Virus record (IMG/VR): IMGVR_UViG_3300037467_001087
Location: 1-46,122 of that record
DNA: 46,122 nucleotides
DNA from: a virus
Taxonomy: Duplodnaviria > Caudoviricetes
Direction: 5' to 3' (one strand)
Part shown: positions 1 through 46,122 of the stretch, one piece after another
Layout of the letters: every line of letters begins with the position of its first letter
Numbering within the stretch: position 1 is the stretch's first letter
Notes under the pieces: model-generated
The model's database searches: none
Seen by the model: the letters and a program-made list of their open reading frames with translations, nothing else
What the model was told of the DNA's origin: nothing
Position numbers and translations under genes: made by a program

Positions 1-820
1 GCGGCTGAGCTTCGACCTGTGGAGCGTTCACGATGTTGCCCATCCGGTCCATGATGCCGGCTTTCATCAGCCGCGCCGTGTGGTTCGCTAGGCTGAGGAT
101 GATGAGCGGTCGCGGATCGTCGATCGCATTCAGCTCTTCGTCGCTGTAGCCGACTTCCCTCGCCAGGCCGTGCATCCCCGGCCACTGCTCGCTGAAATTC
201 GGAATATGCGCGTCGGCGAAGACGATCGCTTCGTCGATCCGGGCCGCGGTGACTTCGTCGTCAGCCTGTTGCAGCCGCTGGTCGGCGAGAGCGTCGAACA
301 GCTCAGCGACGGCGCCGTCAGGATCCGTGGCGAGCTTCTCGCGAAACTTCGCCTTCATCTCAGGGATGCTGGAATGAACCTGCTGGCGGGCCTCCTGCGC
401 CTGCCGCGCGCGTTCGGCGAGCGCGCCGACCCGTTCCCGCACCGCACGATTCTGCTGCTCGGCCCGGTTAGCCCGCTTGCTCTGCTGGACCGCGAGCCTC
501 GCGATTTCCTCAGGCGTCTTGTCCTTGTGCTTCTCGAGGAATTCGCGGAGCGCCTTCTCGTCGGCGTCGATTTCCTCCTGCGTCGGCGCGGTGTCGGCTG
601 GCGGTTGCTGGGCCGCAGGCTCGCCGGGCTTGGGCTCCTCCTCGGCGGGGGGCTGCTCCCCTTCCTTCGGCGGAATGGCGGACGGAGCTGCGGCCTCTTC
701 GACGGCGCGATCGACGCTGTTCTCTTCGTCGGTTTCGGCGTCCGGCGGGAGTGCCGTGTCGTTCTGGATCAGCGCCTCCTCTTCGGGGGTCAATTCGTCG
801 TCAAACGGTCCTTTGGGCAT
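1..820 (-). CDS. putative scaffolding protein (3' end runs off the window)
   Basis: ATG at 820 just after the portal stop. Read manually: MPKGPFDDELTPEEEALIQ..., an acidic Pro/Glu-rich N-terminus then helical segments, open to position 1. Position between portal and capsid. Confidence 0.7.
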   Translation of the reverse strand, partial: MPKGPFDDELTPEEEALIQNDTALPPDAETDEENSVDRAVEEAAAPSAIPPKEGEQPPAEEEPKPGEPAAQQPPADTAPTQEEIDADEKALREFLEKHKDKTPEEIARLAVQQSKRANRAEQQNRAVRERVGALAERARQAQEARQQVHSSIPEMKAKFREKLATDPDGAVAELFDALADQRLQQADDEVTAARIDEAIVFADAHIPNFSEQWPGMHGLAREVGYSDEELNAIDDPRPLIILSLANHTARLMKAGIMDRMGNIVNAPQVEAQP

Positions 821-832
821 GGGTACGGTCCT

Positions 833-2809
833 CTACTGTGGCGGCGGGGAGCCGGCGGGTGGTGGAAGTGGCGCAGCCGGTGCGACGGCGGGCATCCCTG
901 GTTGCCAGTCGGGCGGCGGAAGCAAGTTGTTGACGGTCAGCGACCACGAGATGAGGCGTTTCATTGCGTCGCGAATGTCAGGGTTCATCGGCAACAGGTC
1001 GACGAATTCGGGCGGGATCGGCACGCCCGCCTGCAGCATCTGCGGCAACGTTGTCTGCATGACGGTGAGCGTCTCGAGCCGGTCGTTGATCGAGGAATTC
1101 GTCTCTTCGACTTTAAGGTCGAAGCGGCCGTCGACCATCTGCTCGGTCGCGATGACCCAGCCGGCCTTGCCCTCGCCGATTACGCGGAGGCGGCGGCCGG
1201 GCTTGATGTACGTCTGCATGTAGCAGAGCAGCACCTTTCCGAATTCCAGCTTCGCCCGGCGGAAATTGTCGAAGAGCGGCGCCAGCACGGTCGTCGCCGC
1301 CTTCTTCCGCATCTCCATCACGACGCCGGCGTCGGGCGTGCGCTGCCCGGTCATCTCCGTGTTGATGCCGGTGATTTCGCGCAGCTGCTGTGGCCGCGAC
1401 ATGGCGAGCTCGACCAGGTGGCGCGGAACCGCCGGTGTGTCGATCTGCTCCGGCTTGCCGCGGGTCGCGTTGTATTCGAGCAGCTTGCCCGGCTGAGCGA
1501 GCTTCTGCTCCCATTCGTTCTTGTTGTGGTAGCTGCCCTTCGGGCCCATCCATGACGCGTGCGGCATCTGTTGGATTAGCTGGATGATCGCCGACTGTTC
1601 GACGTTGTGCTGACGCTGGATGTCCATCCCGGTCAGCAGCAGGCCGTACCAGCAGCGCTTTTTCTTGTCGTACATCGCGCCGAACCGGACGTACGGGTAG
1701 CGGCGCAGCTTCTTGATTTCGCAGCAGCGCTTTTCGATGAGCTGATCGCCGCAGAAGAACGCCTGGTAGAAGCGCCGGAGCGGCCGCTCCTTGCTCTGCA
1801 GCGGCGGCGGCATCGGCCCCGGGTCCATCGGTGCGACGCCGAGCGGCGTCTGGACCATCTGCGGGTTCATCTTCTGCCGCAGCCACGAAACCTGGGCGGT
1901 CTGACGATCGGCCTTCATCTGCTCGAATTCGTCGGGCATGACTTCGTCGAGCTCGCCGGTCTGCTCATTCAGCACGACGACGCCGGGCTCGATCTGCGTC
2001 CACCACGCTTCGACGATCATCCACTGCTTCTTGGCGCCGTCGAGGATCTTCGGCCCATCCGTGCCGCCGGGCGCGAGATAGATGTCCTTGTAGCCCTTGC
2101 CGTCGGTCTCGGTGCCGGGCTCCATCTCGAGCATCGTCGACTTGAGCTTGTCGATCGCCCCCGGCCAGCGACCTTCAATCTCGTCCTCGTCCTGCATCTG
2201 CGCGCGGAACATGTAGCGCGCGTCAGCTGCGGTCGGGTCGACGGACTGAGGGTCGACGTACATCTCGTCTTCGTCGACGAAGCACGCCTTGATGAGCCCG
2301 TCGGGATCCGCGAAGAAGTCGACGTCGGGAACAACCCAGCCCTCGCCGACCGACACGCCGGAGCGGAACTGAGCGGACAATTCGAACTCGCCGCCGCACT
2401 GGTCCATGACCCACTTGAGGAGGCGGTTCCAGCCGGCCGCGGCGTTATCGTCGCCTTCTTCCTCGCCGTAGAATTTGATGTCCTGCCGGTTCGTGCGCTC
2501 TTCGCCTTCGACTGCCGCGATCATCGTCTGCAGCAGGTTCAGCGTCAGCACCGTCCGCTTTTGCCCCGACATGCGGGTGCGATCGCCCTCTTCCCACTGG
2601 TCGTTGGCGAGCGCGGCCCATTCCGTCTCGCGCTCCTTGCGCCGCTTCGAGTGATGGTCGACGGCAATCTTGAGCCAGGACCGCAGCTTCGCGACCAGCC
2701 GATCGTCGGGCAGGTAATAGATCCCGACCGGCTTTTGTTCGGGCGACTGCGCGGAGTCGGCCTCCTGCGGGTTGGTGCCGAGGTCGGTCAGGTTCGGGTC
2801 GCTCGCCAT
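833..2809 (-). CDS. portal protein, P22-like
   Basis: 658 aa after terL, with P22-type portal motifs (DQW...R..LTLN...VEGEERTNRQDIK; YPYV...WYGL...DIQR..N; ITGINTEMTG). Confidence 0.9.
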   Translation of the reverse strand: MASDPNLTDLGTNPQEADSAQSPEQKPVGIYYLPDDRLVAKLRSWLKIAVDHHSKRRKERETEWAALANDQWEEGDRTRMSGQKRTVLTLNLLQTMIAAVEGEERTNRQDIKFYGEEEGDDNAAAGWNRLLKWVMDQCGGEFELSAQFRSGVSVGEGWVVPDVDFFADPDGLIKACFVDEDEMYVDPQSVDPTAADARYMFRAQMQDEDEIEGRWPGAIDKLKSTMLEMEPGTETDGKGYKDIYLAPGGTDGPKILDGAKKQWMIVEAWWTQIEPGVVVLNEQTGELDEVMPDEFEQMKADRQTAQVSWLRQKMNPQMVQTPLGVAPMDPGPMPPPLQSKERPLRRFYQAFFCGDQLIEKRCCEIKKLRRYPYVRFGAMYDKKKRCWYGLLLTGMDIQRQHNVEQSAIIQLIQQMPHASWMGPKGSYHNKNEWEQKLAQPGKLLEYNATRGKPEQIDTPAVPRHLVELAMSRPQQLREITGINTEMTGQRTPDAGVVMEMRKKAATTVLAPLFDNFRRAKLEFGKVLLCYMQTYIKPGRRLRVIGEGKAGWVIATEQMVDGRFDLKVEETNSSINDRLETLTVMQTTLPQMLQAGVPIPPEFVDLLPMNPDIRDAMKRLISWSLTVNNLLPPPDWQPGMPAVAPAAPLPPPAGSPPPQ

Positions 2810-2810
2810 G

Positions 2811-4271
2811 TCAGAAGCTCATCCATGTCTGACCGGAGGGGACCGGTTGGTTGCCGGGAGCCCAGGCATCGTCGCGCTGGGCCTTGCGGTCGGGGAGCAG
2901 GTCGAAGGGAACGGCGAACGTCAGGGCAAGAGCGTCACCAAGATCAGGTGAGCGTACCCCACGGCGGCGCATCTCGTCCTTCGTCTCGAGGCGCAGCTTG
3001 CCGTTCGCATTAGGTTTGCGCTTGATGACCACAAGATCATCCAGCAGGTCAGGCATGTTCGGTAGCTCAACATTGCCCTCGAGCCATGTTCGCAGCTCCC
3101 CCCACATTTCGCAGCGCAGGTTGGTATAGAGCTCGCGGCCGCCCTCACTCGGGGAGCCTCCCGTGTTCACGCCCCACACCTGTTCGGCGAAGCCCATGTC
3201 CTCGAGCGTCTCGACGACGCCGACGCCCATGCCGAGCTCTTCGATGATGACCTGGGCCTTCAGGTCATGCTCTTCGCGGTACAGCCGAATTTCGTTCGCG
3301 ATCCGCTGGGCGAAATCCATCGTCCGCTCGCCGGTGAAAACCTGCACGTTCGGCAGCACCTTGCGCCCGCGGCGCGGCAGCATGACCGAACGATCGCCGC
3401 GGCCGACGTCGCAGCCCAAGATCAGCGGCCAGCGGTGGAACGTTTCTACCCGGCGATCCATCGCCTTGAGGACGAACTCTCGCGAGATGAACTGCTGCGC
3501 ATCGGTCCGCGGCGGGAGCCCGAGTACGCGGACGCGATACTCGTCGCTGTCCTCGCCGTGCTGGATCTTCATGTCCTCGACCCATTGCGGGTCGACGAAC
3601 GGCGAAGCGGTCGAGGGGATGACGAACGAATTCCACATGCCGCGCTGCAGGTCGCCCGGCTTGCGGGCTTTGAACTTGCCGTGCACCGCGTCGTAGAAAT
3701 ATCCTTCGTTCGACGTGCTGTTGCCGAGCAAGAGCCAGCGTGCGCCTGGCGTAGTCATCGCGCCGGCGAATACGTTGAAGATCGACCGGGCTATTTCGGA
3801 CGCTTCGTCGAAGATGCCGAGAACATGCTGTTCGTGGGTCCCGGCGAACGCCGACGGGTTGTCCTCGGACCACGCGAGAGCGACTGCTTGAGCCGTCGGG
3901 TCGTTGAACATCGTGAAGGTCGACTGCTTCCACTCGAACCACTCGCCGTTCTTCGCCTGCTGATTGACCTTGGCGAGCTCGCGCCAGAGCTTGGTCCGAA
4001 GCTGCGGCTCCGTGTTCGCGGTCGCGACGATCGCAGGGTGCGGCCGGGTCGATATGAACCAGTGGATCGCGTCGGCGCCGAGCGCCGTCTTGCCGATGCC
4101 GTGACCAGTGCCGGCGGCCGTCCGCTTGTTTTCGACGATTGATCGCTCGAGCTCGACGGTCGACGGGTTCGGCTTTCGCCCAAGAATGTCCTGGCGATAG
4201 CCGGTCAGATCATCGCGGTACGTCTCAGCGACGTAGCGGATAAAATCAGGCGAGCAGGCTGGGCTGCTCAC
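2811..4271 (-). CDS. terL: terminase large subunit
   Basis: Walker A GHGIGKT, Walker B IFDEASEI, motif C GNS, nuclease LGCDVGRGD and C-terminal SPDLGDALAL. Confidence 0.95.
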   Translation of the reverse strand: MSSPACSPDFIRYVAETYRDDLTGYRQDILGRKPNPSTVELERSIVENKRTAAGTGHGIGKTALGADAIHWFISTRPHPAIVATANTEPQLRTKLWRELAKVNQQAKNGEWFEWKQSTFTMFNDPTAQAVALAWSEDNPSAFAGTHEQHVLGIFDEASEIARSIFNVFAGAMTTPGARWLLLGNSTSNEGYFYDAVHGKFKARKPGDLQRGMWNSFVIPSTASPFVDPQWVEDMKIQHGEDSDEYRVRVLGLPPRTDAQQFISREFVLKAMDRRVETFHRWPLILGCDVGRGDRSVMLPRRGRKVLPNVQVFTGERTMDFAQRIANEIRLYREEHDLKAQVIIEELGMGVGVVETLEDMGFAEQVWGVNTGGSPSEGGRELYTNLRCEMWGELRTWLEGNVELPNMPDLLDDLVVIKRKPNANGKLRLETKDEMRRRGVRSPDLGDALALTFAVPFDLLPDRKAQRDDAWAPGNQPVPSGQTWMSF

Positions 4272-4332
4272 GCCGGCAATCCCCTCCCCATCGAGCCCCC
4301 GCCTTGCGTTTCGTGGGCGCGTAATTCGCCCG

Positions 4333-4554
4333 TCAGGGTCTAAAAAATACCCGTTCTGCAGAAAATGACAATGCCCGCTTTAGGCCGGCCTCGTCGCGAT
4401 AGCTTTGATGGGCCCACGCGACGACCTGTTCGCCCTTCATCAGCCGCACGCCGACGAACCGAACCCCAGGCCACGACGGACCGAATTCGCCGTCGAAAGT
4501 CTCGAGCGCGAGCCCATTCGACGCGGCTCGAGCTTCGGCCGCGTCGAGCGTCAC
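4333..4554 (-). CDS. hypothetical protein
   Basis: 73 aa; GTGA overlap with the upstream gene in the packaging operon. Confidence 0.6.
   Translation of the reverse strand: MTLDAAEARAASNGLALETFDGEFGPSWPGVRFVGVRLMKGEQVVAWAHQSYRDEAGLKRALSFSAERVFFRP
4336..4352. promoter_or_regulatory. putative repressor operator upstream of terL
   Basis: GGGTC-TAAAAAA-TACCC matches the GGGTA-N7-TACCC palindrome found at the cI/cro switch. Confidence 0.65.
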
Positions 4555-4763
4555 TTCGCGCGCAGCCCTTTCGACGGGGTCTTCTTCACGCCCGCGGTCG
4601 ACCGCGCGTCAACGTCGTCGATCTTGTCCTCGAGCGCGCGCAGCCGTTTCCGCGTTCCCTGAAACAGGTCGTCCACGTCCTGCCGCAGCGACACGTGCCT
4701 GCGATGCGCATGCCAAGCCAACGCCACCAACCCGAGCGCGAGCAATCCGATCAGCCAAACCAT
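4551..4763 (-). CDS. small membrane protein
   Basis: N-terminal hydrophobic helix then a coiled coil; coupled to the terS stop. Confidence 0.65.
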   Translation of the reverse strand: MVWLIGLLALGLVALAWHAHRRHVSLRQDVDDLFQGTRKRLRALEDKIDDVDARSTAGVKKTPSKGLRAK

Positions 4764-5548
4764 CAGTCCTCTCCCTCTGCTTTCTTGAAAGCCTCGAACC
4801 CGTCAGCAACAGACTGCTCACGGCCCATCATCGCCCGGCAGTCAGCACACTCGCAGAACCCGTCACCGCTCGGCCACGAAACACGTGAAATCGGTGAGTT
4901 TGCGGAGGAGGGGGGAGGTAGTGGGCACCCGCCGCCGACGGGACCCTGAAGCTGATCCCCCCCGGGGGTATCTGCCGGCGCGGGCAAAGCCGCAGCCTCG
5001 ATGTCGGCCAGATCGCGTTGCAACGTGTCCGGCATTGCGGGCGGTATGTCGGACAATCGGCGTGCTTTGGCTTCCCATACCTCACCGATCAGCTGTTGCG
5101 CTTGCTGCCCATTGACGGCGACACCAACGTTGACCTGGACGCCGCCTTTAGGCGCAGCCATGCCACCGTGTTCTAGCAGTGAAGTCGCTGCTTTTATTCG
5201 ATCTTTCCGCAATGCGTCTTTGTCGCTGGCAATCTCGATCAGCGCACGGATCGCGACGGGAAGAGCGGTCTGAATGAGGCGTTCGCAGCTCGCGATGATG
5301 TAGTCGGCGACTCGCTTCCGACAGAGCAATCGGCACGCCTGGACGCTCGCGGAGGCTTCAGGATAGCCAGCTGCAATGGCCGCTTCGGTCGCCTTTGCGC
5401 CGTTCGCCATGAACACGTCGCAGAAAATTCGTTCGGGTGCCGAGAGCTTGGACGCGGCGCTAACACTGCCCTCGTCTTCCGCGACCTCTTCGACCGTCGC
5501 AATGGCATGCGCTACGTTCACCGGCGCGGGTATCTCATCGACCCACAC
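4763..5548 (-). CDS. terS: terminase small subunit
   Basis: LSAPERIFCD...ATEAAIAAGY...ASVQACRLL HTH typical of TerS; lies upstream of terL. Start uncertain (GTG 5548 or 5521). Confidence 0.85.
   Translation of the reverse strand: MWVDEIPAPVNVAHAIATVEEVAEDEGSVSAASKLSAPERIFCDVFMANGAKATEAAIAAGYPEASASVQACRLLCRKRVADYIIASCERLIQTALPVAIRALIEIASDKDALRKDRIKAATSLLEHGGMAAPKGGVQVNVGVAVNGQQAQQLIGEVWEAKARRLSDIPPAMPDTLQRDLADIEAAALPAPADTPGGDQLQGPVGGGCPLPPPSSANSPISRVSWPSGDGFCECADCRAMMGREQSVADGFEAFKKAEGED
5528..5544. promoter_or_regulatory. possible operator at the start of terS
   Basis: GGGTA-TCTCATC-GACCC, one mismatch from consensus, with a less AT-rich spacer than the other sites. Confidence 0.4.
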
Positions 5549-5559
5549 GCGCGGTCAAG

Positions 5560-5812
5560 TTTGTAACCGTGTAACCGATGTAACCCGTATTTCTGAAACT
5601 TTTTCTAAAAACTTCGGGTGTTGGAGGGTAGCAACACAGTTAACAGGATATTAAAGCTGCTATACGGGCGCGGGCGTAAGATACGGTTACACGGTAACAT
5701 GCTCAGTAATATCATATGCTTAACCCCTAAAATACGCTCGGTTACACTCAGTTACATTGGTAACAAATAGAGCAAGATCAGAGGGTTAGTCGAAATTGGC
5801 TTCGGTAACTCA
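5560..5812. repeat. AT-rich intergenic region with GTAAC/GTTAC repeats, putative replication origin
   Basis: TGTAACC at 5562, 5570, 5579; inverted GGTTACA at 5685, 5740 and AGTTACA at 5750; GGTAACA at 5693, 5759. Most AT-rich extended tract seen in the window. Confidence 0.6.
5639..5654 (-). promoter_or_regulatory. CtrA-type binding box
   Basis: Minus strand reads TTAA-TATCCTG-TTAAC, the full TTAA-N7-TTAAC consensus. Confidence 0.6.
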
Positions 5813-5834
5813 AAATGGCAGAAAACTGCGAAAT

Positions 5835-5862
5835 TTGACTGTGATGGGTATATAATGTACCC
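5835..5862 (+). promoter_or_regulatory. early promoter with overlapping operator
   Basis: TTGACT (5835) then GGGTA-TATAATG-TACCC (5846-5862); same geometry as the promoters at 14752 and 14029. Confidence 0.8.
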
Positions 5863-5910
5863 GCAAGCCAGCGGGACGGATTGTCTCGCGACACAGCCAA
5901 GGAGAATGAA

Positions 5911-6270
5911 ATGCTCACGCCAGAACCGATTATCTACGTGCCCGGATCGCTCGCCGACGGAATGGGCGCGATCCATTTGGACGAGCTGGCGCAGCGCGCC
6001 GCGTCGCTTTCGCGGCAGTCGGTCACCGTCCTGACATACGGCCCGAGCAAGCACCACAGCTTCCGCCGCTTCCGCAGCGACCATCTTCCGCTGATGATCA
6101 CCGACAACAAGGTTGAGGAGGCGATCCGCCGCCTTCAGCTGATCCGCGCCGAGACGAACAAGACCAGGCGCGAGAACACCATTGACGCCCTGATCGCACT
6201 GCTGCGCCAGCCAGAAGCCGAGCCGCAGGTCGATATTGGCGAGGTCACCAAAGACGAGGAATGGGCATGA
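5911..6270 (+). CDS. hypothetical early protein
   Basis: AAGGAG RBS before ATG 5911; first gene after the promoter. Confidence 0.75.
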   Translation: MLTPEPIIYVPGSLADGMGAIHLDELAQRAASLSRQSVTVLTYGPSKHHSFRRFRSDHLPLMITDNKVEEAIRRLQLIRAETNKTRRENTIDALIALLRQPEAEPQVDIGEVTKDEEWA

Positions 6271-6404
6271 TGCGCCCCGATCCGCGCAGCTTCGGCCGCA
6301 AGTTACCCGCCGAGCCCGCGAGCAGCGACGGTGCGGCATTCGTGATCCTTGCGCTGCTGGTCGCGGCATATTTCGCCGGTCAGCTCGCGCGCCTGATTTT
6401 CTGA
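6267..6404 (+). CDS. small membrane protein (45 aa, not in ORF track)
   Basis: ATGA overlap; MMRPDPRSFGRKLPAEPASSDGAAFVILALLVAAYFAGQLARLIF has one transmembrane helix. Confidence 0.6.
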   Translation: MMRPDPRSFGRKLPAEPASSDGAAFVILALLVAAYFAGQLARLIF

Positions 6405-6475
6405 CGCGATCTGGCGGGCCGGTGCGATCAGCCCGCCTAACCGCGGCAGTCGCGGACAACGAAGGAGTAATCTCG

Positions 6476-6676
6476 ATGCACACGTTGAAGAACTGGCGCG
6501 CGAAACGCGCAGGGGGCCGGATCACGGTCTATGGCACGAACGCCGAAACAGGTCAGGCCGACAAAGTCGTCGGCGTGGATGTGATTGAACCTCACAAGTT
6601 CAAGCAGGGCATTTTCACAATCGAGGCCGCGCTCGCGACCGACAAGAACGGCGAAAAGCACCTGCTGCGAGCCTGA
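6476..6676 (+). CDS. hypothetical early protein
   Basis: GAAGGAG RBS; MHTLKNWRAKRAGGRITVYG... Confidence 0.7.
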   Translation: MHTLKNWRAKRAGGRITVYGTNAETGQADKVVGVDVIEPHKFKQGIFTIEAALATDKNGEKHLLRA

Positions 6677-6746
6677 TCCGACCTAGCGCGGTGGTCAGAG
6701 CGCCGCGCTCAGCCGCATCAGCGGACCACAGCCAAGGAGTAAGAAC

Positions 6747-7082
6747 GTGAAGACATTAGAGGATCGGGGCGCGTATTTGGGCGCGCTCCTCATGCAACGA
6801 GAACGGCGCGAAGTGCCTAGCGTCGTCGCTCGCGACGTTGCCGAGCTTCGCAAGGCCGCGAAGTCGCTCGAAAATCTGGCCGTGAACGACTGCAATTACG
6901 GCTTGTCGCCACGACAGGAAACGCGCCGCGCCAATCTGGCGAAGCAGGTTCAGGAGATAGCCGAGCGCTACCACCTTGCAGCCGAGACGAGCGGCGATCC
7001 GCGCGGCTGCGTGGTCAAGCTGTTCGACCCAGGCGACGAACGCCTAGGCGACGGCTTCGGCGGCGGCTGGCCGGTTTATTGA
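6747..7082 (+). CDS. hypothetical early protein
   Basis: AAGGAG RBS, GTG start, 111 aa with a GDPRG motif. Confidence 0.75.
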   Translation: MKTLEDRGAYLGALLMQRERREVPSVVARDVAELRKAAKSLENLAVNDCNYGLSPRQETRRANLAKQVQEIAERYHLAAETSGDPRGCVVKLFDPGDERLGDGFGGGWPVY

Positions 7083-7095
7083 GGGAGGGCGGATC

Positions 7096-7299
7096 ATGGC
7101 GAAATTCACACTCGAAATCGACTGCGACAACGCCGCCTTCGGTGAGAGCGAAGCGGACGTTGCGAGCGAGCTAGGGCGCATCCTCTACCAACTCGCGCTG
7201 CGCTTCACAGACGGCAGCGACGGGCCGGAGATTAGGCACAATGGAAGGCCCATGGACGCCAACGGCAACAGCGTCGGCAGCTGGACCTATAGCGGCTGA
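7096..7299 (+). CDS. hypothetical early protein
   Basis: GGAGG RBS; FTLEIDCDNAAF...D.NGN.VG.W pattern typical of small phage early proteins. Confidence 0.75.
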   Translation: MAKFTLEIDCDNAAFGESEADVASELGRILYQLALRFTDGSDGPEIRHNGRPMDANGNSVGSWTYSG

Positions 7300-7374
7300 C
7301 TGCAACCCACGCGGGCCGGTCAGAGCGACCCGCGCAAGATGCAGCCAGCATCACCACAGCCAAGGAGAACGAAC

Positions 7375-7569
7375 GTGGCGAAATTTGAATTCGCAGTGAA
7401 CACCGAGCGGTCATTCTACGAGGTCGAGGCCGAGAACGAAGAGCAAGCCCGAAAGCTGCTCTACGACAACCCGGAGGAATATTACACAGGCTGTCATCAC
7501 GACACCATCGACGACGAGAACAGCTACGAGCTCGTCGACGTGATGGACGAAGAGGCCGCCGCAGCATGA
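7375..7569 (+). CDS. acidic hypothetical early protein
   Basis: AAGGAG RBS, GTG start; YEVEAENEEQA motif, very acidic. Confidence 0.7.
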   Translation: MAKFEFAVNTERSFYEVEAENEEQARKLLYDNPEEYYTGCHHDTIDDENSYELVDVMDEEAAAA

Positions 7570-7721
7570 CCCGCACGGACCAGGCACCGCGCGACCGTGA
7601 CCGCGATCGCGCATGGTGCGAGCTGCGGACGAAATGCCCGCTGCGATCGAAGGGCAAGCCCGTCGAAGATCCGGCGCACCTGCCGCTGTTCGTCGCGGCG
7701 GACGAGCCGAAGCTGATATGA
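7566..7721 (+). CDS. hypothetical protein (51 aa, not in ORF track)
   Basis: ATGA overlaps at both ends; ends ...PAHLPLFVAADEPKLI. Confidence 0.6.
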   Translation: MTRTDQAPRDRDRDRAWCELRTKCPLRSKGKPVEDPAHLPLFVAADEPKLI

Positions 7722-7954
7722 CCAGGTCGAACCGACGCGAGGTCCGCAATCCGATCCTGGCGCTACCGAGTGCCAAGCGGATCGAGGAACTGTCACCGCT
7801 CAACCGCGCCGCCTTGCGTGGCGTCCTGCTCGACATTGCGCAGGATGCTCGCGAGCGCGCGAACGAGTGCTGGCGGAAGCACAAGGCACCAATGGCCGCG
7901 TACTGGAAGGCGGTCAGCGTTTATGCAGGGCACATCGCAAAGGTGCTAAGGTGA
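7718..7954 (+). CDS. hypothetical protein
   Basis: ATGA-coupled; MTRSNRREVRNPILALP...WRKHKAPMAAYWKA. Confidence 0.7.
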   Translation: MTRSNRREVRNPILALPSAKRIEELSPLNRAALRGVLLDIAQDARERANECWRKHKAPMAAYWKAVSVYAGHIAKVLR

Positions 7955-8084
7955 AGCCGCCGTTCACCATAACAGTAATCGACAGACGCACGGACCAGCG
8001 AGCCACAGCGAGCTTGCGCCTATCTACTAACCTTCGACAACATGCTCGGGCTCGGAAAGAGTGGACATGAAGGGGAGTGCGTAG

Positions 8085-8270
8085 ATGCTTCGGGTTTTGG
8101 ATTTTCTCAACGCAAAAGAGCTGGGCCAGGTCGCTGGCGCTGTGGTGTTGGCGGTCGGCATGACGCCGAACGTTAAGGTCACGGTGCCAAAGCCAGCCGA
8201 CGGATGCAGTTGGAAGGAGTGCTACGAACGAGGATTGGAGCGGCTATCGCACCCCGACGATTTGATGTAG
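8085..8270 (+). CDS. hypothetical protein
   Basis: GGGGAG RBS; 61 aa; last gene of the operon. Confidence 0.5.
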   Translation: MLRVLDFLNAKELGQVAGAVVLAVGMTPNVKVTVPKPADGCSWKECYERGLERLSHPDDLM

Positions 8271-8345
8271 AGGACAGCCACAGCATGACTTCTCGCTTGG
8301 CTGTGAGAAGGGAACCCCGTCGGAGCGATTCGGCGGGGTTCTTTC
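8271..8345 (+). ncRNA. candidate antisense sRNA (seed hairpin plus terminator)
   Basis: Stem CTTCTC/GAGAAG with loop GCTTGGCTGT, complementary to the repeated CACAGCCAAGGAGAA RBS motif; followed by a terminator hairpin. Confidence 0.55.
8312..8345 (+). terminator. intrinsic terminator between convergent operons
   Basis: 13-bp stem GAACCCCGTCGGA/TTCGGCGGGGTTC (G-U pairs favour the + strand), GCGA tetraloop, short T run. Confidence 0.75.
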
Positions 8346-8385
8346 ATGCTCGAATGCGCGAATGATTATTGCACGGACCAGGCAG

Positions 8386-10671
8386 CTAGAACGGAACGTC
8401 GTCCTGCGGGCCGACAGGCGGCGGCGGACGCGCGGACCAGTCATCGGGGGCGATGAACACCTTCGCCACCTTCCCCTCATAGCGCTCCGTGTTTGCAATC
8501 CACCCAAGCGCGCGGAGGCAAGCGCCGACCTGGCGCGAGTGCCGCGGCTCCTGCCGGTCGGGATCGAGCTTCACGCCGCGGGTCAGCGCATCCACGATGG
8601 TCACGCGCGTTAGCAATTCCTTCCGCAGCCACGCATCAAGCACCGGCTCCCACGGATGAACCTCGCGGCGCCGCGCCTGTTCGGCCTTGGCGTCGGCGAT
8701 GTCGTCTTCGTCTTCAAGGTGCCACGCCTCGCCGGCCACGAACGCGAACACGGCTTCGGCCCACAGCTGATCGCGGTCGCGCAGGATCGCATCGGTGTCG
8801 ATCCGCGTCGTCTCGATCGGCCAGAAGCGCCGTGCTCCGGTCGGGTCGCGCAGGTAGCCGCCCTCTTCCGGGTTGACCGTGCCCCAAAACACGGTGCGGC
8901 GCGCGACCTGGATCGCCATGCGCCCGTACGGAGGCCGAAACTTGTCGACCAGCCGCGACAGGAACTGCTTCACGTCTTTGACGTCGGCTTTGGTCAGCGC
9001 CGACAACTCGGCGACTTCGACGCACCACGCGCCCTGCAGCTGCTGAAAGCTGTCCTTCGAGTGAAAGTCGGGCAGGTGGTCGATGAAGAACCGATCGCCG
9101 AACAGGTAGCGAAGAGCGGTCGACTTTCCGGTTCCCTGCTCGCCCTCAAGCACCGGCATGGTGTCGTTCTTGCACCCCGGCGACAGCGCGCGCGCAACGG
9201 CTCCGACCAGCGCCTTGCGCCCGACGGTCTGCGTGTAGTGAGTCGACGGCGCACCGAGATAGTCGGTCAGCCAGCAGTCGATGCGCGGCTTGCCGTCCCA
9301 CTTCAGGCTGTGGAGGTACTCGGTCAGCGGGTCGAACTGGTTGCGGCGCGCGTCCGCCTCCATCTCGTCCTGAACGTCGCCCTTCTTCGCCTTGAAGCGG
9401 TCGGCGTGCATGATGCGGCGAAACTCGGCGACGTGGAAATCCTCGAGGCTGTTGCCGTCGAGCTCCATCTCTTTCGTGAGTTGATTGAAGCGCAGCCGCC
9501 CTTTGAGCAGCCGGTGATTGGCGAGGTACAGCGCCACGCCCTCGACGTTGTTGCCGTCAGGGCTTCCGGCCGACGTCAGCGGGATTTTCGAGCGCCAGCT
9601 TTCGTCCTGCACCTGGTCGATCGGGATGATCGCTGCACCAGGCGCGACGTCCTCGGCTTCAACCGAGCGCATCGCACCGATGACCTGGCCGGCGACGGCT
9701 TGCTCGCCTTCGAGCAGGAACAGGTCGTTGAAGTCCGTCCGGCTGCGCGCTGGACCTTCACTAAAAACGGGCGTGATCCAGCGACACCCGACCGCCTTGG
9801 CTGCAGCTTCCGCTTTCACCCGTCCGACGTTCTGCCACGGGCGATTTTGCGCCCTCTCGGCCCAATCCTCGGGCGCAATCACGTCGTCGTCCCCGGCGAT
9901 CATCAGCGTTGCGAGCGGACGGTGACGCGCGAAGTCCTTGGCGACCGGGATCAGGTTGCCGCTGTTGAACGCGGCGACCACCGACACGCCGGTCGACTGC
10001 CAGATCGAGAAGGCCGTCGCCACGCCTTCGCAGATGACGATCAGGCTGGCATCGCCCTTGATCGAGAAGAAGCACCCCTCGACGCGGCCGCCCTTGAGGA
10101 AGGTCTTCTTCCCGTCGCCGTCGATGAGCTGCAGGTTGGTCAGCTGCGGCGTCCCGTTCATGTCGAACGCGTACATCGGCACGGCGAGCAGCTTGGTCCC
10201 GTCGCGGGCGGTGAACAGGCGCAGCGATCGCGGCACGCTGATGCCCTTGCGCTCAAGGTAGGGGTGGCCTTCGACGTTGCCGTCCGACCGGCCCCACTTG
10301 TTCGACGCGTCCTCGGCGACCTCGGCTTGGCGGGTCTCGCGCGCCTGGGCGGCTTCCGCCTTCAGCTTCGCCTGTTCGCGCTTGATCGCGTCGCGCTCTT
10401 TCTTGCTGAGCGTCGGCCGCTCCGGGTCTTCGTAGAACCACTGATGCTGCTCGCCGATCTTCCAGTCGCCGAACCAGCCGACCGGATATTGCCCGGTCTT
10501 CAGCTTGTAGAAGCCGTTGCCCTTGCCCGGCTTGTCGCCAGGTGCGTCGAAGCGGACGAACCCGGGCGTGTCCGACTGGACCGCGCCGCGCGGGTAGAAG
10601 CCGGCCTCGGCCATTGCCTTCTCAAAGGCGCGTTCGACGTCCGACGTCGCGGGGAGCGGGCGCGAGGCCAT
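8386..10671 (-). CDS. Toprim primase fused to a VirE/VapE-type helicase
   Basis: Toprim ICEGVATA...IAGDDD; P-loop LEGEQGTGKST; FRPPYGR and DPTGARRFWP motifs of the VirE family. Confidence 0.9.
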   Translation of the reverse strand: MASRPLPATSDVERAFEKAMAEAGFYPRGAVQSDTPGFVRFDAPGDKPGKGNGFYKLKTGQYPVGWFGDWKIGEQHQWFYEDPERPTLSKKERDAIKREQAKLKAEAAQARETRQAEVAEDASNKWGRSDGNVEGHPYLERKGISVPRSLRLFTARDGTKLLAVPMYAFDMNGTPQLTNLQLIDGDGKKTFLKGGRVEGCFFSIKGDASLIVICEGVATAFSIWQSTGVSVVAAFNSGNLIPVAKDFARHRPLATLMIAGDDDVIAPEDWAERAQNRPWQNVGRVKAEAAAKAVGCRWITPVFSEGPARSRTDFNDLFLLEGEQAVAGQVIGAMRSVEAEDVAPGAAIIPIDQVQDESWRSKIPLTSAGSPDGNNVEGVALYLANHRLLKGRLRFNQLTKEMELDGNSLEDFHVAEFRRIMHADRFKAKKGDVQDEMEADARRNQFDPLTEYLHSLKWDGKPRIDCWLTDYLGAPSTHYTQTVGRKALVGAVARALSPGCKNDTMPVLEGEQGTGKSTALRYLFGDRFFIDHLPDFHSKDSFQQLQGAWCVEVAELSALTKADVKDVKQFLSRLVDKFRPPYGRMAIQVARRTVFWGTVNPEEGGYLRDPTGARRFWPIETTRIDTDAILRDRDQLWAEAVFAFVAGEAWHLEDEDDIADAKAEQARRREVHPWEPVLDAWLRKELLTRVTIVDALTRGVKLDPDRQEPRHSRQVGACLRALGWIANTERYEGKVAKVFIAPDDWSARPPPPVGPQDDVPF

Positions 10672-11012
10672 TAGCGAGCCTGCGGACCAAGCCGCCGACG
10701 GATTTCATCGAACTGCTGCCAACCCCACCATGCACTTTTGCTGAGCGAGGCCGCGGCCATGCTTACGCTGCCATGTTCGGCGAGACGTTCGGCGAAATGG
10801 TCGAGCAGCCGCATCGAGGGCGCCCCTGGCGGCTTGCCCGACAGGCAGACCATGTTGTTCGCGCGCCCACCGGGCGGCTTGCAGCGCAGAACCTCTCCGT
10901 CCTCGATCATCATGTCGAGGATTGGCTTCACGTTCTGGAACGAACGCGTCCAGCATGGTCCATCCTTCAGGCGCGCACGGATCGACTGTTTCGTTTCGTC
11001 AATCCCCACCAT
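10671..11012 (-). CDS. hypothetical protein, possibly DNA-binding
   Basis: Coupled within the replication operon; HTH-like C-terminus. Confidence 0.6.
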   Translation of the reverse strand: MVGIDETKQSIRARLKDGPCWTRSFQNVKPILDMMIEDGEVLRCKPPGGRANNMVCLSGKPPGAPSMRLLDHFAERLAEHGSVSMAAASLSKSAWWGWQQFDEIRRRLGPQAR

Positions 11013-11397
11013 CCCGCCACCCTCCCATCAACGCCACCGCCTCTTCGGCTGACCGAAACAGCCCGTAGCGCCCCCCGGCGCGCTCGAAGGCTGCTTGAAA
11101 CTTCTTCTGTTGATCCGACTGCCGGCCGGTCTCGGTCTTCGCTTCGAGCGCGAAGCCGAACCCCGGCGCCACGCCCAAGATGTCGCCGCTGCCGGGAAGC
11201 CCGAACGTGATCGGACGCGCCTCGCTCAGAATGACCATGCCCGGCGTGACGCGGACCATGCTTCCGATTGGCGGACGGAGCATCTTGCCGCCGCCAGCCA
11301 GCACCCAGCCCGTGCCCGTATTATTGCGCCACGCCATGACGTCAGGGAGCGCCGAGACGGCGATCAGCCCTTCGTTGAGGATCCGCTTCTCGCTCAT
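10999..11397 (-). CDS. VRR-NUC family nuclease
   Basis: WRNNTG...GLPGSGDILG...LEAKTETGRQSDQQKKF PD-(D/E)XK pattern. Confidence 0.85.
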   Translation of the reverse strand: MSEKRILNEGLIAVSALPDVMAWRNNTGTGWVLAGGGKMLRPPIGSMVRVTPGMVILSEARPITFGLPGSGDILGVAPGFGFALEAKTETGRQSDQQKKFQAAFERAGGRYGLFRSAEEAVALMGGWRDGGD

Positions 11398-12128
11398 GCG
11401 GCGCGGTCCAACAGGTCGCCACCAATGCGCGCTTCAGCGGCGGCATGAATGTTGGGGTCGCTCTCTATCGCGATCCACCTGCGCCCCGTCCTAGCGGCTG
11501 CAATCGCGGTTGTCCCCGACCCAGCGCAGAAATCCAACACCGTCTGTCCCTCTGCCGTGTAGGTCCGGACGAGGTACTCGAAGAGCTCGACCGGCTTTTG
11601 CGTGGGATGGATGCGTTCGGGGCTGTCGTTGTTGACGACCGCGAAGTCGAGAACGCTAACGGGGTATCGGGTCTCGTCCGGGGTGTAGAAATTGTCGCGT
11701 TGCTCGCCGTAGTTGCTTGAGCCCTTGCGGCGTTTCCACCCCGTGCGGGCCTCGTGTCCCGTCGACTTTTGGGGAAAGTACGGCGGGGCCTTCCGAGAGA
11801 ACACAAGGATATGTTCATGCTGGCGTAGCGGCTGGCGCTTCGCGTTGAGAAAGCCACTCGCCTTGTTCTTCCTCCAAATGAGGTCATACCGGAAGAGCCC
11901 GGGAGCGCTCGCAACCAGCGACGAGGCAAACGGCTGAGCTGCCGTGAGTACAACCGGACCGCGGCAGACCCTCAGCAGTTGGCACCACAGCGGCGCTAGG
12001 GGGATGACGCTGTCCCAATGGTTCTGTGTCGTCCCGTACGGGGGATCAGCGAGTACGAGGTCGACGCTCCCGTCCGCGATGGTCGGAAGAACGTCGAGGC
12101 AGTCGCCGAGATGGAGGGTGCCGTTCAC
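11394..12128 (-). CDS. DNA N6-adenine/N4-cytosine methyltransferase, beta class
   Basis: GDCL, DPPY, HPTQKP, LDFCAGSGTT. Start placed at GTG 12128 (GTGA overlap) rather than 12185. Confidence 0.92.
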   Translation of the reverse strand: MNGTLHLGDCLDVLPTIADGSVDLVLADPPYGTTQNHWDSVIPLAPLWCQLLRVCRGPVVLTAAQPFASSLVASAPGLFRYDLIWRKNKASGFLNAKRQPLRQHEHILVFSRKAPPYFPQKSTGHEARTGWKRRKGSSNYGEQRDNFYTPDETRYPVSVLDFAVVNNDSPERIHPTQKPVELFEYLVRTYTAEGQTVLDFCAGSGTTAIAAARTGRRWIAIESDPNIHAAAEARIGGDLLDRAA

Positions 12129-12322
12129 GACGCCAGCATCCAAGGCCGATGCCGGCAGGCGTCGCGGCTTTCGCACCGGAAGCACGGCGAAGGGTCGCGA
12201 TCGAGTACGGCGACGTCGGCGGGGACGTGGACCGGACCGTCGAACCGGCGACCGTCCAGCGCCTTATAGGATCGCTCGTACTCGCGCCGCGACGCGCGCC
12301 GCTGCGCCTCGGTCCAGGTCAC
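12125..12322 (-). CDS. hypothetical protein with CxxC
   Basis: GTGA overlaps with both the helicase and the methylase; CFRC...CRH. Confidence 0.6.
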   Translation of the reverse strand: MTWTEAQRRASRREYERSYKALDGRRFDGPVHVPADVAVLDRDPSPCFRCESRDACRHRPWMLAS

Positions 12323-13710
12323 CCGGTCCGCCTCCACCGCTGGCGCAGCTTCCACTGGTAGATCGCCCAGCCGGATTTGTAGCCGCGCTGCTTGCCGAGC
12401 CGCATCCAGTCCTCGAGCGACTGGCACGCGCGCTCTTCGGCCTTGCGCGCTTCCTTCTCGCGGCGCTTGGCTTCGATCCGCTCGAGCTCGAACAGCTCGC
12501 CTTCAGCGAAGCACGTGAGCCGGACGCGCGCGGGGAATACGACGCCGCACCCCGGGCAATGGTCCGCCGACGACGGCGAGACGCGATAGCATTCGGTGCA
12601 CTGGCGGATCGGCAGCGCGTCGGAGGGACCCTTGGCGCCGCGCTTCGAGCGCTTGCGCCCTTCGAGCGTCCACTCGCGATCGTCGTCGGGCAGGCCGTGG
12701 CGGAACGCGTTGCCCGCATGGTCGCAGATGACGGCGCACGACTTGCCGGGAACCACGCGCAGAGCCCGGCCCACCTGTTGAAGATGGAGGGCCAGGCTCT
12801 GCGTCGGCCGAGCGAGGCCAACGTATGAGACGTTCGGGACGTCGAAACCTTCGCCGAACAGCTCGCAATTCGTCAATATCTGAATGTCGCCGGCGCGGAA
12901 CCGGTCAATCGTCATCTTCCGCAGCGCTTGCGGCGTCTCGCCACTGACCGCCGCCGCAGTGATGCCGGCCGCATTGAACGCAGCCGCAATGTGGATCGCG
13001 CTCTGGACGTCGACCGCGAAGACGATGCCCTGCAGCCCTTCGGCCAGCTTGAGGTATGTCGCCACGACGTCGCCGATGAGCTGCGACGTTCCCATGACCT
13101 TCGCGATGTCGCCGCGGTTGAAGTCGCCGCCCAGCACGCGGACCCCGGCAAGGTCCGGCTGTCCCGGCGCGAAGTAGCGGTACGTCGACAGCCAGCCGTC
13201 GGCGATCAGCTGCTTGACCGACGGGCCGACGATCAGCTCGTCGAAGTGATCCTTGAGCCCGCGGCCGTCGAGCCGCTCGGGCGTGGCGGTCAGGCCGACC
13301 GTGTAGGCGTCATGCCCGGTCAGGCAGCGCGCCCAGGTCGCCGCGACCATGTGGTGCGCTTCGTCGGGGACGATGAAGTCCGGCGCCTCGGCTTCGTGGA
13401 GCCGCCGTGCCAGCGTGTCGATCGCGCACAGCTGGACCGGCGCGAACCCGTTGACCGGATAGCCCGCCGCCATGAAGCCGTGCGGGACGTCGAGCAGGGT
13501 CAGCTTCTCGCTCGTTTGGTCGAGCAGCTCGCGGCGATGGACGACGAACCAGCTGCGCTTGCTGCGTTCGGCCGCGCCGCCCAGCATAGTGCCCGACAGG
13601 ATCGTCTTGCCCGCGCCGGTCGGTTGCTGCAGCAGGACGCGCTTCACGCCGGCACGAAGCCTCGCGCGCACGCGCTCTAGGTCAGCCTCCTGATAGGGCC
13701 GAAGCTGCAC
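12319..13710 (-). CDS. SF2 DEAD/DEAH-box helicase with C-terminal Zn finger
   Basis: LRPYQ, PTGAGKT, DEAHH, TATP, QQVGRALR, CTEC...CPGCG. Confidence 0.93.
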   Translation of the reverse strand: MQLRPYQEADLERVRARLRAGVKRVLLQQPTGAGKTILSGTMLGGAAERSKRSWFVVHRRELLDQTSEKLTLLDVPHGFMAAGYPVNGFAPVQLCAIDTLARRLHEAEAPDFIVPDEAHHMVAATWARCLTGHDAYTVGLTATPERLDGRGLKDHFDELIVGPSVKQLIADGWLSTYRYFAPGQPDLAGVRVLGGDFNRGDIAKVMGTSQLIGDVVATYLKLAEGLQGIVFAVDVQSAIHIAAAFNAAGITAAAVSGETPQALRKMTIDRFRAGDIQILTNCELFGEGFDVPNVSYVGLARPTQSLALHLQQVGRALRVVPGKSCAVICDHAGNAFRHGLPDDDREWTLEGRKRSKRGAKGPSDALPIRQCTECYRVSPSSADHCPGCGVVFPARVRLTCFAEGELFELERIEAKRREKEARKAEERACQSLEDWMRLGKQRGYKSGWAIYQWKLRQRWRRTG

Positions 13711-13713
13711 GGG

Positions 13714-13965
13714 TCAGGCAGCGTCGCGGTCGTCTTCGGGGATTGCGGCACGGCGCTTCGCCTCAGCCGCGGCGGCAAGCTCCTCGAGCGTGGCGAGGTT
13801 CGCGTCGGCGAACGCCTGCCAATAGGGCCCGGGGATGCTGTCATTGCGCTTCCACGCCTTGACCGTGTTGCCGTCGACGGGCGGCTCGAGCAGTGCGCCG
13901 ACCTTGGCCGGACCACCGGCCCGGTCGATCAGATCGCTGTGCGTTAAAATCTCGTTTTGGGACAC
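13714..13965 (-). CDS. cro: Cro-like HTH regulator
   Basis: LIDRAGGPAKVG...TVKAWKRNDSIP; divergent from cI. Confidence 0.75.
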   Translation of the reverse strand: MSQNEILTHSDLIDRAGGPAKVGALLEPPVDGNTVKAWKRNDSIPGPYWQAFADANLATLEELAAAAEAKRRAAIPEDDRDAA

Positions 13966-14001
13966 TGCGTAAATTCCCGGTTTGCGCTGCAGGAACCGTA
14001 T

Positions 14002-14054
14002 TGGTATATTTCATACCCTTTTGCGTCAAACGGTTTTTGGTAGGAATTATACCC
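14002..14054. promoter_or_regulatory. OR-like operator pair and cro-direction promoter
   Basis: TGGTA-TATTTCA-TACCC (14002-14018) and TGGTA-GGAATTA-TACCC (14038-14054); TTGACG on the minus strand at 14029-14024. Confidence 0.8.
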
Positions 14055-14708
14055 ATGCTGTGCATTATCGACCCGCTCGTGACCGAACGAAGCGATCGTT
14101 TGCAGCGAGCTTTTAGAGAAAGCAGTTTCGCCGCCAAGGAGATGTCCGCGCGCGAGACTGCGATGATGCTCGGCTGGAATCCGAACAGCTTCAAGTCCAA
14201 CCTCAACGGCAATTCGCCGTTCAGCTACGACCAGGCCAAGCGCTATGCCGACAAGTTCCGCGTGCGGGCCGAATGGCTGTACGACGGCAACGGCCCGATG
14301 CGCGAGGTTCACCGGCCGGCGAGGCTCCCGATCGAGATACCAGTGATCGGCTGGGTCGCGGCCGGCGCGGTGACCGACGTAGGGCAGCTCGAGGAGGTCG
14401 ACCGCCTGGTTGTCGGCAACCTGCCGCCCGGCGAATATTTCGCGACCGAGATTGTCGGCGACTCGATGGACCGCGTGGCGCCGGAGGGTGCGTACATCAT
14501 CGTCAACGCCGCCGACCGCAATCCGCGCGACGGCAACATCTACATCTTCTCGCACCGCGGCGAGCCGACCGTGAAGCGCTACCGCTCGAAACCGGTCCGG
14601 CGACTCGAGCCGTTCAGCACCAACCCCACGCACGAGCCGATCTTCGTCGGCGACAAGGGTTGGCACTGCATTGGACGGGTCGTTCGCAGCGTAATCGACC
14701 TGGCCTAG
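14055..14708 (+). CDS. cI: CI-like repressor, HTH plus S24 autopeptidase
   Basis: EWLYDG, IPVIGWVAAG cleavage site, GDSM Ser and TVKR Lys. Start is ATG 14055 or GTG 14079, with no SD, so possibly leaderless. Confidence 0.92.
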   Translation: MLCIIDPLVTERSDRLQRAFRESSFAAKEMSARETAMMLGWNPNSFKSNLNGNSPFSYDQAKRYADKFRVRAEWLYDGNGPMREVHRPARLPIEIPVIGWVAAGAVTDVGQLEEVDRLVVGNLPPGEYFATEIVGDSMDRVAPEGAYIIVNAADRNPRDGNIYIFSHRGEPTVKRYRSKPVRRLEPFSTNPTHEPIFVGDKGWHCIGRVVRSVIDLA

Positions 14709-14728
14709 CGATTTTTTTTGCACCCTAC

Positions 14729-14779
14729 GGGTATAAAATACACCTTTTCTGTTGACTGTTCCGGGTAGCTTTTATACCC
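14729..14779 (+). promoter_or_regulatory. OL-like operator pair and early promoter
   Basis: GGGTA-TAAAATA-CACCT (14729-14745), TTGACT at 14752, GGGTA-GCTTTTA-TACCC (14763-14779). Confidence 0.8.
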
Positions 14780-14807
14780 ATACGGTCAGCAGCCAAGGAG
14801 AACCCCG

Positions 14808-14963
14808 ATGATGGTCGCAATCTTCACCGTCGTTGCCGTCGTATTCCTCGTCTTCACTGTCGGCGCGGCTGGGCAGGACAGCGAGGACAAGGCGGTCGCG
14901 ATCGGCTTCCTCGTCGGCTTAGTCTCGCTGGCTGCGGCCTTCTTCGCAGGACGCTACTCGTGA
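14808..14963 (+). CDS. small two-TM membrane protein (51 aa, not in ORF track)
   Basis: AAGGAG RBS; MMVAIFTVVAVVFLVFTVGAAGQDSEDKAVAIGFLVGLVSLAAAFFAGRYS. Confidence 0.7.
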   Translation: MMVAIFTVVAVVFLVFTVGAAGQDSEDKAVAIGFLVGLVSLAAAFFAGRYS

Positions 14964-15163
14964 CCGCGCCAGTCCACTTCGAGGTCGAGGTCGGCTTCGA
15001 CTGCCTTTGCCAGCCGCTGTGCGAGAACCAGGCCGGTTGCGACGCGATCGACGATGCCGTCGACAACGACGTCGAAATGACGCCCGACGAACGCTTCGTC
15101 ACCTGCCGCCGGTGCCTCGCCGCGCTGGGCTTCGAGCCCGCCGAGTTGCGGAGGGCGGCATGA
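14960..15163 (+). CDS. small Cys-rich protein
   Basis: GTGA overlap; C..C and TCRRC. Confidence 0.6.
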   Translation: MTAPVHFEVEVGFDCLCQPLCENQAGCDAIDDAVDNDVEMTPDERFVTCRRCLAALGFEPAELRRAA

Positions 15164-15363
15164 AGCACGAGCAGATTTGGGCCGGCTGCATAGGCAAGGC
15201 GACGTACGACTCGAAAGCGGCTGCGCTGAAGTGCCTCCGCTTCCGCAAGACCCGGCTGCGCTCCGGCTCCGGCCGGGGTCACGCTCAGCCGTACCGCTGC
15301 ACGCATTGCCACGGCTGGCACATCGGTAGCGTGTCCAGTCGCCAGCCGGGCCTACGCCGATGA
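15160..15363 (+). CDS. small Zn-binding phage protein
   Basis: C.GK..YDS...A and YRCTHCHGWHI motifs. Confidence 0.7.
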   Translation: MKHEQIWAGCIGKATYDSKAAALKCLRFRKTRLRSGSGRGHAQPYRCTHCHGWHIGSVSSRQPGLRR

Positions 15364-16058
15364 CCGTCCGCATCTTCCCCGACCTGGAACAGGGGTCCGA
15401 CGAATGGTTCGCCGCTCGCTGCGGCTTGCTCACCGCTTCCGAGATGAAGCTGATTGTCACGCCGGCGACGCTCAAGGCCGCGTCCAACGAGAAGGAACGC
15501 GCGCACCTGTACGAGCTGCTCGCCCAGCGCATCACCAATTACGTCGAGCCGCACTACGTCGGCGACGACCAGCTGCGCGGCTACGAGGACGAAGCCGAGG
15601 TCCGGCGCATCTATGCCGAGCGCTACGCGCCGGTGACCGAGGTTGGCTTCATCACCAACGACCGCTGGGGCTTCACGATCGGCTATTCGCCCGATGGCCT
15701 GGTCGGCGAGCATGGTCAGATCGAGGCCAAGTCGCGGCGCCAGAAATATCAGGTGCAGACGATCATCGAGAACGTCGTCGCCGGCACCGTCCCGGTCGAC
15801 TTCCTGATCCAGATACAGACCGGGCTGCTCGTGTCCGAGCGACAGTGGTGCGACTTTGTGTCCTACTGCGGCGGGCTCCATGCGCCGGTCATCCGCGCTT
15901 ACCCGGATCCGAAGGTGCAGGACGCGATCATCGCCGCGGCCGGAGCCTTCGAAACGCGGCTCGCTCAGCATCTCGCCAACTATCAGGCCGCGCTCGTTGC
16001 GAAGGACACGCGGCTGATCCCCACCGAACGCAAGGTTGAAGAGGAAATGGTGATATAA
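15360..16058 (+). CDS. YqaJ/lambda-exonuclease family
   Basis: EQGSDEWFAARCGLLTASE, SPDGL, EAK, QIQ...WCDFVSY. Confidence 0.92.
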   Translation: MTVRIFPDLEQGSDEWFAARCGLLTASEMKLIVTPATLKAASNEKERAHLYELLAQRITNYVEPHYVGDDQLRGYEDEAEVRRIYAERYAPVTEVGFITNDRWGFTIGYSPDGLVGEHGQIEAKSRRQKYQVQTIIENVVAGTVPVDFLIQIQTGLLVSERQWCDFVSYCGGLHAPVIRAYPDPKVQDAIIAAAGAFETRLAQHLANYQAALVAKDTRLIPTERKVEEEMVI

Positions 16059-16696
16059 TGGACATGTCTCGCTTCATCATCGCGAAGAGCGACCAGCTCA
16101 ACGCCGACGACCTGCTAGGCGGGCCGCGCATCATCACAATTACCGGCGTTCGCGGAACCGACGCCGCCGACCAGCCAGTCGCCGTCAGCTACGAAGGCGA
16201 CGGCGGGAAACCCTACAAGCCGTGCAAGTCGATGCGCCGGGTCATGGTGCATTGCTGGGGCAAGGACGCCGCGCAGTACGCGGGCCGGTCGATGGAGCTG
16301 TATTGCGACCCCGACGTCCAGTTCGGCGGGATGAAGGTCGGCGGCATCCGCATCAGCCGCATGTCCCACATCGACGGTCCGAAGCAAATGGCGTTGACCG
16401 CCACGCGCGGGAAGAAGGGGCTCTACAAGGTGCAGCCGCTGACCGACGCTCCGCAGCAACCGGCGCAGCAGGATTTCAGCGAGACGCTGTCGCAGCTGAA
16501 GGCGCTCGCCCGGCCGGGGAACATCGCCGCGCTGCAGGACGAGTGGCAGCGGATCGGGCCCGACGCGCGCAAGGCACTCGCCGCCGAGCTTCCCGCGCTC
16601 AAGGAGACCTGCTCGCTCCCAACATCGCAGCCATCCGACGACGTGCCGTTCGACGCACCCGCCCAGCAGACCGGAGCCGATTATGACGGAGCCTGA
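16058..16696 (+). CDS. probable recombination partner (ssDNA annealing/binding protein)
   Basis: Directly follows the exonuclease; SDQLNADDL...GGIRI core; acidic DDVPF tail. Function inferred from synteny. Confidence 0.55.
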   Translation: MDMSRFIIAKSDQLNADDLLGGPRIITITGVRGTDAADQPVAVSYEGDGGKPYKPCKSMRRVMVHCWGKDAAQYAGRSMELYCDPDVQFGGMKVGGIRISRMSHIDGPKQMALTATRGKKGLYKVQPLTDAPQQPAQQDFSETLSQLKALARPGNIAALQDEWQRIGPDARKALAAELPALKETCSLPTSQPSDDVPFDAPAQQTGADYDGA

Positions 16697-17066
16697 AACG
16701 CAGACCCTCAACGGCATGGACATCAAGCCGTTCGACCAGCTCATCGCCGAAGTCCGCGAGGGCTACCTCAACGGCATCAGCGACATTCTGGATGAGGCGC
16801 TGGCGAAGTTCATCCTGCCCGCCGACCGGATCGCGCTGCTGCAAGACGCGGGGCTGTTCCTCTGCTTCCTCGTGGCGCTGAAGACCGCCGAGGTTCAAAC
16901 CCCGGCCGGCGCGCTCATGGACAAGAAGGATCCGCTGCGCGCCTGGTGGCAGATCGGCAAGCGCATCGACAAGGAAGTGCCGGTGATGCTGCTCGAGTAC
17001 GGGCGCGAAGCCGCAGCCGCGCAGGTCAAGGGAACGGGGGAGGAGCCGGCCGATGCCGAAGCCTAA
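16683..17066 (+). CDS. hypothetical protein
   Basis: GGAG RBS; overlaps its neighbours. Confidence 0.65.
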   Translation: MTEPETQTLNGMDIKPFDQLIAEVREGYLNGISDILDEALAKFILPADRIALLQDAGLFLCFLVALKTAEVQTPAGALMDKKDPLRAWWQIGKRIDKEVPVMLLEYGREAAAAQVKGTGEEPADAEA

Positions 17067-17283
17067 CCTCACCGTCGTTCCGGCAATCCGCCGCGCCGAA
17101 CCGGCCCCGCCCGAGCTGATCCTCAGGCACGCAATCCCGGCGCTGCGGGAGGCCGAGGCGCTCGTCCGCACCTTGCGCCAGCGTGTCAGCGAACAGGGCC
17201 GCTTGCTCGCGAAGAAGCGCGGCGTCGGCTTCATCCGCGAAGAACAACTGAAACAGGAGTTTGGAAATGGCGACCGCAGCTGA
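17053..17283 (+). CDS. hypothetical protein
   Basis: GAGGAG RBS; fits the operon. Confidence 0.65.
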   Translation: MPKPNLTVVPAIRRAEPAPPELILRHAIPALREAEALVRTLRQRVSEQGRLLAKKRGVGFIREEQLKQEFGNGDRS

Positions 17284-18379
17284 AATCGTCCCCGAAGCCG
17301 AAACCGGCACCGACCTGATCGTCGCTGAAGCGCAACGCAATGCCGTCGCGCTCTTCACCGACGAGCAAAAATATGACGAGTTCTACAAGCGCGTTCGCGA
17401 CAGCGTCTCCGGCTTCGTCCCCGACGTGACCACCGACAAGGGGCGCCGCGAGGTCGCCAGCGTCGCGTTCCGCGTCACCAAGGCGAAAACTACGCTCGAC
17501 AAGGCCGGCCTGGCGCTGACGGAGGAGTGGCGCCAAAAGACGAACGCCGTCAACGCTGCCCGCAAGAAGATGGTCACGCAGCTCGACGCGCTGGCCGATG
17601 AAATCCGCCAACCGCTTACCGAGTGGGAGCAGCAGGAGGCCGAACGTCAGGCCCGCGTCGACGACGTGATCCAGAAGCTGCGGAATGCTGCAACCGTCGC
17701 GGAGGGCGAAACGGCGGCTGACGTCGAGGCCCGCCTGAAGCGGATTACAGAATTCGAGCCCGACGAAGCCGTCTTCCAAGTGCGCATCGCCGAAGCTCGC
17801 GACACGCGGGATGCCACGGCCGCGAGTCTCGAACGCTCCGTCTTGCGGCTGCGCCAGGAAGAGGCGGACCGCGTCGAGCTGGAACGGCTGCGTCGTGAAG
17901 CGGCGGAACGCGAGGAGGCCGAACGTATCGCCCGCGAGGAGCGCGAGCGTGAAGAACAGGAACGACTGGCCCGCGAAGCCGAGGAGCGTGCACGGATCGA
18001 GGCTGAAGAGCGTCGCAAGGCCGAAATAGCAGCCGCCGAGGAGCGGGCCCGAGTTGAGGCCGAAGAGCGCGCCCGGGCCGAGGAGCGGCGCGTCGCTGAA
18101 GAACAACTGGCCGAAGAACGCCGCGCTCGCGAAGCTGCCGAACGCGAAGCCGACGAACGCCGCCGCGCCGAAGAAGAGCGCGCGGCGTGGGAGGCCAAGG
18201 AAAAGAGAGAGCGCGAGGCTCGCGAAGCCGACGAACGACATCGAAAAGCCGTGCTTGCCGAAGTCGCAGAGGACATCGCCGCTTCGTTGTTCACCGCGCC
18301 CGAGAAGGCGGACGTGGCCCAGGCGCTCGCCAATGCGATCGCCGCCGGCAATATCCGCCATGTCAGGGTGGAGTTCTGA
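17267..18379 (+). CDS. long coiled-coil phage protein
   Basis: DVTTDKGRREVASVA..V.KAKT N-terminal domain and an E/R/A-rich helix; AGGAG RBS. Confidence 0.8.
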   Translation: MATAAEIVPEAETGTDLIVAEAQRNAVALFTDEQKYDEFYKRVRDSVSGFVPDVTTDKGRREVASVAFRVTKAKTTLDKAGLALTEEWRQKTNAVNAARKKMVTQLDALADEIRQPLTEWEQQEAERQARVDDVIQKLRNAATVAEGETAADVEARLKRITEFEPDEAVFQVRIAEARDTRDATAASLERSVLRLRQEEADRVELERLRREAAEREEAERIAREEREREEQERLAREAEERARIEAEERRKAEIAAAEERARVEAEERARAEERRVAEEQLAEERRAREAAEREADERRRAEEERAAWEAKEKREREAREADERHRKAVLAEVAEDIAASLFTAPEKADVAQALANAIAAGNIRHVRVEF

Positions 18380-18798
18380 TGACCCAGCCCGAACCGCCGC
18401 ACCGCCACAACGGCGGGCCGCTCAGCGATGAGGACGCTCGGCGGCTGTGGAACCACGTTCGCGCGCTCGAGAACCTCGAGGAGCAGAAGGCCGACCTTAA
18501 CCTGGACATCAAGGCGCGCAAGGAACTGGCGAAGGCCGACGGGTTCGACACCAACATCGTCGGCATCATCCTGAAGCGACGGAAGGCCGGCGCCGGCGAG
18601 ACCTATGCGGCCGACACCTTGCTCAAGCTCTACGAGGAAGCGCTCGAGGAGCAGGGCGTGTTGCCGCTCGAGAAGACGCGCGCCGCCCAGCCGCAACGAA
18701 GATCGACGGAGCAGATCGCGCAAGACCTGCACGGCGAAGAAGCGCCGGAGAACGTCCGGCTTTCACAGCAAGGAGAAGAGAAACATGGCGTCCATTGA
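18379..18798 (+). CDS. gapR: GapR/DUF2312 nucleoid-associated protein homologue
   Basis: ENLEEQKADLNLDIK...AKADGFDTNIVGIILKRRK...LKLYEEAL matches the GapR pattern. Confidence 0.85.
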   Translation: MTQPEPPHRHNGGPLSDEDARRLWNHVRALENLEEQKADLNLDIKARKELAKADGFDTNIVGIILKRRKAGAGETYAADTLLKLYEEALEEQGVLPLEKTRAAQPQRRSTEQIAQDLHGEEAPENVRLSQQGEEKHGVH

Positions 18799-19087
18799 CG
18801 AAGGTGCTGTGCGGTCTGCGCAACCGCCCCGGGAAAAGCCGTCCGAGGAAGTGATCGCTACAATCGAGCAGCTGAACAATCGGCTGTCGGGACTAGCTGC
18901 GAATTTGGCGGACCTGCGCGAGCGCGTGTCAGGGTCGCGCCCGCCGGAGCAGGGCAACCGCGACGTGGCCGCCACGGCGTTCGCTATCGGGGGCTTCGTC
19001 GGGAGCGCCGGCCAAGGGCTCGAAAGGGCGCACGCGCTCGTCGGCGACATCGAAACCACGCTGTCCAACATCGTCGACGTAATTTAA
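18785..19087 (+). CDS. hypothetical protein
   Basis: AAGGAG RBS; MASIDEG... Confidence 0.65.
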   Translation: MASIDEGAVRSAQPPREKPSEEVIATIEQLNNRLSGLAANLADLRERVSGSRPPEQGNRDVAATAFAIGGFVGSAGQGLERAHALVGDIETTLSNIVDVI

Positions 19088-19150
19088 CCCGGCTCCCCAA
19101 GGGGCGGCGGCCCGACTCCCCGCCGCCCCACCCACAGCCAAGGAACCGAG

Positions 19151-20020
19151 ATGACCCTAACCCTCACCGAAGCCGCCGACCGCTGGGCCGAATATCGCGG
19201 CCGTTGCGTCAGTCTCGGCCTGGTCGCCGCTTCGACGTTCAGCAACCAGCGGCAGATCGTCGGCGCCGCGATCCTGCCAAGCCTGGGCGCGATGCAGATC
19301 GACGCGATCCACAAGTCGGACGTGACGCTGTGGGTCGGCGAGCGGCTGCAGACCCGGGCCCCAGTGACCGTCCGCGCCGAGCTTAACGTGCTTCGGCAGA
19401 TCCTGAATTGGTGCGTCGACGAGCAGCTGCTTGGCGCCCGCCCGCGGCTCCCGACCGTGCAGGTGCCGAACGTCGAGGAAGCGCTGCCGAGCGACGCCGC
19501 GTTCCTGTGGGCGCTGAAGTCCGTGCCCGAGCATCACCGCGACGCGCTCGAGCTGATGATGCTGACCGGCCTGTCGCCGCATGAAGCCGAGCGCCTGCAG
19601 GTCCGCGACTTCGACCTGGGCCGTCTCGCGCTGGGCGTCGGCCAGCGTCCAGACTTCAAGGTGAAGACCCCGAGCCGTCGTCGCTTGGTGCCGCTCAACA
19701 AGCGCGCGCTGGCACTGTGGCGCCGGCTGACCAACGGCAAGCGCCCGCTCGACAATGCGCTGCCGTCCAGCTGTTCGATGCAGAAGGCGATCGCGCGCGC
19801 CCGACACGGCGATCCTGATGCGCCGGCCGATGCGCGCCGCGTCACCCCGAAGCTGATGCGCCAGTGGTTCGCGAGCGAAGTCACGAACGACGGCGAGGTC
19901 CCCGAGAAGGTGCTGCAGCGCCTGATGGGGCACGCGCCTGGGTCGAAGATCACGAGGCGGCATTACATCCGATCGACGGACGAGCAGATGAAGCAAGCCG
20001 TGGGAGGGCTGAGGGCGTGA
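19151..20020 (+). CDS. tyrosine recombinase-like protein with altered catalytic residues
   Basis: Core-binding plus catalytic fold (LTGLSPHE, KT, PKLMR, LMGH, RHY); no arm-binding domain. Confidence 0.8.
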   Translation: MTLTLTEAADRWAEYRGRCVSLGLVAASTFSNQRQIVGAAILPSLGAMQIDAIHKSDVTLWVGERLQTRAPVTVRAELNVLRQILNWCVDEQLLGARPRLPTVQVPNVEEALPSDAAFLWALKSVPEHHRDALELMMLTGLSPHEAERLQVRDFDLGRLALGVGQRPDFKVKTPSRRRLVPLNKRALALWRRLTNGKRPLDNALPSSCSMQKAIARARHGDPDAPADARRVTPKLMRQWFASEVTNDGEVPEKVLQRLMGHAPGSKITRRHYIRSTDEQMKQAVGGLRA

Positions 20021-20346
20021 CCCAACAAACTGTAGAGCTACCGATTGTCGAGCTTAAGCCGTGTCCGTTTTGGGGGCACGACTTGGCGCAAGTTTTCTAT
20101 GACACGGAAGCACGGGCCTTCAGGGTTGTGTGTCAGGAATGCGGGGCTAGCACTGGCGCTGGTCCTCGATTGGCTGTCGTCACCGCATGGAACACCCGCC
20201 CCGAAGATAATCTCATCAAGGAAGAGGTAGAGGCGCTGAAGCGAATTGCAGCCAGCGACATTAACGATCCGAACACATTGCATCCGAGCGCCTGTGCCAA
20301 TGTCGCCCGCGCCACCCTCACTAAGCTAACCGGGGAAAAGCAATGA
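20017..20346 (+). CDS. Lar-family restriction alleviation protein
   Basis: LKPCPFWG...VVCQECGA...AWNTR. Confidence 0.75.
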   Translation: MTQQTVELPIVELKPCPFWGHDLAQVFYDTEARAFRVVCQECGASTGAGPRLAVVTAWNTRPEDNLIKEEVEALKRIAASDINDPNTLHPSACANVARATLTKLTGEKQ

Positions 20347-20840
20347 GCAAGGATGAGCTACTGGCGCTGGCCGAGCGGCGAGACGCCAATGGCAGGCTCA
20401 AGGCAATTCCGCTTGAGTTACGATTTTGGGCCAAAGTTGAGAGACGCGGGCCGAACGAGTGCTGGCCTTGGAAGGGTTTTGTAAGCTCCAATGGCTATGG
20501 CCAGATTGGAGTTGCAGCAGGCAGGATTCGGGGCGCGCACCGAATAGCTTACGAGCTGGCAGCAGGACCAATTCCTGACGGAATGCAACTGGACCACACT
20601 TGTCGCAATCGACGCTGCGTCAACCCCGCCCACTTAGAACCTGTCACCCCTGGCGAAAATACACGGCGCGGGAATGCCGGATTGCACCGCCGAGTTGAAG
20701 CTGCGGCGATCACCAATTGCCCTGCGGGACACCCATACACCGAGGAGAACACCTATGTCAGCAAACAAGGAAAACGCTCCTGCCGGGCCTGCAAGCGCAT
20801 CAGGGACGACCTTCGCCGGAACCTCCGAAAAGCTCCTTGA
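20343..20840 (+). CDS. HNH homing-type endonuclease
   Basis: RFWAKV, CWPW.G, AHRIAY, DHTCRNRRCVNPAHLEPVT..EN, CP.GH.Y...CRAC. Confidence 0.92.
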   Translation: MSKDELLALAERRDANGRLKAIPLELRFWAKVERRGPNECWPWKGFVSSNGYGQIGVAAGRIRGAHRIAYELAAGPIPDGMQLDHTCRNRRCVNPAHLEPVTPGENTRRGNAGLHRRVEAAAITNCPAGHPYTEENTYVSKQGKRSCRACKRIRDDLRRNLRKAP

Positions 20841-21255
20841 TCTCGCCTCTCGGTGCGAGAAGGCGACGGGGCCGAGCTGTCACCTCGACACGCAAATCTT
20901 CATACTGCTCGATCCCGATGCTCAACACATCGTGGGCCAGAAACCGGGGCCTTGGCCGCAGGAGGCTATCTATGGCCCGCGCTCGACCTATTGGGAGTGG
21001 GCGCTGGACGAAAGCAAAGAGCCACCACAGTTCGCGGCGATCCCGCACTACACCGCCTCCCTCGACGCAGCAATGACGCTGGTGCCGGAGGGGCATGAAT
21101 GGTTGAAGCTCTCTCCCTTCACAGCGAGCATTTACCATTTTGTCGAGGACGACAAAGAGTGGGCGAAACACATTGAGGCAAAGGGCAACACGTTCCCTCT
21201 AGCTCTGTGCGCCGCCGCCCTGAAAGCCCGCACCCATAAGGAGGAAGCATCGTGA
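20755..21255 (+). CDS. hypothetical phage protein
   Basis: GAGGAG RBS inside the HNH gene; RCEKATGP..LD, PHYTASLDAA.TLVP, ALCAAALKAR. Confidence 0.75.
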   Translation: MSANKENAPAGPASASGTTFAGTSEKLLDLASRCEKATGPSCHLDTQIFILLDPDAQHIVGQKPGPWPQEAIYGPRSTYWEWALDESKEPPQFAAIPHYTASLDAAMTLVPEGHEWLKLSPFTASIYHFVEDDKEWAKHIEAKGNTFPLALCAAALKARTHKEEAS

Positions 21256-21425
21256 GCACGACTGATTGGAAGCTCATTGAGAGCGAGGTTCCGTGCCGCG
21301 AGTGTAAGGTGGCGGGGCAGATTGAACACTCGACGTGGGAAAGCTCCTGCGGCGGCTATGAGGACGAGCATTATCGTTGCAAGGCTTGCGGCGCTGATTG
21401 GTGGATAGAGGGACCTGATGCATGA
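21252..21425 (+). CDS. small Zn-ribbon protein (57 aa, not in ORF track)
   Basis: GTGA/ATGA overlaps; CREC...WESSCGGYED..YRCKACG..WW. Confidence 0.7.
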   Translation: MSTTDWKLIESEVPCRECKVAGQIEHSTWESSCGGYEDEHYRCKACGADWWIEGPDA

Positions 21426-21769
21426 CCGACAAGCCGCGCCCAGAAAGGATCAGCATGACCGACAAGCCGACACCGTTCGCTTACGCGTATCGCTATCCGA
21501 CATATCCCCCTGAAGGCGCGACGGTAATTCGCTTTGGGACTGGCGGGTGCGAAATCAACGGCAGCAAGCCCATCGAAGCGATCCCGCTTTTCACCGCCGA
21601 CCAGATCACCGCCATGCACCAAGCCTCCGATACAGGGGACGATGATGCGGAGTGGCTGCGGCGCAAGCTCGCGAACGGCTTTCATGGCGCGATCAGCGAA
21701 GAAACCGCCGCGCGGCTCGAACGCATCGCCGACCGCCTCCAAGCCAAAGCTCATGAAGGGGAAGGATGA
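21422..21769 (+). CDS. hypothetical protein
   Basis: Coupled ORF; duplicated MTDKP start. Confidence 0.6.
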   Translation: MTDKPRPERISMTDKPTPFAYAYRYPTYPPEGATVIRFGTGGCEINGSKPIEAIPLFTADQITAMHQASDTGDDDAEWLRRKLANGFHGAISEETAARLERIADRLQAKAHEGEG

Positions 21770-22275
21770 TGGGCGATCTGTTCTCAGGATCGTCAGCCGT
21801 AATTTCCGAGTGCGGTCGCTATCGCTACCGGCTTGAGCGCGATGGACCGGGCGAAGGCCGCACGGTCGTCATCATGGTCAATCCGTCCACGGCGGACGCC
21901 GAGCAGGATGATGCCACGATCCGCAAGCTGAAGGGCTTCGGCGCCCGCAACCAGTGGGGCCGCATCATCGTCGGCAACCTGTTCGCCTATCGGGCAACGG
22001 ACGTGCGTGAGCTTGCGACCGCTGACGATCCGGTAGGTCCGGAGAACGACGCGGAGCTACGGCGCATCTGCTATAACGCCAAGCAAGTCATAGTCGCGTG
22101 GGGCCCGGTCAGCAAAGTGCCGAAGCGCCTCCGCGAGCGCTGGCGGCAAGTGTGGGAGCTGATCCAATGCTACCCGCCAGTGCTGAGCATCGGCGAACCG
22201 GCCAAATGCGGGCACCCCAAGCACCCGCTCATGCTCGCTTACGACACACCGCTGATCGAATGGACAGCCCCATGA
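21766..22275 (+). CDS. DUF1643 family protein
   Basis: SECGRYRYRL, MVNPSTAD..DD.TI, NLFAYRAT, AWG, P.HPL. Confidence 0.88.
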   Translation: MMGDLFSGSSAVISECGRYRYRLERDGPGEGRTVVIMVNPSTADAEQDDATIRKLKGFGARNQWGRIIVGNLFAYRATDVRELATADDPVGPENDAELRRICYNAKQVIVAWGPVSKVPKRLRERWRQVWELIQCYPPVLSIGEPAKCGHPKHPLMLAYDTPLIEWTAP

Positions 22276-22574
22276 CCCAACCACCCGATAGCCCATTGGT
22301 TGAACAGCGCGAGAAGCTTATTGATTGGCTGAACGCGTTCAAGGCCGACCCATTCTCTACAGGAGCGGACAAGGTTGATCACCTCCTCGCCGTCCTCCAG
22401 CCTCTACTGGATGAGCGGGAGAGATTAAGAGAAGCGCTGCGTATTTTCGTCCACGCTGCTTATCCGGTCGCACCAGAAATCAATGAACGTGGCTATAACT
22501 GGTCGGAAGCCTATTTAGACCAAGCGCTACCTATTGGGCGCGCAGCCCTCGCCGAGAGCAAGGAACCGAAGTGA
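22272..22574 (+). CDS. hypothetical protein
   Basis: ATGA overlap; MTQPPDS... Confidence 0.6.
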   Translation: MTQPPDSPLVEQREKLIDWLNAFKADPFSTGADKVDHLLAVLQPLLDERERLREALRIFVHAAYPVAPEINERGYNWSEAYLDQALPIGRAALAESKEPK

Positions 22575-22840
22575 CCAAGAGCCTGTCGCCGCGCGGCGCG
22601 ATCGCAGCGAAATGCAAATCGTGCATCTACGATCCCATCTCACCGGGCACCTGGCGCGCTCAGGTCGCGGAATGCTCGTCGACCAACTGCCCGTTGCATC
22701 CGTTCCGGCCGGGTCCGATTGCTCAAAAACACGCGAACAAGGCGCCGACTACCGCGCCACCACCTGAGACGCCGGAGCAGGTCGCGGGCAACGCGGACGG
22801 TTCGTTTTTCGACCGGCTCGGGTGCAAAAACGACCAATGA
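22571..22840 (+). CDS. Cys-rich hypothetical protein
   Basis: AI.AKCKSC.YD...V.EC...CPLHPFR. Confidence 0.7.
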   Translation: MTKSLSPRGAIAAKCKSCIYDPISPGTWRAQVAECSSTNCPLHPFRPGPIAQKHANKAPTTAPPPETPEQVAGNADGSFFDRLGCKNDQ

Positions 22841-23019
22841 CTGCGCGCACCAGCTTCAAGCAGGACGACGTCTCCCGCGCCGTTAAGGGCGTAAAGGCGG
22901 CTGGGCTGCAGGTGGCGCGCGTCGTTGTAGTCGAAGGCCGAATTGAGGTTATTGTCGGCGAACCCGACTCGGAGAAGGTAAACCCTTTGGACCGGCTGCT
23001 GAATGGCAAGAAGACCTAA
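22837..23019 (+). CDS. putative excisionase / recombination directionality factor
   Basis: FKQDDVSRAVKGVKAAGL small protein overlapping the start of int. Confidence 0.6.
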   Translation: MTARTSFKQDDVSRAVKGVKAAGLQVARVVVVEGRIEVIVGEPDSEKVNPLDRLLNGKKT

Positions 23020-24088
23020 GCGCGACCCGTACACGACCCTCATGCGCGACCGCCACGGTCGGGAGCGATGCAGGTTCAGACGCAATGGGCAGGACATCTA
23101 CCTGCCCCATCCAGAGCATCCAGATTACAAAGCTGCATACGAAGCGGCTATGGCCGGCGCACCACAGCCGGTCGAGGCGCGCGTTGTCGCTCGGTCGGTC
23201 GGCGACTTGGTTGCCCGCTTCTACCGGAGCGCCAAATTCCTGAAGGCGAGCGAAGCGCACCGCCGCACGGTGCGTAGCATCGTCGAGCCGTTCCGCGTCG
23301 AGTTTGCAAAAGACATGGTGGAGAACTTCAGGTTCGACCACGTCGAAGCCGTCTTGCTCGAGCGAGCCGAGAAACGCGTTATCGGGAAGCGAACTGTCGG
23401 AGGACCAGGCGCCGCGGCGAACCTCCACGATCAGCTGAAGCGCCTCTTCGCCTACGCGATCCGGTTAGGGTGGATCGCTCGCAATCCGGCCGAGGAGGCT
23501 GAATTGCCAGTCAAGGCCGAGCGCGTCGGTTTCCACAGTTGGACCGAAGAGGAAATCACCGCCTTCCAGAAGCGGCACGCGCTGGGCACGAAGGCGCGGC
23601 TGGCGCTCGAGCTCATGCTCTGGACCGGGCTACGCCGCGCTGATGCGGTGCGCGTTGGGCCGCAGCACATCAAAGGAGGCAGGATCCGGCTCACCGCCGG
23701 GAAGACAGGCAAGATGGTCGATGTTCTCGCGGCGCCGCCCTTGGTCGCTGCAATCGTCGCGATGCCGGCGGTCGGCATGACGACCTTGCTCGTGACCGAG
23801 TACGGCCGGCCCTTCACGGTGGCCGGCTTTGGTGGCTGGTTCCGAGAGCGCTGCGACGAAGCGGGCTTGCCGCAGTGCACGGCGCACGGGCTTCGGAAGG
23901 CACTTGCTCGCCGAGCGGCCGACCTGGGCGCCACGCAGCAACAACTGAAGGCGGTCGGCCAGTGGTCGAGCGACTCGGACGTTGCGACGTACACCGCTGA
24001 TGCCGAGCAGCGTGCGTTGGCCGACGCAGCTATTGCGAAAGTAATCGAATGGACGAAAGGATTGTCTAACCCTGCATCTGAAGGTTAG
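23003..24088 (+). CDS. int: integrase (tyrosine recombinase)
   Basis: Complete R-K-H-R-W-Y set (TGLRRAD, GKT, HGLR, GQW, ATY); adjacent to attP. Confidence 0.95.
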   Translation: MARRPKRDPYTTLMRDRHGRERCRFRRNGQDIYLPHPEHPDYKAAYEAAMAGAPQPVEARVVARSVGDLVARFYRSAKFLKASEAHRRTVRSIVEPFRVEFAKDMVENFRFDHVEAVLLERAEKRVIGKRTVGGPGAAANLHDQLKRLFAYAIRLGWIARNPAEEAELPVKAERVGFHSWTEEEITAFQKRHALGTKARLALELMLWTGLRRADAVRVGPQHIKGGRIRLTAGKTGKMVDVLAAPPLVAAIVAMPAVGMTTLLVTEYGRPFTVAGFGGWFRERCDEAGLPQCTAHGLRKALARRAADLGATQQQLKAVGQWSSDSDVATYTADAEQRALADAAIAKVIEWTKGLSNPASEG

Positions 24089-24240
24089 ACAATCTTACCG
24101 CAATTTCCCTCTGCGACGCGCCCCAAGGTGGCAGGAGTGGAGGGACTGAAAGAAGCGAGGAATTTCAATGGATGGTTTGTCCAACCCCGCTCCCGCCGGC
24201 CACGTTACTGCAGAGAGAGCCCGGCGTGGATTGTCTAACC
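24061..24240. mobile_element. attP: arm-type repeats around a tRNA-derived core
   Basis: TTGTCTAACC at 24062, inverted at 24083-24092, TTGTCCAACC at 24177, TTGTCTAACC at 24231. Core TGGCAGGAGTGGAGGGACT (24129-24147) is the reverse complement of a tRNA 3' end ending in CCA, Trp-like. Confidence 0.85.
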
Positions 24241-24292
24241 TTTATGCGGAGCGCGCGCCGGGCGCTCGACATTCTTCGAACGCCCCGCCAAC

Positions 24293-25000
24293 ATGGCTGG
24301 GCCGAATCGCTTGAGCGGGGAGCTCAGCGTGTTTGCGGCGTACCAGCGCATCAGGATCATCAATCTGGCGTCGCGCCGGGATCGGCGGCGGCAGATGAGG
24401 CGTGAATTGAGCCGCGTCGGCCTTGCCGGCGACCGGCGCGTCGCCTTCTTCGAGGCGGTGAAGCCCGACGCCGCGGCACCGTGGCGCAGCATCGGCGAGC
24501 GCGGCTGTTTCGAGAGCCACCTCGCGATCCTGAAGGAAGCCGCCGAGGCCGGCGAGAGCGTCATGATCCTCGAGGACGACGCCGACTTCACCGCGGCGGC
24601 GGGGCTGCGCCGGCCGGAGGTCGACGTCCTTTGGGGCGGCGGCACCTATCACAGCGACGAGCATATCGAGGGAACCCACTGCATCGGCTTTTCCGCGCAA
24701 GCGGCGAAGCGCCTGGTGCCGTTCCTCGAAGGCCTGAAAGGCCATCCGAGCCCACCGCCGATCGACGGCGCCTACGTCTGGTTCAGGCGGGCCAATCCCG
24801 ACATCCGCGTCCACCTCTGCGCGCCGCAGATCGCGGTGCAGCGGCCGTCAGTTTCCGACATCGCCGGAGCGCGCGGCCTGGATCGTTACAGTGTCGCGCG
24901 ACCCGCGCTCGCAGTCCTGCGTCGGATCAAGCGCGAGTGGCGACGACGGCGGCTCAATGGCCGTTCACGTCCACGGCGCTCTGCTTCTTCACCCACTTGA
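24293..25000 (+). CDS. glycosyltransferase family 25
   Basis: IINLASRRDRR, FFEAV, GERGCFESHL, ILEDDADF. Confidence 0.88.
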   Translation: MAGPNRLSGELSVFAAYQRIRIINLASRRDRRRQMRRELSRVGLAGDRRVAFFEAVKPDAAAPWRSIGERGCFESHLAILKEAAEAGESVMILEDDADFTAAAGLRRPEVDVLWGGGTYHSDEHIEGTHCIGFSAQAAKRLVPFLEGLKGHPSPPPIDGAYVWFRRANPDIRVHLCAPQIAVQRPSVSDIAGARGLDRYSVARPALAVLRRIKREWRRRRLNGRSRPRRSASSPT

Positions 25001-25496
25001 TAAGCTCGTCCAGCTGGATCGCCTGCTCGGTCGCCGTCAGGGCGTCTTCGGCAGGAAGTCCACCTTCGCCGGCGGCTTGAGCAGATCGGCCGGCGGGAGC
25101 GGGTACGCCGGGCACTGGCGCTGTTCTGCCACCGCCGGAATTGGCTGCGGCCGTTCCTGACCGCAGGCGCTGAGCAGCAGCACGAGCGCGAGCGTCGGCA
25201 AGGCGAGCTTCGAAGTCATGTGACGTCCTTTCGTTGATTGCACGTTGGTCGGCTAGGACGCGAGCGGCGTTCGCGGCGTCGTCCTTGCGCGCCTGTTCGG
25301 CGGCCACGCGGTAATTCCCGATCGTCTTCTGATGGGCGGTCACTTCGCCGCGGTAGAGCTGTTCGAACTGGCCGCTCTGTTTCTTCCAGTGGCGGGTCTC
25401 GCCCTTCTGGACGACGAGCAGGACGGACAGGGCGAGCATCCCGACGAGGCCGACGATGCCACGCCAGCCGAGGAATTTGAGAGCAGCGGCGGTCAT
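24954..25496 (-). CDS. i-spanin (Rz-like)
   Basis: N-terminal TM plus coiled coil at the end of the lysis cassette; AAGGA RBS before ATG 25496. Confidence 0.75.
   Translation of the reverse strand: MTAAALKFLGWRGIVGLVGMLALSVLLVVQKGETRHWKKQSGQFEQLYRGEVTAHQKTIGNYRVAAEQARKDDAANAARVLADQRAINERTSHDFEARLADARARAAAQRLRSGTAAANSGGGRTAPVPGVPAPAGRSAQAAGEGGLPAEDALTATEQAIQLDELIKWVKKQSAVDVNGH
25037..25219 (-). CDS. o-spanin (Rz1-like) lipoprotein embedded in the i-spanin gene
   Basis: Lipobox LLLSAC, Pro-rich mature part, AAGGA RBS, nested in another frame. Confidence 0.8.
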   Translation of the reverse strand: MTSKLALPTLALVLLLSACGQERPQPIPAVAEQRQCPAYPLPPADLLKPPAKVDFLPKTP

Positions 25497-25681
25497 GCGA
25501 TGTCCTTCCTTCGCGGATAGAGGTTTTTCGTCGACGGCCGGGGCTCGAGCGGCGGCGGCCGGACAGTGACGCAAACGGGATAGTCCGCGTCGACAAGGAG
25601 CGGCTGACGATCACGCTCTGCCGACGGCCCGAAGACCGCCAGCGCGACGAGGGCGAGGAACAGGAGCCTAGCGAGGAGCAT
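25493..25681 (-). CDS. small membrane/secreted protein
   Basis: Hydrophobic N-terminus; within the lysis cassette. Confidence 0.55.
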   Translation of the reverse strand: MLLARLLFLALVALAVFGPSAERDRQPLLVDADYPVCVTVRPPPLEPRPSTKNLYPRRKDIA

Positions 25682-26045
25682 CGGGCCCGCCAGGCGGCGG
25701 CTGGACCGCCGTTGTCGTGGTCGTCGTGACGGTCGGCGATGGGTCGTCGCCGCCCGAGGCTTCGAAGCCTTCCTTGCTGATCTTCAGCGTGCGGCGATTG
25801 AGGACGAAGCCGTAGGCCCAATTACCCGTGATCGAGCCGGCGAGCATCATAATCATCGCCCAGCCGAGGAGGTCGAGACGCTTGTTCTCGGTTCCGGCCG
25901 ACCAACCGCCCTTCCAGATGATATAGACCATAATGCCGGCGCCGACGGTGAAGACGACATTCCCGCCGAACGAGACGATGAGCGCGAGCCACTTGCGCGT
26001 ATCGCTCGGGTTCTCCGTGATCGGCCAGTTAGGGAGGAGCCTCAT
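25668..26045 (-). CDS. putative holin
   Basis: Two TM segments, directly after the endolysin (ATGA overlap at 26045). Confidence 0.6.
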   Translation of the reverse strand: MRLLPNWPITENPSDTRKWLALIVSFGGNVVFTVGAGIMVYIIWKGGWSAGTENKRLDLLGWAMIMMLAGSITGNWAYGFVLNRRTLKISKEGFEASGGDDPSPTVTTTTTTAVQPPPGGPDAPR

Positions 26046-26740
26046 TCGCCGAGCCTCTGCGCCCACTTGCGCGCGGCCTGGGCGAGCTTCACGTCGTAGC
26101 GGTTCCGAAGATAGGCGGGCCCGTTGTATGCCTTCGCCGCTTCGGCCCACAGCGAGGCGCGCAGCAGCTTGTCGATCCCGGTCGCGCGCAGGAAGTTTTC
26201 GAACGCCTTCAGCTGGGACTGTTCGTCATAGGCCTGGTTGAACGCGAACGCCCACGGGCTGTCGAAGCCGCACTTGCCGAAATTCTCGCCGAGGATCTGG
26301 AACTTCCCGTAGGACGTCGACTGGAACGCGGCCCACGGGTCCAGCCCGGCCGCGATCAGCAGCTGGGCGTAGCGCTCGTCCTGCGTAGGCGGGTACGGCC
26401 GCTCGCCCCATTTTCCGTAGCTGAGCGTCGGATAGTCGGCGCTGAACCTTCCCTTCGTCAGCCGGCAGAAAACGTGCGGCTCAAACAGAATTTTGGGCTT
26501 CCCGGCGAAAAATCCGGCACCCGCGGCTTCGACTTCGGCGAACGCGCGGATCGCCGACTGTTTGATCGCCAGCCGCCTCGAGCTCGCCAGATAGTCGTCG
26601 TCGGTCAGCAGCGTGTCGGGGCCGTCCTCGAGCCCCATCAGGACGCCGGCGCGGCTCAGCCGTCCGTAGATGCCGTCGATGTCGCCGTTGTACCGGCCGG
26701 TGTCGCGCAGATAGAGCTGCAGCTGATGCAGGGCGCTCAT
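26042..26740 (-). CDS. endolysin: PG-binding domain plus N-acetylmuramidase (DUF3380-like)
   Basis: LQ..L...G.Y.G.IDGIYG; AFAEVE, KILFEPHVF, STSYGKFQILGEN, AYNGPAY..N.YD.KL. Confidence 0.92.
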   Translation of the reverse strand: MSALHQLQLYLRDTGRYNGDIDGIYGRLSRAGVLMGLEDGPDTLLTDDDYLASSRRLAIKQSAIRAFAEVEAAGAGFFAGKPKILFEPHVFCRLTKGRFSADYPTLSYGKWGERPYPPTQDERYAQLLIAAGLDPWAAFQSTSYGKFQILGENFGKCGFDSPWAFAFNQAYDEQSQLKAFENFLRATGIDKLLRASLWAEAAKAYNGPAYLRNRYDVKLAQAARKWAQRLGE

Positions 26741-27138
26741 TGCTTGGTGTCCCTCTGCTCGGCCTGGCGCAGCAGGTCGTCGAATGGGTGGTCGCTCGCG
26801 ATCGGGAGCGCCGCGCGAAGCATGGCGGCGACTTCCTTGAGCTTGCTGTTCGTCGGGTCCGTCAGCCGCAGCTCGGTCAGCAGGATCGCGACCGCGTTCT
26901 CGAGCAGGATGATGCGCGACTGGTTGCGCGCCTCAGCTTCTTCGAGATGATCGAGGCGCTTGCCGAGGGATACGTTGAGCCGCTTGTCGAGCTCATCAAC
27001 TCGCGCGTGCCGAGCGTCCATCCGGCCGGCTAAGAAATTGCAAACGAAAACGGTGATGCGGTACAGGAACCACCCGAGCCCGATCAGGCTGGGATATTTT
27101 ATACCCATCACGAACCTGTCGAACCAGTCGCCCCCCAT
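26737..27138 (-). CDS. membrane protein, holin/antiholin candidate
   Basis: One TM plus coiled coil, upstream of the endolysin. Confidence 0.6.
   Translation of the reverse strand: MGGDWFDRFVMGIKYPSLIGLGWFLYRITVFVCNFLAGRMDARHARVDELDKRLNVSLGKRLDHLEEAEARNQSRIILLENAVAILLTELRLTDPTNSKLKEVAAMLRAALPIASDHPFDDLLRQAEQRDTKQ
27090..27106. promoter_or_regulatory. putative operator inside the first lysis gene
   Basis: Minus strand GGGTA-TAAAATA-TCCCA; its first 12 nt are identical to the operator at 14729. Confidence 0.65.
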
Positions 27139-27161
27139 TCGTTCCCTCCCCTACGCAAACT

Positions 27162-29447
27162 CTACTGCATCGCCATTTGGTAGTCGTACGTCTGCATCCA
27201 CATGCCGGTCCCGCCATAGCCGATGAAGAACCGGCCGTACTTCGTTGGATCGCCGACCATGTCGCAGACGAGGTCGAAGATGCCGCCCATGAATTGCGCG
27301 GCGAGCTTCCACGTCGCGCCGTTGTCGGTGCTTTCCCAAAGGCCGTAGCCCGTCGCGTTGGAAGCATTCGCCGGCGTGTTCATCCGCCAGCCGACCACCG
27401 CGATCGTCTTGTAGCTCGAGGTCGCGAGCGCCTTGCCGACGCCGACCGCGAACACTTCCGCGAAGTGCGTCCCGGCGCCTTGGTCATCGGTGCCGGTGAC
27501 TTCGCTCCACGTCGCCATGCCGTCCGTTGACCGCCACAGCCCGAGGGCATTGTCGCCGCCGCACCAGTACCATTCGTTCGCGGACCCGCCTTGGGTCAGC
27601 TTGCCGTGGAACGCGTCGGAGCCGCCTCCGATGATGTAAGAGCTGCTCATGCGGGTGACGGTGACGGCGAACGTGGTGAGGTTGACGTCGATCCGCCAGC
27701 AGCCCTTGCAGGCAACCGACCCCGCCGAAGAAGGATTGTCGACGTCGGCGACGTTGTAGAAATAGGCCCGGCCGGCAGTGAAGCGGTCCTTCACCAGCAC
27801 CCGGCGGTTGTGGTTATAGGAATACTGCCCGACGATGCAGCTGTTGTCCCCGATCGTGATGGCCGACCACGTAAGGCCGCGGTCAGTCGTCAGATAGACC
27901 CGGTTCTTCGCTCCTCCCGTGGCGATCGGGGTGACCGCGACCTGGACCTGCAGCCATACGTCCTTCGACAGCACGACGATCTGGCCGCCGCCGATGCCTC
28001 CACTGGTCGAGAGCAAGGCGTTCCGTGCGGTCCACGGCGTTAGGCCGCGATCGGTGGTGAAGCCCGTGCAGCGCGAACCGCTGTAGAATGTGCCCGCCCA
28101 AAAGGCGTTGTCCTCAGGCGCCTGGTCGCATGACTGGCTGAAGTAGATCGCGTCGTTGTAATCCTCACCGTGGCCGGAGGGATATGTGACGCCGACCGTG
28201 CCCGGTGGCCGGATGAAGACGCCGCGGTCCTGGCAGGCGTAGCCCACGCCTCCGTCGGGAGCGCAGTTGATCGTCCCTGTCACCATGTTCTCGATGCCGC
28301 TTGACCATTCGGTCCACGTGAAGTGGCTCGCGAAGGTCATGCTCGTCGGCGGGCTGTCCATCTTCCAGACGCCGATGCCTTCGGCGATCCACAGCCGATT
28401 GACCGTGGGGTCGAAGATCAGGTCGCCGTTCGTCATGTAGTTTTCTTTGGTCGCGGCGTGCCAGCCGATGTTGGTCGCGACCCGATCATCGACCGAGAAC
28501 GAGCCGCCGCCCAGCGCCCAGGTCGCGCCATAATCCGAGCTGAAGTCGAGCCCGCCGCCGTCGCCGCAGATGTAAACGTGTCCGGCATTGTGCGGACTGA
28601 CCGCCATCGACTTGCAGACGATGCCCGTAGGCTCGAGCCACGCCGAACCGTTCCAGCGGCGGAAGCGCGCTGTGCCAGCAGCCCCGTCGCCGCCGAGATA
28701 GACGTAGCCGTTGCTGCCGATCTTCATGTGCGAGGCGGCCGTCGGGCTGTTCGTCGGGGCCGTGACCGAGCTCCACGTCGCGCCGCCGTCGGTCGAATGC
28801 TTGAGACCGGTGCCGTTGACGAAAATGTAGATGCCCTGCTTCTTGCCGCCGACGACCGACGAGCTGGGATCGAAAGCGACGATGCTCCGCTTGCCTGACG
28901 CCGGCGCCGGGACCGAGGCAGTGGAAATCGCCGTCCAGTTCGCGCCGTAGTCGGACGTGATGAACGCGCCCGTGGGTAGCGCGGCGATGCAGACCGCCGG
29001 GTTTTGCGGGTCGACCGCCAGCGGTTGGCCGGTCATGCGGCTGGATTCGTTCGGCGCGCATCCGGTCTTTTGTGCGAGGTTCGTCTTCGTCCAGGTCGCG
29101 CCGCCGTCCTGCGTCGCGTACACGAAGCCCATCGAGACCATGTAGCGGACGTTCGGATTGCTCGGCGCGATCGCGGCCGCGTAGCACCCCACCTGCCCCC
29201 ACGGGCTCGCCGCCGACCCATCGGGCGTATAGAACATGTCGATCGCTGAGCCGGCGATGTTGATGCCGGGCTTCAGCTGCAGCTGCCACGTCGAGCCGCC
29301 TGCCGGGAGGACATAGGAGTTGAACGTGTCGGTGCGGATCATCAGCGTGCCGTCGTTGGCGGCCGAGATGCCCGTGCAGAAGCCGCCGGCGCCGATCTTG
29401 CCCGACTTGAGCTTCAGTGATCCGAGAATGGTGCTGCCGTCCCTCAT
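27162..29447 (-). CDS. GH74 (xyloglucanase-like) double beta-propeller, probable receptor-binding depolymerase
   Basis: IGAGGF.TGI...RTD, repeated S/T-x-D-x-G-x-T-W Asp boxes, GIEN, QDRGVF, GVGKA...SY, GDP..YGR.FIG. Confidence 0.8.
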   Translation of the reverse strand: MRDGSTILGSLKLKSGKIGAGGFCTGISAANDGTLMIRTDTFNSYVLPAGGSTWQLQLKPGINIAGSAIDMFYTPDGSAASPWGQVGCYAAAIAPSNPNVRYMVSMGFVYATQDGGATWTKTNLAQKTGCAPNESSRMTGQPLAVDPQNPAVCIAALPTGAFITSDYGANWTAISTASVPAPASGKRSIVAFDPSSSVVGGKKQGIYIFVNGTGLKHSTDGGATWSSVTAPTNSPTAASHMKIGSNGYVYLGGDGAAGTARFRRWNGSAWLEPTGIVCKSMAVSPHNAGHVYICGDGGGLDFSSDYGATWALGGGSFSVDDRVATNIGWHAATKENYMTNGDLIFDPTVNRLWIAEGIGVWKMDSPPTSMTFASHFTWTEWSSGIENMVTGTINCAPDGGVGYACQDRGVFIRPPGTVGVTYPSGHGEDYNDAIYFSQSCDQAPEDNAFWAGTFYSGSRCTGFTTDRGLTPWTARNALLSTSGGIGGGQIVVLSKDVWLQVQVAVTPIATGGAKNRVYLTTDRGLTWSAITIGDNSCIVGQYSYNHNRRVLVKDRFTAGRAYFYNVADVDNPSSAGSVACKGCWRIDVNLTTFAVTVTRMSSSYIIGGGSDAFHGKLTQGGSANEWYWCGGDNALGLWRSTDGMATWSEVTGTDDQGAGTHFAEVFAVGVGKALATSSYKTIAVVGWRMNTPANASNATGYGLWESTDNGATWKLAAQFMGGIFDLVCDMVGDPTKYGRFFIGYGGTGMWMQTYDYQMAMQ

Positions 29448-30799
29448 GGTCCAAAGCTCACTGCGATCATGGCACTGTTTTGATTGCCGAAGCCGCTAAG
29501 GCCCACGGTCGCGGCGCCAGCCGTCGTGCGGATCGCGCTGCAAATGCTGTCGTTGCTGTTGCTGACCTGGCTGGCGGCCGTCGCGTTCGACCACGACGCG
29601 GTGCCGCTGAGGGTCTCAACGAACCCGATCACGGCGGTTGCGCCGCCGCTCGGGGTCGTCACCGACACCTGGAAGGGCGAATTGTTGAACGCCTTGGGCA
29701 GCTTCACAATCTGCGTCGCAGCGCTGTTCCCACCGACCATGCGCCACAGCTTCATGCCGCAAAACGAAATGCTGCCGGGCATCGTCACAACGACGTTGCC
29801 GCTTGTCCCTGTTGGAACCGCTGCGATCCACACGCTCAGTTTGTCGTTGGAGTCGATCTTCGTTGCGCTGACGCCGCCGATCGTCACCGAGCTCGGGACG
29901 TTGCCGCCGTCGTAAGCGTCTATCGCGGCGATGAGATAGCGGCTGGTCTGCGCCGCGCCGAACGACAGCGCGGAGAAGGTGGCCGTGGTGCTGCCGAAGC
30001 CGATGTTCTGCGTGTTCGGGGCGGCGACTTCGGTGAGGCTAAAGGCCACTGCCGCGTCGGTCGTGAAACTGCCTGCGGCGAGAACGTTCGACTGGTTGCC
30101 AGTCGCGTCTTCGTGCATGACCCAGGCGTAGTAAAGCGTGGACGCGGTCAGCCCGGTCGCGCCATAGCTCTTCGCGCCGGCCGACGTGATCGGTTTCGCG
30201 CCCGAGGCCCACGCAGCTGCCGAACCGCCTGCGTTCTGTCCGGCCTTCACCTGCGCCTTCGACGGCGGCGTGCTGCCGAGCGTCAGGACGATGTAGGCGT
30301 TGCCCTCGCCGGTGTCCGTCGTGAAGCCGACGGTGCCCTGCGTGGCGCTGACCATGGTTGCCGAGCCGGCGCTGAGAACCGGCGCGATGTCGTCCGGTCC
30401 GTGCGTGACGACGTTCGACCAGTCGGACCGGACTCCGCCGCGAATGTCGCAGGCTTTGAAGCGGTGCGTGCCGCTCGCAATGGCGCTGAGTCCCGCGAAC
30501 GTGATCTTGCCGGTCGTCCCGGCGCTGGTGTCCGTCGCTTCGGCCGCGTCGACGGCGTTGAAGTAATCGACTACGTTGACCGTGAACGCATCATCGTCGG
30601 CCTGCCTCAAGCAGACCGTGTCGCCGACGATCGCAGTGTCATCGAGCGCCGCGATGAACTTCGGCGGATAGGTCGTTTGCCCGGTGTTGAGGCTGAGCTC
30701 TGGCGCGGAGATGCTCGGGTCGATGGTGCCGGGCACGCTCGAGGCCGGGGCGGTTCGGCGGCGCGACGCCGCCCTGATCCCGAGGTTTAGCCCGATCAC
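29444..30799 (-). CDS. tail-associated protein with Ig/FnIII-like domains
   Basis: Beta-rich, T/S/A-rich; TGLTASTLYYA motif; tail module position. Confidence 0.65.
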   Translation of the reverse strand: MIGLNLGIRAASRRRTAPASSVPGTIDPSISAPELSLNTGQTTYPPKFIAALDDTAIVGDTVCLRQADDDAFTVNVVDYFNAVDAAEATDTSAGTTGKITFAGLSAIASGTHRFKACDIRGGVRSDWSNVVTHGPDDIAPVLSAGSATMVSATQGTVGFTTDTGEGNAYIVLTLGSTPPSKAQVKAGQNAGGSAAAWASGAKPITSAGAKSYGATGLTASTLYYAWVMHEDATGNQSNVLAAGSFTTDAAVAFSLTEVAAPNTQNIGFGSTTATFSALSFGAAQTSRYLIAAIDAYDGGNVPSSVTIGGVSATKIDSNDKLSVWIAAVPTGTSGNVVVTMPGSISFCGMKLWRMVGGNSAATQIVKLPKAFNNSPFQVSVTTPSGGATAVIGFVETLSGTASWSNATAASQVSNSNDSICSAIRTTAGAATVGLSGFGNQNSAMIAVSFGP

Positions 30800-31692
30800 T
30801 AGAGGTCGCCCGCCAGCGTCCAGGTGTCGGTGGCGACCTTCTTCAGCGCCGCCACGGCGAACTGACCGGCAAGTGTCAGGTCCGCGCCGCGCGAATTGAT
30901 CGTGACGCCCGCTCCCGCAACGACGGTCAGCGCGCCGGCTCCGGCCTGCTCCATCTCGATCACGGTGCCGACGGGATAGGCGACCGCGCTGTTCGGCGGG
31001 ATGGTGAAGCCCACCGCGGCCGCGTTGGTGAAGCGAATATACTTGTTCGCATCGCCGAGGACGCCCGTGTAGCTCGTCCCCGCCTGCGTCGTGACGCCCG
31101 GCGGGGTTTGAGCGAGGACGGCCGAAGCGGCGGCGTTCGTCTCGCTCACCGCGGCACTGCTCGCGGAGTCCGACGCGGAATTCGCGCTGGCGGCGGCGTT
31201 GTTTGCCGAGGTCGTCGCCTGGTCGCGAGCCGTGGAGGCCGCGGTCGCCGACGTCGCAGCTGCTGAAGCGCTGGCCGCCGCGTTCGCCTCAGAGGCGGCC
31301 GCGTTCGATGCCGATACGGACGCGGCAGTCGCCTGCGTCGTCGCCACCGTGGCGGCGGCTTCTGCGGCTGCTGCGGCTTCTCCCGGCGATTGCCCCGCGA
31401 ACTCGAGGTCGAACATCTGAATGTACGTGTCGACGTCGGTGACCGACCCGTAGCGCATCACTTCGTCGTAGATGCCGTCGGGGGCGAAATAGGAATATTC
31501 GCCATTCGCATCGGCCACGAGCGTCGCGTTTTCGATCGGCGTGCCGACTACGTTCGTCGGGTAGATCGTCGCCTTGGTGGCGTTGGTGTAGTCGCCGGCG
31601 GTGTCGGTGCCGTTGACGTAAACCGTGATGGTCGCGCCGGGGACAGCGAGCCCCGTGCCAGCGCGAAGAACCTCATTCTCCCGATGAAACAC
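30799..31692 (-). CDS. tail fibre/adaptor protein
   Basis: GTG 31692 after GGAGGGAG; head-binding-like N-terminus (AD.NG.YSYFA.DG.Y), Ala/Ser-rich stalk, C-terminal W.LAGDL. Confidence 0.75.
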   Translation of the reverse strand: MFHRENEVLRAGTGLAVPGATITVYVNGTDTAGDYTNATKATIYPTNVVGTPIENATLVADANGEYSYFAPDGIYDEVMRYGSVTDVDTYIQMFDLEFAGQSPGEAAAAAEAAATVATTQATAASVSASNAAASEANAAASASAAATSATAASTARDQATTSANNAAASANSASDSASSAAVSETNAAASAVLAQTPPGVTTQAGTSYTGVLGDANKYIRFTNAAAVGFTIPPNSAVAYPVGTVIEMEQAGAGALTVVAGAGVTINSRGADLTLAGQFAVAALKKVATDTWTLAGDL

Positions 31693-34600
31693 GCTTCTTC
31701 TCCCTCCCCGCAACGGCGTCAATGAAGGCGTCGCGGTCGCCAGGCAGTGCGCCGCCTTCCCTGTTGCCGGTTCCCAAGATCGTCGCCGTCCCAGCGGCGC
31801 CGCGCAGATACTTCGCCCCGAAGGCATTGATCGCCGGGTCGATGCCCAAGTCGTAGAGCAGCCCAGCGGCATTCCGCTCGGCAGTGTTCGTTTTCTTGCT
31901 GTTGCCGATCGCGAGCCCGCCGGCGGCGTCGATGCCCTGCGCAACCCGTCCGACAACCGCACCCTGCAGGCTCTGGCTGACCGAGCGATGGTACTTGAGC
32001 CCGAGGAAGGCGTTGAAGATCGGCGAGGCCATGCCGGTCAGGCCCGCGCGGTCCATCGCCTGCAGCGCGAACGCCTCTGCATCGTCCGGCTGCTTTCCGC
32101 CGAAGAGGTTCGTGCGCAGGTACAGCTGCAACGCGTTCATCGCCACCAGCACCACAAGGCCGGACGCCGGAATGAGCAGCGCCGGATCCTTGCTCTTCAC
32201 GCCTTGGATCGCGAGGCGGCCGGTGCGCTTCAGCACGTTCTGCGTGAAGGCGGCGTTGTACGACTGCAGCGCGAAAAAGAGCGAGCCGACCGGATGGTTC
32301 GCCCACGCCGGCTTCATCGCCCGCGACGGCATGAGGATCGTCTGATCGGCGAAGCGGACGACGGCTGTTGCGTAGTCGGCGGCGTGGCCCCGATCGGCGG
32401 CGAGCTCGGCAGAGGAGGGCGGGCCCTTGCGCAGCCACTCGCCGAACGCCTGCGGGTCCTTGATGCCCAACTCCTTGAGGTAGAGGGTGGCGCGCTGGCG
32501 AGTGCGGGCCGACTTGCTGAGCAGGTCGCCGGACAGCGTGTCGAGGAAGACCTTCGCGTTGTTCGTCGCGGCGATGCGGCCGCCTTGGGTCAGCTGCTCG
32601 ATGCCGACCTTGTGGTAGAACTTGTTGAGCAGGCTCGCGTGCTGGATTGCTCCCGGCGCCGCATCCATCCGCGCCTGGATGAGCTGCGACGCGGTGCCGT
32701 GGCCGACCGTGCCCATCGCTTCCGCCCAGCGGTGCCCGTCCGATAGGTCGCGCTTGCCGAAGGTCTCGACGAGACGCGCGGCTTCCCTGAGCGACGTGGT
32801 GAGATGCCGAACGCCATAGGTCGGGCCGGCGCGGACGAAGCCCATCGCCAGGTCGCCGATCGACGACAACGTAACTTTCTGCAGGGTCGACAGCTGGTTC
32901 CACGCGTGGATGGTAGAAACCGCGCGGCTGACCCGAACGCCGGCCGTGCCCAGCCGACCGAGATTGCCGTCGCGGATGCGATGGATCGCGCGGATGACGC
33001 CGTCGGCATCTTCGCCGCTGGCGCGCACTTCATCGCGGATCTTGTCGACCATGACGTCCCACTGCGTCTTGGTCCCGTGTTCCTTCATCCAAGCGCCGCG
33101 CTCAGCGCTGTTGACCGCTCCCTTCGCGCCGAAGCGGCGGGTCTGCTCAGCGCGCCGGACCGAGCCGGTGATGTAGTCGGACAGGACGAGCAGCGGGTCT
33201 TTCTGCAGGAAGTCGCGCAGCTCGCGGTCAGCTTCGGCGCCGAACTCGCGGCTCTTCGATGACGACGGCTTGCCGGAGCTGACGACGAATTCCTCGCCGC
33301 CGTCGAGCCCGGCGTGCGTGTCGAGAACGCGGGTCAGCCATGCTTCGGCCGCAGCGCGTGGATCGTCGACGCCAAGCCCGCGGTAGAGGCGCTCTGCCGC
33401 CGCCTTGAACTTCCCTGCATCGTTCGCGACGGCCAGCGAGTCGAGAACGCGCGGGAAGTAATTCTTAACCTCGCCGATGTCCTCGCCGGCTTCCTTGCGG
33501 TAGTCGATGACGTCCTTGAGCAGGTCACGGATTTCGCGGGCTGCGGCGCGCTCCTTTTCGGTCGAACGAACCGTGCGGTCGGGATCGGCCAGCAGGTCGC
33601 GAATTCGCTCCATCGCCGGCTTGCTGCCGATGAATGGATCGAGCGCTGCGTCCAGCCGTGACCGGAAGCGCCCGTTCTGCCGCTTCAGAGCTTCGTCGTA
33701 GGTCCGGCCGGTTGCATCGTCCTTGCCGGCGCGCGCCTGGAACATGTCGGCGAGCCGGACAATCTCGGGCGACTTGTAGTGGCGGGCGAGGGTGCGCAGC
33801 GCTCCGTCTGAGCTGTAGGCGACCGCGGAGCCGAAGCGATCGAGCGCTTTCAGCAGGCCCTTCGTCGTCTTGGCCGGCGACTTCACCATGTCGCGAGCGG
33901 CGCGGATGATTTCGCCCGGGTCCGCGTCCGGCTCGAGCATCATCGACGCAACCTTGCGAGCCGATGCTTCTACGTGGAACGCGGCTTCAGTCGCCATGGC
34001 GCCGACCGCTTCAGGATCGACGCCGCTGTGCGCGCGCTTCGACGCGTCGCTGATTTTGCGGCTGGCGGCTTCTTTCTTCTCGCGCGTGACGAACTTGTTC
34101 TTCGCGCCGTACAGGTCGCCGGTTGTGTCCTGAGTGTCGAATAGGCCGCCGTCGGAACCGGCCGGCTTCTGCTCCGCGTCAGGCTTTAGAGGTTCGTCGG
34201 CTCGCCGTTGGAGGGCGTCGCGCTGGTCGCTTTCCCGTTCAGGGAAGAGTGCATCTTCAGCAGCAGGCCCGCGTCCGCCCGCTTCGTCGGATCCTCGCTC
34301 GGATCGTCCCGAACCGCCTTCATCTTCGCCAGCTGGTCGGGCGTCGCGTGCTTCAGTTTCCGCAGGCCGCTCATCGCCTTCTCCTAGCACATGATCCCAC
34401 AGGTAGTCGATTGGGCCGGCGTCTTCGGCGTCGATGCGGTCGAGCTCTTCGTCCGGCATCTCAGCCCAGCGATCGCCGTAGCGGCTTTCGAATTCCATCG
34501 CCGCGTTGTGGCGCGCGATCCACTCCTGGCGCCGGTCGTAATTCGGGTCGCTGCGGTCGAAGGCGTCTTCGTGGCCGCGAATGGAGTCGGACAGCAGCCG

Positions 34601-37198
34601 CCCAATCTCCGCTGGCTCCGGCCGGTCGCCGTGTTCGCTGCCGAAATTGCGGTAATCGAAGCGATCGCCAAGGTCGTCGAGCGCGTGGAGCTTGACCGGC
34701 TGCGCCTTCGAGCGGAGCGGGGCCTTCGGGCTCGAGAAGACGCGCTGCAGGTGCGCCTTGACCGTCGGGTACTTCGCCTTCGGGTTGACGTAGATCGCGT
34801 CGGCGTCAACGCCGTGGTTGATCGCGTCTTCCGCGTCGATCCTGTGACGCAGGCCCGACTTCCGGCTGCGATCATTGAGCTGGTTGACGACCGCCTGCAG
34901 GAAATTCCGCGGTCGTGGAGCCTCGCCCGCCGGCGCCGGTTCAGGCCGCGGGCGCTCGAATGTGCCGCCCTGATAGAAATCACCGTCGGTCAGCGGCGGC
35001 GCTTCGTCGAACCGCTCGGGCCCGGCGGGTACATTTTCGGTTTCACGTGGAACAGAGAGGTCGATTTCAGACCCGCGCTCGGCACGCAAATTCGGCGCCG
35101 TTTCACGCGGCTCAGCCTCCGATGCCACCGCGGGGCGTCCTGCTTGGGGCTCGCCTCCCGGCAGTCCGTTTTTCGCGCCACCGGACGCAGTTTCGGATGC
35201 AAGCGGGGCCCTCATCCAATCGGGGATGAGCCGCTGCGACGTGTCTTCGCTCCGGCCGGCTGCGGGTTCGGCCGGTCCTTCAGGCCGAGCCGGGCGTTCC
35301 CCGTAGGCCGAACCCGGGCGACGGGTCAGGACGACGCGCGTGCCGTTGGCCGCCCACACGCGCGGTTCGAAGTCGCCGCCCAGCTTGTTCTTCGCGGCGA
35401 ACTGAGCTGCCGACCGGACGGTGCGGAAGGCGACGGGCTTGCCGTTGACGTCGGCAATGTGGCCGTCGTCGGTCGTGGCGAAATTGCCGCGGACATCGGC
35501 GTGTGGACGCTGGCCGTAATTGTTCGCGCCGTACTTCGCGGCCGGGTCCTCGGAAGCAGGCGGCGGCTCCCGACGGCTCGCCTCCCATTCCTTGCGCAGG
35601 TCTTCGGCCTGCATCTCGGAACGGCGCTCCCAAAAGCCGGGGTGGCCTTCGGGGTCATCCATCGCGTCCATGAACGGGCTGCTGCTGTCGCCTGTCGCCG
35701 TGCGCGAATAGCGCGCGCCGGGTTCGTTGAGCTCAGCCTCCGTCGGCGATTGCGCGGCGTCGGTACGCTCGAAGCCGCTGTCGGACCGGAACACGTCGTC
35801 GGTCGGCGCCGGGGCGCGATAGACCGGAGCTTCGCCGCCCAGGTCAGCGACGTTCTTGCGGACGTAGTTGCGCGTCTCTTCCGGCATGTGGGCGAGCCAG
35901 TCGTCGCCGTACTTCGCGATCGCGCCGTCGAGCGCGCCAGGACCGGCATTGTACGCGGCCCACGCCTTCGCGGCGCTCCCGTAGTGCTTGCGGAGCGCCG
36001 TGTAATAATCGCGCCCGACGCGACGCATCTCTTCGGGGCTGTCGTTCTGAGCCGGTTTCACCCCGTAGCCCGGATCGCGCAGCGTGTCGGGCATCGTCTG
36101 CATCGAGCCGCGCGCGCCCTTCGGGCTGACCGCGTTCGGATCGCCGTGGCTTTCGGTCTGCTCGGTGACGGCCAGTTCGCGCTCGAGCTGCGACGGCTGT
36201 TCGGGGCGAACGGTGCGGACTCGTCCTGCAGCTTGGGCGGCGCGCTCCGGCGTCGAGAAGTGCGCCGCGCTGGACCCGGCCGACTGCAGGATCGCGTCGA
36301 CGTCCGCAGGCCCCACGTCTGGATGGATGCTCCCGTTGAGCGTGCCTTCGGTGAGCGCTTCGTCGGACATGCCGGACGTGTCGACGCCCTTGGTCGCGTA
36401 CACTTCGCGAAGAGCGCGGACGCCGCGAACGCCAAGGTGAGCGCCAGCGCCAAGCGGAACGCCGGCTACGAGGCCGGCTGCAGCGCGATCGGCCGCTTCC
36501 TTCGGGTCGAAGCCGACGTTCGTTCCGACCGTTTCGCCCGCATAGTCGGCGACCGGCATCCCGGCCTGAGCGATGCCCTCGCGGACAACCGCTTTCGGGA
36601 GCGAGCCACTGAGGATGCCGCTCAGGCCGCCGCGCATCAGTGCGGTGTCGACCGCAGCCGTGGGCGCCGCCTTCAACAGGTCGAGAACCGTCGGCGCCTG
36701 CTCGCCATTATTCTCGGCGCGACGCTGAGCAACATCGCCCAGGCGCGAAGCAGCGAAGAGCGGCGCCGACACGCCAACAGCTGCGAGGCTTGGGATCGAC
36801 GCCGCGCCCTGCTCTGCGACGAAACTGCCGACGTTGCTGAGCGACGGATCGGCCTTTACGTCCTCCCAGCTGGTCGTCCCGGGGACCGGCGTGTTCGCGG
36901 CCGCTTCGTTCATCGCGGCTTCCTTGCCGAGATAGTCGCCGGCGCTCTCGACACCGATCGCGTTCGCGGCTGCTTGGCCGGCGCGCTCAAGGCCGCCGAC
37001 GAGCGAGTGCCCGCCGACGTCAGCCATGCGTCCTGTGCGCCGCATGAAATCGCCCAGCCTCGAGAAGAAGCCTTCGTCGCGCGGGTCCTCGGGCACAGCG
37101 CCGCCCGCCGGCGCATCTGACTGCGTCGCGAGCGGTGCGCTTGCCCAAGCCGGTTTCGGTCCGGTCGGGGATGCGAGAGGGGCGTCCTGCCAGCCCAC
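31673..37198 (-). CDS. large ejection/internal virion protein with lytic transglycosylase domain
   Basis: 1841 aa; ES.GDPNAVSPKGARG.MQ.MPDT and AAYNAGPG SLT motifs. Confidence 0.85.
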   Translation of the reverse strand: MGWQDAPLASPTGPKPAWASAPLATQSDAPAGGAVPEDPRDEGFFSRLGDFMRRTGRMADVGGHSLVGGLERAGQAAANAIGVESAGDYLGKEAAMNEAAANTPVPGTTSWEDVKADPSLSNVGSFVAEQGAASIPSLAAVGVSAPLFAASRLGDVAQRRAENNGEQAPTVLDLLKAAPTAAVDTALMRGGLSGILSGSLPKAVVREGIAQAGMPVADYAGETVGTNVGFDPKEAADRAAAGLVAGVPLGAGAHLGVRGVRALREVYATKGVDTSGMSDEALTEGTLNGSIHPDVGPADVDAILQSAGSSAAHFSTPERAAQAAGRVRTVRPEQPSQLERELAVTEQTESHGDPNAVSPKGARGSMQTMPDTLRDPGYGVKPAQNDSPEEMRRVGRDYYTALRKHYGSAAKAWAAYNAGPGALDGAIAKYGDDWLAHMPEETRNYVRKNVADLGGEAPVYRAPAPTDDVFRSDSGFERTDAAQSPTEAELNEPGARYSRTATGDSSSPFMDAMDDPEGHPGFWERRSEMQAEDLRKEWEASRREPPPASEDPAAKYGANNYGQRPHADVRGNFATTDDGHIADVNGKPVAFRTVRSAAQFAAKNKLGGDFEPRVWAANGTRVVLTRRPGSAYGERPARPEGPAEPAAGRSEDTSQRLIPDWMRAPLASETASGGAKNGLPGGEPQAGRPAVASEAEPRETAPNLRAERGSEIDLSVPRETENVPAGPERFDEAPPLTDGDFYQGGTFERPRPEPAPAGEAPRPRNFLQAVVNQLNDRSRKSGLRHRIDAEDAINHGVDADAIYVNPKAKYPTVKAHLQRVFSSPKAPLRSKAQPVKLHALDDLGDRFDYRNFGSEHGDRPEPAEIGRLLSDSIRGHEDAFDRSDPNYDRRQEWIARHNAAMEFESRYGDRWAEMPDEELDRIDAEDAGPIDYLWDHVLGEGDERPAETEARDARPAGEDEGGSGRSERGSDEAGGRGPAAEDALFPERESDQRDALQRRADEPLKPDAEQKPAGSDGGLFDTQDTTGDLYGAKNKFVTREKKEAASRKISDASKRAHSGVDPEAVGAMATEAAFHVEASARKVASMMLEPDADPGEIIRAARDMVKSPAKTTKGLLKALDRFGSAVAYSSDGALRTLARHYKSPEIVRLADMFQARAGKDDATGRTYDEALKRQNGRFRSRLDAALDPFIGSKPAMERIRDLLADPDRTVRSTEKERAAAREIRDLLKDVIDYRKEAGEDIGEVKNYFPRVLDSLAVANDAGKFKAAAERLYRGLGVDDPRAAAEAWLTRVLDTHAGLDGGEEFVVSSGKPSSSKSREFGAEADRELRDFLQKDPLLVLSDYITGSVRRAEQTRRFGAKGAVNSAERGAWMKEHGTKTQWDVMVDKIRDEVRASGEDADGVIRAIHRIRDGNLGRLGTAGVRVSRAVSTIHAWNQLSTLQKVTLSSIGDLAMGFVRAGPTYGVRHLTTSLREAARLVETFGKRDLSDGHRWAEAMGTVGHGTASQLIQARMDAAPGAIQHASLLNKFYHKVGIEQLTQGGRIAATNNAKVFLDTLSGDLLSKSARTRQRATLYLKELGIKDPQAFGEWLRKGPPSSAELAADRGHAADYATAVVRFADQTILMPSRAMKPAWANHPVGSLFFALQSYNAAFTQNVLKRTGRLAIQGVKSKDPALLIPASGLVVLVAMNALQLYLRTNLFGGKQPDDAEAFALQAMDRAGLTGMASPIFNAFLGLKYHRSVSQSLQGAVVGRVAQGIDAAGGLAIGNSKKTNTAERNAAGLLYDLGIDPAINAFGAKYLRGAAGTATILGTGNREGGALPGDRDAFIDAVAGREKKRVSSGE
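35039..35054. other. parS-like palindrome
   Basis: Minus strand TGTTCCACGTGAAACC, 15/16 to TGTTNCACGTGAAACA. Confidence 0.6.
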
Positions 37199-38245
37199 CT
37201 AGGGCTTGATCCTCACCTGGCCGTCGGGCCCGCGGAATTTCGCGCCGGACGGAAGAGCGGCATATTCGGCGTCGCTGGTGATCTGCTGGACAGTCCCATC
37301 CGCAGGCTGCACCTGCGACGGCCGGATCGGCGTGCGCGTGGTGGTAACCTTCTTTAGCGGCGGCCGCGCGCCGATGCCGAAGAAGCCGTTGCTGCCGGGG
37401 TCGTCCGTCGTCTCGGCCGTCTCACTGTAGCCGTAGTCGGGCTTGCCCGGCAGGGTCGCGCGATAGTTCGCGCCCGCCTCAGAGGCGAGTGTGCTGCCCG
37501 ACGGCGTCTCATGCTCGTACCGCTGCTCGCCGGTCGTGACGTGGGTGCGATAATTCGCGCCCCCCTGCTCCATCTGCGTCCGGCGGGTCGCTCCCCGATC
37601 CGTCAGCTCGGTGCGGTAGGTCGCGCTGTCGATGCCATAACGGTCGTTGGACTCGCCAGCGCGGTTGTGCCGGGCAGTCTCGTGGTTCTGCATGTCCTGC
37701 AGGTCGAGCTCACCCATCCGATAATCGCGCGTGTCGTCTAGCGCGCGGGTGCGCAGAGCCCGGTCAGCCTCGTCCGAAGCAGCCACGGCGCGCTCCTTGC
37801 GGCGGCGGTCCATGAAGTCCGCGCCAGCTGCGACGCCAGCGCCAAGGCCGCCGGTGAGGGTGGCCGCGCCGGAGCGCAGAAGCGCCGCGCGCCCTTCGTC
37901 GGAGTGCAGGAAATCGCCGATGCGATCAAGAAAGCCGCGCGGCTTGGCGGCGTTCGCTGTCAGCGCGTCGTTGATGCCTTGCGTCGCGTCCGCGCCGAAG
38001 TCTGCCGGGTTCGACATCGTCGGCAGGTTCGTAATCACGTTCGCCGCCTTGCCGGCATCCGTCATGTCCGATCCGACCTGCTGGCCGACTTGCGGACCGG
38101 CCGCGACGTCAGCGGGAGGCGGGACCGCCCCTCCACCCCCGCCGCCGCCTTTCATCAGCAATGCGCTGAGCAGGGGCGAGCCAATCTGCGCGGCCATGCG
38201 CGGGTTGGCGAGCGTGGGGCTCAGGAAGTCCAAGAAGCCGGCCAT
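37199..38245 (-). CDS. putative ejection protein
   Basis: Gly/Ala-rich; NHETARHNRA.E repeat-like motif; C-terminal Y.ALPSG..F.GPDG. Confidence 0.7.
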   Translation of the reverse strand: MAGFLDFLSPTLANPRMAAQIGSPLLSALLMKGGGGGGGAVPPPADVAAGPQVGQQVGSDMTDAGKAANVITNLPTMSNPADFGADATQGINDALTANAAKPRGFLDRIGDFLHSDEGRAALLRSGAATLTGGLGAGVAAGADFMDRRRKERAVAASDEADRALRTRALDDTRDYRMGELDLQDMQNHETARHNRAGESNDRYGIDSATYRTELTDRGATRRTQMEQGGANYRTHVTTGEQRYEHETPSGSTLASEAGANYRATLPGKPDYGYSETAETTDDPGSNGFFGIGARPPLKKVTTTRTPIRPSQVQPADGTVQQITSDAEYAALPSGAKFRGPDGQVRIKP

Positions 38246-38246
38246 T

Positions 38247-38858
38247 TTAGCCTCCGATGCCTGTCAGGTTGAGCGGGTTGAAGACGACGCCCGACGGGGT
38301 CGCGGCGCTGGGCATGACCGGCGCGGCTACGGGCGGCGGGACGATGCCGGTGTTGGTGGCTGGCGGTGTCGCCGCCGGAGCCGGCGCGGGGGCGGGCGCA
38401 GGAGCCGGAGCGGCGGGACGAAGGCCGTTGATGAAGCCGGCCCAATCGAAGCCGGGAGCCCTGCGCTGAAGGCGAGCGTAGAAGCCGCGGTCCTGACCCA
38501 TCATCGCCTGCAGGCGATCGAGGAAGCCCGGGTTCTTGGCAACGCGGCTCGTGATCTTGTCCTGCATGCGCTGCTGGAACTGCGCCACCCTGTTGGCGTC
38601 GTTGAACTTCCCCGGTTTCCCCGGGATCGCAGGCGCCGCCGTCGCCGGCATTGAGGTCGCAGCGGGCGCGGCGGGAGCAGCCGGTGCAGGCGGCGGACCG
38701 CCAGCGGTGACGACGTCGACGGGCCGGTTCTCGACGGGAGCAGGCGCTGGCGCGGCAGGCGCTGGCGCGGGTGCGACCATCGTCTGCATGACGCCGCTGG
38801 GCTGTGCCTGCGGCATCTGCGGAAAGCCGAGTGACGTCTTCGTGTTCATCTTAGCCAT
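38247..38858 (-). CDS. Pro/Ala-rich virion protein
   Basis: Low-complexity PA repeats flanking a small helical core; coupled in the operon. Confidence 0.6.
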   Translation of the reverse strand: MAKMNTKTSLGFPQMPQAQPSGVMQTMVAPAPAPAAPAPAPVENRPVDVVTAGGPPPAPAAPAAPAATSMPATAAPAIPGKPGKFNDANRVAQFQQRMQDKITSRVAKNPGFLDRLQAMMGQDRGFYARLQRRAPGFDWAGFINGLRPAAPAPAPAPAPAPAATPPATNTGIVPPPVAAPVMPSAATPSGVVFNPLNLTGIGG

Positions 38859-40014
38859 TTGACCCTCCGACTAGCTGCGGCGCGAGTGACGCGTCGACTG
38901 TGGCGAAGCCGTCGACCTTCGGACCGAGCGACGACGGACGGACCCGCGCGACGTCCTGCGCGAGAACGCCGCGGAAGCGACCGCTCGGAAGCCCAAGGTT
39001 CGGGCGATAATTGAAGTCGACCACTGGCAGGCCGTCGGCCATTTCGCCGACCGGCTCGACGTTTTCCTTCAGGCGCTCGTCGGAGTAGAACGAAGCGGCG
39101 ATTTGCCCGGCGCCGAGCGCCGTGCTGAGCCAGCCCGGGTTGGACGTTTGGCTCGTCGTTCCGTGCGCCGTGGTGGTGACGTTGCGCGGCGTCCCTGCGA
39201 GGATCGACATCAGGTCTTCGTCGCGATTGACCTGCGCGTCCTGCATCCGCAGGAATTCGTTGTACTTCGCGGCCGCCGCGGCATTGGCAGTGTCCTGAGC
39301 GACGCCGCCGGTCTTAAGCAGGTTCATGATGCTTTCGGCGTTGATGCCGCTCGCCTGCTGGCCGAGGTTGCCGAGCGCCGAGCCGCCCGCGATCGCGCGG
39401 TCGAGCTCCGATTGATCGAGGCCGGCGTTCGTGGTCCCAGCCTGCAGCTGGCGGTCGGCGTCAGTGTTGAACTGCTGCTGCGCGTTTTCGTAGCCCGCCT
39501 GGTTCGACGACGCGAGATAGTTGAGAATGTTGTTGTTGATGCCCTTGGTCGCTTCGGCCTGAGCCACCGCCTGCCGCGTACCGCCGTAGGCGTGGTTCGC
39601 CGCGGCGCTGTCGCCGAGATCCTCGAGCTGCATCGCGCCGTTGCGCATGATGTCGCCAACGGTGCGCTCCTGCACGGCACCGAGGTACGGGCTCATGTAA
39701 CGGCCGGCGGCCGCATTATCGAAATTGTCGGCGCTCACCCGATCGCCGGTGCCGAGGCCGCTTTGCACGGCCGCCGTTCCCGCCGCGATCTGCGACTGCC
39801 CCGTGTTCGCGGTCGACTTCGCTTGCGACTCTGCGGCCTTCTGATTGCCGCTCATCGGCGCGGTCGGCTGGCCCGCATAGGCTTTGACCGGGTTCGCCGC
39901 GCTGTCGGACATCGCCTTGTTGAAAAGCGTCTGCCCGGCTTCGCTCATCCACTCGGGCAGCTGGACTTGCTGCGTCGAGTTGTCCTTCTGCGTGGTGGTG
40001 GCGCCCTTAGCCAT
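38851..40014 (-). CDS. putative ejection/pilot protein with C-terminal peptidase S74-like chaperone
   Basis: A.GGTRQAVA Q/N/G-rich body; YSDERLKEN...GVLAQDV C-terminus. Confidence 0.75.
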   Translation of the reverse strand: MAKGATTTQKDNSTQQVQLPEWMSEAGQTLFNKAMSDSAANPVKAYAGQPTAPMSGNQKAAESQAKSTANTGQSQIAAGTAAVQSGLGTGDRVSADNFDNAAAGRYMSPYLGAVQERTVGDIMRNGAMQLEDLGDSAAANHAYGGTRQAVAQAEATKGINNNILNYLASSNQAGYENAQQQFNTDADRQLQAGTTNAGLDQSELDRAIAGGSALGNLGQQASGINAESIMNLLKTGGVAQDTANAAAAAKYNEFLRMQDAQVNRDEDLMSILAGTPRNVTTTAHGTTSQTSNPGWLSTALGAGQIAASFYSDERLKENVEPVGEMADGLPVVDFNYRPNLGLPSGRFRGVLAQDVARVRPSSLGPKVDGFATVDASLAPQLVGGSNG

Positions 40015-40420
40015 TTTCGTCCCCTAGATCGAAGCTGTAGAGCGTTTGCGCCCGAATGCCGGGGAGCGCGCGCTTCCAGCCCGTTCGGTCGCTTACGAAA
40101 GTGATGGAGCCGCAGTCGTTGGCGCGCGCGATGTCCTTCAGCTGTTCGAAGAACTCCGGCGTCCAGTCGCTCCCCTCATTGCTCGCGAGCCAAACGTGCA
40201 TCTGCCGCGAGTAGGGGTTGCTGCGGATTTGCGTGACGATAAAGCCACGAACGTCGAGCGTTGTAAACAGGTGCGTCCCGCCGAGGAGCAGCTCGTGATA
40301 GACGTCCTCTGCGATCCACGGCTCGCCGGGCAGCTGGGACAGCTCTTCGACGCGCGCGCGGATTTGCGGCCAGTATTCCCGAACCCGCTCAGTCGGGACG
40401 TGCATGAGGATCGCGGTCAT
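40007..40420 (-). CDS. hypothetical virion-assembly protein (GNAT-like fold possible)
   Basis: MHVWLA...ARANDC..I.F.S.R.GW.R pattern; usual position after the tail nozzle gene. Confidence 0.6.
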   Translation of the reverse strand: MTAILMHVPTERVREYWPQIRARVEELSQLPGEPWIAEDVYHELLLGGTHLFTTLDVRGFIVTQIRSNPYSRQMHVWLASNEGSDWTPEFFEQLKDIARANDCGSITFVSDRTGWKRALPGIRAQTLYSFDLGDENG

Positions 40421-40635
40421 GGGACGGTCGTTCCCATGTCGGTCGCGCTGATGACGCCGGCGTTGTTGACGGTCAGGTTCCAGAAATGGCCGTTCGGCGA
40501 GCGCACGATGAGGCGCCGTCCGTCGCCGATCAGGACATCGTTGTCTTCGGCCTGCCGAAGCCGCTGCTCGTGATCGTCCAGCGCGGCGCGCGCGCGGCGT
40601 TCGTCGAGCTGCGACCCGGTGAAGCGTCCGCTCAT
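40417..40635 (-). CDS. hypothetical structural protein
   Basis: RSPNG.FWNLTV.N.G; ATGA overlaps. Confidence 0.65.
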   Translation of the reverse strand: MSGRFTGSQLDERRARAALDDHEQRLRQAEDNDVLIGDGRRLIVRSPNGHFWNLTVNNAGVISATDMGTTVP

Positions 40636-42142
40636 CGCAGGCTCCCTCCCTGCATCGAGATTTGCGGCAGACCCAGCTCCCAATGACCGTTGCCGTCGAT
40701 CTGCAGCTGCAGCTCGCGCGCCGAGAAATTGAGCGGGACGAACTCATCGCCCAGCGCGAAGTCGAACGGGCCTTCCGTCCGCGAGGGAAGGCTGGGCCCG
40801 TCGCGGCAGATGAAGCTCACCTTGGCCGCGTCGCTACCGTCCTGCATGTCGGGCCACCACTGGTCGACGTCGGCGAACTGCTCGCCAACGCCAATCGAGA
40901 TTGGGTGCGAGCGGACGAACGACGGCATAACTGCGCCGTTCGCATCCTTCCCGACTTCATGCTCGAACAGCGTCCCGGCCGCGTCGATCGCGAGCGGCGA
41001 GGGGAAGATGCCGGAGTCGGCCCAGCACAGTCGAACCAGCGTCGCCTTCGACCAGGTGCCCGCCGCGTAATTGTAAATCACGCCGCGGTCGATTTCGTCC
41101 GACGCTGCCGAGCAATAGAAGAACCACACTTCGTCGAAGGGGGCGTTGAGCCCCGCCGAGAATTTAGCGCACTGGATCAGGTTGATATCGCCGAAGACGT
41201 AGTCGCGCAGCTCGCAGTCGAGCGCGCGGACCAGCCCGTCGTACGCGAAGAAATTCGTGGTCCCCATCCAATAGGCCGTCTCGCCCTGATTGTCGGTGAC
41301 GACGGCCACTGCCTTCGGACCGGCGACGCCGGCTTCGGTCGACACGCGATCGCGCGCATAGACCAGCGCGTTCTGCAGCGGCGTGAAGGCGAAAACCTCC
41401 GTCCGCGTCAGGCCGAGGATTTGCCCGCGGACGCGCACGCCGCACTGGAAGGGCGAGCGGACCTGCAGCTCGTAGCTGCCGGCGCGGTTCGTCGCGAGCG
41501 GGTTCCAAACGGTGAAGTCTTCGCGATCCGACCAGCGAACGAGACCCGGGAGGCCGTCGCACCCGAACATGAAGCAATGCCGCTCGTCGGACATGCAGAT
41601 TGCGCGGCCAGTCGGTGCGCCGACCACCGCCTGAAGCTGCGTATCGCCGCCGACCTTGTCGTACTTGTAGAACTTCCCGTCGAAGTCGAAGAGCGCGAGC
41701 AGGATCTGCCCGAACATGTCGAACGACCAGGACGACGCCTCGACAAGGTTGCCGATCGAAGAGCGCGCGGTGCCGTAGTGCGAGCTGCCGTACACGCCGG
41801 CGCCGTAGCCAGCCGCGGGGATCGACGTCGCGATGCCGGCTGTGAAGCCCGCCGGCGTGATGTCCGCGAAGCTGTCGCTGTTCCATGTGAACGCGCCCAG
41901 GTGCGTGCCGATCGCAGCGAGCCGCTCGGTTTGATCGTTCGGGCGCCACGGCAGGATCGCTCGAGCGAGCCCGCTGATTGACCCGGCGTTCGGCACGAGC
42001 GCGCGCCAGCCGCCGACCTGCGCAGGCACGCCGTCGCGGAAGCGGACGAGGTTGCCGTCGACCCAGCGCAGCTTCGAAGCCCTACGCGAGCGGTTCGCGT
42101 AGAGCCCCGGGCTGAAGGCCATTTCTGAGCGAACGAAGCCCA

Positions 42143-42143
<1 letters not shown>
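40632..42143 (-). CDS. tail nozzle / DNA stabilisation protein
   Basis: WVDGNLVRF..G.P..VGGW, VRWSD.ED.T.W.P.ATN.AG, N..FDEVWFFY motifs of podovirus tail tube proteins. Confidence 0.8.
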
Positions 42144-42972
<829 letters not shown>

Positions 42973-42973
<1 letters not shown>

Positions 42974-43542
42974 TACGAAAGCTCAACCCACCAATCGCCG
43001 GGCTGCGAGGTCGGGTCGGCCGCGCCCGCTGCGGTGAAGAAGATGCGCGGCGACGTCAGCGCTGGATCGACGTAGTACGGGTACTTGCCCGCGCTCGCGT
43101 GCGAGATGTCGCCGGACATCGTGTCTCCGGTCTTCTGCAGGTAGGCAGTGTGCGTGTGGCCGGCGGACGCGAAGCCCGAAGCGTCGAGACCGTCGAGCGT
43201 GTCCGCATCCAGCCCCGAGCCTGAGCCGTCGACGGTCTTGATCGCGGCGAGCAGCGCCGCCGCGGTGACGGCCGAGGCCAGCGCGAAGGCGGTTGCTTCG
43301 TTGCCGTCCAGCTTGTCCGCATCAATGCCTGAGCCGGAGCCGTCGACGGTGAGCAGCTTCGCCAGGACGTCAGCCGCGGTGTAGCCGGACGCGTCCAGCT
43401 TCGCGGTGATCGCGTCCGACAGCGACTTAACGAGCGTGTCGATGCTGTCGAGGTCGGCGTTGAGCTTGGCGCCCCACGTGTTGTCGGAGGCGCCAACTTC
43501 CGGCTTCGTCCAGCCGTAATTGGTGGTTGTGGTGTCGGGCAT
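42973..43542 (-). CDS. short tail fibre protein
   Basis: TTNYGWTKPEVG...TWG.KLN; two TVDGSGSG.DAD.LDG repeats; GDTMSG. Confidence 0.75.
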
Positions 43543-44250
43543 TTAATTGCTCCCCCCGACGCCGAAGGCGGCGTCCTGAATGTCGGTGTACGGTTGGATC
43601 GTGCCGCCCTTGTCGGAACCGCGAAGCGCGTCGTCGCGGTCCTCCATCCGGCGAATGTGGGCTTCGAAGGCGTTGCTGTTGCGCGCCGCCTTGTCGTCGT
43701 CGTGCAGGAATTCGAGCGCGACCAGCGCCTTCGCGCCGGCCAGCACCGCCTGCTGATGCAGCGATAGCGTGATCGGCGGCGTTTCCACTGCGTCGTCGAG
43801 AAAATCAGGGCACTTTGCCTGGAAGATCAGCTCGAACGACGTGCCGCCCGGCACGATGCAGTCGAGGAAGGCGACGCCGTCGCCCATCGCGTAGTAGCTC
43901 GGATAGCCACGCGCCGAGCCGACCATCTCGCGCAGCTTGGGCAGCGGGACGAGCTCGAGCGGATCGGAATATGGGTTGGCGTTGACGAAGACCGACAGGG
44001 ATTGAACGACGCCGCAGCTCGCGGGCAGGTTCAGGACCGTGTTGTCGGCGTCGATCGTGATGTTGCCCGAGACGTTTTCGAGCCAGAGCCACTTGCGGCG
44101 GCTCTCAATGTCGAGAATGGAGGCGTGGAGCGCCCGATCGACCACGTCGTCCGGTATCGCCGTGCTCCCCTTGCGCCAGAGATCCGTTCGGACCTTGTCA
44201 CGGGCCGCGGACCACGAAAGCGTCGATGACCCTCCAATGATCCACGGCAT
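43543..44250 (-). CDS. head-tail adaptor / tail tube protein A-like
   Basis: Position after the capsid genes; W.WLE, LP, G.PSYY motifs. Confidence 0.65.
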   Translation of the reverse strand: MPWIIGGSSTLSWSAARDKVRTDLWRKGSTAIPDDVVDRALHASILDIESRRKWLWLENVSGNITIDADNTVLNLPASCGVVQSLSVFVNANPYSDPLELVPLPKLREMVGSARGYPSYYAMGDGVAFLDCIVPGGTSFELIFQAKCPDFLDDAVETPPITLSLHQQAVLAGAKALVALEFLHDDDKAARNSNAFEAHIRRMEDRDDALRGSDKGGTIQPYTDIQDAAFGVGGSN

Positions 44251-44292
44251 ACCCCACGCCTCCCCCTAATCGACCGACTGGAAGCCGGCCGC

Positions 44293-44700
44293 TCAGTGCT
44301 GCAGCTGGAAGTCCGCGCTGACGGTCGCGGCCGCGGCCACGTTCGCGCCGCCAACCACGATGACCACTTCGTCGCCCGCTTGGGCGTCGATTGGGCCAAG
44401 GGTGTTCGCATTCGCGTACGCCGAGCCGCCCGCAGCGGTCGCCACGGTGAGGTCGCGCACCAATGCGCCGGCGCGGTAGAGCGACAGCTTCACGGTGCAG
44501 CCCGCGCCGAGGGTGGCCGACTGCGCGATGTCCGCGTCGATGATGCGGCCTGCGCGCTGGATCGCGAAGAGCGGGCAATAGTCGCCGTTCGCGGGTCCGC
44601 CCGTCGCCGGCATCGCGACGTCCTTGCGGACGTTGTAAACGCCAGTGTCGAGCGCGGGCGTGAGGTTCGACGCCGCCAGGAAAGTAGTAACTCGAGCCAT
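44293..44700 (-). CDS. putative capsid decoration protein
   Basis: 135 aa, beta-rich, directly after the capsid gene; strong RBS. Confidence 0.6.
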   Translation of the reverse strand: MARVTTFLAASNLTPALDTGVYNVRKDVAMPATGGPANGDYCPLFAIQRAGRIIDADIAQSATLGAGCTVKLSLYRAGALVRDLTVATAAGGSAYANANTLGPIDAQAGDEVVIVVGGANVAAAATVSADFQLQH

Positions 44701-44714
44701 GTTCTTTCTCCCTT

Positions 44715-44740
44715 GACCGGAGGGGCGAACCCCTCCGGTC
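44715..44740 (-). other. 11-bp UUCG hairpin after the capsid gene
   Basis: GACCGGAGGGG-TTCG-CCCCTCCGGTC with no T tract, directly before the next RBS. Confidence 0.7.
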
Positions 44741-44751
44741 GCTCACTCAGG

Positions 44752-45843
44752 TTAGGCGTGCGACTTCGCGGCCGTTTCGAGCGCGAAGCAGGCGAAGTCC
44801 GACTGGTTGTTGAAGACCGTCTTGTTGATGCCCCAAATGAGCGTCGCCGAGACGCCGTACCGCTTGCCGTAGTCGAAGGTGCGGTCGGTTGCCTTCAGAC
44901 GTCCGGTCTCGTCGGTCCCGTTGCCGTAGGCGGCGACTGCCGCCTGGGCGCCAAGAACGAGAGCGCGAGCGCCCGCGATGTTGCCGCCAGCGCCGCCGTT
45001 CGAGAACGTCGGAACGCGGGTCGACTCGATGAGCAGGAGGTTGCGATAGACCCCGAGCGTTTCGCTCCAAATCGGGTTGTCCGCGACCTTGCCGCCCATC
45101 ATCGCGGCCTTCTGAATGTCGAACCACTGGCCCGCGCTGGTGTTCGAACGAAGGTCGTTCACCTGGTACGGGTGGAGGATTACGACGAACAGCTGCTTGC
45201 CGTCGAAGCTCGCCGGCCGCATCGTCGGCGAAGCCAGCTTCAGAGATTCGGCCACGCGATCGAGGACGGTCAGCGTCATCACGTCGGTAACGGCCAGGCC
45301 GCTACGCGCCGTGACGCCGGTTCCGCCGAACAAGATGCGATCGGCCGCCGGAGACTGCAGGCTGTTGCCGCCGAGGAAGCCCGACGGGTGGTAGTACGAC
45401 ACCGCGGCGCCGCGGAGCGGCATACCCGACAGTGCTTCGAAGAAGGTCGTGTCGCAGTAGTCTTGGATCCACTCTTCGAGCGCATCCTTGGCTTCCTGCC
45501 GCACGTCGAAGATTGTGCGCTGGGCCGACAGGTTGAGGTCGACCTTGATCGCGTGGCGCTTCTCGCCAAGCATCAGGTCGAAGTAGCGGAAGTCGAGACC
45601 CTCTTCCTTGCCCTCGAGAGTTTCGTCGTCCTGCACGCCGATCCCGGTCGGAAGCGAACGCAGCTGGAAGCGGACGCGGTCGCCCTCGCCCTTCTTCAGC
45701 TCATCCTTGACCTGGACGATCGCGCGGTCCGACGTGCCCGACAGCTTGCCGTACAGGGTCGTCTTGACTGCGTCGTTGAAAACCTTCCGCGCCCATACTT
45801 TGACAGCAAGCGCGGAGGCTGATGTGATGGTGGTCGTCGCCAT
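44752..45843 (-). CDS. major capsid protein, N4-gp56/DUF4043-like
   Basis: LKKGEGDRVRF.L, LEG.EE.L, LHPYQVNDLR, NPIW...G.Y, RALVLGAQA, FDYG; GGAGG RBS before ATG 45843. Confidence 0.9.
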   Translation of the reverse strand: MATTTITSASALAVKVWARKVFNDAVKTTLYGKLSGTSDRAIVQVKDELKKGEGDRVRFQLRSLPTGIGVQDDETLEGKEEGLDFRYFDLMLGEKRHAIKVDLNLSAQRTIFDVRQEAKDALEEWIQDYCDTTFFEALSGMPLRGAAVSYYHPSGFLGGNSLQSPAADRILFGGTGVTARSGLAVTDVMTLTVLDRVAESLKLASPTMRPASFDGKQLFVVILHPYQVNDLRSNTSAGQWFDIQKAAMMGGKVADNPIWSETLGVYRNLLLIESTRVPTFSNGGAGGNIAGARALVLGAQAAVAAYGNGTDETGRLKATDRTFDYGKRYGVSATLIWGINKTVFNNQSDFACFALETAAKSHA

Positions 45844-46020
45844 ATTAGCGGGGCCTCCCAGCCCGGGTTGCAAGTGGAACAGGTTTCCCGTTGAGGCTGG
45901 GAAGCCGCTGCGCGTTTGAGTGCGCGATCCTCTTGCGTCCCGATCAGGCTGGGTCGCTTACCGCTGCCCTTAAGGCCGGGCTGGGCCACTCGCCGTGTCG
46001 CCGGCGGTGCGGAGCGGTCC

Positions 46021-46122
46021 CTACTCTGAGCGAACTCGCCAGAGCAGGTCGTCGTCTTCGGAGGTTTGCTTGGTCATCCGCTGCTTTCGCACCATCTCGA
46101 CGATGTGCGACTGCGCGGCGAC
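46021..46122 (-). CDS. 3' end of a truncated hypothetical gene
   Basis: Open frame VAAQSHIVEMVRKQRMTKQTSEDDDLLWRVRSE ending in TAG at 46021. Confidence 0.45.
   Translation of the reverse strand, partial: VAAQSHIVEMVRKQRMTKQTSEDDDLLWRVRSE

Follow-up and report, generated by a model that had tools for sequence, protein, structure and literature searches.

Does the hairpin that lies between the left early operon and the convergent primase gene of this temperate phage belong to a small RNA, and is that RNA addressed to a sequence shared by the ribosome binding sites of several of the phage's own early genes? This was proposed from a reading of the letters alone (the original prediction), which placed here an RNA antisense to a motif overlapping the Shine–Dalgarno (SD) sequence of up to six early genes. 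The proposal is followed below through the window, i.e., the whole stretch of 46,122 nucleotides analysed, which is a complete 46-kb virus record, and through phages with related primase genes.

The element and its surroundings

The window carries genes for portal, terminase, major head protein, DNA ejection protein, primase-helicase, integrase, and a second tyrosine recombinase. None of the isolated phages searched was close to this phage, and its host is probably a sphingomonad, since the two named homologues of its primase come from Sphingomonas species, S. paeninsulae (66% identity) and S. baiyangensis (62%). The two repressor-controlled operons of the original prediction are recovered: the promoter patterns at 5835 and 14752 are both overlapped by the operator-like GGTA-N7-TACC, and a repressor gene with an S24 domain is present (Table 1). 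More copies of GGTA-N7-TACC are located at 14003, 14039, and 14730; such repeats occupy both divergent control regions (5529–5543, 5847–5861, 14003–14053, and 14730–14778), and a weaker copy lies at the start of the small terminase gene.

Table 1. Coordinates of the features of the window, with the basis or rank of each.
Position	Strand	Feature	Basis or remark
5835..5863	+	Promoter pattern TTGACT-17-TACCCG with overlapping operator-like GGTA-N7-TACC (5847-5861)	Pattern
5892..5906	+	Target tag and SD of ORF 5911-6270, first gene of the left early operon	Rank 1/121, -12.7 kcal/mol net
6727..6739	+	Target tag and SD of ORF 6747-7082	Rank 5/121
7355..7369	+	Target tag and SD of ORF 7375-7569	Rank 2/121
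8268..8273	+	Candidate -10 element TAGAGG, overlapping the stop codon of ORF 8085-8270	TGTAGAGG conserved in G001
8274..8284	+	Cis copy ACAGCCACAGC, predicted seed mask in transcripts starting at or before 8274 only	P(8277:8301)
8280..8345	+	Predicted small RNA gene, about 65 nt	Unit conserved in 8/10 clade members
8289..8310	+	Seed hairpin: 8-bp stem, 6-nt loop UUGGCU (8297-8302)	Folding
8311..8345	+	Terminator-like hairpin, GCGA loop, short U tail, between convergent operons	Folding
8386..10671	-	Primase-helicase gene (VapE type), convergent on the element	Marker for fetching relatives
14055..14708	+	CI-like repressor gene, peptidase S24 domain	PF00717, E 3e-17
14752..14780	+	Promoter pattern TTGACT-17-TACCCA with overlapping operator-like GGTA-N7-TACC (14764-14778)	Pattern
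14790..14802	+	Target tag and SD of ORF 14808-14963, first gene past the repressor	Rank 6/121
18764..18778	+	Target tag (one C missing) and SD of ORF 18785-19087	Rank 4/121
19133..19144	+	Target tag and SD of the second tyrosine recombinase gene 19151-20020 (PF00589)	Rank 3/121

The hairpin-terminator element sits between the end of the left early operon (5911–8270, +) and the convergent primase gene, and every string originally read there is found in place. Folding retains the seed hairpin at its proposed position and revises its shape, since an 8-bp stem (one G–U pair) with a 6-nt loop is predicted instead of a 6-bp stem with a 10-nt loop. From a 5' end at 8280, the +1 obtained by counting 12 nt past the first base of the −10 element, this hairpin is predicted to form with P 1.0. 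It contains the seed UGGCUGUG (8298–8305), and its 5' arm UUCUC is predicted to pair across the SD. The sequence TGGCTGTG has a single + strand occurrence in the 46 kb, located in this hairpin. The segment 8286–8345 folds with z = −5.5, and the + strand, favoured from the outset as the RNA, folds at −39.6 kcal/mol vs −31.8 for the − strand. The terminator-like hairpin is absent from the list of a simple terminator scanner because its U tail is short. As for a promoter, the window unit has only the −10 element TAGAGG, common to it and one relative (G001), together with a poor −35 region and no TTG-N20-TA match.

A copy of the tag just upstream of the hairpin had been suggested to mask the seed until the RNA is processed. 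In silico, the masking part of this suggestion holds for read-through transcripts of the window, where ACAGCCA (8274–8280) pairs with the seed: the pair 8277:8301 has P 0.64–0.99 for six of the seven 5' ends tried and 0.13 for one. Processing is not needed, and transcripts that begin at 8277 or beyond leave the loop free (P 0.92–1.0). According to this modelling, read-through early mRNA would hide the seed and a short transcript would expose it. Since the cis copy is missing in G001, the mask is not conserved and represents a local feature.

Tagged leaders in the window

The six leader matches of the original prediction were confirmed. Among 121 SD-led starts, defined mechanically and ranked by predicted pairing with opening costs included, these leaders take ranks 1 to 6 with net values of −12.7 to −9.2 kcal/mol; rank 7 (−9.1) is practically equal to rank 6, rank 8 stands at −7.4, and the median of the 121 starts is −1.2. 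A cruder ranking leaves two window targets outside the top ten and places non-tag leaders second in G001 and in another relative, L237. When 23-nt pieces of the genome are compared as partners of the six leaders (45,722 pieces, taken at every second start and prefiltered on one target), the seed hairpin is the best, with the runner-up only 1.1 kcal/mol behind. Moreover, the 15-mer CACAGCCAAGGAGAA finds 6 matches at ≤3 mismatches, compared with 0.73 ± 0.84 in 100 shuffles, none of which reaches 6. One of these six matches, at 14129, lies inside the repressor coding sequence rather than in a leader and was not counted among the targets.

In all six window targets, the predicted duplex spans the SD, and the leaders themselves are predicted to be open, with an opening cost of 1.9–3.7 kcal/mol. 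The invariant part of the pairing is that of the loop core UGGC with GCCA directly 5' of the SD, while the pairing across the SD varies. The tag core ends 10–14 nt ahead of the start codon, and the genes behind the six tags are all non-structural. Two of the targets open their operons, with leaders <40 nt from predicted promoters, and four are internal genes. The tagged genes are unrelated to one another, belong to separate operons, and lie on either strand.

No function was found for the small target genes in PHROGs, Pfam, or NCBIfam, and antirepressor families were unmatched. Tagged genes in relatives include those for DUF2958, DUF3846, and DUF6166 proteins, an AAA ATPase, and the recombinase, as well as a 368-aa gene in G004 annotated by position and first residues only. 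The tagged recombinase gene of the window is the shorter of two tyrosine recombinase genes (19151–20020 and 23003–24088); it is kept in 5 relatives with 47–71% identity and has almost no match among isolated phages. A gene for a GapR-like DNA-binding protein (18379–18753, +; PF10073) directly precedes two tagged genes.

Three genes of the early operon are also preceded by similar leader units (6408–6452, 6683–6722, and 7309–7352), each consisting of a GC hairpin, in two cases with GGTCAGAGCG in the region of its loop, and a second, small hairpin ahead of the ribosome binding site. Related units occur in G001 and G002, and they are possibly cassette boundaries or processing sites. The leader at 6479 contains the leader unit, with the tag absent.

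Conservation of the unit and co-change of seed and tags

Primase searches yielded nine distinct relatives with 55–84% identity, together with one identical copy; the whole records of G001–G004 were read. The hairpin-plus-terminator unit is present just past the primase gene in 8/10 phages, the window counted. It comprises a hairpin of 6–9 bp with UGGC in the loop, followed by a GC-rich terminator hairpin, and this order is constant in all eight. Stem sequences differ among the homologues, with 6–9 pairs kept and G–U pairs in 5/8 stems, and a consensus of five homologues folds into two side-by-side hairpins. The terminator hairpin accompanies the seed hairpin throughout (8/8), with a U tail that is short in the window and almost missing in G004. 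The RNA gene was looked for and not found in G003 (92% complete), and neither the RNA gene nor tags were found in L239, a 6.3-kb piece.

The unit lies on the strand of the early operon in three phages (window, G001, and L238) and is inverted onto the primase strand in the other five (G002, L237, L038, L240, and G004). Since it survives inversion, it should carry its own promoter. The pattern TTG-N20-TA is found 18–49 nt upstream of the loop in 5/8 homologues, against a background of 0.4–2.8% per 60 nt, and a relaxed form in 7/8, in all cases on the UGGC strand. Among the nine matches to this pattern in the window, four are operator-overlapped promoters (5835, 13982, 14029, and 14752). Most −10 elements of these promoter patterns are without the −7 T, as is usual in alphaproteobacteria according to the account given in PMC8407463. 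In 5/8 homologues the implied +1 coincides with the hairpin foot, 6–10 nt ahead of the loop, and from the implied +1 the UGGC core is predicted to be unpaired in 8/8 (P 0.84–1.0). The strand preference given by folding energy is weak or reversed for three of the hairpins (those with seed B, see below), and no operator-like repeat was found near the unit in the eight phages. The RNA had been envisaged as either derived from a 3' end or separately transcribed; judged by these promoter patterns, separate transcription is better supported than 3'-end processing.

Two seed types can be distinguished, namely seed A (UGGCUGUG), found in five phages, and seed B (CUGGCG), found in three, and the tags differ where the seed differs. 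In the seed A phages, ACAGCCA occurs in 4, 5, 4, 3, and 1 leaders, i.e., 17 in total where 0.75 are expected in all, and CGCCAGA in none (0.85 expected). In the seed B phages, CGCCAGA occurs in 0, 4, and 3 leaders (7 in total, 0.50 expected), and ACAGCCA in none of the leaders of the records tabulated (0.14 expected). Covariation of the loop with the leader motif, which the original prediction had named as a check, is thus what the relatives display: they keep the hairpin together with its tags. Tags kept where the hairpin is lost, the pattern named there as speaking against an RNA, are found in one of the ten phages, G003.

The fit extends beyond the seed. Among the five A phages, the arm that pairs with the SD fits its own phage best, the cognate assignment ranking 1/120, and the arms follow the phage (UUCUC/GAGAA in the window, UUCUUC/GAAGAA in G002, and GGCUC/GAGCC in L237), although the GC-rich arm of L237 may inflate this score. 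Over all eight phages, the cognate assignment of RNAs to targets ranks 3/40,320 with target sets that are automatic and noisier. The targets of these tests were picked by motif, and L238 and L038 give one target each. On the primase tree, the seed A phages form one group (84/92), which makes the switch between A and B one event rather than a repeated convergence; one of the eight inner branches of this tree is well supported, and the primase of a distant phage, L224, was left out of it on account of stops in the frame taken.

The leader of the recombinase gene carries a tag in 4/6 orthologues, of type A in the window, G001, and G002 and of type B in L038, and the tag is absent from those of G003 and G004. 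The single leader of L038, which precedes the recombinase orthologue, contains a one-base variant of the tag and is predicted to pair over 17 bp at −26.7 kcal/mol. L531, whose IMG/VR taxon prefix is that of L038 and which was fetched after the B seed had been defined, displays GCCAGA beside the SD in 3/12 early-strand leaders, and we infer that it is the other part of the L038 prophage. One of these three L531 leaders bears both tag types and is predicted to pair about equally with the A RNA (−17.0) and the B RNA (−17.8). In G003, ACAGCCA is present in 2 leaders and CGCCAGA in 2 leaders; its B and mixed tag-like sequences include those at leaders 16233 (−) and 5600 (−) of the G003 record (L509–L510). 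Loss of the RNA gene, or control by a co-resident phage, are possible explanations for these tags.

Searches beyond the clade covered several collections. Four DNA pattern scans of IMG/VR (33, 120, 106, and 81 loci) were reduced by filtering to copies of the window, G001, and G002, the other loci being chance-like, and two records with two tag-like leaders each (L600 and L611) had no model match over their whole length. Model R1 produced 11 matches on 96 distant primase loci, and the four alignments shown cover the terminator only. De novo scans for complements between loops and leaders were noisy (242 sequences; 108 of 399 in a stricter version), so that distant analogues may exist. For GTDB prophages of the clade, searches of genome contigs gave none or distant primases, and the best primase identity among 301 alphaproteobacterial genomes was 41%.

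Proposed mode of action, rival explanations, and known systems

The reading favoured here, with a probability of about 0.68, is that the locus would be a stand-alone gene for a trans-acting RNA of ~65 nt that blocks the translation of six early genes together. That a small RNA exists and pairs with the tags appears highly probable. Transcription would start at a sigma70-type promoter of the unit's own and end at the intrinsic terminator, as the sequence patterns suggest, and the exposed loop UUGGCU is predicted to start pairing on AGCCAA of a leader. The 8-bp stem would then open and the duplex would grow to 14–18 bp over the SD, at a predicted net energy of about −9 to −13 kcal/mol. From what is known of small RNAs in general, ribosome loading would be blocked, and polarity could spread downstream from the blocked operon-first genes, a possibility that arises because two targets are the first genes of repressor-controlled operons. 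The RNA would be made constitutively in the lysogen, where it would set a threshold by mopping up leaky early transcripts beneath CI, and it would be swamped on induction. It is expected in the lysogen because its gene lies without an operator, while two of its targets follow operator-overlapped promoters. Most likely, then, it would constitute a second silencing layer under the CI repressor. The assignment to the lysogen is the weakest step of this mechanism, the alternative stage being a shut-off of early genes in lytic growth. In a bolder extension, for which the odds appear somewhat unfavourable, the tagged genes would form an RNA-addressed regulon that genes join by gaining a tag beside the SD; one small RNA would silence the tagged set in the lysogen, and swaps of seed and tag would create RNA-defined immunity groups independent of CI.

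P4 CI RNA acts through transcript cleavage or premature termination, and here, too, a genuine pairing could have an outcome other than simple blocking: under guidance of the RNA the early transcripts might be cut or ended prematurely or, alternatively, be stabilized or activated. Sequence data reveal pairing and not its sign, and termination would be efficient at the two operon-first leaders, so close to their predicted promoters. However, the predicted duplexes cover the SD in each of the six window targets, four of which are internal, and the leaders are open, leaving no inhibitory structure for the RNA to relieve; such an outcome is considered unlikely. The RNA could also be real and act mainly on incoming related phages or host mRNAs, with the match to its own leaders being secondary. 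The two seed types do resemble two immunity groups, and c4 RNA underlies the heteroimmunity of P1 and P7, as outlined in a review (PMC12197685), but the co-change of the seed with the phage's own tags indicates selection on the phage's own leaders, and a role of this kind as the main one seems very improbable.

Other explanations dispense with pairing altogether. The tag may be a protein site, bound by an RNA-binding repressor or a DNA-binding factor, with the hairpin serving as an opposite-strand decoy or as a DNA site. The opposite strand of the hairpin displays the sense tag in its loop, the UGGC strand is unfavoured by folding in three B hairpins, and Pope et al., in their account of similar start-associated sequences, leave RNA or protein open. 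Nevertheless, whichever way the unit is turned, the promoter patterns and the order of the terminator lie on the UGGC strand, the G–U pairs of five stems would be A–C mismatches on the other strand, and beyond the seed the arm of each phage matches the SD context of that phage, all of which renders a protein site distinctly improbable. We also give very little credence to an explanation without regulation by the hairpin, which would be what remains of an inverted leader next to a terminator, the tags being either copied cassette leaders or enhancers of translation. Behind the sense tag on the opposite strand, the eight phages show no conserved reading frame, the stem is kept despite sequence change, and the tags, scattered over unrelated genes, separate operons, and both strands, change type when the seed does. 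Duplication does explain part of the likeness between the leaders before 6747 and 7375, which share further hairpin repeats upstream, and it fits this explanation that G003 keeps tags with no detectable RNA gene and that ACA motifs upstream of the SD can enhance translation, as reported in a study of GcvB (PMC3879156).

Under our preferred reading, a translation-blocking RNA in trans, the element would fall into the class of trans-encoded, seed-pairing small RNAs, with which it shares a conserved seed, predicted to be accessible, that is complementary to several translation-start regions. The original prediction had recognized no described family in it, and the Rfam search gave no match at gathering score at the element in the window, G001, G002, G003, G004, L038, L237, L238, L239, or L240. 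Even at E up to 10, the one match in the segment 8150–8450 is a weak one between sodF_sRNA and the terminator (22.9 bits vs 46). The element is very likely an undescribed small-RNA family. A search directed to the open-licence literature yielded no account of such a family, nor of any phage RNA directed at a tag that several genes of the same phage have in common.

Among known systems, c4 of P1 and P7 is described in the review as a phage-encoded, trans-acting RNA of ~77 nt whose loop sequences prevent translation by pairing with a phage mRNA around its ribosome binding site, with differences in specificity that define immunity (PMC12197685). The likeness to the element is that of a phage RNA predicted to pair in trans at a ribosome binding site. 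By the same account, however, the target of c4 is the ant (antirepressor) mRNA, whereas up to six genes in separate operons are predicted here. C4 adopts a multi-branched fold closed by an outer stem, unlike the element with its one hairpin and terminator and a single UGGC loop, and the C4 covariance model (RF01695, clan CL00128) leaves the element unmatched, yet it finds a true C4 RNA elsewhere in L238. C4 and P4 CI RNA act on an antirepressor or on their own operon transcript, in contrast to the six leaders in two operons here, which are without an antirepressor family match. P22 sar, lambda OOP, and aQ are listed in the review as short phage RNAs that repress a gene of the lysis-lysogeny circuit (PMC12197685); as characterized there, each has one target gene, and OOP and aQ are cis-encoded, whereas the element overlaps none of its predicted targets.

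GcvB provides a further parallel, as its G/U-rich seed is described as pairing just upstream of the SD with C/A-rich, ACA-containing elements of many mRNAs (PMC3879156), so that both cases involve one seed for several C/A-rich elements upstream of SDs. However, GcvB is chromosomal and directed at host amino-acid genes, whereas the element is phage-borne, with a seed that lies in a hairpin loop and is swapped between lineages. Finally, the start-associated sequences (SAS) of Cluster K mycobacteriophages are presented as a phage-specific, AGGAG-containing motif of unknown function just before many non-structural genes; four genomes carry one inverted copy away from gene starts, and binding by RNA or protein is left open in that description (PMC3203893). 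The arrangement is alike, a phage-specific asymmetric motif at the ribosome binding sites of non-structural genes, but the sequence differs: the SAS have 11–19 copies, as against about 6 tags here, another motif and host phylum, and no RNA partner proposed in that description.

The phage antisense RNAs covered by the review act on one phage gene or on host genes (PMC12197685). If the reading proposed here is true, a phage RNA addressing its own genes in separate operons through a shared tag, with seed and tags changing in concert, would add a second master layer to lysis-lysogeny control, and it would make the purpose of the start-associated motifs seen in other phages a testable question. Moreover, the two natural seed types could possibly be developed into orthogonal RNA switches for Sphingomonadales.

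Further loci came to light in the course of these searches. The C4 antisense RNA of L238 (60.6 bits) has a weak isrK-like match just upstream, the two lying at 2048–2130 (−) and 2128–2212 (−); its early operon also carries the type A element, i.e., two RNA systems in one operon. In L144, an unrelated short locus, a stretch containing TGGCTGTGA is followed by a clear terminator; it was considered as isrK-like and set aside, having no Rfam match. In L224, which also carries an RT-15 RNA at 4731–4916, a folded non-coding stretch before a lysozyme-like gene (13440–13500, +), with no Rfam match there, contains UGUGGUGGG, complementary to CCACCAC in 4 leaders; from its sequence, this stretch is a possible independent case of the same seed-tag logic.
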